Shown here piece by piece: positions 1-64,000 of a stretch of 64,000 bases of DNA (its first letter is position 1; the number at the start of each line of letters is the position of its first letter). The notes below the pieces were generated by a model. The model searched no databases, was not told the origin of the DNA, and saw only the letters and a list, made by a program, of their open reading frames with translations. The stretch comes from Mytilus edulis (Eukaryota), in assembly GCF_963676685.1 (NCBI RefSeq), contig NC_092353.1:69812001-69876000 (forward strand), in the 5' to 3' direction. The translations under genes were made by a program, and so were the position numbers.

Positions 1-687
1 TTTGGTAATTAAAAGAAAAGAAGATCCTTTTGCAGCGCACTGGCGCATATCAATTGTGAATATATATATCAATGTATATACTTACCAAATATATTTTTTT
101 TATCATGATACTCGCGTCGACATTATCAAAAAGTACACATCATAGAAAAAATGCACCAATTACAGATAAAATATTTAAAAAACCCGATTTACAGTTACTT
201 TCAATAGGAACAATTCATACATCTCATACGATGCATTCGGAATATCTATACAACGCATTTGGATAGAAATTAGTTTGTCTCAAGATGCAGTTCTGGAATC
301 TGCTTTCAACTTCACAAATACTGCACAATTGTCTTGATATATAGATTCTGGGTATTGACGTTGGTTATCATCTTAATAACGTGTTATAATATTCTTTAAT
401 TTGTCTTTTTGAATATTTATATAAATTAATGAATATGACGTCATTAAAAAAGGTGGTCATATCTGATTGCACCATACAGAAAAAAAAAACATCTTTTGCA
501 GGTCATGCTAAAATGATGGTTAAGATTGTCTGCACTTCGTCATAAAATGCATTATATAGACGAAAGCATTGGGACAATATCTCATTGAGAGCTACGCCGA
601 AGTGAGTTGAAGGTAACGCTAAAGTGCGGTGAATAAAATAAACTGTATTGTCAATGGTTTTCTTAATTTGATGACGTTGTAATAACA

Positions 688-1042
688 TAACGGTACCATT
701 TTTACGGTAATCAATGTCTCTTCAGTGATGCTGGAGGCCCAAATATTTGGAAATCCAAAGCTTATTAAAGGATGAAAAGCATGAATGTCAATTTGTTCAT
801 TAGCAGTAGATTTCTAGTTTTTAAGTAAATAATAAACAATAATAAACAGAGTATGCAGCAAAATTGAAAAAAGACTGTCTCTTACTGTCTGGACTTTTGG
901 GTCTCCATGCTCTTCAACATTATATTTTTTTTCAGGTTGTTTTTATAACTGTTCTGATCTGAACGTCATTGGTTGGTATTATGTACACGAAACGCACGTC
1001 CGGCGTGTCAAATTAAAAGTCTGGTAAATTTAATAACTATAA
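688..1042. mobile_element. Old retrozyme fragments (family 2 minus ~688-782; family 1 plus ~895-1042)
   Basis: atgtctcttcagtgatgct matches 29752-29770. gaacgtca...cgaaacgcacgtccggcg is a decayed family 1 hammerhead. Confidence 0.65.
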
Positions 1043-1192
1043 GTATGGAACTGTAATCTACATTTCTTTGTAATATAAAATGTGCCTTGTATTTCAATTT
1101 CAAACGCCGTTTAAATAGATGTACATTTAAAGATCATTCAAGGTACAGATAAAACGATAGTGTTACAGATTATATTCAAACAGTAAAAAAAA

Positions 1193-1557
1193 CTTATCGT
1201 AGACACCAGGATTAAATTTTGTACATGTATTTACGCCAGATGCGCGTTTTGTCAACACAAGACTCATAAGTGACGCTCGAATCCAAAAAAGTCAAATAGG
1301 CAAAATAAAGTACGAAATTGAAGATCATTGAGGACCAAAACTCCTAAAAGTTTTGCCAAATCCAGCTAAAGTAATTTATTTCTGAGGTAGAAAAGCCTTA
1401 TTTTCAAGAGTTTTGAAAACAGTTTATTAATAGATGTGACCATATCAATGATAATGCATATCAGCACATAAATATTGTATTTTCACCAGACGCGCGTGTC
1501 GTCTACATAAGACTCATCAGTGATTCTCGAATCCAAAAAAGTTAAAAAGGATAAATA
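1193..1557 (-). mobile_element. Retrozyme family 1, deleted tandem copy with two degenerate hammerheads
   Basis: Motifs at ~1232-1278 and ~1485-1528 with core mutations. Flanking unit sequence matches family 1. Confidence 0.8.
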
Positions 1558-2689
1558 ATGGATCATTCAGTATTTTACAATAATCCGGATTCGATATAGC
1601 GATCAAGCTTATTGCAAGATTATAATTCTCATCAACCGATACTGTTATGTCAACTTAATACATACATATTATCGATATCGAAAGGCCATAAGGGTTGTAT
1701 TGAAAAAAATAAATGCACTTGTATATTTATGTATATATATAGTAAAAAAATCTACTTACTGAATTGAAAATGTGTAATGTTTTAAATAGATATCGCGCGT
1801 CCTAAATACCATTGCACATTAGAGAAGGGTCATCGAGCATCTGTGCAGAACATCACAGTTTCACAGTCTCCATCGTACTTCCGAGCATACAAATAGATAT
1901 CTGAATACATATTTCTATGCAATAAGTACATAAGAAGATGTGGTATAATTGTCAATACTTTAACTCTCCGTCATTGACGTAATGACGTGTAGAGGTTAAC
2001 AACTATACATCACCGTATGGCATCCTACAATTAGCAAAACTCACACCGCATAGTCAGCTATCAAAGGCCCTGAAATGACAATTGTATTCATGGCTCTTCC
2101 TATATAAACGTTTGTTGCCAATACAAAATTTTAAAATTGATTTGGACCATACTTTATATGCAGAACCAAAAATAGCTATAGCATCACTAGTCATGTGAAA
2201 AGATTAGTCACCAATAACTTAAAAACACTCAACAATTAAAGAAAAGACGAAACTATGGCGGCCTATTTTTTGGACATAAAAAATCAGTACGTAACGAAAT
2301 AGTTAACACAGAATAACAAAAAGCTTTCGGTTTCAAACAAGGACGTAAGAACTACTTGCTACATAATTGAACATTTCTATTTTTATCTTTATCTAAAACA
2401 AATCATCTGGAACTCATATTGTCATATATTGAAAAGTTAATAATTGAATTCTCCTGTATTAGCAAAACAGATCTAATTGTTCACAAACAATGGACCCTGA
2501 ACAGAACCAATAAACATTGATACATCCCATATACATTTTGTAGTTAGTAGCTCAGTTATATCCGTAAAAACATATTGACTATACTGTTAACCTACATTTT
2601 TACATTGCTACAGGCATTGTGATTCACACACTATTTATGAATTTTTCATCGGATCCATTATTCACACTTAATCCTTTGGATGTGTTCTG

Positions 2690-4532
2690 GGCCGTATGCA
2701 TAAAACATCTTAACTTAAGTATTCCTTAAACTTACATTTTAGTAAGAACTTCCTTAGTTAAGTCAAATTTTTAAATGGTATGCATTAACTTACTTAAGTC
2801 TTCACTTAACTAAGGAATACTTAAATCGGAAACTTTCTCTAATTACCGTATGATATATATTAGCTCATCACATGTACTCACCCGTGTAAAAGATTGTTAT
2901 GATTATTTAAATTTATTGATCAATGCGTGCTTTTATTTTAAAGAGCTGGAGTTGAATTGATATAGGTATGTACAACAATTCAATAGAACATAACATAGCA
3001 AAATGATGAACAATTGGCGCATATAAGACAACGCTTTTTATGGTTGATGTTTTGACGTATGAGCATTGGAAGAAAAAATAAACTTTCCTCTACTTATAAT
3101 TATTTTCATTGGTGTAATATTTTCTGGAGACAACAAAATGTTTTAAACTCTAACAAAACAAGATCAAGGTTTCAGTTGCGTAGCACAAGACTGAGTGTAG
3201 CATTGTAAGCATGTGCTAACAAATAATTTTACAAAACACTTTTTTCAATAGAATGTTCACTTATATGCGCTGCCATCTCCCTTTTCATCTTCCTTGCCTA
3301 CATTTACTTATGGTTTTAAAAAAATTCTATTTTGATGTGAAATTAACATTTTTATCGCTTCCCTTTCACAACAAAAAAGGGGGAGGGTAGAATTTTTTTT
3401 CCAGAAATCCATATACAAACTAGGATATTTTTCAAAAGTCCTACAGTCTTTACTAAAATAAATTATTACAGGAAGTATATTCTCCACATCTTAACGTACT
3501 TGGCAATATTTTCGAAATCGCAATATATCTGACTGAATATATAAGGTAATATGAAAAAATAATTTAATACGAGTAAGGTATCATAAATACCTTATATAAC
3601 CGACAAATTTCATGGGGGGTAGCGGTGAGGACTTCTGACTGCCATAACAGTGATTCTTAACAAAATGGAGGTCCATGATCCACCCTTTATAAAAGAAATC
3701 CACCTCTTGGTAGATCTTAAAACTTTTCGATTTTGTCCCTGTAAGTGAAATTTTGTTTAGGGTATGCCCTAAATCTTTAGAATAAAACTGAATTGAAAAT
3801 TCATATGACGCACCCCCCCCCCAACCCCACCCCTTCAAAAAAAGAACCTCCCACACATATATAAAATGTGGTTTTGCATGCTCTCTCTTCATTCCTTAAT
3901 TCTGTTTTAACTAACGGTTACAATTGATACCGCGTGGTGTATTTTAACAATTTAAAAAAACGTGCACGTACAGAGTAAACAAAAGAAAAATAGTACCATG
4001 AATTACATGTGTGTACAAAACTGAGTACTTTTCGGTATACATAACAACGAGATTAGGAAATAGTATATATAACTACCCACCGTTATCTCTTCACTTGCTG
4101 ATTATACGTGATTTGAAGAAAATAACGATGATCTTTAATATTTACTTATTATTTAGCAATAAATAAACGAATAATTAGTATTTTATTACTGATAAATATA
4201 TTAATCAATCAAATTGTAGGTAACATATTAATGTTCTACCAAAAACTCAAACTTTCGACTGATTTTTTAATGTTTTTGAAAATTTAAGGTAGCTCTATAG
4301 GTACCTTAGACTTAAGTGACATCTTAGGCGTTTCCTAAGTATAAAGAGTTGTATGCATACTTCTTAAGTTTTGTGGGTGTGACTTAAAACAACTAAGATT
4401 TTACTTAGGAAATACTAAGTTTAAGATTTTTATTTTGTATGCACTCAGATACAAAGGGCGGAGTTTCATTAACTTAAGTGTTTACTAAGGAAAATCTTAA
4501 CTTAAGTAGCTTTATGCATAGATCTACGGGCC
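2690..4532. mobile_element. Non-autonomous PIF/Harbinger-like DNA transposon
   Basis: Ends GGCCGTATGCATAAA / TTTATGCATA(gatcta)CGGGCC. CTG on both sides (2687-2689, 4533-4535) as a 3-bp TSD. Clustered ACTTAAG subterminal motifs at both ends. Confidence 0.7.
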
Positions 4533-5239
4533 CTGAAACTTTAGTCGTGGTGAACATGGTTTATTAATAAGTTGTAATCACTTTAAACTTGTTTTCATAA
4601 AATGTGAGTACTCTCATTTCGTTGCTTTTTTGTTATTGTTTTTATGTAAGTTGTCTTTGTACCGATCTTTTAAGTTTGAATTCTGTAACATTTTTTTTAA
4701 TATCGGGGCCTAATACAGCCGACTATACGTTTCGGGGTTTCTCATTTTTGAAGGCCGTATGGTTGACTATAATTGCTTTTATCCACAACATTTTAACTAT
4801 GCATATAGTTGTTTCGTCGGAAATTATACCACATGTTCTTATTCCTATAAAGTATTTATATACTGCACAAACACACAAAACCTGACACTGGTTTCATTAG
4901 ATCGGCAAATGTAAATCGCTTGCATAATAAAAACTGTAAATCATAAAGTTGTTTTAAATAAGTAAAAAAAATAAGGTTATAAACAGATATTGTCGGAGTA
5001 GGATTAATAACACAATCAAGATGAAAATGCAAAGAAAGCACAAAATGATAAGATTAAAAATCTGGCTGTAAACGCGCGCACACCTTACAAAAAACACTAG
5101 TTAAATCAAGAAGTGTACAGTCATATTGTACATCTGAATGTAATTGACACCTTTGGAATAACGAAATCATATAGGATAATGTACTCGTGAAATCCTAAAT
5201 TGTCAACCACAAAAAGCCAATGATGTTCACCTACGAATA

Positions 5240-5676
5240 AATAAACTCATCATAGACATCTGGATTGACATTTTATATTTACGCCGACGCGCGTTTCGTT
5301 TACGAAAGACTCATAAGTGACGCTCGAATAAAAAAATGTTAAAAGGGCCAAATAAAGTACGAAGTTGAAGAGCATTGAGGACCAAATATTCCTTAAAGTT
5401 TTGCAAAATACAGCTAAGGTAATCTATTGCTGAGGTAGAAAAGCCTGAGTATTTCAAAAATTAAAATTATTGTTACCAGTTAATCTATAATTTTGAACAT
5501 ATCAATAATAACTTAAGTCAACACAGAAGTACTGACTACTGGGCTGGTGATACCCTCGGGGAAATGAATCTCCACCAGCATTGGCATCGACCTAGTAGTT
5601 GTAAATAAACTCATCATAGATACCAGGATTGAAATTTTATATTTACGCCGAAGCACGTTTCGTCTACAAAAGACTA
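5240..5676 (-). mobile_element. Retrozyme family 1, one full monomer between two degenerate hammerheads
   Basis: Reverse complement of the family 1 unit. Hammerhead remnants at ~5281-5325 and ~5645-5676 (about 365 nt apart). Confidence 0.85.
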
Positions 5677-6011
5677 GCAAAAGAATAAGTTGCAGTTGAA
5701 AATTTGTATTTGGGAACAATACTTCCTCAAATAAAACGATATTGTTTGAAAGGAACATATTAAATTATTAAAATCAAATGTTATGAAATGTATATTTAAG
5801 ACGAATACTGTGGATCTTACTCACTAGCTCTTCAAAATGTATCGTCATCGAAAAGTTATGTTACACGAATAGATATCCACAAAGAAACTTTTCACAAAAA
5901 GGTGATGTGGTATGTGGTGAAAGAGACAACTATCCAACAGAACCGAAATGACGAAGATAAAGCAAAGCATAGGTCACCATGGGGTAGTGTATACATACAT
6001 ATCAAAATATA

Positions 6012-6671
6012 CACCTTGAAAAAAAGTATTTTCAATGGAAACAATGTAAAATTACATGATTGTAGAATATGTATAACTTGCGTTTTACCAAATACTTGTA
6101 ATCCCTGTATGGTTTAAAATTGAATTACAGGAAGAAAAAAATAGAAAGACGCATCATTAGAGCTGTACTGAAAAAGTTATTCAAGCTTTGTTTGGTCTTC
6201 TCTACCGACTTTTTAGAAAAATAATTTTACAGCAAACTCAATATTTTGATATGAGCGTCACTGATGAGTCTTATGTAGACGAAACGCGCGTCTGACGTAC
6301 TAAATTATAATCCTTGTATCTTTGATAACTACTGATACAGAAATGTGTGGTAAACTAGGCATTTCAAACAGTTCTGAATAAGTTTAGTACCTGAAAAAAT
6401 CAGTATATATTTCAGAACTATTTTTTTTTGAAAAAATGAGTTCTGCAAAATTTACATTATTTGGCAAAAAGCGCGAATAACTATTTCTTTGCAGCTGTCA
6501 TTTCCTATCCATGTAGCATTAATATTGGACGAATAGTAAGTTAATTGCAGGAATTAATTTTAAAAACTGAAACGGATTAAAAGTATTCGGTAAAACCCAA
6601 ATTATACACATTCTACAATCATGTAATTTTACATGTTTTCAATGGAAGTGTTGTAATACCTTTTCCAGGTG
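6012..6671. mobile_element. MITE with ~120-bp imperfect TIRs and TA flanks, with a nested retrozyme fragment (~6240-6330)
   Basis: TA|CACC...atgtaaaattacatgattgtagaat is inverted at attctacaatcatgtaattttacat...GGTG|TA. Confidence 0.75.
6253..6300 (+). ncRNA. Intact type I hammerhead ribozyme (family 1)
   Basis: CGTCA-CTGATGA-GTCT(tatgt)AGAC-GAAA-C(GCGC)G-TC^TGACG. Stem I is perfect (CGUCA/UGACG). Predicted cleavage after GUC at 6292. Confidence 0.92.
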
Positions 6672-6708
6672 TATACATAACGTTATCTCAATTTGATACT
6701 GGTTGTCC

Positions 6709-6735
6709 CATATATATATATATATATATATATAT
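6709..6735. repeat. (TA)n microsatellite; also (CA)n ~40325-40352, (GT)n ~46060-46084, poly-C ~60667-60683
   Basis: Directly visible. Confidence 0.95.
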
Positions 6736-9700
6736 GTTTCCAGCAAAATAATTGAAAACTTTAAAAGATCATACTTAATAAGTAAAAACAAATAAAAAAT
6801 ATTATATATTAATATCAGGAATCACCAAGTTTTAAAGAAATAAAAAACAGCGATATAAAACACGAAAAAATTAAAAAAAAAGAATGACACATATGACGGT
6901 TAATTATTTGTTCAATGTCAGGATGTAAATATCCAATGAAAAAGGAATATAATAAAAAATCGTTTTGAATCAAAAGCTACTCTCACTAAACAATGGCATC
7001 ATTCTTTTTTTTTTATTCAATTCTCATCTCAAAAACACAACAAAATCATCTTGACCTTAAATTGAAAAGTTATTATTGCATGGCCTTGTATTAGCAACCT
7101 TAACAGAACTATCGAACATGGATACTTTGTGTATATAGTAGGTAAATAAAAATAGTCCTATTAACCCTTTTGTTTAAAGAAAAAAATACCTTATCAAAAA
7201 TGATTGCTAACATGACATTTTATTAGAAAGGATTAGTGTCTGACAAAACGACCACTATATCATGTATATGTCATACTGCTCACAATGCTGCGTTCATGTT
7301 TTACATTTATTGATAAACAATAAAAGGAAAAAACCTGATAGTGCAATAATTTTAAGGTAGCATCCAGCGATTTCAATGTAAAACGATGTGTTTGACACCT
7401 TGCGCTTTTATAAATGAAACGTCTTAATGTCATATGAAAACTAGTATTTTGTATATGTTGTTAGGTAAGTATTTTAGACGCGGATATCAAAATATATGTG
7501 TTTTACAGAGTATTTGTATATGTAGTAATCTTGACCGCAGTCGTTGAATTCTAAGTTAATGAATTTAAGAAGACAAATTCTGCATATGAAAAAGAACATC
7601 TCTTGTAAAATTGGTATAAACACCTAGTTAAATATAGTAAAAAAAGAACAGCACTCAAGAAATTGTCCAGCATAGCAGAGCTCGTCTTTCTTAATCACAT
7701 ATTCCTAACATATTCAAAAGTCAAATTTAATTTGTTTTCGAAACCTGATACTCAATATGCTGTATTTACAATATTCATCGGAATAAACATGTTTAACATA
7801 AACAGGAATAGGAACACAGTAGTCATTTTTCTACCTTTAACTTTATCGCATCTATTAATAGATATTACGATTTGTGATATGTACATAATGTGTACATGAT
7901 GTGTACACGTTGTGTTATAGTTTTATCAAATGAATACAAACTGATTTAAAACAATGGTGGAACCTGTTCATGCTGTTGAAAAGGTATTTATTCTAGACAC
8001 TGATATCAGAATATTTGATTTACAGTGTATTTATATTGGTATTTAATTCAATCTTAAAGGGATAATAGTTGATCATATTTTTTACCATATGTTTACATTT
8101 ATCGTCTTTCTTAAATGCCATCCACCTAATCAAATTATAATAAACATGAATCTTATTAAAAAAAAATCGTAGGATTAAAAGAAGGGATATAACTCCTCAT
8201 TGAGTAGCACATCTGAAACTATGAAGAAGGCGTACTATTATTTATATTTGGCAAAGGGTATATGTACAGCGCATTTATGTAGTCTTTAAAAGGATCACCA
8301 GGTTCGGATTCCTAAGGAATACATATTGGTGACCTTCTGCTGTTGTCTGTTCTATGGCCGGGTTGTTGTCTCTCGGAAACATTCCGCATTTCCATTCTCA
8401 ATTTTATAATTTTACCTAAATAAAAATGGGGGTTCCCGCTTTGATTTTTTTGTTGATATTTTCATGATTTAACAGACGTTCGAAGACATCTGAAAGGCCC
8501 TATTTTGTTAGCGAATAATAATACCCTTTATCAAACAGAATTAAGCAATCACAAGTGGAACATACAGACAGAAGATTGGCATTTTTAGGAGTACAGTATA
8601 TTATATATAAAAATCAGTAATAAGCAATTTGTTGCCAAATGCATTCAGAATGTGTTTTCAATACTTTCTGCTTTATAGAAAAACTATACATTCTATATGA
8701 GCCTTTCATAGACCTTTTCTGTTATTTATCATCAATCTTAAATTTTTGATGACAGTTTTTTGTAACATATGCCTATTAATATCCCGTATTTATATTTACA
8801 GTATACATGCTGACTTTCAAGGAGCTAATCGCAGAAATTGAGGCATATATATAGGTCGGTAAAATTGGAATAAAATGTAATGCAATAACAATTTATACCA
8901 TATAAAACGACGATTAAACACTGCCATAGATAATGTTCCCGAACGAATAAGTATATCACGGACAGAAATCAGAGAATAACACAAGGAAAGTACATAAACT
9001 AATTCTAAAACACTTATCAACAATGATTTAATAACTTATTTCAATTACTGACAAATTCGGAAATAATTGCGATGTTTATAACATGTGACTGGATTATTAT
9101 CACATTAATTAAAACTTGCATTTTGAAATTAAATTTTTATATGAACCAAACCGGTTTTATTTGAATATTGCAAAAACTAAAATCGCATTTTACACTAAAA
9201 ATCGCAATAATAAATGCACGCAATAATTTCTAGATTCACAGTGAACAATATCTTATTGTTTGTGTCAGTATCCGAAAATTGGTTGCTTGGCCGTTTATAC
9301 CATCCGAAACATTGTTGATTGAACTTTTTGAATGTGCAGCGCCAAATAAAACCAGTTTCATTGAGAAATATTCTACTTAGTTGACATTTTAAAATTGAAT
9401 ATCTCATTGTTAAGAGCAAAAAATTAGTAATATTTTTTTTCTTGTAACATGATTTAGTCAAGAGAAGATCACCTTTATCTTATTTATGCTCACTTTGAAG
9501 CAATTACTGAAGTAGAGACTGTGAACGGAATACGTACAGTGGCTATGAGACACAGCCTGACTGGAAACATATACAGTATTCCTCTGATATATCACTAACT
9601 GCGAATTTGTTCAACACAGTATCCTCAGAATCGCCTTACTTCATCGTTCAGCTAATACAATAGATAAATCACTTAATTCGTCTTTTCAGAAACTAGAGGA

Positions 9701-9874
9701 CTATGGTTCGTACACCAAATTGAAGATAATGTTACGTTATTGATTGAATTTCAATTGTTTAGAACGTTTTTAACCAATCACAAAGTTTTGGTGTACGCTT
9801 TTGAATATATTACCCACAATGGATTAGATTCTGAAACGGCGAAGAACTGCCGATTAAAGCTCATCTTACGTCAA

Positions 9875-11984
9875 ATGGAATCAGATGGACAGCCACTACA
9901 GTTTAACCCTTCTGAGGATGAGAACGAATCACTTCGTGTACCACAGAAATGGAATTTTCGCCGTACCAGAAATATTTCATCGTCTGAACTCGATGACTTC
10001 GATGACAGCGATACAGATATACCAGTCCATTCTTACGCCCAAGACATCATACAAATTCATACCAAGGTTTTAGCATCTGGCTTAAAAGCATTCTTGATAG
10101 ACAACACATTGACTGATGTTGTTATAAACGTTCAGGAAAAAACTTTTAATTGTCACAAAATAATTCTTGCAGCTTTTTCTACCTTTTTTTAAGTCGATGT
10201 TTACTTCTGGAATGGTAGAAAGTGATCAAAATGCAACTGTACGTTTACCAAACATTGAACCAGATATAATGAGAAAAATTATACAATTTATGTATGTGGG
10301 AGAAGACTTTGATTCAGAATTTGCAGATGAGATGCTACTGACTGCCGATTATCTTCAAATAGAATGTATAAAGACCGTGTGTTTAAAGCAAATAAAGCAC
10401 AAACTCAACGGCAATAATATTTTCAAATACTGGCGTTTGTCAGAAGAAAATGTATCATACAAAGATTTGAGAGGTTCCTGTAAAAAATTGGTTGCAAAGA
10501 ATTTCAAATTGTTGTATTCAACAAATGGTTTTGTAGAAATTTCCTGTAATCAAATTGTTGCACTGCTTCAAGAGGAAAACCTTAATGTTCCTGATGAAAA
10601 TATAGTATGCGATGCTGTAGACCGATGGATTAAACATGATATTGTCGAAAGGAAGCGACATTTGGTATCAATATTTGAATACGTCCGATTGCCATTAGCG
10701 TCGGAGCAAAATCTCACGAAATTCAAAACAGAGTTCCCATACTCAAAGGACTCTAAGCTTGATGAATTCTTGAAAGAAGCTAAATGCTTTCATGAAAAAT
10801 ATGACAGACAGTCGTTGTTAGTCGGCCAAAGTAAACGCACAACTTACAGACTGAGGGCAAGACAAGAACATGTATTAATTGTACTTGCAGGAGGAGAAGA
10901 CGATAGTAACGAGCGTTCTAGAGCAATGTGGAGCTATTGGTCAAGCATAAAGAAATGGAAGCTGTTATCAGATCTCCCAGAAGAAGTGCAGACTGAAAAT
11001 CACGGACCAGCATCTTGTAGTTATTGTTTATCAAATATTCTATACGCAGGAGGATATGAAAATGATTGTTTCTACAGATATGATGGAAAACATGATAAAT
11101 GGATAAAATTACCACATTTAAATCATGACAGAGCAGGGCACAGTATGATAGTTATAAAGAATTGTGTATATGTATTTGGCGGAATGGCTTACGATTATTC
11201 GCCTTCAGCAGACTTTCTGGCGCGAAAAAGTTTCAAAACAATTGATGCTTTTAACATGACAAATCAATACACCGGACAAGATCCGGAAAAATCGATGTTT
11301 GAAAACTACAAAACATCCGATCATTTTGATGAAAAATTGAACAGAAATGACGATACGTCCACCACCGGAAGTGAAAACGAATCTACTATTGACGACAATG
11401 ATGATACTGAAAGCTCAGATGGTGATACTAGCGGAGGCAATTGGACTAGATATGGTAAACTTTTACATCCTATAGTGGATGGGCAAGTTGTGGTAGCTGA
11501 TGAGAAGATTTACATCTTTGGTGGAGTGACCGTAGGCGAGTATGATACCGACACATGTGTGCAATGCTATGATACCTACCTCAAGACCTGCTATATATTT
11601 AAACATAATGACCTCGGAATTCAGTTAACAGAATCAAAGGTGTTTGGTTGTGACGATAACATTTGCATTCTTAATAAAAATTTAAAGAGTTTTTCAATTA
11701 TACCGTATTTCAAAAGAGTTGGAAGTGTTTCTCGCAATGAAGAGAAGATACAGTTCGTAGATCAGTGTTTCACTAAGTTTCCGCCAGAGGGATTTCTTAA
11801 GAGTGGCAATATCTATTACTTCATTGGGGGGATGGATCGACGTATATCAAATACAGTAGTGAGTTACAACTTAAAAACAAAACAGACGTTAATTTTTGAA
11901 GATGATGCTTCCTTACCTAGCAGCTTAACTGATTTCTCATGCTTAACTCTTGTTCTTGAAAAAGAAATTTACTGGCGTAATTGA
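9875..11984 (+). CDS. Intronless Kelch-like protein (BTB-BACK-Kelch, Cullin3-adaptor type), ~702 aa if one extra T at 10184-10190 is removed
   Basis: Two overlapping ORFs join into the BTB motif 'LTDVVINVQEKTFNCHKIILAAFSTF/FKSMFTSGMVES'. BACK motif 'LNVPDENIVCDAVDRWIKHD...VRLPL' and Kelch GG...Y...W repeats follow. The frames differ by +1 at ACC-T7-AAG. ATG 9875 is the inferred start. Confidence 0.88.
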
Positions 11985-13344
11985 AATGTTTAACAATTAA
12001 TATGTGGATATATTTTTCGGGCAGTTTGTTTTGCCATTTTCTTTTATTCTATGATCTATAGGTAGACATATATCATACATCAGTTATACTTATACGATTA
12101 TATTCACATATATACACGTTACAATGCATTAGCTACCGTTACATGTGGACAGCCATCATGTAAATAACTTAAGAATGTTGTCATGTCAAAGCTTTTTATT
12201 ACTGCACGATTTAAATACATGCAAAACTTTTTGCGAATTGCATTACTTACGGCAACCTATAATCTTTTTACACTCCCTGATTTTAAATAGCAACTAGAAA
12301 ATATGTCATCTGCAATCAGACCACGTCTTCATTTGATTATTTTTCTTTAAGATATGCAGTCAAATTTGTGTAGAGTCAGAGTGACATACAAAAGAGTTGT
12401 GCACGTTTTCATACATGATACTGAATGCTTTTAGTACCTTTTTTTTTTATTAAACTGTCAACAAAAACAGAAGACAGAAGTACTGTGAGCCCTTATCCTG
12501 TAGATATTTTGTCGGATTGGTTTAGGATGAATTTGTTAAGACTTTGAAATTAGTTTGAATTAAGAAAAAAATGAGTGTGTCTATGAGCATCCATGCTGCA
12601 TCTCTTTTTTCAGGATCCTTAGTTCACATTTGACCTCTTCATCCTTTAAACATTGTTAAATTGGTATTCCCCATTCTAAAGCTAAAGATAGATTGAAATA
12701 ATTATTCCATCTTTGTTTTATACAAATGAATGGCCGAAATAGATTCCTAATATATCTTAAAAGAAAATATTAGGTCCCGGGACACAGTTATCGTCTTTTC
12801 AAGTTTGTTGTGTACAAATACAGTAAATAGTGCAGATAATTTATAACTTGCACATCTTTTTCTTACACCTTTCAAATTTATATCTTTATATGTTATGCAT
12901 AAAATATTAAGTTTGGGGTGAAATTACATGGATAAATAGTTTGGATTAATTTTTGATTGGTAAAGTAGTGATATGGCCCAGTTTTACAAGATGAAATATT
13001 AGTATGCTTAAATATAAAGCTATCAAACTGTATTATATTGGTTACATAACAATATTTTGAGTGACAGCCTATAGACTTTTCCATAATGTGTCCCTTAAGT
13101 GGTATCCTACACTGTAAAAAAAAACTTTTTTTTTTGATAGAGCAGGTGCGATTATTAAAATTTGCGTTTTCCGTCTTAAATAAATGCATTAAGATATAAC
13201 TGTCTTTCTCGAACCATTGTTTGTTGTATATCTGTTTTGTTTTATTAACGTGATTCTGTCGGGATGTTCAAAGTAGTTTTTTACAAGAATTATTCGACTG
13301 CTTTACAAATTGTTAATATATTTTGTCATTGTTATCCTTATTCA

Positions 13345-13630
13345 ACTTCGGTGTTGACATGACTATCAATAATGTGGTCATTTTTTATAAATTTCCTGTT
13401 TACAAAACTTTAAATTTTTCGAAAAACTAAGGATTTTCTTATCCCAGGCATAGATTACCTTAGCCTTATTTGGCACAACTTTTTGGAATTTTGGATCCTC
13501 AATGCTCTTCAACTTTGTACTTGTTTGGCTTTATAAATATTTTGATATGGCGTCACTGATGAGTCTTATGTAGACGAAACGCGCGTCGGGCGTACTAACT
13601 TATAATTCTGGTACCTTTGATAACTATTAT
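13345..13630 (+). mobile_element. Retrozyme family 1 partial monomer with hammerhead at ~13551-13592
   Basis: Homologous to the 16868-17775 units. Intact core; one mismatch in stem I (GTC-GGGCG). Confidence 0.85.
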
Positions 13631-14116
13631 TCAATGTTATGACTTTCAATCTCTTTTTATTTTCTCATTACACTTAATAAATGATGATTTTACGAAATGG
13701 AAAAACAACAAAATATATCACTTCTTCAAGGATATTCACGTGCTCAAAACACCGCATTCCAAATATATATTCAACAGCAGTCAATCAAAATTTCACTTCT
13801 AAAGTACAATTGTGATAAAGGTGTCAATGTTGCTGCAGTCCGATTATTGCATAAAAATGCACGCGGATATCCATAAACATGATAAATATTCGCGTGTAAT
13901 GCTTAAAAACGACGTATAGTTATCAAAGGCTTATAATTTAATACAGCAGACGCATGTATTGTCTACACAAGGCACATCCGTGACGCTAAGATCAAAATCG
14001 TTTTCAGCGAAACAAGAACAAATTTGACGAGCATTGAGGACATAAAATTCAAAAAAGTTGTACCAAATACGGCTAAAGTAATCTATGCCTGGGATACGAA
14101 AATACTTGATCTAGAT

Positions 14117-14803
14117 TATTATACCCCATGCAACAAAGTTGTCGAGGGTTTAATATTTTTGTCCCGTCCGTCAGTCCGCCAGTCCGTCAGTCCTGATTCT
14201 TGTCATAGCAACTCCTCAGAGACCATGCAGAGAATTTCATGAAACCTTTTTAGATAATAAGGACATACTATGTAGTTGTGCATATCGACTGGAAATTACG
14301 ATTTTTTTTCTAGTAGTTACGCCCCTTTGAACTTATTTTCTTCAGTGTACTACTGCAACAGTTTGTCATCGAAACTCCTCCAAAACAACACAACAGAATT
14401 TCATGAAACCTTTTTAGATAATAAGGACGTACTATGTAGATGTGCATATCGACAGAAAATAACGATTCAATTTTTTTTTCTAGAAGTTACGTCCCTTTAA
14501 GCTTAATTGATTTAATGTACTACTGCAACAGTTTGACATCGTGACTCCTCTGAAACCACACAACAGATTTGAATGAAAACTTTTTAGATAATAAGGACAT
14601 ACTATGTAGATGTGCATATCGACAGAAAATTACGATTCAATTTTTTTAGACGTTACGCCTCTTTGAACTTATTTGCCTCAATGTACAGGAAATTATGATT
14701 AATTTTTTTCTTATACAATTTCTTTTTTTTTACACTTGTTTTATTTCTCCAATGACAATGTGGGGACGTGGGGTATGTGAATGCGCTTACTTAGGTTCTT
14801 TAA
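14117..14803 (+). mobile_element. HINE/DINE-1/pearl-like (Helentron-associated) element with internal ~165-170-bp tandem repeats
   Basis: 5' TATACCCC...GAGGGT subterminal inverted repeat, GTCC-type microsatellite, about 3 core repeats, 3' GGGGTAT plus hairpin. Confidence 0.72.
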
Positions 14804-16867
14804 TCTTCTAGTAAAACTGTTCGATCAACAGTGAACGGGAGAGCTTTTTCGCTCTTTTTTTCTTGTGACAATACATGAAAAATTCAAACATAAATAGATG
14901 ATGTGGTATGATTGCCAATGAGACAACTGTCCACAAGATACCATAAGGACACAGACATTAACAACTATAGGTCACCGTACGGCTTTCAACAATGAACAAA
15001 GCCCATACCGCATAGTCAGAGCTTGTGCTCTTTGAAGTCTCATCTGGTCCCGGAAACGGGATGACGTAGTTAAATTCCTAAACTAAACGAGATTTACCTT
15101 GGTAAAAGTTGAAGTTCAGTTGGAATGTAACGTAGTCACCTTTAGTTGTAGGGATCAGATACCCTCTCGATATCCCCCCTTTTTTGTGATGTTGTACTTA
15201 GTACTTTTGTATGCACAAAGCCTTCGACATTGAAGAAGTTCAAATGCGCACGAGAAAGCCTCATTTATCTGCTAACTTAATTAAACAAGGCAAATGTGTT
15301 GTATGCATTTAGAAGGACAGACAGGACGGGAAGTTTGGAAGTATGGATGTAACTTATTTCAAACGGAATAGCACATCTTCATTTTTGTGGAGATGTTGTT
15401 TACCGAGTTCGGAAATTGAGACACGATCCGGATAAACTTATCATTCCTTTAAAAAAAATCATTGTAAAAGTGTGTCAATCTAACGCTATAAATATATCTT
15501 TGAATGCTGTTTTCATTGGTATTAGTTTGATACTGTTATAAGTGAATTAAAATCAGATTAAATATCATTTTTATATTCAGAAGCACATTCATGGCTCTAC
15601 AATCTTTCGATGCCTGTATATTGGCATTGCGCAAGGTCATGATTTTCTGTAACTGTTAATGACGTATTTACAGTAAATCCATTGGTTGTTGGATGTGTAC
15701 TGATTGATACTTAAGTCTTAGATGCATAATTTTTATACAAGTTTTAATTGGCTTTGAACTAGCTGTCAGTAAGTGCAAGTACTCTCAGATCTGTACTTCT
15801 TTTTTTTTTTTTGTAGCAATGTATATGTATCCGTTTACATCCACTCTGTGTTTTGTTCGATGATATTCTACTTTGTATCCATCTGATGGGTTAAGCCCTT
15901 TGCAACTAGTTTTTAGTTTGTTTTATGTTGTACTATCGCACCACTGTTCCAGGTTAGGGATGGGTTGGCGCCTTCAAACTAGTTTGACCCCACCACATAC
16001 TTTATAATCTTATTCGAAGTTAATAGCCTGTAATTCAGTGTTTGTCGTTTATTGCTTCATACTAGTCTTTTGTTTATTCATTTGTAAGTAAACAAAGGTG
16101 TCAGTTTTTTCGTTTGGATTGTTTAACATTTGACATTTTGGGTCCTTTGATAGCTGACTATACAGTACTGATTTTACTTATGGTGAAGGAAGTACGGTGA
16201 CCTATTATTGTTAATCTATTGTCACGTATTGTGGAGAATTGTCTTATTGGCAACTATATCACACCTTTTTACATGTGTCCTTTTCATCCTTTACACCAGT
16301 ATTCTTTATTCTAAACTGAAAGATCAATCAAAATGATTAGTCCATATTTGTTTCATAGAAATGAATGATTATAACAGATTTCTGATGTATACTAAATGAT
16401 AAAGTATGTCAAATTAATTTTACCGTATTAATCAAAACCCGAATTGTAAAAAAAAGAGATAGCAACAAAAAATATCAAGAATCTATTCAGGTTATAGATT
16501 CCGAATCTTGTACAAGTTGACGAGATTTTCTGTTATCAAGGAAACATATTTTTTTCTCGATTGGCAGTCTTCATTTTTCTTTACCCAAAGAAAAACCTGG
16601 CAATTTAAACGAACATAACGCATGTAACGTTTCGGCTTCAAGGTAAATTCAAGTAAAAAAAATAATAACCCAAATTTGCATTGTTTATAAAAATTTAGTT
16701 ACAAATTGAGAAATTAATCATAAAAAACTAAATTTCAAAAATATTGAAAAAAATGTCAACGAAAACAATTTAGACATGATATATTTAGGCTGTTTAATTG
16801 TACTTTAATAGCAGAAACAAATTCCATGAAAAACAATATATTCACTCACTAAAGTGTACACTTAACA

Positions 16868-17775
16868 AAACTTTTGAAATACTAGGACTTTTCTACCTCA
16901 GGAATTATAGATTACCTTTAGTTACCTGTATTTGGCAAAACTTTTAGGAATTTTTGGTCCTCAATGCTCTTCAACTTTGTACTTTATTTGGCCTTTTTAA
17001 CATTTTTTTTATGTGAGCGTCACTGATGAGTTTTTTGTAGACGAAACGCGCGTATGGTGTCAATATAAAATTGCAATCCTGGCATCTATAGTGAGTTTAT
17101 TTACAACCACTGGGTCGATGCCACTTCTGGTGGAGTTTTAATTTTCCGAGGGTATCGCCAGCCCAGTAGTCAGAACTTCTGTGTTGACTTGAGTTATCAT
17201 TGATATATTCGTAATTATAAATTATCTGTTAACAAAACTTTGAATTTTTGAAATACTAGTGCGTTTCTACCTCAGGAATAGATTACCTATAAGTTAGCTG
17301 TATTTGGCAAAACTTTTAGGATTTTTTGGTCCTATATGCTCTTCAACTTCGAACTTTATAAATATTTGGCCTTTTTAACATTTTTATGTGAGCGTCACTG
17401 ATGAGTCTTTTGTAGACGAAACGCACGTCTGGTGTAAATATAAAATTTCAATCCTGGTATCTATGATGAAGTTATTTACAACCACTGGGTCTATGTCACT
17501 GCTGCTGGAGTTTTAATTCCCCGAGGGTTTCGCCAGCCTAGTAGTTAAAACTTATGTGTTGACTTGAGTTATCAAAACTTTGAATTTTTGAAATTCTAGG
17601 GCTTTCCTACCTCAGGAATATATTACCTTAGCTGTATTTGGCACTACTTTTAGGAATATTTGGTCCTCGATGCTCTTCAATATGTTCAACTTCGTACTTT
17701 ATTTGGCCTTTTAAATATTTTTTTATTCGAGCGTCACTGATGAGTCTTTTGTAGACGAAACGCGCGTCTAGCGTA
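16868..17775 (+). mobile_element. Tandem non-LTR retrozyme array (family 1), ~2.5 monomers with three type I hammerhead ribozymes
   Basis: CTGATGA-stemII-GAAA cores start at 17023, 17398 and 17737 (spacing 375 and 339 nt) inside direct tandem repeats. Confidence 0.9.
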
Positions 17776-19322
17776 ATAAATCAATAACTGCATTCTTATT
17801 CCACAAAAATAAAGTTTAAGTATTTTAATTCTCATCATATCCCAATACTGATAAGAAGACTTGTCTCAAGATGGTAAAAATAACTGATTTAAAATAAAAT
17901 AGTATCATTTTTGATAAAAAGAAGAATAATTTTGGTTATCTTAAACAATGTGAACAAAATTTTAGTATGATTTTTCTGATATTGTTTTAATTTTATGAAA
18001 AAAAGCTATTCTAAACTATAAAAAGGACAAAAATCCAATGGTGGTCAATAATTTTCAGTAAAATGAAGAAGTATTTGCATTTTAGGCAACGCGTACAAAA
18101 ATTTAATGTATTTTTCCTTAAAGTAAGCATATTTTATGAAGAACAGCCAATTTTGATGTACAAAAAGTACTGAAATCATATGACAGTTAGTAATTTGTAT
18201 CAAAATAAATCAATAATTGCATTCTTATTCCACAAAAATAAAAGTTTAAGTATTTCAATTCTCATTATATCTCAATTCTAATTAGCAGACTTGTCTCAAG
18301 ATGGTAAAAATAACTGATTTCAAATACAATAGTATCATTTTTGATAAAAGGAAGAGTAATTTTGGTTATTTTAAACAATGTGAACAAAATTGTAGTATGA
18401 TTTTTCTGACATTCTTTTAATTTTATGAAAAAAAAGCTATTCTAAACTATAAAATGTACAAAAATACAATGGCGGTCAAAAATTTTCAGTAAAATAAAGA
18501 AATATTTGCATTTTAGGCAACGCGTACAAAAATTTGATATCTTTTTCCTTAAAGTAAGCATATTTTATGAAGAACAGCCAATCCTGATGTACAAAAAGTA
18601 CTGAAATCATATGACAGTTAGCAATTTGTATCAAAATAAATCAATAACTGCATTCTTATTCCACAAAAATAAAAGTTTAAGTATTTTACTCAAATCTAAT
18701 TAGAAGAATGCAAGATGGTAAAAATAACTGATTTCAAATAAAATAGCATCATTTTTAATAAAAAGAAGACTATTTTTGGTTATTTTAAACAGTGCGAATA
18801 AAATTTAAGTATGATTTCTCTGACACTCTTTTAATTTCATGAAAAAAAACTATTCTAAACTATAAAAATCGAATGGCGGTCAATAATTTTCAGTAAAATG
18901 AAGAAATATTTGCATTTTAGGCAACGCGTACAAAAATTTAATATCTTTTTCATTAAAGTAAGCATATTTTATGAAGAACAGCCAATCTTGATGAACATAA
19001 AGTACTGAAATCATATGACGGTTAATAATTTGTATCCAAATAAATCAATAACTGCATTCTTATTCCACAAAAATAAAAGTTTAAGTATTTTAATTCTCAT
19101 TAAATATCTCAATTCTAATTAGCAGACTTGTCTCAAGATGGTAAAAATAACTGATTTCAAATAAAATAGTATCATTTTTGATAAAAAGAAGATTAATTTT
19201 GGAAATTCTAAACAATGTGAACAAAATTTTAATATTATTTCTTTGACATTCTTTAAATTTCTTAAAAAAAACAACCGATTCGAAACTATGAAAAGTTCAA
19301 AAATCCAATGGCGGTCAATAAT
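17775..19322. repeat. AT-rich tandem array, ~430-bp monomer, about 3.6 copies
   Basis: aataaatcaataa.tgcattcttattccac recurs at 17775, 18204, 18635 and 19039. Confidence 0.92.
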
Positions 19323-20227
19323 AGCTATAAAAGGTGTTTAAACTATTGCGGAAAGATCAGTCGTATTATATTGCGAATTTCAGAATATGATTTACGATTT
19401 TCGTAGGAGGAAGTTAATATTAACAGAGTCATATAATATAATTATGTATTATATGTCTCTGATGTTAACAATCTTTTATACAAAACTATTAATCAACACA
19501 AACACTTTAACGCTCTAAGCATCTTATTCTGTTATACTATTTTCACTTTTTTATTGCAACTTATTTTATTACAAATTAACGTGCAAATTAAGTGTCTTCG
19601 TAGAGGTCCGCGTTCAGCGATTTGACACTGTGGAGTTCGGTTTACATAAGAATTTTATATTTATATACGTATCCATCCGATCCGTGCATAAATTTAATTT
19701 ACTGATCGATCGGTGACAGTTGTCAGGGTAACTCTCACATAGGTTATTTGACTTATCTGACGGATCCTATGGGTCACCGATCACTGATCACTCATCGATC
19801 AGTCAAACATCCGTCACCGATCATTCACCGATCAGTCAAGTTCACGTCAAACAGTGACGCCTAAGGCTGCAAGTACTGTATTAGTCAAAATCTTTTAGGA
19901 ATGTTTGGTCCTCAAATTCGAACTGTCTTTTTAACATTTTTTTATGGGAGCGTCACTGGTGAGTCTTTTGTAGACGAAATGCGCGTCTGGTGTCAATATA
20001 AAATTTCAGTCCTTGTATCTATGGTAAGTTTATTCATTAATAAATAGTACAAATTATACTATGCAAAATTTGGAAACAGATTATTTCTTTTTTATTTTGT
20101 TCTTGACACACGCAAAACGTGTTTATTTAAGTAAAAAAAACTTAAGCCTCTTTGATTAGAAAGCGCATTTGAGAAAGAACAACATACACTTCGTACTTTA
20201 TTTAGCTTTTTTAACTTTTTTGGATTC

Positions 20228-20273
20228 GAGCGTCACTGATGAGTCTTTTGTAGACGAAACGCGCGTCTGGCGT
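20228..20273 (+). ncRNA. Intact type I hammerhead ribozyme (family 1) in a ~125-bp retrozyme insertion
   Basis: CGTCA-CTGATGA-GTCT(tttgt)AGAC-GAAA-C(GCGC)G-TC^TGGCG. Predicted cleavage after 20267. Confidence 0.92.
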
Positions 20274-20749
20274 ATATATAAAATTTAGTCCTGGTATCTA
20301 TGATGAGTTTATAAACACATTATCTAAAATATAACAGCAGCTATTGTAAAGCAGGTGCAATAATTCCTTTTATCCTCACAACAAAGAATTTATCACATTA
20401 GATTTACGAGCAATATGTAATAATGAGTTTTAGAGCTTGTTTCCTGCTTTTATCAGTAACATTTTCACATCCTGAATAAAAATAAAAATTGTTAAGAATT
20501 GTTATTACTATCTTGCTTATCACTTTCATAATAATTCCCTATACATTAAACCCTTTCTACGTCTTACGCATGACAATTCAAACCAAAACAAAAAATATGG
20601 GTATATTAACATACTGATGTGCTAGTCGTGTATGTAATCAAACATTTATTATACCGCATCATTTCATTTTTTTAAATAGTACAAAGTTTCTTCAGGATAT
20701 ATACAAATAATTTAACAAAATTGTTTGTGATAATTAAATAGGACAAACA

Positions 20750-21685
20750 ATGGATGCTTTTGACATTTGGACTGTTTTAATTTGTTTTATTTGTCTAATT
20801 CTAAATATTATTTCAGTTGCCGATTTAGTGAGTTCAAAAAAATTAAATATGTCAAAGTTCAAGACACTTGTATTATGTTAAAGCATCAGTGATATAATAG
20901 TGGTGTTAGAAGGTCTGTCTTTTGTTATTATAAGATACACTGATAACGGAAAAGACACCGTTGAATATGTATGTGCCGCACTGAAACACTTCATGGCTGG
21001 CACGTTTATTTTCTCATTGTACCAGTGCTTTATGATCTGTTTAGATCGTCTAAATGCAACATTTGCCACTAATAAACGCACTTTACGTATACTTACGTCA
21101 CGTAGAGGAATATTCACTGGCTTTGTTCTGATACAAGTTGTAACGGCTTTGCATCTTGTTGATGATATTACGCGAGGACACAAACCGTGCACAACTCCGT
21201 CGATCTCGGTTCCTAGCTTTGTCCTTGTTTTTGATTTACCTGTTTTACTTTTGTGTGTAGTGATCGTCGGAGTTTACGTAGTGATAATTTTTCGTATAGT
21301 TAGACAACAATCAATAAATGAGACTCTAGGGTTAGGGAACGTCAGATCAGCTGATGCAATGAAGAAAAGTACAATTACACTTGGAATTATCATTGCTGTA
21401 TCACTGGTAGGAATTATGCCGAGAGTATTGCTTGCTGTTGTTTCGATGTTTACTGGAGAAACGTTCACAGACTTTTGGAGGACCCTAACTAATGTTTTAT
21501 TACTATTAAATCCATTATTGGATCCGATAATTTATGTCTTTTGTGTGAAGGAATTTGGAGACCATCTTAAATTAATTTGGTCAAAAATCAAAAACTCAAT
21601 CCAGCCTGTGAGTACTGTTGAAATTAGTGAGCATTCTTTAAATTCAATAGAAAGGTGTGACCATGAGGTACTTGAATCTATATAA
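20750..21685 (+). pseudogene. Rhodopsin-class (class A) GPCR paralogue with premature stop
   Basis: 936 bp, colinear with 34073-35008. Codon 44 is TAA (20879-20881) where the paralogue has TTA (Leu). LSISD, CLDRL and DPIIY motif regions are otherwise retained. Confidence 0.88.
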
Positions 21686-21840
21686 TTTATTTGATTGGCT
21701 CAATAATTTGTCAGGAGATAAGACGCATTCTTTTCGGTTATTAGTTATTATTAGTTAAAGTTTTACCTTCTTATTTCTTTTCTATCTGCAATTTGACAAA
21801 GAGTTATTAACAATCATGTAAAATCAAATACACTTATATA

Positions 21841-22853
21841 TGTAGGACTCAAATCTATGGTGGGTTCCAAATCTATGGCAGATTCCTAATCTATGGTAAA
21901 TGTGACGTCATGCCATCCCAAATCTATGGCAGATTTTTTACAATCCTAATCTATGGCAAGTTTTGTAGTTTCCTAATCTATGGCGGATTTTTATTGTTTC
22001 CAAATCTATGGCATTTTTTTTGCAAATGGAAAACAATGCAGTACATTTTCAACCAATGACTTGTCTTAATAAAGAGGAAATATACGACAACGGGAACATG
22101 TCTATAAACATTTGTGAAATAAACATTCCATAATGGTCAACTAAAAAAAGTCATAAATTATAAATTCATAAACCTTAATACAGACTTCAAGATGAAATGA
22201 TGTGCTCTGTAAAAAATAAAAAATAAATTAATCTGTGCATTGTATCTGTTTAACCCATTTATTAAACCAACTAATAAGTCTTTTAACAAACAAGAAGACC
22301 GCTTTTTATGAAAAAAATAAATAGAAAAGTAACAAATAAAAATAAACAGTTTGAATTTTCAAATAATATTTATTTCAGCGATATCGTTTATTCATCTTTT
22401 TTATTTGATGTGGATTTAAATCAAATTTGTATCCGGTAATTTGATCTTTCACTTTATAAACTTTGCCAACCGTAGACTACTACCAAAACTCCTTTTAAAA
22501 AATATGCGATACTGAAAATTGCGGTGCATGTACCGGTACAGCACATCTTGTCCCTCTTCGAAATAGTAGCTAGGTCACATCTTCCTTTAAACCACCAGCA
22601 AATTTTTGTCAGGAAAATAACTTTATCTTGAATCGTGTTTAAATCTATGGGTTCCGCCATCGTTAGCGGTGGCGAAGATGTAATATGGTGTTATTCAATT
22701 GTGACGTTATCTCTCTCCCCCAGATCTGCCATAGATTTGGAGAAAACAAAAATCTGCCATAGATTTGATTTGTTTGGCGTTTGTAACGTCACATTTACCA
22801 TAGATTAGGAATCTACCATAGATTTGGAACCCGCCATAGATTTGAGTCCTACA
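21841..22853. mobile_element. Non-autonomous foldback-type TIR element
   Basis: ~70-bp TIRs (TGTAGGACTCAAATCTATGG... / ...CCATAGATTTGAGTCCTACA). AATCTATGG repeated 7x in the left arm and 5x inverted in the right arm. Flanked by TATA on both sides. Confidence 0.9.
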
Positions 22854-24029
22854 TATATTTTGCTGCTATGTTTAAAACGACGATTGTTACTGAAAGGCGT
22901 TTTTTGTGTATTGTTTGTTTAATTTCAATTATGTGATGTATTGTTGTAGGCCTAAACTACTACACATGCTGAAAGTTTATAAATAAAGACAACAGTAGTT
23001 TACCACTGTTCGAAATTCATTAATCGATCTCGAATGTTTCATTTCATTTTTAGTACTTTGATGAATATTATTTAAATTGATGTAAATTTAATGTGATCAA
23101 TTTAAGCCCCTGTAATAAATATATAATTTTACCACTGCATATAGGTGATTCGAAATGTATCCACTCGATCGAGACAGTTTTTAAACTATTATGTGAAAAA
23201 TGAAGAAAGCACTGTCTGTATGTTTTGACCGTACGTACATGTATATCCTGTTTTGTAGAACTTTTTGCATCGCTTGTTTACATCGTAAAGGGTGCTTTCA
23301 TACACACTGGCGTTCCAAAGTCGTCAACGCTATTTTTGAGAAGACCCCTAAAAGCGACCGTTTCCAATGCACTCGTCGTAAGAAGCATACGTTAAAATAT
23401 GCACACTGTTAAAGGCCGAGCCACCTTAAATAGTTAAAATTTAACTGTCAGGAGTTGTTAATAGTGTATTGCACGCGATGTGATGGTGGTATCTGTTTCT
23501 CTAACGATTTTGAAACAATATGAAGACAATATTATTACTTCTTTTCGATTGATCTGCAAAAAGATATGTTCTTTCCATTTGACGTCATCAGGCATGGTCG
23601 CCTTTTTTCATGACGTCACAACAGAAATTCAGAGGAAAGCAAAAACATTTGCCGTCATATTCGAATTTAAACCAACGAAGACCTGAGATCAAATGAACCA
23701 TACGTTGATGAAATAAAAATAATCAACAGGTCAGGAAAATAAATCTTGTAAGAATTCACGTCTGATGAGGTAAACTTATCGAAATATTCTTCTAGAGTGG
23801 GTGCAATGTATATATCTGCCCAATATAGATTAAACTGTTGGTTTTCCTGTTTGAATGGTTTTACGCTAGTCATTTTTGGGACCGTTTATAGCTTGCTCTT
23901 CGATGTGAGCCAAGGCTCCGTGTTGAAGACCGTACTATGGTCTATAATGGTTTACTTTTACAAATTCTGACATGGATGGAGAGTTGTCTCATTGGCACTC
24001 ATACCACATCTTCTTATATCAAATTGATT

Positions 24030-25210
24030 AATAACATTTTAGAAATTTTTTTATCACCACACCAATAATCCAACATTAAGTACACCGTTTCGCAGACAAA
24101 GAGAAGAATACTGGATCAGAGATTAGGTACTGCAACACATTATGAATGTAACGATTAATAGATACTGTAGGTAATTTGAGTAGCCCTATCTGTAGTTCAG
24201 TGAATGTGATGGATTTATTCAATAGGTCTCTTCGTCGGCCGAGGAGTCATGGACATCGTCGCTATAATCCACCTGATAAGCTTGATGTTTCTATAGATGG
24301 CCTTGCCGAAAATATCAATAAACCTCTTGGAATTCATCACATTCGCTCGAAACTGTACTCACTTTCTAGACTGAACTCTCTATTGAAAGCGTGTGAAGAA
24401 TGACACGCTACTTGTCATACAAGTGAGAAGTTTAGCTAGCTATACAACCAGGTTCAATCCACCATTTTCTACATCAGAAAATGCCTGTACCAAGTCAGGA
24501 ATATGACAGTTGTTATCCATTCGTTTGATGTGTTTGAACTTTTGATTTTGCCATTTGATTGGGGACTTTCCGTTTTGAATTTTCCTTGGAGTTCAGTATT
24601 TTTGTGATTTTACTTTTTACGCTACAGATAGTCGATCTACAAAGTATAAAGTAGTTACCATGGTGATGGATATTGCTAACCATATATTATTCAGACCCGT
24701 TTTTGAACATTCGGAGGAACTGCAAAAATGTTCATTGTTAAATTTGAAGTTCACAAACAAGGGTATTGATGCTATAAATAGAAGTAATATTTTTTCACCA
24801 TAAAAGAATAAAAAGCAACATTCCTTCTTACCTTAAGGATCAATATTGGATTCCTAAGCTTCACAAGAATCCTTATAAGAAAAGGTATATTGCAGGTTCT
24901 TCCAAGTGTTCCACTAAACCCCTTTCTAAAGTTCTTACTGCCGTACTCACTGCAGTCAAAGAAGGACTTCAGAAATATTCCGAAACGGCATATTCAAGAA
25001 GTAGTGTTTATCAGATATGGATACTAAAAAATTCAAAAGAGTTGAATTTACAATCTCAAGCATTAAAACATTGTACCAACATTAAAACCTTTTATTTTTT
25101 AACTCTTTATACCACTTTTCCACATACTAAACTTAAAGCTCGACTGAAAGAACTCGTCAGCTTACATGTATGTTTCTTTAACAAAAAGGTCACTACACGT
25201 TTTAAATTTT
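24030..25210 (+). mobile_element. Degenerate Penelope-like element with the GIY-YIG remnant upstream of RT (Naiad-type order), interrupted by a short interspersed repeat at ~24410-24620
   Basis: YHHTNNPTLSTPFRRQREEYWIR.LGTATHYECND (~24052-24156) precedes WIPKLHKNPYKKRYIAGSSKCSTKPLSK...IKTF...TLYTTFPH (~24847-25125). Confidence 0.8.
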
Positions 25211-26684
25211 GTGTTTAATTATGCTTTAGCTAAAAATCGATTACTAGTAGTAAGACAATAACAATCAAAACTAAGCAATAAACAAAGACTCACAAAGCCA
25301 AAGGACATTTAAATCAACTGTTATAAATAAGAAATAAGAAACAACACGAACTCCACTAAAAATCGGGAGTGAAATCAGGTACTCCGTATACGGCATCTGT
25401 CGTGTAATTACTTTGTACAGTCCGGTAATGAAGACAGATACATTTAAAACGTTACGATAAACACAGGTCAAATCAAGAACATACTTTACTTGAATACTAA
25501 AAAAAAGGAAATCTACAAGCAGGTGGACTCAAAATAAGAAAAAGAACAATGTTGACCTCACGAACTGACTACTTTCATGTTTAACAGACATGCGCTACCC
25601 ATGCCAAATAAATGAATAATATTGGTAACCAATTTGACTTATTGAGAAAATAAAAGCTAAATAACTTGTCTTTATGATAAATATGCGAGTTCGATAGCGC
25701 TTTAAATTGAGTAGTTCTGCATCCTCTATCTGAAACTTTAGGCTGGATTGTGTAAAATAAATAACGCCTAGATAATGTGGTTTAGATTATTTGTTTATTT
25801 TATGGCTTTTTGTTTTCCTTTACTTTTAATATGATTCAAAACTTTTGATGAAGTGGCCTTTCCAAATCATTTTGTCGAGAGGCCGAAGATTGCATAAAAA
25901 AGTGTCTTGTGCACTGTAATTGTTATCACAAGTTAAAATCCAGATTAGTAACCGTGCTTCGTACATTGATCTATAATGGTTTACTTTTTTAATTGTTATT
26001 TGGATGGAGAGTTGTCTCATTGGCACTCACACCACATCTTCCTATATCTAGTAAACTCCATTTCTTCACGATTAACACGTTAACATGCAGATTGTAAAAA
26101 TGATATTCTTTTTCAACCGTCTTCCTAGAAAAACTAAGAGAAACATTTAGGGAAGTTGGGAAAATGGACCAAAAACAACACAAACAGCGGAATTTAGAAA
26201 ATGAGAACTCCCGTGCCAACCCTCACTTAGAGACGAAAGTTTGTTAAGGAAAACATTATGACATCAGAATAGAGAAAACCAAAACATATATATGCGTCTC
26301 GAATTTTATATAACTTCAAAATATGATTTTTTTCTTAAATCCGAGCTGAACTTCTGTACCCAAATTATTATGTTGTGATACTCCCCCCACCCCTCCACCC
26401 CTACCTCGTGCCATAATGACTTAAGAACATTTACATCCGTTTTCTTGGTATTTTTGATGCTGGACTATATAATCTATTTGTAAGAAAGAAAAGGAATAGA
26501 TTACAAACAGATGCGTACATTTACAAAAATGAGTGTTATCTTTCAATTTGTTATTGATCTCATCCTATATTTCATAGGACTTTGTTACACCCATATATTA
26601 AAGAGGTATGTTAGCAGTTCACATAACCTCAAACTGATTTATATTTGCGAGGAATTTAGATCAAATTGAAAGTTGCCTGAGAAG

Positions 26685-27075
26685 ATGAAACTTAAGACAA
26701 CAATAATGATGACAATGGGATTGACAAAACGTCCTCTCGATGTACCCTTCAAACACTTTATTACTTTTATAGTTCTAGGGGTATTTCCATTACTTGTCAT
26801 GGTCATTCATTGTGGTTCCTCTGGGTAGAGAACTAAAACATTAGTTAAATATGACGTAGAGAAGAATTTCTGGATCGTTTCGGAAACAACATCCTTGGGA
26901 ACAGAAGTAGTTTCTTCTGCATTTGAATGTGCAAGTGTCTGTACCAGAACAGAGAAGTGTTGTAGTACGGTTTAAAGTAATTTTTTCAGAGAATGTGAGG
27001 TTTATTCAGAATGCTGCCCAATCAGACAAAACAATACAGGAACACGTGTGATATTAAAGAACATTCCTTAAGAAG
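26685..27075 (+). pseudogene. Pseudo-exon of a secreted protein with a PAN/apple-like Cys-rich domain
   Basis: One frame: hydrophobic FITFIVLGVFPLLVMVIHC, then SAFECASVCTRTEKCCSTV*SNFFRECEVYSECCP. In-frame stops at 26826, 26973 and 27069. Possible donor AAG|GTAAT at 27075/6. Confidence 0.62.
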
Positions 27076-27856
27076 GTAATAAAGCAATAAGCACTCTTTA
27101 CATTTCATTTCATAATCTACCGTTTTACACTCTTATCATTTTTCCTTAATTTTTTCTAACAAAGAATTGAATTAAAATTGTTTTGTCAGACGCAATGATT
27201 TGATAATAATAATAATATAAGTAAAACCTTTATCCATATGAGTGTTTTATAAAGGCCAGTTATAATTTTTGTTATACTTGTTTGATTTTACAAAAGGAAG
27301 AAAATACCAAGGGAAATATTTAAAAAAGAAAGATATAAATCATGCACCATAAAACACTTGCATTGACAAAAAAGAAAAACCGCCAAATTTAGAGTTGAAC
27401 TCAGGGGCCCCGGAGGGGAAATTATTGTGTTAATATTTTGTTTTCTGCATTACCATCAAAACCAAATTAAATATCCTGTTTTATTAGATTCCTCTAAATA
27501 GATCGTATTTTCACGATTCATCTCTATATTCCGATATTGTAATAAACTTAAGTAAAAGTATTTAATATCTAATATATTTATATTCTTATTATATATTGAT
27601 TATAATATTTCGTTGAATTCTGAGGTGTCACGCGTACGACGAACCATCTTGGAACATGCACACTCATTTAGAAGCAACAAATGGAATGAGATCATTACTA
27701 TATTCGAATAAAGGAAAAAAAGACATTCGGCTTAAATCTTAAACATTTATCTATAATCTAGTCAGCCAATTGGTTCTTAACTGAAAAATTCAAACATGAA
27801 GCTTAATTTCTTAAAGTGAGAAAGAGCAGTTTCACTAATAGACTTTTTTCTTATTT

Positions 27857-28256
27857 CCGACTTTTGATTCCGGGGTTTATATTTTTTGACAGGTTACCTT
27901 CTCTGAAGCAATCGTAACAACTCGGCCATTTTCGGTACGCCTACAATAGCGAGAATGGCCGAGTAGTTACGATAGTTCTCTGTAGTTTGACATCCTGGTA
28001 CCCAGTCAATTACAAGCAACTTAAAGAAGTAAAATCAAGCTTACAATCGGTACAATTTAGGGGGAAATTTACTGTTTTATGTTTTCTGTACACGACAAAA
28101 TCATCGCAACAGTAAACTTTCCACCCAAATTGCACCGATTATATGATTGATTTTACTTTTTTCGCTTGCTCCTACCTGACCTTGCACTAGGATGTCATTC
28201 CATATATAGATTAGGTTATCTGTCGTAAAATTATATAATCCGGAGTTAAAAGACGG
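27857..28256. repeat. ~400-bp degenerate foldback with a nested 63-bp hairpin (27911-27973)
   Basis: Arms pair around a centre near 28050, e.g. aagtaaaatcaa..aatcggt / accgatt..ttgattttactt and tgacatcct / aggatgtca. Confidence 0.75.
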
Positions 28257-28689
28257 TAAAATGAAAGTAGTATTTTGCTGAATTCCTATCTGACTAAAAT
28301 TGAGATATGTCGTAACTCGTTTATTTTGATGAGCATAGAGGAATCGGAGATCTATATTTATTAGATTAGCTTAATTCGACTGGTTCGTTGACGAACAAAT
28401 ATGGATTTCTGTTGAGATTTACTTTATCAAATAAATAAAAATTTCACACGGCTATCAAATCATCATCAGTACAAAAATCTAAGGCATAAAAGGAATTTAA
28501 TTTGTTATGCATATTATAATTGTATAGAAAATTGTTACATAAACAAACCATATTTTATTATCAATGTTAATAACGTTGTTTTACCTTCTCCACCTCCCGA
28601 ATTTCCTCGACAGAACTTGCGAGAAACTATCCATTTAACTGCAGCAAGGTGGCATATAATCAGCATGAGAGAAGCAGGTATGTAGCTGT

Positions 28690-29570
28690 GACAATTGCAC
28701 GTATTGTTGGTCTTCACCATTCCTCTATAAGTCGTTTTGAGAATAAAAATCAGGCAACACACGATGTAAATGACCCCCAAGATCAAAAAGACCCCCTATA
28801 ACATTTTCTAGGGAAAATCAAGCATAATGAAGGTTGGTCAAAAGCAAACAATACAATCCTAAAAAGAGAGTGATGACAATACAGGAGCCTTTAAATAAGA
28901 ACTGTTCGATATCAAGTCATCGTTACTAGTTATCGTGCGATAAGACCATTTCGGGGACCTTTGCCTACGGACAGACACACGTTGCACGTATCCAATATAG
29001 TGCAGAGTTCGCCAAAGTTGGAAATAAGCATCGTGGAGGAAGATCTTCCTTGGCCCGATCGTAGCACGATTTTGAACCATATCGAGCATATATGGGGCAC
29101 TATTGGGCGTAAACTGCACGAAAGGACACTTCAGTTCAAACACGTCATGAAATAAACAATACCCTTCGTCAGGAATGGTTGCTTATGGCAGGAATCAGAA
29201 GACGTTAAGATGCGGTTATCTGTTTGAACGGAGACTGCGCACAAAGTACTAATTTTTTGGCGTATAACGATCAACCATGATGTGAACAATCATCTAAAGG
29301 ATAATTTTGAAATGTCTGACATTGTAAAGTTCGACTGCAGTAAAAGTTGTAAAATGCATTTTTTGGTACAAAAAACACTTCATTTTATTATAATAAATTT
29401 GGTGAGATAAAACATTTTTTTCCATATATATTTTGTTCGTTTTAATGCCAATGTTATCATTAACTTTCAATATTATTTTACAAATATTTTATCACATTCC
29501 ATGCAGAATAAGAGGCTGATTTTTCAAGTTTTAAAAAATCAAGGTGTTGCAATACTTTTTTCCATGTGTA
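28690..29570 (+). mobile_element. Tc1/mariner transposase remnant with right terminal repeat
   Basis: WPDRSTILNHIEHIWGTIGRK matches the Tc1 WPxxSPDLNPIE motif. The terminus ...gttgcaatacttttttccatgtg|TA at ~29545-29570 is Tc1-like. Left end not found. Confidence 0.7.
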
Positions 29571-29696
29571 TATTTAGAAAGCTAATACCCCAAGCCATGG
29601 CCAATCGAGGCATTATAAAAGTGCTACTTTATATACATACGCTGATACAGTTATTAAATTAAAATTATAAATGTCTTAGAATATAACTTTAACACG

Positions 29697-30114
29697 CTAA
29701 TAAAATTAACGGTACCAATTTTCTTGCACCAGATGCGCATTTCGACAATACATGTCTCTTCAGTGATGCTCGTGGCCAAAATATTTGAAATCCAAAGCTT
29801 ATATAAAGATGAAGAGCTATAATCCAAAAGGTCCAAAAAGTATAGCCAAATCCGTGAAAGGAACCAGAGCTTTGCATGAGGGAGATACATTCCTTAATTT
29901 ATAATAATTTCTATCATTTTGTATCAGTAAATTTTAATAACACAAAAAATCCGTATTTTCATGCCAGTACCGAAGTACTGGCTACTGAGGTGGTGATACC
30001 CTCGGGGACTAATAGTCCACCAGCAGAGGCATCGACCCAGTGGTAGTAATAAAATTAACGGTACCAATTTTCTTGCACCAGATGCGCCTTTCGACAATAC
30101 ATGTCTCTTCAGTG
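29697..30114 (-). mobile_element. Retrozyme family 2: 350-nt monomer bounded by two type I hammerheads
   Basis: Minus strand CATCA-CTGAAGA-GACA(tgtat)TGTC-GAAA-T(GCGC)A-TC^TGGTG at 29768-29727. Second copy at 30114-30077, exactly 350 nt away. Confidence 0.9.
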
Positions 30115-30159
30115 CTAAGTGATACATTAAAAAAGTTCTATTAGATTTTAAATAGATAT

Positions 30160-30925
30160 ACGCAATATTTCGCTAGACAAACTAGCTTCATCAGGGGTGT
30201 GCATCTATCCAGGTAAACTGATCGGATACATGTTAGCAAATATATTTTGTAGCTTAAACTTCACGCAGTTGGAATAAGAATTTAACATATTTATTAATGT
30301 TGTATAAATAGTATGAATTTCAAGATTATTGTTTTGATTTCTTTTTAAGTCTTTTCTCTTGTGTCTCCCTTGCGTGTCCCAATTTTGGTTTTTCTCAATG
30401 ATTTGAAATGTGACGTTTTCACAATTATGCCCTTCTCTTTAAAGTTGTCTTGTGATTAGACAAATTCTTTCTTTTGTATAAAATGACCGATGGTTATTCA
30501 ATCGGATGATGAATGGTGTTTCTGTTTCACCAACATATTGCACCTTGCAAATTCCACACGTTAGAACATAAATACAATTTTGCGTTTTGCAATTGGATGT
30601 AATAAATACATGAAATATGTTGTATTTATTTTTCATGACTGTGCTGACGAATTGGGTTTCAATGTTGGCGACTTTGCAGCACTTACAGTTGCCTCTTCTG
30701 CATGGGTCTTAACCTCTTATTTTTTATATCTCTTGTTAAGATACTTTATATGTAACTATAATATCCTTGAGGTTTTTTGGGTCTATGTTAAACCATGACG
30801 GGAGGTGATGGAAGATTCTCTTTTAATGAAGGATCATTTTCAATTAGACGCCAGGGTTTGTGGACAATAAATGAAAGATTTGTCAGGTGAGGATGAAAGC
30901 TGACAACAAACGGAAGTTTCTTTGT
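30160..30925 (-). mobile_element. 3' part of a canonical Penelope-like element: linker + C-terminal GIY-YIG endonuclease + hammerhead-like motif
   Basis: LPFVVSFHPHLTNLSFIVHKPWRLIENDPSLKENLPSPPVMV*HRPKNLKDIL, then NCKTQNCIYVLTCGICKVQYVGETETPFIIRLNNHRS. Downstream CTGATGAAGCTAG(tttgt)CTAGCGAAA at 30194-30168. Confidence 0.82.
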
Positions 30926-30949
30926 TTGGGCCATCTTTTCTTTGTATTC

Positions 30950-32420
30950 AAGCTTGTTACATGTACCTAAATTACAAAAAACAACCTAGTTCTACTACTA
31001 ATCTGTCAGTGCGTCTGACTACCCCCTTACCACTATCAAAGAATTTATTATTAACTTTTGTAATAAAATTTATGAAAATAATGGTATTAATTATTTTTGG
31101 AGTATTACAAATTCTTTATAGGTTTTAGATAAAATACTTTCTTTTGATGGTCCTTTCAATTCTGTTAACAGTTATGATTTTTCTACTCTCTACATTACAC
31201 TTCCACACAATCTTATCAAGAAAAAGTTTTCATATTTAATTTAATGGTCTATTGAAAAATCAAAGTGCAAATTTATTTGGTGTAACTCGTTTAAAGCCAT
31301 TTTCTGTTAGGAAATGGGAGAATATGCTAGATACACTTGCTGGGAATGTGACGAGATATGATTGAAGCTGTAAATTTTCTCCTGGACAACATATATGTAC
31401 GTTTCGGCGATAAAGTGTATTGACAGGTAGTAGATATTCCTAAAAAAATCCAGAGTTCTCTAAATATACTACCGAACTTAACCCAAAGGAACTTCTTTAA
31501 ATAAATCTAACATAACAGCAGTAGTTGTTCTTTTCCAGATTTAGACATGTCAATTTCTATAAGGAAACTCCATACTAAAATTTACAACAAAAGAGACGAT
31601 TTTTTTCATTCCCTATTTTTCAATTTCCTTTTCTAGACGGCAATGTTACTTTGGCTCCATCATACGCTGTGTGTATATATCCCATGACGTTCGTTATGCC
31701 CGTGTGTGTATTGATGTCATAGATTTTAACGAACGTAATTAATGCATAATTGGTAAATTATTAAGTCAGGAATTTTGTTACCATAAATTACTTAAAACAG
31801 TTACTAAATTCTTTCATAGATACAAAGATTTGTTTAGTAAAGTTGGCTATACGATCCTACTGCCTTTCGATATTTTTATTTTGGCATTGCACAAGTCATG
31901 TTTTTTTTACTGTCCATGGCGTTAAAACACTAAATCCCTGGGATGTGTTTTAATTGATTTTAGTCTCTGATCCTTGATATTCATTGTTAATTGTTTTTGA
32001 CTTTTAACTAGCTTTCAGTACAAAATGTAACTGCGAGTACTCTCAAATCGTATTTTCGTGTTAAGTTGACCTGTCGACACTATGTAATGCGTTTCTGTAA
32101 TTCAAAGTTTACTTGTTTTGTGTTATATCTCGTCTCACTATTTGTAATATGTATCACCTTTAATAAGTATTTAGCTTGATGATAAATTTTCACTTCAGTA
32201 CTCGTACTCTGGACAGCAATTAATTTTGTAAAAAATGTTTACTTTATTTCATTTTACATTTTATAGTGTGTCTTTTTATGTTGTAATGTTACACTACTGT
32301 CTCAGCTTAGAGTGAAGGTTGGCATCTGTTTAATGGTTTAAACCTGCTACTTGTTTATGCACCAGTCCTTAGTCAGAAGCCTGTTGTTCAGCGGTTGTTT
32401 CTTGTTGGTATAGTTCATAG
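30950..32420 (+). mobile_element. Highly degenerate Penelope-like RT with 3' non-coding tail
   Basis: Broken frames: INYFWSITNS, VNSYDFSTLYITLPH, FLLDNIYVRFGDKVY, TKIYNKRDDF, RYARVC. The tail at 31860-32420 is similar to 15600-16090. Confidence 0.78.
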
Positions 32421-32624
32421 CAGGTTTGGTAAGCGTATATCTATTTAAAATCGAATAGAACTTTTTTAATGTATCTCTAGCGTGTTTAAGTTATATTCTT
32501 AGACATTTATATAATTTTAATTTAGTAACTGTAACAGTTCAGTTTTACAAGCTGAGACACGCTTAAATAAATTGAATGTTTATTGTTGCTATTTTTAGAC
32601 ATTATATATACTTGTATATTATTA

Positions 32625-33102
32625 GTTACACAGTGTGCAATTGTCCTAATACGAGAATTTATCGGGTCAATAAAATTCATTCGGGTGAGGCGAAGCCAAA
32701 CCCGATATGAATTTTATTGACCCGATAAATTCCGTATTAGGACAATTGAACACTGTGTAACGAATTTATCCTGATTTTGTTATATTACATATAATTATAT
32801 TCAAATTCAATGTTAGGACAATATCAATAAATATATTTTAGATATTTAATAAAAAAATGTGAAAAATAAAAAATATTATGACTACAAAGCAACTCAATTG
32901 TTTTTTTTTGTTTTTTTTTATTAGGTCAATGGTATAAGGGAGATAATTCCAATTGACGTAATAAATAAGGGAGATAATTCCAATTGACGTAATAAATAAG
33001 GGAGATAATTCCAATTGACGTGATAAAAAATTGTACTGAAATTTATTAGGACAATATCAGCCAATCAAATTGCGAGAAATTACTCTAAATCAGGATAAAT
33101 AT
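32625..33102. mobile_element. Palindromic non-autonomous element: ~135-bp hairpin + short inverted repeat pair + 31-bp minisatellite
   Basis: Near-perfect palindrome at 32625-32761 centred on GGCGAAGCC. ATTTATCCTGATT (32764) / AATCAGGATAAAT (33100). About 3x gggagataattccaattgacgtaataaataa. Confidence 0.75.
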
Positions 33103-33157
33103 ATTTCTGGATATAATAGCTATACTACTAAAGAGAAGAGACCGATTACATTGATCA

Positions 33158-33194
<37 letters not shown>

Positions 33195-33522
33195 CATTCT
33201 CCGAGGGTATCACCAGCCCAGTTGTCAATACTGCTGTGTTGACTAAAGTTAACATTGATATGTTCATTATTATAAATTATCTCTTAACAAATCTTTGATT
33301 TTTTTAAATTCTACGGCTTTTCTACCTCAGAAATAGATTACATTAGCTCTATTTGGCAAAATCTTTTAGGAATTTTTGGTCCTCAATGCTCTTAAAATTC
33401 GAACTGTATTTGTTGTTTGTTTTTTTTCACATTTTTTTATGTGAGCGTCACTGTTTAGTTTTTTGTAGACAAAATGCGCGTCTGGCGTAAATTTAAATTT
33501 TCAATCCTGGTATCTATGAAAA
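33195..33522 (+). mobile_element. Retrozyme family 1 degenerate monomer (counterpart at ~19875-20035)
   Basis: Unit homology. Hammerhead core mutated (ctgtttag...caaaa). Ends at cctggtatctatga. Confidence 0.78.
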
Positions 33523-34072
33523 GTTCCTTCATTAACAAATAAAACAAATTATACTTTGCGAAAGAACAACATATACATTATCTAAAATAAAACAGCAGCT
33601 ATTGTAAAGCAGGTGCAAACATTCCTTTTATCCTCACAACAAAGGATTGATCACATTAGATTTACGAGCAATATATAGTAATGAGTTTTAAAAATTGTGT
33701 CTTGCTTTTATATAAATCAAATATATCAAATCCTAATATCAATAACATCAAAGCATTTTTACCCCTTTTTGGTCGTTGTTTCTATGCCATTTTAAATAAA
33801 AATAAAAAAAGTAAGTAAGAATTGCTTTTACGATCATGCTTATGATTTTCATAATAACTCCTTATTCGGTTAACAATATCTACATCTTGCGCATGATAAT
33901 TCAAAGCAGAACCAAACATATATTTATAAGAACATAATGTTGTCAAAGTCGTGTACGTAATCAAACAATATTGAACCACATCATTTCATTTATTTAGTAT
34001 AGTACATAATTTCTTCAGGATATATACAAATAATTTAACAAAATTGTTTATGATAGTTAAATAGGACAAACT

Positions 34073-35008
34073 ATGGATTCTATTGCCATTGGGACCGTTT
34101 TAATTTGTTTTATTTGTCTAATTCTAAATATTATTTCAGTTGCCGTTTTAGTGAGTTCAAAGAAATTAAAGATGTCAAAGTTCAAGACACTTGTATTATG
34201 TTTAAGTATCAGTGATATAATACTGGTGTTAGAAGTTCTATCTTTTGTTATCATAAGATACACTGATAACGGAAAAGACACCGTTGAATATTCCTGTGCC
34301 GCACTGAAACACGTCATGGCTGGCACGTTTATTTTCTCATTGTACCAGTGCTTTATGATCTGTTTAGAACGTCTGAATGCAACATTTGCCACTTATAAAC
34401 GCACTTTACATGTTCTTACGTCACGTAAAGGAGTATGCACTGGCTACGTTCTGATTCAAGTAGTAACGGCATTGCATCTTGTTGACGATATTACGCGAGG
34501 ACACAAACCGTGCACAACTCCGTCAATCTCTGTTCCTAGCTTTGTCCTTTTTTTCGATTTACCTATTTTACTTTTGTGCGTAGTAATTGTTGGAGTTTAT
34601 GTAGTGATAATTTTTCGTATAATCAGGCAACAATCAATGAATCAGAATATCAGGTTAGGGAACACCAGATCAGCTGATGCAATGAAGAAAAGTACAATAA
34701 CACTTGGAATTATCATTGCTGTATCACTGGTAGGAATTATGCCGAGAGTATTGCTTGCTTTTGTTTCGATATTTACTGGAGAAACATTCACAGGCTTTTG
34801 GAGGACCCTATGTAATGTCTTATTACTATTAAATCCATTATTGGATCCGATAATTTATGTCTTTTGTGTAAAGGAATTTAGAGACCATCTTAAATTAATT
34901 TGGTCAAAAATCAAAACCTCCATCCAGCCTGTGAGTACTGTTGAAATTATTCAGCATTCTTTAAATTCAATAGAAAGGTGTGACCATGGGGTACTTGAAT
35001 CTATATAG
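34073..35008 (+). CDS. Single-exon rhodopsin-class (class A) orphan GPCR, 311 aa
   Basis: Seven hydrophobic segments. TM1 Asn (ILNII), TM2 LSISD, TM3 Cys and ERL (DRY-like), TM6 Pro (IMPR), TM7 NPLLDPIIY, helix 8 KEFR. Confidence 0.92.
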   Translation: MDSIAIGTVLICFICLILNIISVAVLVSSKKLKMSKFKTLVLCLSISDIILVLEVLSFVIIRYTDNGKDTVEYSCAALKHVMAGTFIFSLYQCFMICLERLNATFATYKRTLHVLTSRKGVCTGYVLIQVVTALHLVDDITRGHKPCTTPSISVPSFVLFFDLPILLLCVVIVGVYVVIIFRIIRQQSMNQNIRLGNTRSADAMKKSTITLGIIIAVSLVGIMPRVLLAFVSIFTGETFTGFWRTLCNVLLLLNPLLDPIIYVFCVKEFRDHLKLIWSKIKTSIQPVSTVEIIQHSLNSIERCDHGVLESI

Positions 35009-37566
35009 TTTGTTTGATTGTTTAAAACGGGTGTTGTTACTGAAAGAGGATATTGTGTATTGTTTGTTTGTTTAATTTAAATCATGTGATGTATTGTTGA
35101 GGCCTAAGCTACTGCACATGCAGAAGGTTTAAAATAAAGGCAACAGTAGTATACCGCTGTTCGAAATTCATAAATCGATCTCGATGTTTCATTTCATTTT
35201 TAGTACTTTGATGAACATTATAAAATTTGATGTAAATTTAATGTTATCAATTTAAGACCTTTTGATAAATATGTGATGCTACCACTGCATAGAGTGTGAA
35301 ATGAAATTTATCCACATCAGACAGTGGAAGTTTCAAATTCAAAAAGCGAGGCTCGTCGGGCGTTTTAAATATTCTAAATTAAACTGTTGCGAGCTGTTAA
35401 TATTGTTTTGCACGAGATGTGATGGTGGAATCTGTATCACTCCTGATTTTTAAACAATATGTAGACAATATCATTACTCCTCTTCGATTGATCTGCGAAA
35501 AAAATGTTTCTTGTATGTGATCTCATCAGGCATGGTCGCTTTTTTATGACGTCACAATAGGAATTTCAGCGAAAAGCAAGAATATTTGACTTCATTATCG
35601 AGTTTTGACCAATGAAGAACCGAGATCAAACGAACGATACGTTGATTTAATAAAAATTATCAAAAGTGGATATATATTGTGTAAAAAATAAAGAATTGTT
35701 CTTTGATTAATCTAAAAATAATTGCTAAAATAAATGAAATGCATTTTTCACGTCGGTTCTTTCAGGTTCTTATGTTGTTAGAATTTTATTAATGTCGTTT
35801 TGACATTTCGATGATTTATTCTGTCTTGCACCTTTTATTCAAACTCTAGGCTGGCGTAATTTGTTAAAGGGAAAGTCCGCGATTTTTTATTTATCATCTA
35901 AATATATTTGTCTTAACATAAAAAAACACATCACAAAGTTTTATATTTATATTCCTTCTAATAACGGAGAAAATCAAGAATTTGTAACTTTTTTGCTTGA
36001 CCTACGAGAGTGGATTGTGACGTTTTAGCCCGATTTTTTTTTAATCCTGGGGGAAAATAAAATCTGTTAAAGTCTTAATTTCTTGTCACATACTACGTAA
36101 TTAAAAGCGCACAGATGATCGATGGTCGTAGTTAATAACAACAATATCAAAATGAACGTGCGTGTACCGTTTTGTATTATTGAATAAAACTTCCTATATA
36201 ATTATATAAATATAAATATTTTCGAATTAATTTCAAAAATAATTGTTAGGATTTTTTCATAAATTATCTATTGAACATTTTTACTGATCTTGAACTGAAA
36301 ATATTTTACGTTTTTTTTTTTTACCGTTTTAACTTGGATAACCATTTCAATGAAAATATGTGTGAACAGAGTGTGTATATTATTTTGTAAAGTCATTGTA
36401 TATTTTTCGATCTGAGGAGAATTGGTTTGAACTTTACCTTGCAGCAAAATCTCAGGTGTACACAGGTGTGCATTCAAGCGTACACAACTGTGAATGTTGT
36501 CATTTCGAATGAATTAACAGAAAGGGTAAAACGAGTTTAATAGACCGATGACAATAGAGAAACAATAATTTAATTGTATAAATTTATTGAAAATATTTTT
36601 TTAATTTCGGAAGTATATACAGCATAAAAATTATTCCAGTGTTTTACTGTGTTGACCTTGACTTTCTCACTCTTTCATAGATAGAACATGTAGAAAGGGA
36701 TGTTAAAACGTGTATTGATCAAATTAAGATTTAAAGACGTTTTATAATTTTTAATTGATAGTATTTTTTATTAGTTTTGTCACTGATCAATTACTTAATA
36801 TGGATAGTATATAAATTCTCTAGCTATAATGACAACCTCACCATAAAGCCAACAAAAAAAATCAGCATAGATACCAGGATTTAAATTTGTATGTAAAACG
36901 CGCAGGTATTTTTTACAATAGTCTAAATAGGGACGCTTGAATCCAAACGTTGGCAAAATAAACATGATAAAGAACATTGAAGAGCATTAAGTATTACATG
37001 TTAACAACTTTGAAACAATTTTATGTACATTTGAAATAATTGTGAAACGATTTACATTGTTGGTGGCAACATAATCTCTGACTGAATAATTTACCATCAT
37101 AACACTCTGCATATAGTCTTTTTTATTAGAATAATGCTATCCGTAGTTGCCTACATTACAATTACCGATACATGTATAATTCGGAGTTTAGTATGACGTC
37201 CATTATCACTGAACTAGTATACATATTTGTGTAGGGTCAGATAAAGGACGCCTTCAGATCAGGGAGTTTCTCGCTGCGTTGAGGACCCACTGATGACCTT
37301 CCGCTGTTGTCTGCTCTATTGTCGGATTGTTGCCTCTTTGACACATTCCCTATTTCAATTTTCAATTTTTTGTATTTTTTTTTTGTACAATTTCTTTATC
37401 GTTTGGTTTCTTGTGGAGAGTTATCTCATTGGATATCATACCACATCTTTTTTTTATATTCATTGCATTAAAAGATGTTGTGTTTTCCAACAAGAAAACG
37501 CATATAATGTCCAAATACATCATTAAAGGCAAACCTGAAGAAGACGTAGACCAAATCAGTATTCAG

Positions 37567-37930
37567 GATAAAATTGAGAATGGAAATGGGGAATGTGCCA
37601 AAGAGACAACAACCCGACCATAGAAAAAAACAACAGCAGAAGGTCACCAACAGGTCTTCAATGTAGCGAGAAATTCCCGCACCCGGAGGCGTCCTTCAGC
37701 TGGCCCCTTAACAAATATATACTATATAATGAACGCCATACTAATTTCCAAATTGTACACAAGAAACTAAAATTAAAATAATACAAGACTAACAAAGGCC
37801 AGAGGCTCCTGACTTGGGACAGGCGCAAAACTGCGGCGGAGTTAAACATGTTTGTGAGATCTCAACCCTCCCCCTATACCTCTAGCCAATGTAGAAAAGT
37901 AAACACATAACAATACGCACATTAAAATTC
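37567..37930 (+). repeat. Interspersed repeat family 'ataaaattgagaatggaaatgggg...'
   Basis: Other copies at ~8325-8408, 37175-37350, 40780-41395 and 45330-45645 (minus) and 55432-55500 (plus). Confidence 0.8.
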
Positions 37931-40900
37931 AGGAGTTCATTTTATTAACATTCGTTAATTAAATATACACGTCAATTTTCTTTTATTTGCAAACCAAACC
38001 ATTGGGTTCTAAAGAGGAAATATCACTAAATATACGACAATAATTTATCAAATTTTTAACAGCCAAATGTTGAATCTGTGTGGAACGACTGGCATTACAG
38101 ACAAGTCGAAAAATAGCGTCTATTCAAACAAGATATAGTGTATTCTCGTTTGTTGTGGAGATGTTTAAGTACCCAGCTATATCTGGTATGTGTTATTGCT
38201 AAGAAGTTATTTCGCGTTGTATCGATGTGATGTATTAAGCCCTCTTCACATAGTTTTTATAGCTTATTCTTGTGTTGTATTGTTAAACTACTATCAGGTT
38301 AGAAGATTGTTTGCGCCTTCAAACTAATATACCCCAACCACTTTCTGTATGTACCTGCCCTAAGTCAGTGGTTTCCATTTGTTATCATTTGTTTTAGCTC
38401 ATTATTTTGAACATCAATTAGGTCATTAGCTTTCTCGTTTAATTAATTTGTTTTAGATTGTTCATGGTGTGGCCTTTTACAGCTGACTTTGTGGTATGGT
38501 TCATTGTTGAACTCAATACGGTGACCTTTATCTGATAATATCTATGTAATTTTGTCTTTTGTGGAGAGTTGTCTCATTGCAATCATACTGATTATACTCA
38601 TTTTTATATATTAAATGCAAAAGTATGGCAATATCACCACCGAAATTAAAATATATTCATCGTATTATCAAACACTAGAACATCTTATACAAACAAAACT
38701 GCTACATTTTGGAGAAAAAAATGACGGAAAGGCATTGCAGAAGCTATACAAAACGCAGAATAATTTTAATCTCCACATCTAAAAACATTTTCAACAAACA
38801 CAATTGTTGAGATATACGCTAATTCCATTTGCAATTAAACGATGTTGATACCATTTAGCTGTAACAAGATGTTAAATTTGAAAAAAACAAGAAATGAAAT
38901 CTTATTATTTTATTTTGCATCAAGAAACTGTTACAATATTTTGTATCGTGCATCATTTTTATCTATGAAGAGAGAACACATACAAATATAACAGACATGT
39001 TGGTAAAAGTTGAAATATAAAGTTACAAAGGTACATCATTGGACTGAGAATATTATTCTACCAACTTATCTCCTGTTCTGTGAAGTGTTTTACTTTCCTG
39101 TGTTCTACCATTCCAAACTCCGAAACAGTGGTGACGTTGCTTCGCTAAATTATCAACGTAGCGTAGAAAAGAAGACATAACCGCTGTTTCGGAGTTTCCT
39201 TCAATATACACATTCTTGTACATGCGCAGTCATTTCCTGCGAGATCGATGAATGTAACCCAAGAACAGCACACACATTGATAGACCATCGGTGAAGTTAC
39301 GTGTCGATTTCCGCAATCCGTTAGTATCCACTTTCCATTTCGTCTTTCTTGTCTGAAAAATATTCTCGAAAATATCTTCTCAAATGTTCAATATTACTTT
39401 ATCTTTAAACATGTTAAAGGTATGCGTAGTAAAAAGTAAAATCACAAAAATACTGAACTCTGCGGAAAATTCATAACGGTAAGTCCCTTATCAAATGACA
39501 AAATCAAAAGCTCAAACACATCAAACGAATGGAAAACAACTATCATATTCCTTACTTGGTACAGTCATTTCTGATGTAGAAAATGGTTGTTTGAACCTGG
39601 TTTTATAGCTAGCTAAACCTCTCACTTGTAAACGTCACTCAAAATTAACTGTCAGAAATGAATAATTTTTTGGCATTTTGATTTCATTATTGATCCACAA
39701 CTGTCGTTTCAGTTATGCAGACAATCTCTTTAACGTCTTTGAAAGAAGTATAACAAGCTATTTTGTTACCAAAAGGAGGATTTAAAGAAAGGTTAATGAC
39801 TTACCTATTCATTGTTAAAAAAATCGTATAGTTACTTGAAATTGTCTAGTGTTGTATATATAAACAATTGAGTTGTCCTGTTTAAATCACATATGGTAAA
39901 ATCTGTTTAACTTTATTCTCATGACATTATATATCTTAGTAAATCAGTTTTTACCCAAATGTCAAAGTACTTTCAGTTGCACACATATATCGTTCTTTTC
40001 AATATTCTGCTTTCGGTTTCAATAAAACTGGCATAGTTAATGAATTAGCTGCATACATAGCCTAATTTGATTTTATCACATATAGCTTTGTTTTACCTGC
40101 AGAACTTGTTATATTTAATAGTTCTGCATCATGTGGTATCTTCTATCCAAATATCCGGGATATTTGAAATCCTGATAAAACTCTTTTAAAACCTCTCCAA
40201 AGAAGTCATCATCAATATCTTCATCTAAATTAGCATAATACATTTCCTTGATTACTTCTGCATTTACACTATCTATGATATTATCTCCTTTGTTCTGGAA
40301 AAGGAATATTTTTATAATTATTAGCACACACACACACACATACACACACACACCAAGACAAAAAGACCCTACAGAAAGATACAGATAATTTGTAGATGTA
40401 TTGTTATAAGAAAACAAAAATAAAAGACATTGAAATGTCAAATATGTAATACAAGCATGGCCGTTTGATTTTACCAATTATGTAGCTATTAATACGTAAT
40501 AAACCAGTTTTATTTCAGAATTTGGAAAGCCAATTCCGTTTTTCAAAACAATGCTTTTTTAGTGTTATTATTACATGTAAACATATGTAGACCATTATCG
40601 TTAATCGGAGATCATTTTACATTTTTTAAACTAAAAATATCAGGTTTTATTGCTGCAGCAGATATTCAATTGTTATGGGCGATTCTAATTTATCTTGTAC
40701 AAAATGAAAATAATACTCTATACATTTTGTGCGTCAGAATTCGTTTTCTGGATTGACCCTTTATGATCAGGAATGCCTATTTGTTTAATTTAGGTCTGGA
40801 GCTGGCATGTCAGTAACTGCTAGAAGTCTGTTGTTATTTATGTATTTATGTATTATTGTCATTTTGTTTATTTTCTTTTGATTCATATTCTGACATTGGA

Positions 40901-42397
40901 CTCGGACTTCTCTTATGCTGAGTTTTACTATGCGTATTGTTGTGCATTTGTTTTTTTTTTCTACATTGGCTAGAGGTATAGGGGAGTGTTGAGATCTCAT
41001 AAACATGCTTAACCCTGCCGCAATTTTGCGCCTGTCCAAGTCAGGAGCGTATGGCCTTCTTTTGGTCTTGTAGGATTTTTAATTGTAGTTTCTTGTGTAT
41101 AATCTCTGACTGAATAATTTACCATCATAACACTCTGCATATAGTCTTTTTTATTAGAATAATGCTATCCGTAGTTGCCTACATTACAATTACCGATACA
41201 TGTATAATTCGGAGTTTAGTATGACGTCCATTATCACTGAACAAGTATACATATTTGTGTAGGGTCAGATAAAGGACGCCTTCAGATCAGGGAGTTTCTC
41301 GCTGCGTTGAGGACCCACTGATGGCCTTCCGCTGTTGTCTGCTCTGTGGTAGGGGTTGTTGTCGATTTGACACATTCCCCATTTCCATTCTCAATCTTAT
41401 CGAAAACAAAACTATCAAAGCCGGAGATCAATAAATTATTTAGCACATACTTACAACTTCTCGTCCAATCAAATTGCTTGAATTTGCCTTCTGATTTTCA
41501 TAGTACATACCTTTTCCGTGTACTAAGTAACTACGCATGAATGACCACAAGGGTAAGATTTCATTGTATTGTAATCAAGATATTAGAACAAAAATTGCTA
41601 CTGGCTATTTTGAAATAAATGATGTGTTCCAAATTTAACTAAATAGTTTGTAATTAGTTTTCAAACAGATTTTGAACATCCTACTACTAAATTTTGTTTT
41701 GACAATTAAAAAAATTTCTTTCATTTAAATAAAGAGTAATAATAATGGTGCTTTATACCTTGATTAAAGTACAACTCAATATAAAATGTGTAATCCTTTA
41801 TCTTCCATGCAATTACTTTGTACACAAAAAGAGTCAACCATGAATCTTTTGAAGGGAAATTATTAATAAAGCAATTTGATATATTTAGTCATAAATTGGT
41901 CGATAATTGGTTGCCTTATGTCCAGTGACAAATATTTCATGCATATAAACTATCCACTAGACTACCTATAGGTACATACCAGGGGCAGATCCAGCCATTT
42001 TTTAAAAGGTGTTTCAACCAAAGATGTGGGAGGGGGGTCCAACTGTTTGTGATAGTTTTAGGTTTTATGTGAAATAAAAAAAATGTTTTCAAGAATGTAA
42101 AGCTTTCACTGCAATTTAAGAATTGTCTGCTCTTGGTCAATTCATTTGTCATCTTACCATGTAAATAAGTACATGTATAGTAAAACAACGCTTCGTTCAT
42201 ATCAATAAACATACTTACACCAGCAGCTACCTTCTTTACATTCTAAAGTCAAGGGCCTTTTGAAATCCCATTTTTACAATGATATTATAGTGAGTAAATT
42301 TACAAAACTACGTAAATGAGCTACATCCAGTCAGCCAAAACATATCAATAGACTAATTACAGGATTACTCAAGTTGTAAATATGTGCTAAATTGGAT

Positions 42398-42486
42398 ATT
42401 GTATAGAAAGGTATATACTATGAAAATAAGAGCTTGGGGCAAAGCCCCTCGCTCTAATTTTCATAGTATATACCTTTCTATACAAT
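42398..42486. repeat. ~88-bp near-perfect palindrome (mini-MITE)
   Basis: ttgtatagaaaggtatatactatgaaaa...GGGGCAAAGCCCC...ttttcatagtatatacctttctatacaa. Confidence 0.85.
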
Positions 42487-42829
42487 AACCGAGACTTGTT
42501 CAGCTATATAATCAGAAGAGATCCCTAATTGGAAAATGTCAAAAATACACATAATCACCTTTGCTCTATGGAGTTTTTAATACAGCACAAAAACGTTCAG
42601 TGATTATAATTTACAAGTGTGTTTCATAAGAGAATATGGCGCACTTCAATTAGCTTATTGTTCTTTGATAGATTGAATACCTGTTCACGTTCTTTTGTAC
42701 ACAAAACAAAGAATGCTTTTGATTCGTTGAAAAATATAGTACCACAAGCAACATTGGTTCTTTTCATTTGAAAATAAAAATCATTTTTCATATTGAACAG
42801 GAAAAAGGGTGGTTGAAGATGTACTTAAA

Positions 42830-42952
42830 TGAACCACCAACTCAACGCCTGAGTCTGGATGGCCTCTTTTACAAGACATACCTATTGTCTCGTTCTAAAC
42901 ATGCATGAAATATTAACCACTGGACGTTAAGCAACCAATAATCAATCAATCA
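42830..42952 (+). mobile_element. SINE-like 3' end with (CAAT)n tail
   Basis: ccactggacgttaagcaaccaataatcaatcaatc. Confidence 0.5.
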
Positions 42953-45900
42953 TATGCAGTATAACACCATTTAAAAAAGTAAACAATGATGATTTGATGA
43001 GAAAGGGTAACATGTTCTAGTATCTCGTCCGAACTGCAATCTAAAACTAAAATGATTGAATTATAATCATTTAAATTCCTTAAAGATAGTTATCGAATTG
43101 GGCAAAGATATGGTGACCTCAAATAAAACTGATGTCATTAACATTTGAAGCTGCGACTACCTAGTAAAACTAACATTTTAAACAATTGTACATAAAACAG
43201 CAATTAAAGCGCTGTTCCTTTGCCTATTTTTGCCATGCATGTTCTGATTTTTGTCACGGAGGGAAACCCCATAGCACTTCATGTCTATAATATATTCCAT
43301 ACCCAGCTGTGAATAAAGCCTTAGTTATTTGTACAGCATCATCTAGTGTTTTTTCTGTCTATGGGAGACATTTCATCTGCTTACCCTTTAACGAAATAGT
43401 ACTATTTCAATGAATAATGATCTTTGGATAATGATGGGCAGTTCATTAATTAATGATTATTTTTTTGGTTGTTTAATGTTCTTAATATTTGTCTAGGCAT
43501 ATAATAAACATTCAGGATATACTTCAATAAAATATGAATGCATATAGCATACGGTAATGTCGGAGTATTCTGTCATTTGTTATCACAAAAAAGTTGGATC
43601 TAATAAGTACTTGAAATAAGTAAATTTGCTGGAGTACTGTAACGCGTTTTTTTTTCTCGGATTATTCATTTCATTCGAGAAAGTGATTTGCATGGTTTTT
43701 ACAAATAGTATAAAACTTTTATTATAAATACACAATTTGTTTTCGTTTGTTCTAATATTTAGGAGAAACGTTTGACAGTAAGGACATTCTGATACAGTGG
43801 ATTTTTCAAAACATTGGATATATTGATTTTCTTAAGAAGCATAATATGTAGCCTTTAATATTCGGAATTCATTTCTCTTAAAAAAAAATATTCTTAATTT
43901 CTTTTTTTCACCCATTATTGCAAAAAAACTTTTTCAGTTATAAACATTTCCATCAATAAGATTTTTAAATTGGACCAGTGATCTATATTTTTATCTGATT
44001 TGTTTAGCTAGATACGCACTGCCTTGTGACAAGGAATGAATATCATATTGTCTTTTAAAGAGTTCCAATAATCACTTAACGGAAAATACATGCGCTTTAT
44101 AATTTCGGACAAAAACAAATAATTATCAATAAAAATCGAAATAATGTGATTCAATTTCAGTATTGAATTCGATCAAAGATATTTAACAGATAATATTAAG
44201 TAACTTCATGAATACAAACAAATTGAACTAGAATGTCACCACATTTATTGGTGAAATGCAGCAACGTTTTGATATCAAAGCATTATTAATTCTAGGACAC
44301 GTTGTCAGAATTTACATACCTGATAGAAATCTTGAATTTGATACGATTCCATAACATCATTGTGTGAAGGTGTGTGAATTTTTACTGTATTCTTTTCTAG
44401 ATTTGTTTCTATGTTTTCCAAAAATATCTGGCTTTTCCTTCAATAATATGATAGCCAAATTTCTAAAAAAAAAAGAACATTTTATAACTTGATCTTCGAA
44501 ACTTGTGTATTCGATTCACCATGAACCAAAAAACACCATTAACCAAAACAATATTAAAAAGATACCTAAACATACGAAAAAAACAATCAAGCTCATTGAA
44601 TTGTAAATAACCGGTAGTAGAAAAGAAAGCGAAGCCAGATAAATCAAAGTTACATCATTAGAGTGACTTATTTATATATTCATATTTTAAGATCATAGTG
44701 AAATTTAAAACATGGAAACTATGCCGAAATTACAGATAAAAATAAATGATTATGCGTTATTCTATTTGTTTCTTTGGCATTATTTATACTTTTATTGAAC
44801 AAAATCACATTTCAGCTAAATTCGTGAAATAAAACTTAAAACAAAGCACAGTTTCAACTTAATTAAGATCAACACTCAACTACTATACTAAATCATCTGC
44901 ATCTAATATAGCTAAGACTTGTAACTATTGAGGAATGGGGTTTAGTCAAAGATGCAAAATCTTTTTTCATGATTTAATACCAATGTTTATTTGGATTTTG
45001 CACTCAACCTTTATCCGTTATAACACATATGTCAAAAAAGAAAGGTAAATAGGGGTTGTTGTGTCTGCTTGTAAGTCTATCGACACATTGTATTCCCAGC
45101 TATTCTTCAAAGGGTGAGTATTTGACAATACCTTTATAGGAATCAGAAGTCACTTATATCGATAATGATCTCTAACTCTTTATTTTTATCGGAATACGTA
45201 TCTTTATTAAGTTCTATCATTTTTTTATCTCAGAATACAAGGACGTATTGAATATTTTCCATTGTATTGATAAGTTCGCCACGTACGGTACATGCAGTGT
45301 TCATATTAAGCTCATATAATACATGGCTGGAAGTATAGGAGAGGGTTGAGATCTCGCTTAACATGTTTTCCCGAAACAATTTTGCGCCTGACCCAAATAA
45401 AGATCCTTGAGCCTTTGATAGTCTTGTATGATCTTTAATTATAGTTACTTTATATGTTTTGGAGTAAAGAATGACATTTATTGCACTGGTCTACACACTT
45501 TTGTTTAGGGGCAAAATAAAGTCAGCCTGCGGGTGCGGGATTTTCCCGCTGCGTTGAAGACCCTTTGGTGGCCTTCGACCTCTTTATGCTCGGTGGTCGT
45601 TTTGTTCTCTATTTGACACATTCCTCATTTCAATTCTCAATTTTATTTGAATTAAAGATTAAAGGGGTTCACTCGAGGTTAAAACTTATGAACGGATTGC
45701 AAATAACGGAAAACCGTCTTATTATGTTTAAGAATAAAATTAAGGCTTGTGTCTATGCGGTTAGAGGGTTGACGTGTTTTGCAGTAAGCCATTGTACACA
45801 GACGACACTACTACCATGTATATGTCAGGTATATTATTTTTTGATGCTGTGACAAAAAGATACTTACCATATCCATTACAGCCGTGAAAATATTAAGAAA

Positions 45901-46109
45901 TAGAGCAATTATTAGACTCATCAGTAAGCATCCCATTGTTGACATCTGTGAAAACAATTATTGAACGTTACTCATATCTTAAATTTATAATGTTCACAGA
46001 AAAACGCAAAGAGTTCAATTTTTTTGATATTATAGAATTAGATTATAGGACGGGGAATGGTGTGTGTGTGTGTGTGTGTGTGTGAACAGTATTGGGAATA
46101 GGGATTGGT

Positions 46110-46410
46110 TGTAAAAAGTAAAATCACAAGTCCTTAATCAAATTTCAAAATCAAAAGCTCCAACATACAAAACGACGAATGGACAACATCTGTCATATTC
46201 CTGAATTGGTATAGACATTTTCATATGTAGAAAATGATGGATAAAACCTGGTTTTATAGCTAGCTAAACCTCTCATATGTATGACAGTTGCATAAAATTC
46301 TATTATATTGACAACGATGTGTGAACAAAACAAATAGACATAAGAGACAAAAATGTCAAAAATAGAGGTAGAGCAGTCAATAAAGTGTTATTATCTTAAT
46401 CACTGTAAAA
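46110..46410 (+). repeat. Interspersed repeat family 'gtaaaaagtaaaatcacaa...'
   Basis: Other copies at ~39428-39630 (plus) and 24410-24620 and 55695-55800 (minus). Confidence 0.8.
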
Positions 46411-47924
46411 CAAATAGACATGATAGACATTTGCGGAAACTATGTCTATACCTTGCATTACACTTAGACTTACGATTACAGTCTTCTTAAAATATATAAA
46501 TAAAAAAAGATTGACATTCAAAGTAAATTTAAATGTTGGTTTTTTTTTTATCTCATAAGTAGTTACACACGCGGCACACACATGCATAATTTCTCTTTTA
46601 ATTCTACGATTGAGCGTTCAACCCCTACTTAATAGTGTGGAATATATTTTTTTTTTCAATTTTCTACACTTCTTTTGCATATTCCAAATGGCCCATCGCT
46701 GTTTTTATCTAAAAACAAGAAGTGAAAAATAGCAAGTATATATAGCTTTGTTATAAGGAAGGGTAAGTGATTTATTTCTCTAATTACCGATTATTTTTCT
46801 TCTCTTTTCAGTATTGAATTTTCCCCTGTGAGTGTTCCAAATGGAAACATATAATAAATTTATCTAACGAAATAAATCTCAAGGAGTACTAGTTCTACAA
46901 GGAATATTGATAGTGAAATTGTCAATTCCAAGTTTTTCAAAATGGTATATGTTTAAAAGAACTAATATACGGTTAAAAAAGTATGTCTTTATTGAAAATA
47001 AGATTCAATTGATACACATATAATTAAAAAAAAAAAATTAAAACACTTTTGAGTTCAAATTGTCAACCTCAGGGTCGAGCATATACTATTCCGTAACGTG
47101 TATAATAACTGAAATTGGTCTAAGCCATTAATGTTGTTTACACGCATCTAGTATTGTTACTACATGCCACATCTTCGTGTATGTATTTTTAAGAGTCATT
47201 CCACAATTGAATAAAGTACAAGGTTAAGTTTGGGAGTGAAAGGTCGTATGCAGGAAATGCATAAGTCTTATTCGCGATATACAGGCCATAACAGTTTAAT
47301 TATTTTGAGATCGGAGTAATCTATTGACATATATAATTTATCTGAATATTAGTTCAAACTCCTAACATGATAAGTTTGAGGTCATCACTCTTACATTTTA
47401 AGATTTAATGAAGCTGACTTGTGAACATCAATGTCACAAAAAATACCTAGCTAATATATTCTATAATTCGAAATAATTTACTTTCGGCCGTCTTTCACAA
47501 CTTCATTATCGACAAAGCATCATTGTTTTTATACTAACCATATAGGAAGCAAAGCATTTTATTAGAAATTAAATTGAAATCAAGTGGTTATTATTCAATC
47601 GGACGAGGAAGATCAGTTTAAGTGTAAAACGATTAAAACCACCACTTTCCTCATTGAATTATTTGTATTCTCACATCCTTACACTTTTTCAAGCTATTCG
47701 CAAATAATTAAAAGTCATATTTGTAACTATCAACTTGAAGGTGCACACATAATGCCGTCATCAGAATACAATCTCAAAAAAATTATATTTATTTAAAAAA
47801 TCAAAGATTCATCGACTTAATAGAATTATATAAAAGTTCTATCAAAACTGGAGTCTGTGCAATTTTCTTTTCACTCCTTATCTGTTAAATCATATATTTC
47901 TGAAATATTTTTTTTATTATAAAT

Positions 47925-49543
47925 TATATCGTTTTTGTGTGTAAAATTCATTACATTAACTGCTGGATAAACGAATTAGGTAATGACAATTCACTTGGAA
48001 ACTCAACATTTACCCTCACGACACTCACCAAAGAGGAAATCCTGGATAATCATAGGTCTGTTGTGTGTTCCGTTGGAATTTCAACCAAAGATGAAGAACT
48101 GGATCTTCCATCACTGTATTGGATACCTAAACTATATAAGTGTCCTTACAAACAACGGTATATTGCTGGGTCTTCCAAGTGCTCCACGAAACGTCTTTCT
48201 AAATTATTAACATCTATTTTATCAACAATCAAAGATGGGCTTCAACGTTATTGTGAAACTGCCTATTCTAGAGGGGGCGTGAATCAGATGTGGATAATTA
48301 AAAATTTCAAAGATCTTTTAGAGCACATACAATCTAACTCTCTTTCATCTTGTAACAGTATTAAAACATTTGACTTTTCTACTCTTTGCACAAGTATTCC
48401 ACATTCCAAACTAAGAGAAAAATTGAAAGAGTTGGTATTGTTTTGCTTCATAAAAAAGAATGGCCAACGTAGATAAAAGTATCTTGTCTTAGGGAGGGAT
48501 AAATCCTACTTTGTAAAGGATCACGCTGATTCAAACAAAAAATTCTCTGACACTGATCTTATCAAGATGCTTGATTTCTTGATTGACAACATATTTGTTA
48601 CGTTCGGAGGACGTGTTTTTCAACAGACTGTTAGCATTCCAATGGAAACAAACTGTGTCCATCTACTTGCCGACTTGTTTCTTTATTATTATGAGGCTGA
48701 CTTCATGCAGGAACTTCTTAGGAAGAAAGATAAGAAGTTAGTAATATCCTTTAACTCTACTTTCCGCTATATAGATGATGTTCTTTCACTAAATAATTCA
48801 AAATTTGGTGACTATGTGGAACGCATCTATCCCATCGAGCTAGAGATAAAGGATACTACAGATACAGTTAAGTCGGCCTCATATCTTGACTTACATCTAG
48901 AAATTGACAATGAGGGTCGGTTGAAAACAAAACTTTACGATAAAAGAGATGATTTCAGCTTTCCATTTGTGAACTTTCCATTTCTAAATAGCAACATTCC
49001 TGTAGCACCTGCATACGGGGTATCTATCTCCCAATTTATACGATATTCCCGTGCTTGCATTTCCTATCATGATTTTCTTGATAGAGGATTGCTGCTCACA
49101 AGGAAGCTATTAAACCAAGAGTTCCAAATGGTGAAGTTGGAATCATCCCTTCGTAAATTTTACGGACACCATCACGAGTTGGTTGACCGTGACGGAATAA
49201 CCGTTTCACAAATGATATCGGATATGTTCCTTACGTCGTAACCACAATCCCTTTCCCTTTCATGAATGTGACCTACCGAATTAGACTATTTGCCGGATTT
49301 GTTGTCACATAAGCAACACGACGGGTGCCACATGTGGAGCAGGATCTGCTTACGCTTCCGGAGCACCTGAGATCACCCCTAGTTTTTTTGGTGGGGTTCG
49401 TGTTTTTTATTCTTTAGTTTTCTATGTTGTGTCATGTGTGCTGTTGTTTGTTTGTATTTTTTCATTTTTAGCCATGGTGTTGTCAGTTAGTTTTCGATTT
49501 ATGAGTTTGACTGTCCCTTTGGTATCTTTCGTCCCTCTTTTTT
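47925..49543 (+). mobile_element. 5'-truncated Penelope-like retroelement (reverse transcriptase plus 3' UTR; no C-terminal endonuclease, Naiad-like)
   Basis: ORFs 47937-48476 and 48567-49241 are in the same frame, separated by one TAA. Motifs LYWIPKL, IKTFDFSTL, IPMETNC..LLADLFL, FRYIDD, SYLDL, TKLYDKRDDF. Confidence 0.9.
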
Positions 49544-50629
49544 AACTAAAAGAATTTCAACTAGATTGTCAATTGAGATTATATATCTTTTTCTTTGGTT
49601 ATTCATTTTTTCAATCACTTCTGCGTTACTTGTTGGTGACGTTTTTGCTTGTATCATGTCCAAAATATATACTTATAAAATTTGAAAATACTCTTTTTTA
49701 AACTTCTGTAACTATTTATTTTGGTCGATAACAGGCGACTGTTTTTAGAAAATTGCCAAATAATTGTTTTGGAAGAAAATTATTTGGAAAACTGAAAAAG
49801 TATATTGAAAACAAAAACGCACAAGTACAACATTATATTATTGATTCTAACCAAATTCGAAATTTCTTTCGGGGTTGTAAAATGATATATGTATCTTAAT
49901 ATACCAAAGCCTTGCATTTTATAAAAGATTTATACGCGCTGCATTTTTTAGCATGTTGAACCTGTTGTGCGGTGGTTGTCGTTTGTTTATGTTGTAATAG
50001 ATATTTCTCGTTTTTTGTTTTTATATAGATCAGATCGTTGTTTTTTCTGTTAAAAATAGTGTACACTAGTCGTTTTTGGACCTTTATAGCTTGCTGTTCG
50101 GTGTGATCCAAAGCTCCGTGTTTAAAGCTGCAATTTGTTCTATAATTTTTAACTTTTAAACACTGTGCCTTGCATGGATGGGAGTTGTCCCATCTTCGTA
50201 TATACATTAACAATTTCCTAATAACAGCAATCCACAAAGAGGTTCATGGTTGTATGTTACGGCAATTATACTTCTCAAGTCATATGAGTGATCGAATTCA
50301 TTAATAAGATAAAACTATAACATAGTATGTTAGTACATAGATTCCTTATAACGATTCATTATCGGTAACTAACATGGTAACATCAAAATAACGAGCGTCA
50401 TCAATTTTCTCAATACGAATGGCAGAAAAAATATCAGAGAAATACTTAAAATCTGTTGTTTTCCGATAAAAACAATACGTGTAAACTTATAAAGTACGAT
50501 ATAAACAAGTGTCGTGTAAAAATTAAAACCCAATTCAAACAAAAATTGCATCAGAGTTAATGTCAAAGAAGCTTATACATGTGCGATGTGAACTTCGACA
50601 TTCTAATTGGATTCTTACCTATATAAAAA

Positions 50630-50966
50630 AAAAGAAGATTGGGTATAATTGTCAATGAGATAACTATCCACAAGAGACCAAAAGCCACAGAAATTAAAAA
50701 CTATAGTTCAACATACGGCCTTCAACAATAGGTAAAGCCAATACCGCATAGTCAGCTATAAGAGCACCCAAAATGACAACGTAAAACAATTCAAACAAGA
50801 AAACTAACAGCCTAAACAATGAACGATAAACAAATATGTGACATATACAAAAACAACAACCACTGAATTACAGGCTCTTGACTGGGGACAGGCACATACA
50901 TACATCATGTGGCAGGGTTAAACATGTTAGCGGGATCCGAACCCTCCCCTTACCTGGGACAGTGGA
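50630..50966 (+). repeat. Interspersed repeat family 'aagaagatgtggtatgattgccaatgagacaact...'
   Basis: Other copies at ~1930-2085 and 14895-15020 (plus) and 16080-16270, 23825-24020, 25965-26050, 38400-38590, 49960-50190 and 54585-54800 (minus). Confidence 0.8.
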
Positions 50967-51459
50967 ATATTACATATCAAATTATAATATCAAGGTATTA
51001 AACGGACAGCAGTCACTTTTAAAGTGTCATTTATAAAGATTTAGTGCAGGTGAATACACAGAATTTGTATATTCCTAAAACTGGTTTAGTGTTTACAGAA
51101 CTCATCCAAATATCTGTTTATTTTGTTCAAATACCTTTTATAGGTTTGCTTTTCCTATAGGTTTGTCGTAAAATAAGATTTACAACATTCAAGAATGCAG
51201 TTTGCAACTTATAAAAAGTTAACAACTAATTTTTCAGTAAATTGTACATTTTTTATGTCAGTGATAGCCTTGGATTTGGTAAACACTTTAGAGAAAGTGA
51301 TGAACTTGCAATCATACAATACTTGAAAGGTGTCTTCCTGGTCCAATAAACTTGATATCACGTTATACTGCCTCGAACGATTTGTGCAGAATTTCCTGAT
51401 GCTTACGTGTCAAATTATTAATAGATTGAAGAAAACTATTTTGCATCCTTGATGGTAAG

Positions 51460-51519
51460 TATAAAAGTGATGGTGAGGCAGTCCATAATTCAGTAGTGAC
51501 AAGGCTACAAAAGGTAAGC
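51460..51519 (+). promoter_or_regulatory. TATA box, initiator and short non-coding first exon of the BRICHOS-like gene
   Basis: TATAAAAG at 51460-51467. TCAGT Inr at 51490-51494 (A is 32 nt from the TATA start). Donor AAG|GTAAGC after 51513. Matching acceptor TTACAG ends at 52280, 20 nt before the ATG. Confidence 0.65.
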
Positions 51520-52300
51520 AATGTTTTTCCTTAAATCAAATAAAGGATGTACTTAGATGAAATGATGAAAATCAAGAATTTGAAGTTGAAACTATCAGCT
51601 TGAAAAGCGTTAATTAAAGATATAAATAAACTTAAATATTGATAGGTAATCGAGCTCCTTGTCGAGATATTATTTGAATTATAAAATATGGTGAGAAAAA
51701 GCTGACACGGACTTTTATCTTATATTTGCAATGACTGTGTTATTTGGGTCTCAAATCAACAGAAAGAAAATGGGGAATTTTGGTAAAGGCATTTTATGAG
51801 CTAGTATATATTATATGAAAAGATAAAGGGTGTTGTGGGGCAAAACATATAACCTTGTATTTTAGGAGAAAATAAGGCCAGCCCCTAAACTACTGCATGC
51901 TCGTGATTCTTTGTCTGGCTTGGGAATGCATTTCGTCCTCGTACTAAAATGTCAGCTATCCGTTAGTGCTTTAAGATTTTGCATTTAAATTTTTTTGGGG
52001 CCTCGATCATCATTGTAAAGACATTGATTATCAAAATGCTCATTTACTACAATAAAATTGTACCCTTAATGTCATTAATCCCTTTGTTAAAAAGCCCCGT
52101 TTTAAATGATGAATTACTGAATGAAAATAATCTTTATCACTTAATGATTTTCTGCTATTAGGACGTAAAATTTTTGAAAAATTAATCAAAAGAGAACTCG
52201 TTTTGGTTACTTAAAATAAATTAATGCGATGTGGGTAACTCAATAAGTTAATCCAATTTGTAATTTTTGTTTGATTACAGAGATCAACTTCACCAAAACA

Positions 52301-55300
52301 ATGGGCAAAATAACGATCATTTTGATAAATGCTTTACTCCTGTCTGTTGTTACGGCTTACATGAACATGGTAGGTTTCTTTTTTTGTCAAATATTATGCA
52401 TATATTCGATTGAACATACTTGTACTGTTGCGTTTTCGTGTCTTCTGTGTTGACTTGAGTTTATAATGATAAATTAACTGTTAACAAACTTTTATGTTTT
52501 TTAATACTTAGGCTTTTCTACCTCAGGAATAGATTACCTTAGATGTATTTGGCAAAACTTTTAGGAATTTTTGGTCCTCAATGCTCTTCAACTTCGTACT
52601 GTTTTTGACTTTTAACATTTTTTTATTCGAGCATCACTGATAGTCTTTTGTAGACGTAACGCACGTCTGGCGAGAATATAAAATGTCATTCCTGGTATCT
52701 ATGATGACTTTATTAGACTCTTCTCTACGATTCTGATGTCATATCAATGAAATACTACAATCTATATATGTATATATATTCAACTTTGTTCCTCTATTGT
52801 CAAGTCCGATGTTTGGTTAGAAGTGACAAAAAAGACAACAAAACATTCCCGCTAAATCTCATTAGCACGTGTTATTGAATACATGCGCATGTAAGTTGTA
52901 CGCGTACTAATAGTATTTAAAAGTACTGTTAGTACAATAATTTCCCACTATAATATCGGACAGTGTGAAATTATATTCATACAAAGTGTGTAAAGAAAAG
53001 GTCTAATATATGTTATTATTTTACCACATGACGGCGGAGTCATTTTTAGTTTACTACTCTTGAAATAACTGATTTAGATAATTTTACGTAATTTTCACTA
53101 ACTACTATCAACAACACAAATAAAAAATTCTGTATTCCACTCCGATAAAAAAACAAAACAAAAAATGTAATGACAGGTGCACAGTGGTATATCGTTTGAG
53201 GTTTTCTGTAAGAGATTAATTAAAATCCAATAAATTACCTAGAAAGGATTACAGATAAAAGATATATCTTCTAATATGTCGGATATCATTTTTTCTACAA
53301 CATAACTTAACAAATCATTCATATATTAAATGAAATAGGAATCTATTAGAGTAGTAAATCGGAGGTGATCCACTTTTATCTTATTGAAAAACTTAATGGC
53401 TATCCGGTTTTTAGACATTGAACATACCTAACTTTGAAATAGAAGTCAAAGGGAATTGATAAAATATTTAAGTTACCGGTCCTTTGGCTATCATGCAAAA
53501 CAAATACAAATTCGTAGACAAATTTTCGAAAACATTTACGACTTACTGACCTTCCGCCTAGCAAAGAATTAAAAGCATGACAAAAATTTAACGTATGTAT
53601 TTTAATATTTATTTGCGATTTAATGAAACTAATTTTATTTCAATAAAAAGTGAAATAATTTTTGTTTTAAAAATATAAATAAAGGCAACAGTAGTATACC
53701 GCTGTTCGGAACTCATAAATCGATAGAAAATAACAAATCCGGGTTATAAACTAAAACTGAGGGAAACGCATTAAATATAAGAGGAGAACAACGACACAAC
53801 ATTAAAATGTAACACACACGGAAACGAACGAAGCATTAGACAAAATCCGATGAGAATAACAAAATACATGAATTTTGGAAAGAAACGTACCGTGACACGT
53901 CTTATAGTGATGTGAATTCACTCTCAAATATAAGAAGAAACATACGACACAACTGAAACACAACGTTAAATGTAACACACACAGAAACGAACTATAATAT
54001 AACAATGGCCATATTCCTGACTTGGTACAAGACATTTTTAAGGAAAAAAATGTTAGGTTTGAACCTGGTTTTGTGGAATGCCAAACCTCCGGCTGTAATG
54101 GCAATGTTAAATATAACATTAAAATGACAACATAACATTACAGGACAACAATACAAATAAATAGGAGAACATATTGGACAAAGAAACACACGAATAGTAG
54201 TTAACAAAAGGCACCAAGAGATTGTAAGAGATAGGATCGTAATGCATTTGTGTATCTTTTCTTAGCATTTGGAATTATTTGATATCTCAAATCTATATCA
54301 AATATGTTGGGTTTTTTTTTTTTGTAAATTAAAGGGAAATTCCTGACAAAAAATTAGTTGTAGTAGTTTTTTTTTTTTTTTATTGATTATAATTTTACTT
54401 AATTAAGTGCTAAATCAAAATGTGCTACTCAACTAATATTTTTTTTCTCTATGATATACCCTTTTGGTCTCGTCAACTTGACTTGTTTTATGTTTCATTA
54501 CATAGTCTTACGTATAAGTTATGTTTATAAATAAAATAATATTTTTATATCTTTTTTAATTGGTAGAGCTTCCTACGTGTTTCTCGTTTCTCGTTTTTAT
54601 ATAGATTAGTCCGTTGGTCTTCCCGTTTGAATGGTTTTATATTACTAATTTCTTGGGGTCGTGTATAGCTTGATGTTCGATGTGAGACAAGGCTCCTTGT
54701 AGAAGGCCGTTCCTAGACCTATAATGGTTTACCTTTATAAATTGTTATTTGTGTGGGGAGTTGTCTCATTGGCACTCTTACCACATCTTCCTATATCTAT
54801 CTACTGATTATTTTTATTTTAGAAATTTGGTTATAAAATAATTGAAGGGAAAGCAAGATATTTTGAAAACATTGAGACGAATCTGGAAAAGAATATAGTG
54901 AAAATTCACACTCCACCACATAACAATGTTATGGAGTCGTACCAAATTCAAGACTTTCTACAGGTTTGTAACGAAATGTTTCTCACAACTCTTGCATAAT
55001 TACACTTATACGTATCAGGTAATTCTGACGCAGGAGTTTTGCTACATGTATTCGGTGTAATGATTAGATAATCATTTATCCAAACCATTGTCAAAATTCT
55101 TTTAACAACATCTTTGTAGAATTCCATTGTTAGATATTTCATGTATTCTTCATAAAAATAGTGCAAAAATGTGGAGTGGACAATTTAGAATCATAGGTCG
55201 AGGGATTGATGTCTGTTTAAAGTCTGGTTTCAAATTAAAAGTGTAATCAGGACGAGATGATGATATTGAGATATGAATATGAACCTGGTTTACACAACTC

Positions 55301-58300
55301 GGAGAACACAAGGTTTGTTACAAGTCGACATGATGAAATGTAACCCTAACTTAATTCTGACTACACGCCAAGCCAAGTAGTCTTTACGCCTCATGCCTAG
55401 CGGAAAAGCAGCAAATATCAATATTACAGTTTATAAAATTGAGAAAGGAAATGGTGAATATGTCAAAGCGACAACCACCCGACCATAGAGCAAACAACAG
55501 TTTGACCTGTGGGTGTTCGAAAACACGCCCTCTCGCACTCGACGAAGAAGATATGCAAGCAAAACACCACTGCGCAGGTTACACGAAGTAGATGAAACAC
55601 TGGAAATATCACAACTGTAAAGATATATCACAACTTCAAAGACAAAGCGAACAAGGGTCAACAAAGCACGCATAGAAATCTATTTTTTACATAATAAAAT
55701 GCCTGCACGAAGGCAGAAATATCACAGTTGGTATCCAATCGTTTGATGTGTTTGAGATTTGAATTTTGCCATTCGCTGACGGACTTTCAGTTAACATTTT
55801 TTCCCGGAGATTCCCTTTTTCCTATTAGTTTTTTTAACAACACAAACCCATCAAAACCGAGTATGGTTCCCATAGAACACGTCTTACTCTCGACGGAGTA
55901 CTTACTCAAATACTAAGTGGTTCTTTTGAAATGGAAGTTTTTCGTTTCAGGGTAAGCAGCTGAAATGTCTTCCTTCCATAAATCAGTGTAGACTGAGAGA
56001 TATAGATATGAAAAATGCAGCAGATGCTGGCCAGACTACAGAGGCGTTTATTCAAAGCTGGGTACTATAAAATATGAAGATATATAATCATAACTTGTAT
56101 TATATTTATTAATTACATTGAGCAGGCAGTATAAAACCGTAGATGTTAACTTTTTCAATAGTGTGACATGTCTCTCATGTCCCTTATATGCATATTACAT
56201 CAAAAGATATCTTCCAAGAAATGAATTGTATTGTTTTAAGTCGTCGGTAACATTACTTGAATTCCATCAACCCGATATAGTAAATTATAGTAATAATATG
56301 TAAAGAATATTACCATAAAAGTAAAATACCTGGACGTAAAAGATGTCTGCATGTTGATTGATATTTACGAATAACGTTTTTGTATCGATGATAAATTAAG
56401 TAAATGTTTTGACTAGTTTGTGATATCGAAAACCCTTGTGTAATCATTTTTCAGTAATACAGAGAACTATTTCGTTCAAACCAAATACCTTGTTACATAC
56501 ACGAGCTAACCGAACACATACATTATTAAATTATAGTCATACTCCATATTAAAAAAAATGAAAATAGCGATGTTTTTATTATAACTAACTACTAGTATAA
56601 CAATATATATACCATTTGTGAGTGCGTTTTAAAATGTGTTGAAGAATATATTTTTTATCACCCCTAAATAGAACAAAGGTGATAATACCATCACTAATGA
56701 AAACTCTGAAGTTGTCACAGAATTGTACTATGCAAATTTTGATCAAGTTCTTGATGACAGTTCCCTCAGCGAATCGTTGAAAGAGTTTTATCAGGAGTTC
56801 AAATATCCTCTGTACACAGAAAGGAAGGTACCACATGATGCAGAAGTATATAATATGACACATGTTACAGGTGAATACTAAAATTAAACTTTTACGAAAA
56901 ATCAAATGTTACACTGCGCGTATGAACAGTGGGTTAAAAACTTCTGAGAATATCACTAACCTTTATTAGTGTTTATGGCTAGTTTGATATTTACAAATAG
57001 GCTTCAAATGATAGATCACTAGAATGACCATATCATTGTATATTTTAATGCACTTTGGATGAAAATCGAAATGAAAATAGAAAATGACTTGAAAATATAT
57101 TTCAATGGTAAAAACAGAGATCAGATATTATACAAAATTATCTATTTGTTAAATTGGTGTTTCAGAAAACATTTAATATAATTATTTGACTACTGCATGA
57201 ATGTGTTTTTATCTGTTTTTATGCCCTATTTATGAGCATTATGTTTTCCGGTCAGTGCTTCCGTTAGTCTGTCCGTCCGTTCATTCGTCCGTGCGTCCGT
57301 TCGTCCGTACGTCTGTCCCGCTTCAGGTTAAAGTGTTTGGTCAAAATAGTTTTAATGAAGTTGCAGTCCAATCAACTTAAAACTTCGTACACAATGTGCC
57401 CTATGATGTGATCTGTCTAATTTTATGACAAATTAGAGTTTTTTACCCCATTTTCACGGTCCACTGAACATAGAAAATGAAAGTGCAGATGAGACATCCG
57501 TGTACTAGGTACTCATTCTTGTTTAAATCTAATATCATATATTGAAGCCTTATGTAAATATAGCTGTTTTACAAACCACGCCTCTTTTGGGGAGATATTT
57601 AATATTCAGCGAATTATTGTTTGTTAACATAGCTGATTCCCAGATATGATCTCTTTTCTCATCTCATAAAGACATGGTTTGGGAATGTTACCAGTATTGG
57701 TTCACACTCATAGCGGTGACATTGAATTCTGCGGACCACTTTAAGTGAAAGGGGGAAAAGGGGTAGGGGGTAGAATAACATTGAGCTCTTAGAAACTCGT
57801 CCATTTTGAAGTGTTGATAATATGCTGCAAGCCCTATGGTTTCACCTTTGAATTAAGTAGTAGTCAATATCAAACCTTCCTTCTACAATATAATTTTTAC
57901 AAAACTTCATAGTAAAATTAGCACAGTTTTATCCGTAAAGAAAGTTCCAAATGGAAAATTGAATTAGTTATATATTACAGTATTGCAACCTACAAGATAA
58001 TCAGCGAATCTGTACTGACAGTTATCTCATTTTAACGAGGATTCAAATTCATTACCTGGATACATCTCTTGCAAATTAGTGGAAAATTATTGTTATATAA
58101 GATTTCACGTTGATTTGGATATAATATGTGCATTTATTTATATGTTTAAAACACATTGTACAATTATCGTCTGTAATAGGTATCTATATGGTGTAAAAAA
58201 AAAAGCCCAAATCAAGATAGAAAATTATTTAAACTGACTTTTATTACTTTTGCAGGTGGTCGTGTTAAAAGGAGACTTACTACTTTAAGTTTGGACTGCA

Positions 58301-60266
58301 ATGGCAAAGATACGAAAGTTCTTTATGGTATTAATTCATCATCTTCTTGCACACGTCTTAAATTGTGTAAAAAGTAAGTTACACATGACAATACTTTGGC
58401 AATTATCACATTTGTACTTTAGCCGTATTTGGCACAACTTTTTGGAATTTTGGATCTTCAATGCCTTACAACCTTGTACACGTTTGGCTTTATAAATATT
58501 TTGACATGAGCGTCACTAATGAGTCTAATGTAGACGAAACGCGCGTCTGGCGTACTAAATTATAATCCTGGTACCTTTAATAACTATTTTAGTCCTTATA
58601 TGTTGACTTATTATTGGAGACGTTTTCGAATTATCTTTAACACTTTGAACATCTAGTATGAAACACCATTTGACATTATTAAATTCAACATATTTTAGAC
58701 CCGAATACCACAAAAACTTATAATTGCATTGACGTTGCGCACGGTATTGGTGTCTCTTTGGAAAAAATGTGATAGATAGCTGGTTATTCCGATTCAAGCT
58801 CTTTTCCTTTACAATAAATATCCATGTTATGCATATCATTCGAAAGGAATAAACAACAGAAATCAATAATATAGATTAATTTGTGCTTTGTATATCTTGT
58901 AATGAAAAACTTTGCTCATTTCGATGCCTATAACGTCATTTAAAGGGTGTCCCGCTGTTACAATTTTGTCTTGTGCGTGTCTTTGAAATCACAATGCGAA
59001 TTAAATAGTTAATGGAACGCTATATAATTTTACAAGTGTATTAAATACCTGTAACATAAAATGGTGTTAAAGACTTTCTTTGGAACAACGTCAAAATCAT
59101 TGTTTTATTTGGAACGTCGTGTAACGCTGAGTGGCCCTGATATCGTGCATAACGTCATTACATTCTAACACTAAATTAATTTTTGTTAGTACTTATAGAA
59201 ATATTACACTTTCTGTTTTCTGTTAAAAGATTTAAAACCTCAGCACATACTCATGATACTTGTTGTTTTCTTTTGTTGTTTTTCGTTTGGTATTTACTTG
59301 ACTTAAGGATTATGTACCCTTGTGTTGATTCAATGCTAAACATATGGAAATTTTATAGAAAATCCACAGACTTTGTCCTTGTACTCTCATATTTGACAAT
59401 TTGGTGACTGATAGATATAGGATTATTGCATGCAATGCAAGCAATGATTTCCTTAAAACAAGTTTTTTAATGTAGTTATTGGTTAAAACAAATGTAAAAA
59501 TAGACCAAATAGAGTACACCTTTTAGGGTGCACTCGACTTCAGTGACTCAGCACGAGGAGTTTTGGAATTTACAGGTTGCTTAGAACTTTTTGTAAAAAT
59601 TAAAACGCAAGCACATCATAGAAAAGCAAGTGAGTAATCTATGTTTCAAATTTTATAACAAAAATCTCTTTATTAAAGGCTGTTGATTTTCTATAAAAAA
59701 ATCTCGTGGCTTATTTGCCACAAGGTACTCTTTTTCTATTAAATGCAATAAAACAGTAAATGATAATGCTTTGCATCAAGTTTCCCCTTGGAATGTGTAC
59801 AAAATGGCCTATCTCTTTTATTCATTATATCTGTAGTTTTGATACTATTGAAGTTTGAAAAGTTCGTACAAAAATGGCTACAGAAGGGGTCATAAACCCT
59901 AAATTTATAAAGATTGAATTACTATCCCGTGTGTCTATTTCAACTTGTTCTGAAAACTTAGTACTAATTACGAACCTCCGAATTTCTTAACAAAACATTC
60001 TCTAGGAATCAGAAATTATGTGTTTAACGGTAGATTTGTTCATTGTTCTCGTGAAATTCTACGATAATTTTTGACCGCTGAGCTCACTGTTACCATGTTT
60101 TATGATATCATTTGAGAAGTGAAACATTTGTTATTTCAGAGTAGGAGTATATTTGGTGAATTGTGGCAATAGACATTTAACTGCACCAGGGGTTTATCAA
60201 TGCGTATGTTGTAGTTGGGTAACTAACATCAATTCGAAATACTGTCGTTGTGCTGAGATAGTGTAA
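52301..60266 (+). CDS. Secreted precursor: signal peptide + BRICHOS-like prodomain + furin site + Cys-rich cationic peptide (254 aa, 6 coding exons)
   Basis: Exons 52301-52369, 54823-54963, 55951-56061, 56672-56870, 58256-58373, 60140-60266, all GT-AG and phase-compatible (0,0,0,1,2). Translation: MGKITIILINALLLSVVTAYMNM-KFGYKIIEGKARYFENIETNLEKNIVKIHTPPHNNVMESYQIQDFLQ-GKQLKCLPSINQCRLRDIDMKNAADAGQTTEAFIQSW-NKGDNTITNENSEVVTELYYANFDQVLDDSSLSESLKEFYQEFKYPLYTERKVPHDAEVYNMTHVTG-GRVKRRLTTLSLDCNGKDTKVLYGINSSSSCTRLKLCKK-VGVYLVNCGNRHLTAPGVYQCVCCSWVTNINSKYCRCAEIV*. Five exons have homologues with matching boundaries in the minus-strand paralogue. The BRICHOS assignment is by eye. Confidence 0.88.
52443..52714 (+). 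mobile_element. Retrozyme family 1 fragment in the intron after coding exon 1 of the BRICHOS-like gene
   Basis: Unit homology. Core mutated (ctgatag..., gtaa instead of gaaa). Confidence 0.8.
53678..54217 (+). repeat. Interspersed repeat 'ataaaggcaacagtagtataccgctgttcg...'
   Basis: The same terminus occurs at ~22983 and ~35134. Confidence 0.7.
55350..55430 (-). mobile_element. Fragment resembling the Meta/RUDI SINE conserved domain
   Basis: Minus strand gatatttgctgcttttccgctaggcatg...aaagact..ttggct resembles the Meta-SINE core as I recall it. Confidence 0.5.
57215..57524 (+). mobile_element. HINE/pearl-like element, same family as 62775-63246, in an intron
   Basis: TTTTTATGCCC...GAGCAT, (GTCC/GTTC)n, one core repeat, same 3' end (catccgtgtact...cattcttgttt). 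Confidence 0.78.
58415..58590 (+). mobile_element. Retrozyme family 1 fragment in the last intron of the BRICHOS-like gene
   Basis: Hammerhead at ~58511-58552 with a single core change (CTAATGA). Confidence 0.82.
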
Positions 60267-60996
60267 AGTGATAGATTAATAAAGGAACGAATTGTGGATC
60301 ACCTGAAATAACAGGAAAAAAAGCAAAATATTTTTAATCTGAATAAAATACCTATGCAACTTATGTTTTTTTTCTTTCTGATCATTCATTAACATAGATA
60401 TTTTGTAACAACTTTAATCTCCTAGTCTACGAAAATGAAATTCAATATAAAAATAAAATAGCGGTATCTTATATAGGAATTCATGGCGGTATCCTATATT
60501 TGAATCTATAGCGGTATCTAATACAGAAATGTAGTTGACTTCAATTATATATATGTCAATGTAAGCAATTGTAGGTAACCATACGTCATTAAACAATGAC
60601 AAAACCCCAAGCCATATAGTTGGCTTTAAAAAAAATTGACATAAAAAACCTAGTTTACTGTTACAACCCCCCCCCCCCCCCCCTTTATGGTATAACAGTA
60701 CAGCATAAGAACAACCTATATACTTAAGTTGAAAAGAGCGTATCTAATTTGATCGGACAAAAAAACAGACCAGAAATGGCAGCATAAATATACATCTTGT
60801 GATGAAAATAAACTGATCTGATGAGGTCTAATGAAGATGCTTTTATTGTGCTGCTAGTGGTACCCGTTTATGATTTCAATATAAAAAAAAAGGATCAGGC
60901 GTAGAAGATATTGTGTATAGTCACATGATTTATGTGTCTATTGGTAGATAGCATACATAAAAATTCATATTAATCGAAGACTCTTATAGATCGTTT

Positions 60997-61142
60997 TGTT
61001 AGGAACATGTTGAGCCATGCAATCTAGTATTGGACCATCAATACCATAACTTTCGAGTTTGGCTATTAGCCCTTTGTGCGGGACCGGTTCGAAGGCTTTA
61101 GAGCAATCTAGTATTGTATATCTGTCTGCAGGCCTTTGTCAT
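60997..61142 (-). mobile_element. CR1/L2-group LINE RT fragment
   Basis: ILDCSKAFEPVPHKGLIAKLESYGIDGPIL matches the LDFSKAFDxVPH...KL..YGI.G motif. Confidence 0.75.
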
Positions 61143-62324
61143 GAAGTTTATGTTAGATGAATGCGGATCCCAATAGATCAAGGAATTGTTGCATGTACAG
61201 TCGGTATTGCCAATGTTATTTCAACTGATCGGGCGGAGCTAACATTAACGTTTTAATTTGCATAAGGACAGTCTATTTGAAGATGTCCGGTTTCATAAGA
61301 ATAATGACCGTTATAATTATAATTGATTTCTAATTACTATCAGTGTCACCAAACGTATATACAAATGAACTGGGTGAATGATATGGGACGAATAACTGGA
61401 CTCTTCATTCATGAGTTTATCCTTTCGACCATACCGAAACACTTGTATATAGATTGAGCGGTCTTAAATAAGCGAACCGGTTAAACCCCGCCCAGTCAAG
61501 TGAAATAAATCAAGTAATACCTGGCCAAAAGTATTCGTCACCTGCATTTTTTTGCTATATATTTCATATAAAAACACACTTTTTCAAAATAATATTTTGA
61601 ATGCATTTATTGTTGGATTTTTACCAAAAAGGCTTTAAAAGACGTAGAATTGTCTATAGCATGTTTTTTTTTTAATTTGGTCATAGTTTTGTCGTCAGGT
61701 GTTTTTGTTTTCTCTCGATGTGAACTTGAACACATACATTAAAATTTCAAGTAGTCTCATATTTGATTGAATATATATGGCGAATTTCTGAATAGAAAAT
61801 TATATTTGTGTTTATTTTGTGAAAATTATCCACAATAAAAATCGAACCAAATAAACAATTAAACATAGGCGGATCCAGGGGGGTCTTGCTAAACGGCGGA
61901 AACGGAAACGCAACGGAAAACGCAACGGAATACGGAACGGAAACAGAAAGAATCAACATCTTTTCTTTTTGGTTATTTTATCTACATAGGCATGTTTTAT
62001 ATAGTATTACTTATGTTAACAAGAAAAACAAACCAAACCAAACAACACAAAAAAATCTTAATATAGGCCTACAAAAGATTCACATCGGCCTCGATTCTAT
62101 AAATAGAATGTGAAGTAATAAACTTTTGTGGAAATCCTTTGCATCATTTTTTTTTAATTGCCTTGAATCAAGATTAGTGTTGTAATGTATCTTGTTGCTT
62201 TTTTCTGCATTGGTGAGTTTCGTTGTATCTTTTCTTGTATAATGGAAAGAAAACGTAAAAGAGACCTAATAGGACAATGGTGTATTGACAAAATCCGATA
62301 TGGAAAACCAGGTTACTAGACTAT

Positions 62325-62752
62325 TTCAAGATTCAAGATTTTATTGTAAAGCAACGCTCAGACACATATATGTGTAACACGAGGTACATATATATAATGA
62401 TAAACATGATTTATAATACAAAGGTAACATTAGAAAAAATAAAATAAAAAAAAAAACAATAAAATAAAATAAAAAAAAATAAGACAAAAAAGAAATAATT
62501 CATACAAATTACTATACACATCACAATAAGTTATTCAGCTTTCTGATTAAAGATGCCACCTGTCTATATAAATTAACATTGCAGTAAGATAACATTACAG
62601 ATAATTTCTGCTTACTTGGATGCTTCGTATAATAACTAGGGATATGTTGTTCTCTAAAAAATAACCAGTTGAGGAGACTTGCATATAAAAAGATAGTGAA
62701 ATTCGTCTCCTACACTTTCTTTACATATGTGACATTTTCGGTCATAGAAACT
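62325..62752 (-). mobile_element. 3' end of a CR1/L2-group LINE
   Basis: Minus strand RKCHICK..VGDEFHYLFIC...REQHIPSYYTKHPS, then AATAAA and a (TCTTGAA)2 tail. Confidence 0.75.
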
Positions 62753-62774
62753 TGTATATACTTTATTTTATGTA

Positions 62775-63246
62775 AAACAAGAATGTGTCCAAAGTACACG
62801 GATGCCCCACTCGCACTAACCTTTTCCATGTTCCATGGACCGTGAAATTGGGTAATTATCTAATTTGGCATTAAAATTAGAAAGATCATATCATAAGCAA
62901 CAAGTGTACTAAGTTTCAAGTTGATTGGACTTCAGCTTCATCAAAAACTACCTTGACCAAAAACTTTAACCTGAAACTCCCACTTTCATTTTCTATGTTC
63001 AGTGGACCGTGAAATTGGGGTCAAAAGTCTAATTTGGCTTAAAAATTAGAAAGATCATCTCATAAGCAACAAGTGTACTAAGTTTCAAGTTGATTGGACT
63101 TCAGCTTCATCAAAAACTACCTTGACCAATAACTTTAACCTGGACGGACGAACGGAACCACAGACGGACGGACGGACGGACGGACGAACGGAGCCACAGA
63201 CCAGAAAACATAATGCCCCTCTACTATCGTAGGTGGGGCATAAAAA
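62775..63246 (-). mobile_element. HINE/pearl-like element with two 167-bp core repeats
   Basis: Minus strand TTTTTATGCCCC...GGGGCAT, (GTCC)n, core repeats (ggaccgtgaaattggg at 62837 and 63004), 3' GGGGCATCC-GTGT..ACAC hairpin then T-run. Confidence 0.82.
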
Positions 63247-64000
63247 TGACAAAATCTCTCACTATACAAAGCCTTTCTCACCCTTTTACCATACTCAAGG
63301 ATTTGTATAGTAAATTCTTGCAATACTGAAGTATGCTGTTTGGTATTTACATAGGAAAAGCATTATATCTCCTAGAATTTAAATCAATAAATACGAATTG
63401 ATGTGCAAAAAATGGCGAACAATTAGTAGCCTAGTACATGGATATATATACGATTTGCACAGTGCCCGCCCCAAATTAGTCGTAGTCATGTCCTAAGTTT
63501 TTCAAAATCAACGCTGCTTCAAATATCATGTCGCTTAGTTCTTCTCTGAAAATTCAATTCCTCTTAATTTTGCATAGTCTGCTATGAAAGGACCCGAAAT
63601 GACAATGTAAAACAATTCAAACGAGAAGTCTAATTTTATGTATTGAATCCATATTCTAATTTTGTTCTAGCACATATATTCTTAAGTTATTATGTCTTTC
63701 CATTTTGGATGTAACGGTTATATTGTAATGTTATTGAATATATGTCTTTTAGGAAGTCGCCTTATATTTTTGGTTAAACTTTGCAACGATTACCATTGGT
63801 GTATCTAATTTAAAAACTGTGTTAGACAAGTCAACCCTGTCAGCCAAGTTAAATTAAAACATAGAGATAAAATGCAAGTGCTGTCTATTAAGAAACGCTA
63901 TGAATAACGAAAACCTTATGTGAAAAACATGTCTTATCTGACATCGGACTCGGACTTCTTTTAAAATGAGTTTTACTGTGTGTATGGTTCATATGTGTTT

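What the first reader, a model, noticed from the sequence alone, without database searches (positions are those of the whole stretch)
52301..60266. Hidden six-exon gene: BRICHOS-like prodomain + furin site + cationic 9-Cys peptide, a candidate undescribed bivalve defence/effector peptide family
Seen: six phase-compatible exons give an uninterrupted 254-aa precursor with a ~19-aa hydrophobic signal peptide, a ~155-aa prodomain (net charge about -7 by hand count), RVKRR, and a 74-aa peptide (net about +6; 9 Cys ending in CxCC...CxC). The ORF track misses the spliced protein. Known: signal + BRICHOS + basic site + Cys-rich peptide is the architecture of polychaete antimicrobial precursors (arenicin, alvinellacin, nicomicin, capitellacin). 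An anionic propiece with a cationic mature peptide is typical of AMP precursors. The Cys array does not match mytilin, myticin, defensin or big defensin as I know them. Inference: the prodomain is a divergent BRICHOS ('HxPxHNxV...QDF..G...K......C' and 'L...L.EF....PLY') chaperoning a new class of secreted peptide.
Basis: partly seen in the sequence, partly recalled or inferred. Interest (0 to 1): 0.85.

Follow-up and report, generated by a model that had tools for sequence, protein, structure and literature searches.

The report
Mussel BRICHOS-like precursor of Cys-rich peptide
This is a real, intact six-exon blue-mussel gene, already in RefSeq as an "uncharacterized protein", that encodes a secreted BRICHOS-like precursor with a furin-type cleavage site and a fast-evolving 9-cysteine peptide; a defence role is plausible but untested.

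Summary
**Observation: confirmed.** The six GT-AG exons (52301-60266, +) translate to 254 aa. They match RefSeq XP_071136799.1 (Mytilus edulis, "uncharacterized protein") letter for letter. The gene is therefore unnamed, not hidden.

**Family.**
- About 12 loci in this genome share the same exon phases.
- One of them is a decayed copy inside the window (39223-45936, minus strand).
- Full-length relatives turn up only in five Mytilus species; prodomain-only relatives occur in an oyster and a pearl oyster.

**BRICHOS reading: probable, not proven.**
- Against: the gene's own protein has no Pfam hit, and the helix-2 cysteine is missing.

**Cargo.** R-x-K-R is kept in 15 of 17 full-length members and the 8-9 Cys scaffold is conserved. 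The cargo evolves much faster than the prodomain.

**AMP reading: weakened.** Cargo net charge across the family runs from -6 to +7, and this copy is the cationic extreme.

The scan noted a similar precursor on another piece of this genome (s1-834687).

The parts
52301..52369 (+). Exon 1: start codon, signal peptide (about residues 1-19; likely cut after V-T-A) and the first 4 pro-residues. Donor GT at 52370.
   Evidence: The E1 donor is conserved in the paralogues. The cleavage position is inferred from the -3/-1 rule; no predictor was run.
54823..54963 (+). Exon 2 (47 codons, phase 0): predicted N-terminal strands of the prodomain and the most conserved block, H-T-P-x-H-N-x-V-x-E-S-Y-x-I-Q-D-F, with the invariant Asp67-Phe68.
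   Evidence: (H56, N57, E61, D67 and F68 are invariant in 25 sequences)
55951..56061 (+). Exon 3 (37 codons): two predicted strands carrying the only two prodomain cysteines (C76, C83), followed by helix 1.
56672..56870 (+). Exon 4 (66 codons + 1 nt): a strand, short helix 2 (L-K-E-F-Y-Q-E-F, no Cys) and the last strand (Y-P-L-Y), then a linker with a conserved N-x-T sequon (N168).
58256..58373 (+). Exon 5: the proprotein-convertase site R-V-K-R-R (residues 176-180, nt 58261-58275) and the first half of the cargo peptide (C188, C205, C211).
   Evidence: R-x-K-R kept in 15 of 17 full-length relatives
60140..60266 (+). Exon 6: the second half of the cargo with the conserved core C-G-N-x-H-x-T-x-P-x-x-Y-x-C-x-C-C-x-W-V-T...C-x-C (C221, C234, C236, C237, C248, C250). 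Stop codon at 60264-60266.
60278..60347 (+). Two AATAAA hexamers (60278-60283 and 60342-60347) just after the stop. These are candidate poly(A) signals and are unverified.
   Evidence: read from the sequence only
39223..45936 (-). Decayed paralogue, head-to-head with the gene. E1, E2 (frameshift), E3 (in-frame stop), E4 (frameshift) and E6 are recognisable; no E5 was found.

Best explanation
The locus is an intact gene of Mytilus edulis. It belongs to a Mytilus-expanded multigene family of secreted pre-pro-proteins built on the BRICHOS plan. The likely mechanism has four steps. (1) A 19-residue signal peptide sends the chain into the ER (inferred). (2) A 156-residue acidic prodomain with a divergent, gastrokine/OAF-like BRICHOS fold holds the beta-prone, cysteine-rich C-terminal part while it folds and forms disulphides. 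That is the role BRICHOS domains play in other precursors; it is inferred here, not shown. (3) A furin-type convertase cuts after R-V-K-R (inferred from conservation of the site). (4) A 74-75-residue peptide is released with an 8-Cys core (four disulphides) plus a ninth, dispensable Cys. The cargo diversifies quickly among gene copies while its scaffold is kept. That pattern fits a molecule acting at the interface with microbes or other outside partners. This copy carries the family's most cationic cargo (+6/+7), so it is the family's best candidate for direct antimicrobial action. That last step is a hypothesis.
Confidence: 0.7

Rival explanations
1. One reading: an antimicrobial-peptide precursor of the arenicin/nicomicin type. 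The released cationic peptide would kill microbes by membrane attack and the anionic BRICHOS propiece would neutralise it until cleavage.
For: The architecture matches annelid BRICHOS-AMP precursors (PMC6265681 abstract; PMC11767717). Those include a larger four-disulphide peptide, AmBRI-44a. This copy has a -7 propiece and a +6 cargo. The cargo evolves fast, the family is multigene, and it includes a pseudogene, as in other mussel defence-peptide families (own knowledge).
Against: The charge argument fails at family level: 6 of 17 cargos are neutral or anionic and the median is about +1. At 74-93 aa the cargo is far longer than described BRICHOS AMPs (17-44 aa). It also has a strongly conserved core motif, which suggests a specific partner rather than bulk membrane action. 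There are no activity, tissue or induction data.
Confidence: 0.3
2. A non-immune secreted ligand or mucosal factor of the OAF, gastrokine or chondromodulin type. The BRICHOS prodomain would deliver a stable disulphide-knotted polypeptide that signals to the animal's own cells or protects an epithelium.
For: OAF has the same plan: signal peptide, BRICHOS, furin-like site and a 70-residue cargo with four disulphides (PMC9714404). The nearest feature-space clusters are gastrokines and OAF. The cargo core motif is conserved and its charge is variable.
Against: The OAF cargo is highly conserved from fly to human (PMC9714404). This cargo is genus-restricted and evolves fast. There is no hit to OAF_N or OAF_C, and a separate true OAF gene lies on another contig. 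Lineage-specific tandem expansion with pseudogenes is more typical of defence or effector genes (own knowledge).
Confidence: 0.3
3. The prodomain is not BRICHOS but a LolA/ependymin-like half-barrel that binds a hydrophobic ligand. The protein would act as a two-domain carrier, and the dibasic site might not be used.
Against: These scores are within the stated background for models with no true match. No ependymin Pfam hit appears, whereas BRICHOS is the recurrent sequence-level hit and dominates the feature-space neighbours. R-x-K-R is conserved exactly at the domain border.
Confidence: 0.1

Closest known systems
BRICHOS superfamily, gastrokine-like branch (Pfam PF04089)
   Same: Signal peptide. 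A roughly 150-residue domain with an extended antiparallel sheet and two helices. An invariant Asp followed by an aromatic residue at the end of a strand. A C-terminal cargo behind a convertase site. The nearest feature-space clusters are gastrokine-2 (PMC9714404).
   Different: Below the Pfam threshold, or no hit at all, for most members. Helix 2 has no Cys, so the hallmark disulphide is replaced by a probable C76-C83 link between neighbouring strands. No similarity outside the domain.
OAF (Out at first; PF14941/PF22873), recognised as BRICHOS in PMC9714404
   Same: Almost the same plan: secreted, BRICHOS, furin-like site, then a cargo of about 70 residues rich in beta-strands with four disulphides.
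   Different: No hit to OAF_N or OAF_C. The genome has its own OAF gene on contig C5. OAF is single-copy and deeply conserved, whereas this family is multi-copy, found only in Mytilus with its cargo, and its cargo evolves fast.
Annelid BRICHOS-related antimicrobial precursors (arenicin, alvinellacin, nicomicin, capitellacin, AmBRI-44a)
   Same: Prepro-architecture with an acidic BRICHOS proregion and a C-terminal Cys-containing peptide released at a basic site. The families are multigenic (PMC6265681, PMC5431198, PMC11767717).
   Different: Those peptides have 17-44 residues, are consistently cationic and have proven activity. Here the cargo has 74-93 residues and 8-9 Cys, its charge is variable and no activity is known. 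Reviews state that BRICHOS-AMPs are known only from polychaetes (PMC9756803).
Chondromodulin-1 / tenomodulin
   Same: BRICHOS followed by a furin site and a Cys-rich C-terminal domain with eight cysteines (own knowledge; family listed in PMC9714404).
   Different: Those are type II membrane proteins of vertebrates. No sequence similarity of the cargo was detected.

Membership tests
BRICHOS superfamily | N-terminal hydrophobic signal peptide or signal anchor | tested here: met
   Residues 1-19 are hydrophobic, GRAVY 1.95. They are conserved in the family. No dedicated predictor was available.
BRICHOS superfamily | Sequence match to the BRICHOS profile (PF04089) above the curated cut-off | tested here: not met
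   P0028 has no hit at E<=10. 4 of 25 relatives hit below threshold (best 19.9 bits, E 8.9e-4, against a cut-off of 25).
BRICHOS superfamily | [quoted passage not shown] | tested here: met
   Asp67-Phe68 is invariant in 25 of 25 sequences. It lies at the end of strand E62-67, the fourth strand, which equals beta-2 after the two extra N-terminal strands (definition from PMC9714404).
BRICHOS superfamily | [quoted passage not shown] | tested here: not met
   Helix 2 (residues 141-150) holds no Cys. The only prodomain cysteines are C76 and C83, on adjacent strands.
BRICHOS superfamily | Fold: central antiparallel sheet, two helices, last strand after the short helix | tested here: inconclusive
BRICHOS superfamily | Proprotein-convertase site followed by a beta-rich, disulphide-linked mature polypeptide | tested here: met
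   R-V-K-R at 176-179, and R-x-K-R in 15 of 17 full-length relatives. The cargo has 8-9 Cys and four predicted strands at pLDDT about 73-84. Actual cleavage was not tested.
Annelid-type BRICHOS antimicrobial peptides | Consistently cationic mature peptide | tested here: not met
   This copy is +6/+7, but the family ranges from -6 to +7.
Annelid-type BRICHOS antimicrobial peptides | Demonstrated antimicrobial activity of the released peptide | not testable with these tools
   Needs a peptide and assays.
OAF | Match to OAF_N (PF14941) or OAF_C (PF22873) | tested here: not met
   No hit in any of 25 members at E<=10. The true OAF exons lie on contig C5.
Known mussel AMP families (mytilin, myticin, defensin, big defensin) | Sequence match to the family profile | tested here: not met
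   No Pfam family was matched by the cargo exons or by the whole protein. The Atlas gave no usable hit for residues 180-254.

The most novel reading that the evidence does not exclude
The family would be the first BRICHOS-delivered host-defence peptide system outside annelids. It would be a Mytilus-restricted, tandemly expanded set of genes. The conserved BRICHOS chaperone would export a new 8-9-Cys peptide fold, and the rapid diversification of that peptide (charge -6 to +7) would reflect an arms race with microbes or parasites.
Probability: 0.3. Interest if true: 0.75.

Novelty: new variant of a known kind. Interest (0 to 1): 0.55.

Why it matters
Reviews in the searched library describe BRICHOS-linked antimicrobial peptides as confined to polychaete worms. 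Mussels are known for many defence-peptide families, none of which uses BRICHOS. This family couples a divergent BRICHOS domain that lacks the hallmark disulphide to a new cysteine-rich cargo. That widens the known range of what BRICHOS chaperones carry. It also gives a natural series of about 12 paralogues with charges from -6 to +7 for testing how the chaperone and its client co-evolve. If the cationic copies are antimicrobial, it adds a new peptide scaffold from a farmed species. If they are not, it is one more lineage-specific secreted protein family of unknown role.

Tried and rejected
- **RNA evidence:** No runs were available, so read laying was not used and the junctions are unconfirmed by reads.
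- **Exon-by-exon Pfam:** nothing.
- **Family profiles against PDB sequences:** nothing at E<=10.
- **Foldseek on both models:** nothing significant.
- **Atlas search with the cargo:** no usable hit.
- **Bridging search from the oyster relative P0025:** found only itself.
- **Six-frame search of the genome with PF04089:** three weak exon-sized hits elsewhere, of no use as a comparison set.
- **Complex prediction, prodomain against cargo:** no verdict (score 0.12, mark 0.34). This is neither for nor against binding.
- **Rfam over 38-64 kb:** no family at gathering score.
- The joined model was used only through database protein P0028, which a search returned.
- **Rejected readings:** chance ORFs (refuted by paralogue conservation and dN/dS); OAF membership; ependymin or LolA membership (background-level scores only).
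Full report
**What is in the sequence**

Reading 52001-60600 and translating the six proposed pieces gives open frames flanked by AG and GT:

| Exon | Window coordinates |
|---|---|
| E1 | 52301-52369 |
| E2 | 54823-54963 |
| E3 | 55951-56061 |
| E4 | 56672-56870 |
| E5 | 58256-58373 |
| E6 | 60140-60266 |

- The pieces sum to 765 nt, i.e. 254 codons and a stop.
- The mechanical ORF list shows only fragments.
- A profile of exon 4 and its paralogues was searched against 1.84 billion representatives. Together with a follow-up search, it returned database protein P0028.
- All six exon translations are found in P0028 in order, with only the two split codons between them.
- P0028 is RefSeq XP_071136799.1, "uncharacterized protein [Mytilus edulis]".
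The gene is unnamed, not hidden.
- The M. galloprovincialis orthologue XP_076078938.1 is 99% identical, with an identical C-terminal peptide.

- Residues 1-19 are hydrophobic.
- Residues 20-175 have net charge -7 and two Cys.
- R-V-K-R-R lies at 176-180.
- The last 74 residues have net charge +6 and nine Cys, at positions 188, 205, 211, 221, 234, 236, 237, 248 and 250.

**It is a real gene in a family**

- Six-frame searches of the window's own genome with exon 4 and exon 6 find about 12 linked loci.
  - One cluster lies on the same contig about 3 Mb away.
  - A second cluster lies on contig C2.
  - A further copy lies inside the window on the minus strand.
- After fetching the loci, all six exons were found in the same order in about 10 paralogues.
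- AG/GT sits at the same phase for E1 to E5 in those paralogues.
- Per-exon Nei-Gojobori counts give the prodomain dN/dS of 0.06-0.37 (median 0.19). That is clear purifying selection on coding sequence.
- The in-window copy (39223-45936, minus) has frameshifts in E2 and E4, a stop in E3 and no E5. It is a pseudogene.
- Database relatives with the full architecture come only from M. edulis, M. galloprovincialis, M. coruscus, M. californianus and M. trossulus.
- Prodomain-only relatives come from Saccostrea cucullata and Pinctada imbricata.
- Three relatives are complete ORFs on Logan contigs of about 1.0-1.4 kb. The genes span 6-8 kb or more, so these contigs are most likely mRNA. They show the same exon joins in relatives.

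**Is the prodomain BRICHOS?**

Evidence at sequence level:
- The gene's own protein has no Pfam hit at E<=10.
- PF04089 is the family hit by the most relatives: 4 of 25, best E 8.9e-4, 19.9 bits against a cut-off of 25.
- UniRef labels homologue P0041 "BRICHOS domain-containing protein".

Evidence from the language-model feature search on residues 20-175:
- It lists gastrokine-2, a proSP-C-like cluster and OAF clusters at 0.89-0.84.
- All ten best named hits fall in one family or clan.
- By the tool's own calibration these are leads, not proof.

Evidence from structure prediction:
- Two AlphaFold2 models were made, one of the whole protein and one of a prodomain-only relative. Mean pLDDT was 71-72, with the core at 84-93.
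- Both give the same order of elements: six antiparallel strands, a long helix, a strand, a short helix, a strand.
- This fits the BRICHOS core as defined in PMC9714404: strands 1', 2', 1-4, 4' and 5, a short second helix and a variably placed first helix.
- Asp67 is invariant in 25 of 25 sequences and is followed by Phe. It ends the fourth strand, the position of the conserved BRICHOS Asp.

Evidence from structure searches, which is not decisive:
- Foldseek finds nothing significant.

One defining feature fails:
- Helix 2 has no cysteine, so the helix-2 to strand-4 disulphide cannot exist.
- The two prodomain cysteines (C76, C83) lie on neighbouring strands and probably bond to each other.

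I read the prodomain as a divergent BRICHOS domain with odds of about 0.8.

**The cargo**

- R-x-K-R is kept in 15 of 17 full-length relatives, and a conserved N-x-T sequon lies just before it.
- The cargo has 74-93 residues.
- Its core is eight Cys with a well-conserved motif, C-G-N-x-H-I-T-S-P-x-V-Y-x-C-x-C-C-x-W-V-T.
- The ninth Cys (C205) is absent from five relatives. It is therefore dispensable and may be free or used for dimerisation (inference).
- No Pfam family, no Atlas cluster and no protein outside Mytilus matches the cargo.
- Its fold was not tested alone, because the piece has no reference of its own.

The cargo evolves much faster than the prodomain:

| Comparison | Cargo N:S | Prodomain N:S | Fisher p |
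|---|---|---|---|
| This gene vs closest paralogue | 50:16 | 31:35 | 0.0012 |
| One pair on contig C2 | 36:14 | 11:28 | 5e-5 |
| Recent duplicate pair P5-P4 | 15:2 | 4:4 | 0.059 |
| Recent duplicate pair P12-P10 | 13:1 | 1:2 | 0.063 |
| Recent duplicate pair P11-P10 | 11:2 | 1:4 | 0.022 |

The three youngest duplicate pairs give pairwise omega of 1.5-3.7 on about 70 codons. These are small samples and amount to a hint of positive selection, not a test.

**What it most likely does**

- The plan (signal peptide, BRICHOS, convertase site, beta-rich disulphide cargo) is that of BRICHOS pre-pro-proteins in general.
- OAF is the nearest architectural twin, with a 70-residue cargo and four disulphides (PMC9714404).
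- The annelid antimicrobial precursors are the nearest functional analogy (PMC6265681, PMC11767717).
- The steps of secretion, intramolecular chaperoning and cleavage are inferred from that family knowledge and from site conservation.
- The complex prediction of prodomain with cargo gave no verdict. It counts neither way.

For the final function the evidence points two ways:
- Towards a defence or effector role: genus-restricted tandem expansion, a pseudogene and a fast-evolving cargo.
- Against a shared cationic membrane-active mechanism: cargo net charge runs from -6 to +7 across the family, with a median of about +1.

The window's gene is the cationic extreme and so is the best copy to test for antimicrobial action.

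**Known or new**

- Papers in the library that mention BRICHOS together with Mytilus or other molluscs describe no such family.
- A 2022 review states that BRICHOS-AMPs are found only in polychaetes (PMC9756803).
- A 2014 mussel transcriptome lists an unnamed "BRICHOS domain-containing protein" among transcripts raised after toxic-alga feeding (PMC4203926). Whether it belongs to this family is unknown.
- The scan itself noted a similar precursor on another piece of this genome (s1-834687). That agrees with the paralogue clusters I found.

I class the finding as a new variant of a known kind. It is a BRICHOS-type precursor with an unusual prodomain disulphide pattern and a new cargo, in a phylum where none has been characterised.

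Noticed in passing
window 39223-45936 (-): A decayed paralogue of the same family lies head-to-head with the gene. E1 is at 45868-45936. E2 (44320-44462) has a frameshift, E3 (43303-43385) has an in-frame stop and E4 (40107-40294) has a frameshift. No E5 was found. E6 is at 39223-39324, and the splice sites are still recognisable.
   Followed up: yes
window 52530-52690 and 58420-58560 (introns 1 and 5): The two introns carry copies of the same short repeat, which ends in a hammerhead-like C-U-G-A-U-G-A...G-A-A-A-C stretch. This resembles the retrozyme elements that first-stage notes report elsewhere in the window. Rfam found no family at gathering score in 38000-64000.
   Followed up: partly
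window 10167-11984 (+): A 605-aa open frame with BTB, BACK and Kelch repeats (Pfam E 9e-20 for BACK). It looks like an intronless or single-exon KLHL-type gene.
   Followed up: partly
window 20900-21685 (+) and 34073-35008 (+): Two open frames with rhodopsin-family 7TM receptor matches (Pfam 7tm_1, E 8e-10 and 1e-13).
   Followed up: partly
window 61341-61445 (+); also L031:6-83: A short stretch downstream of the gene weakly resembles exon 1 (M-G-R-I-T-G...). It recurs inside an intron of a paralogue. It is probably part of a repeat or an exon-1 relic.
   Followed up: no
G000:C5:84576948-84583991 (-) (L037-L039): The genome's true OAF gene: three exons match Pfam OAF_N above its cut-off. It is separate from the family studied here.
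   Followed up: partly
window 52271-52300 (+): The frame stays open upstream of the ATG and an AG lies at 52278-52279. The M. coruscus homologue P0029 is annotated with an N-terminal extension through the equivalent stretch. A non-coding 5' exon or an alternative start is possible.
   Followed up: no
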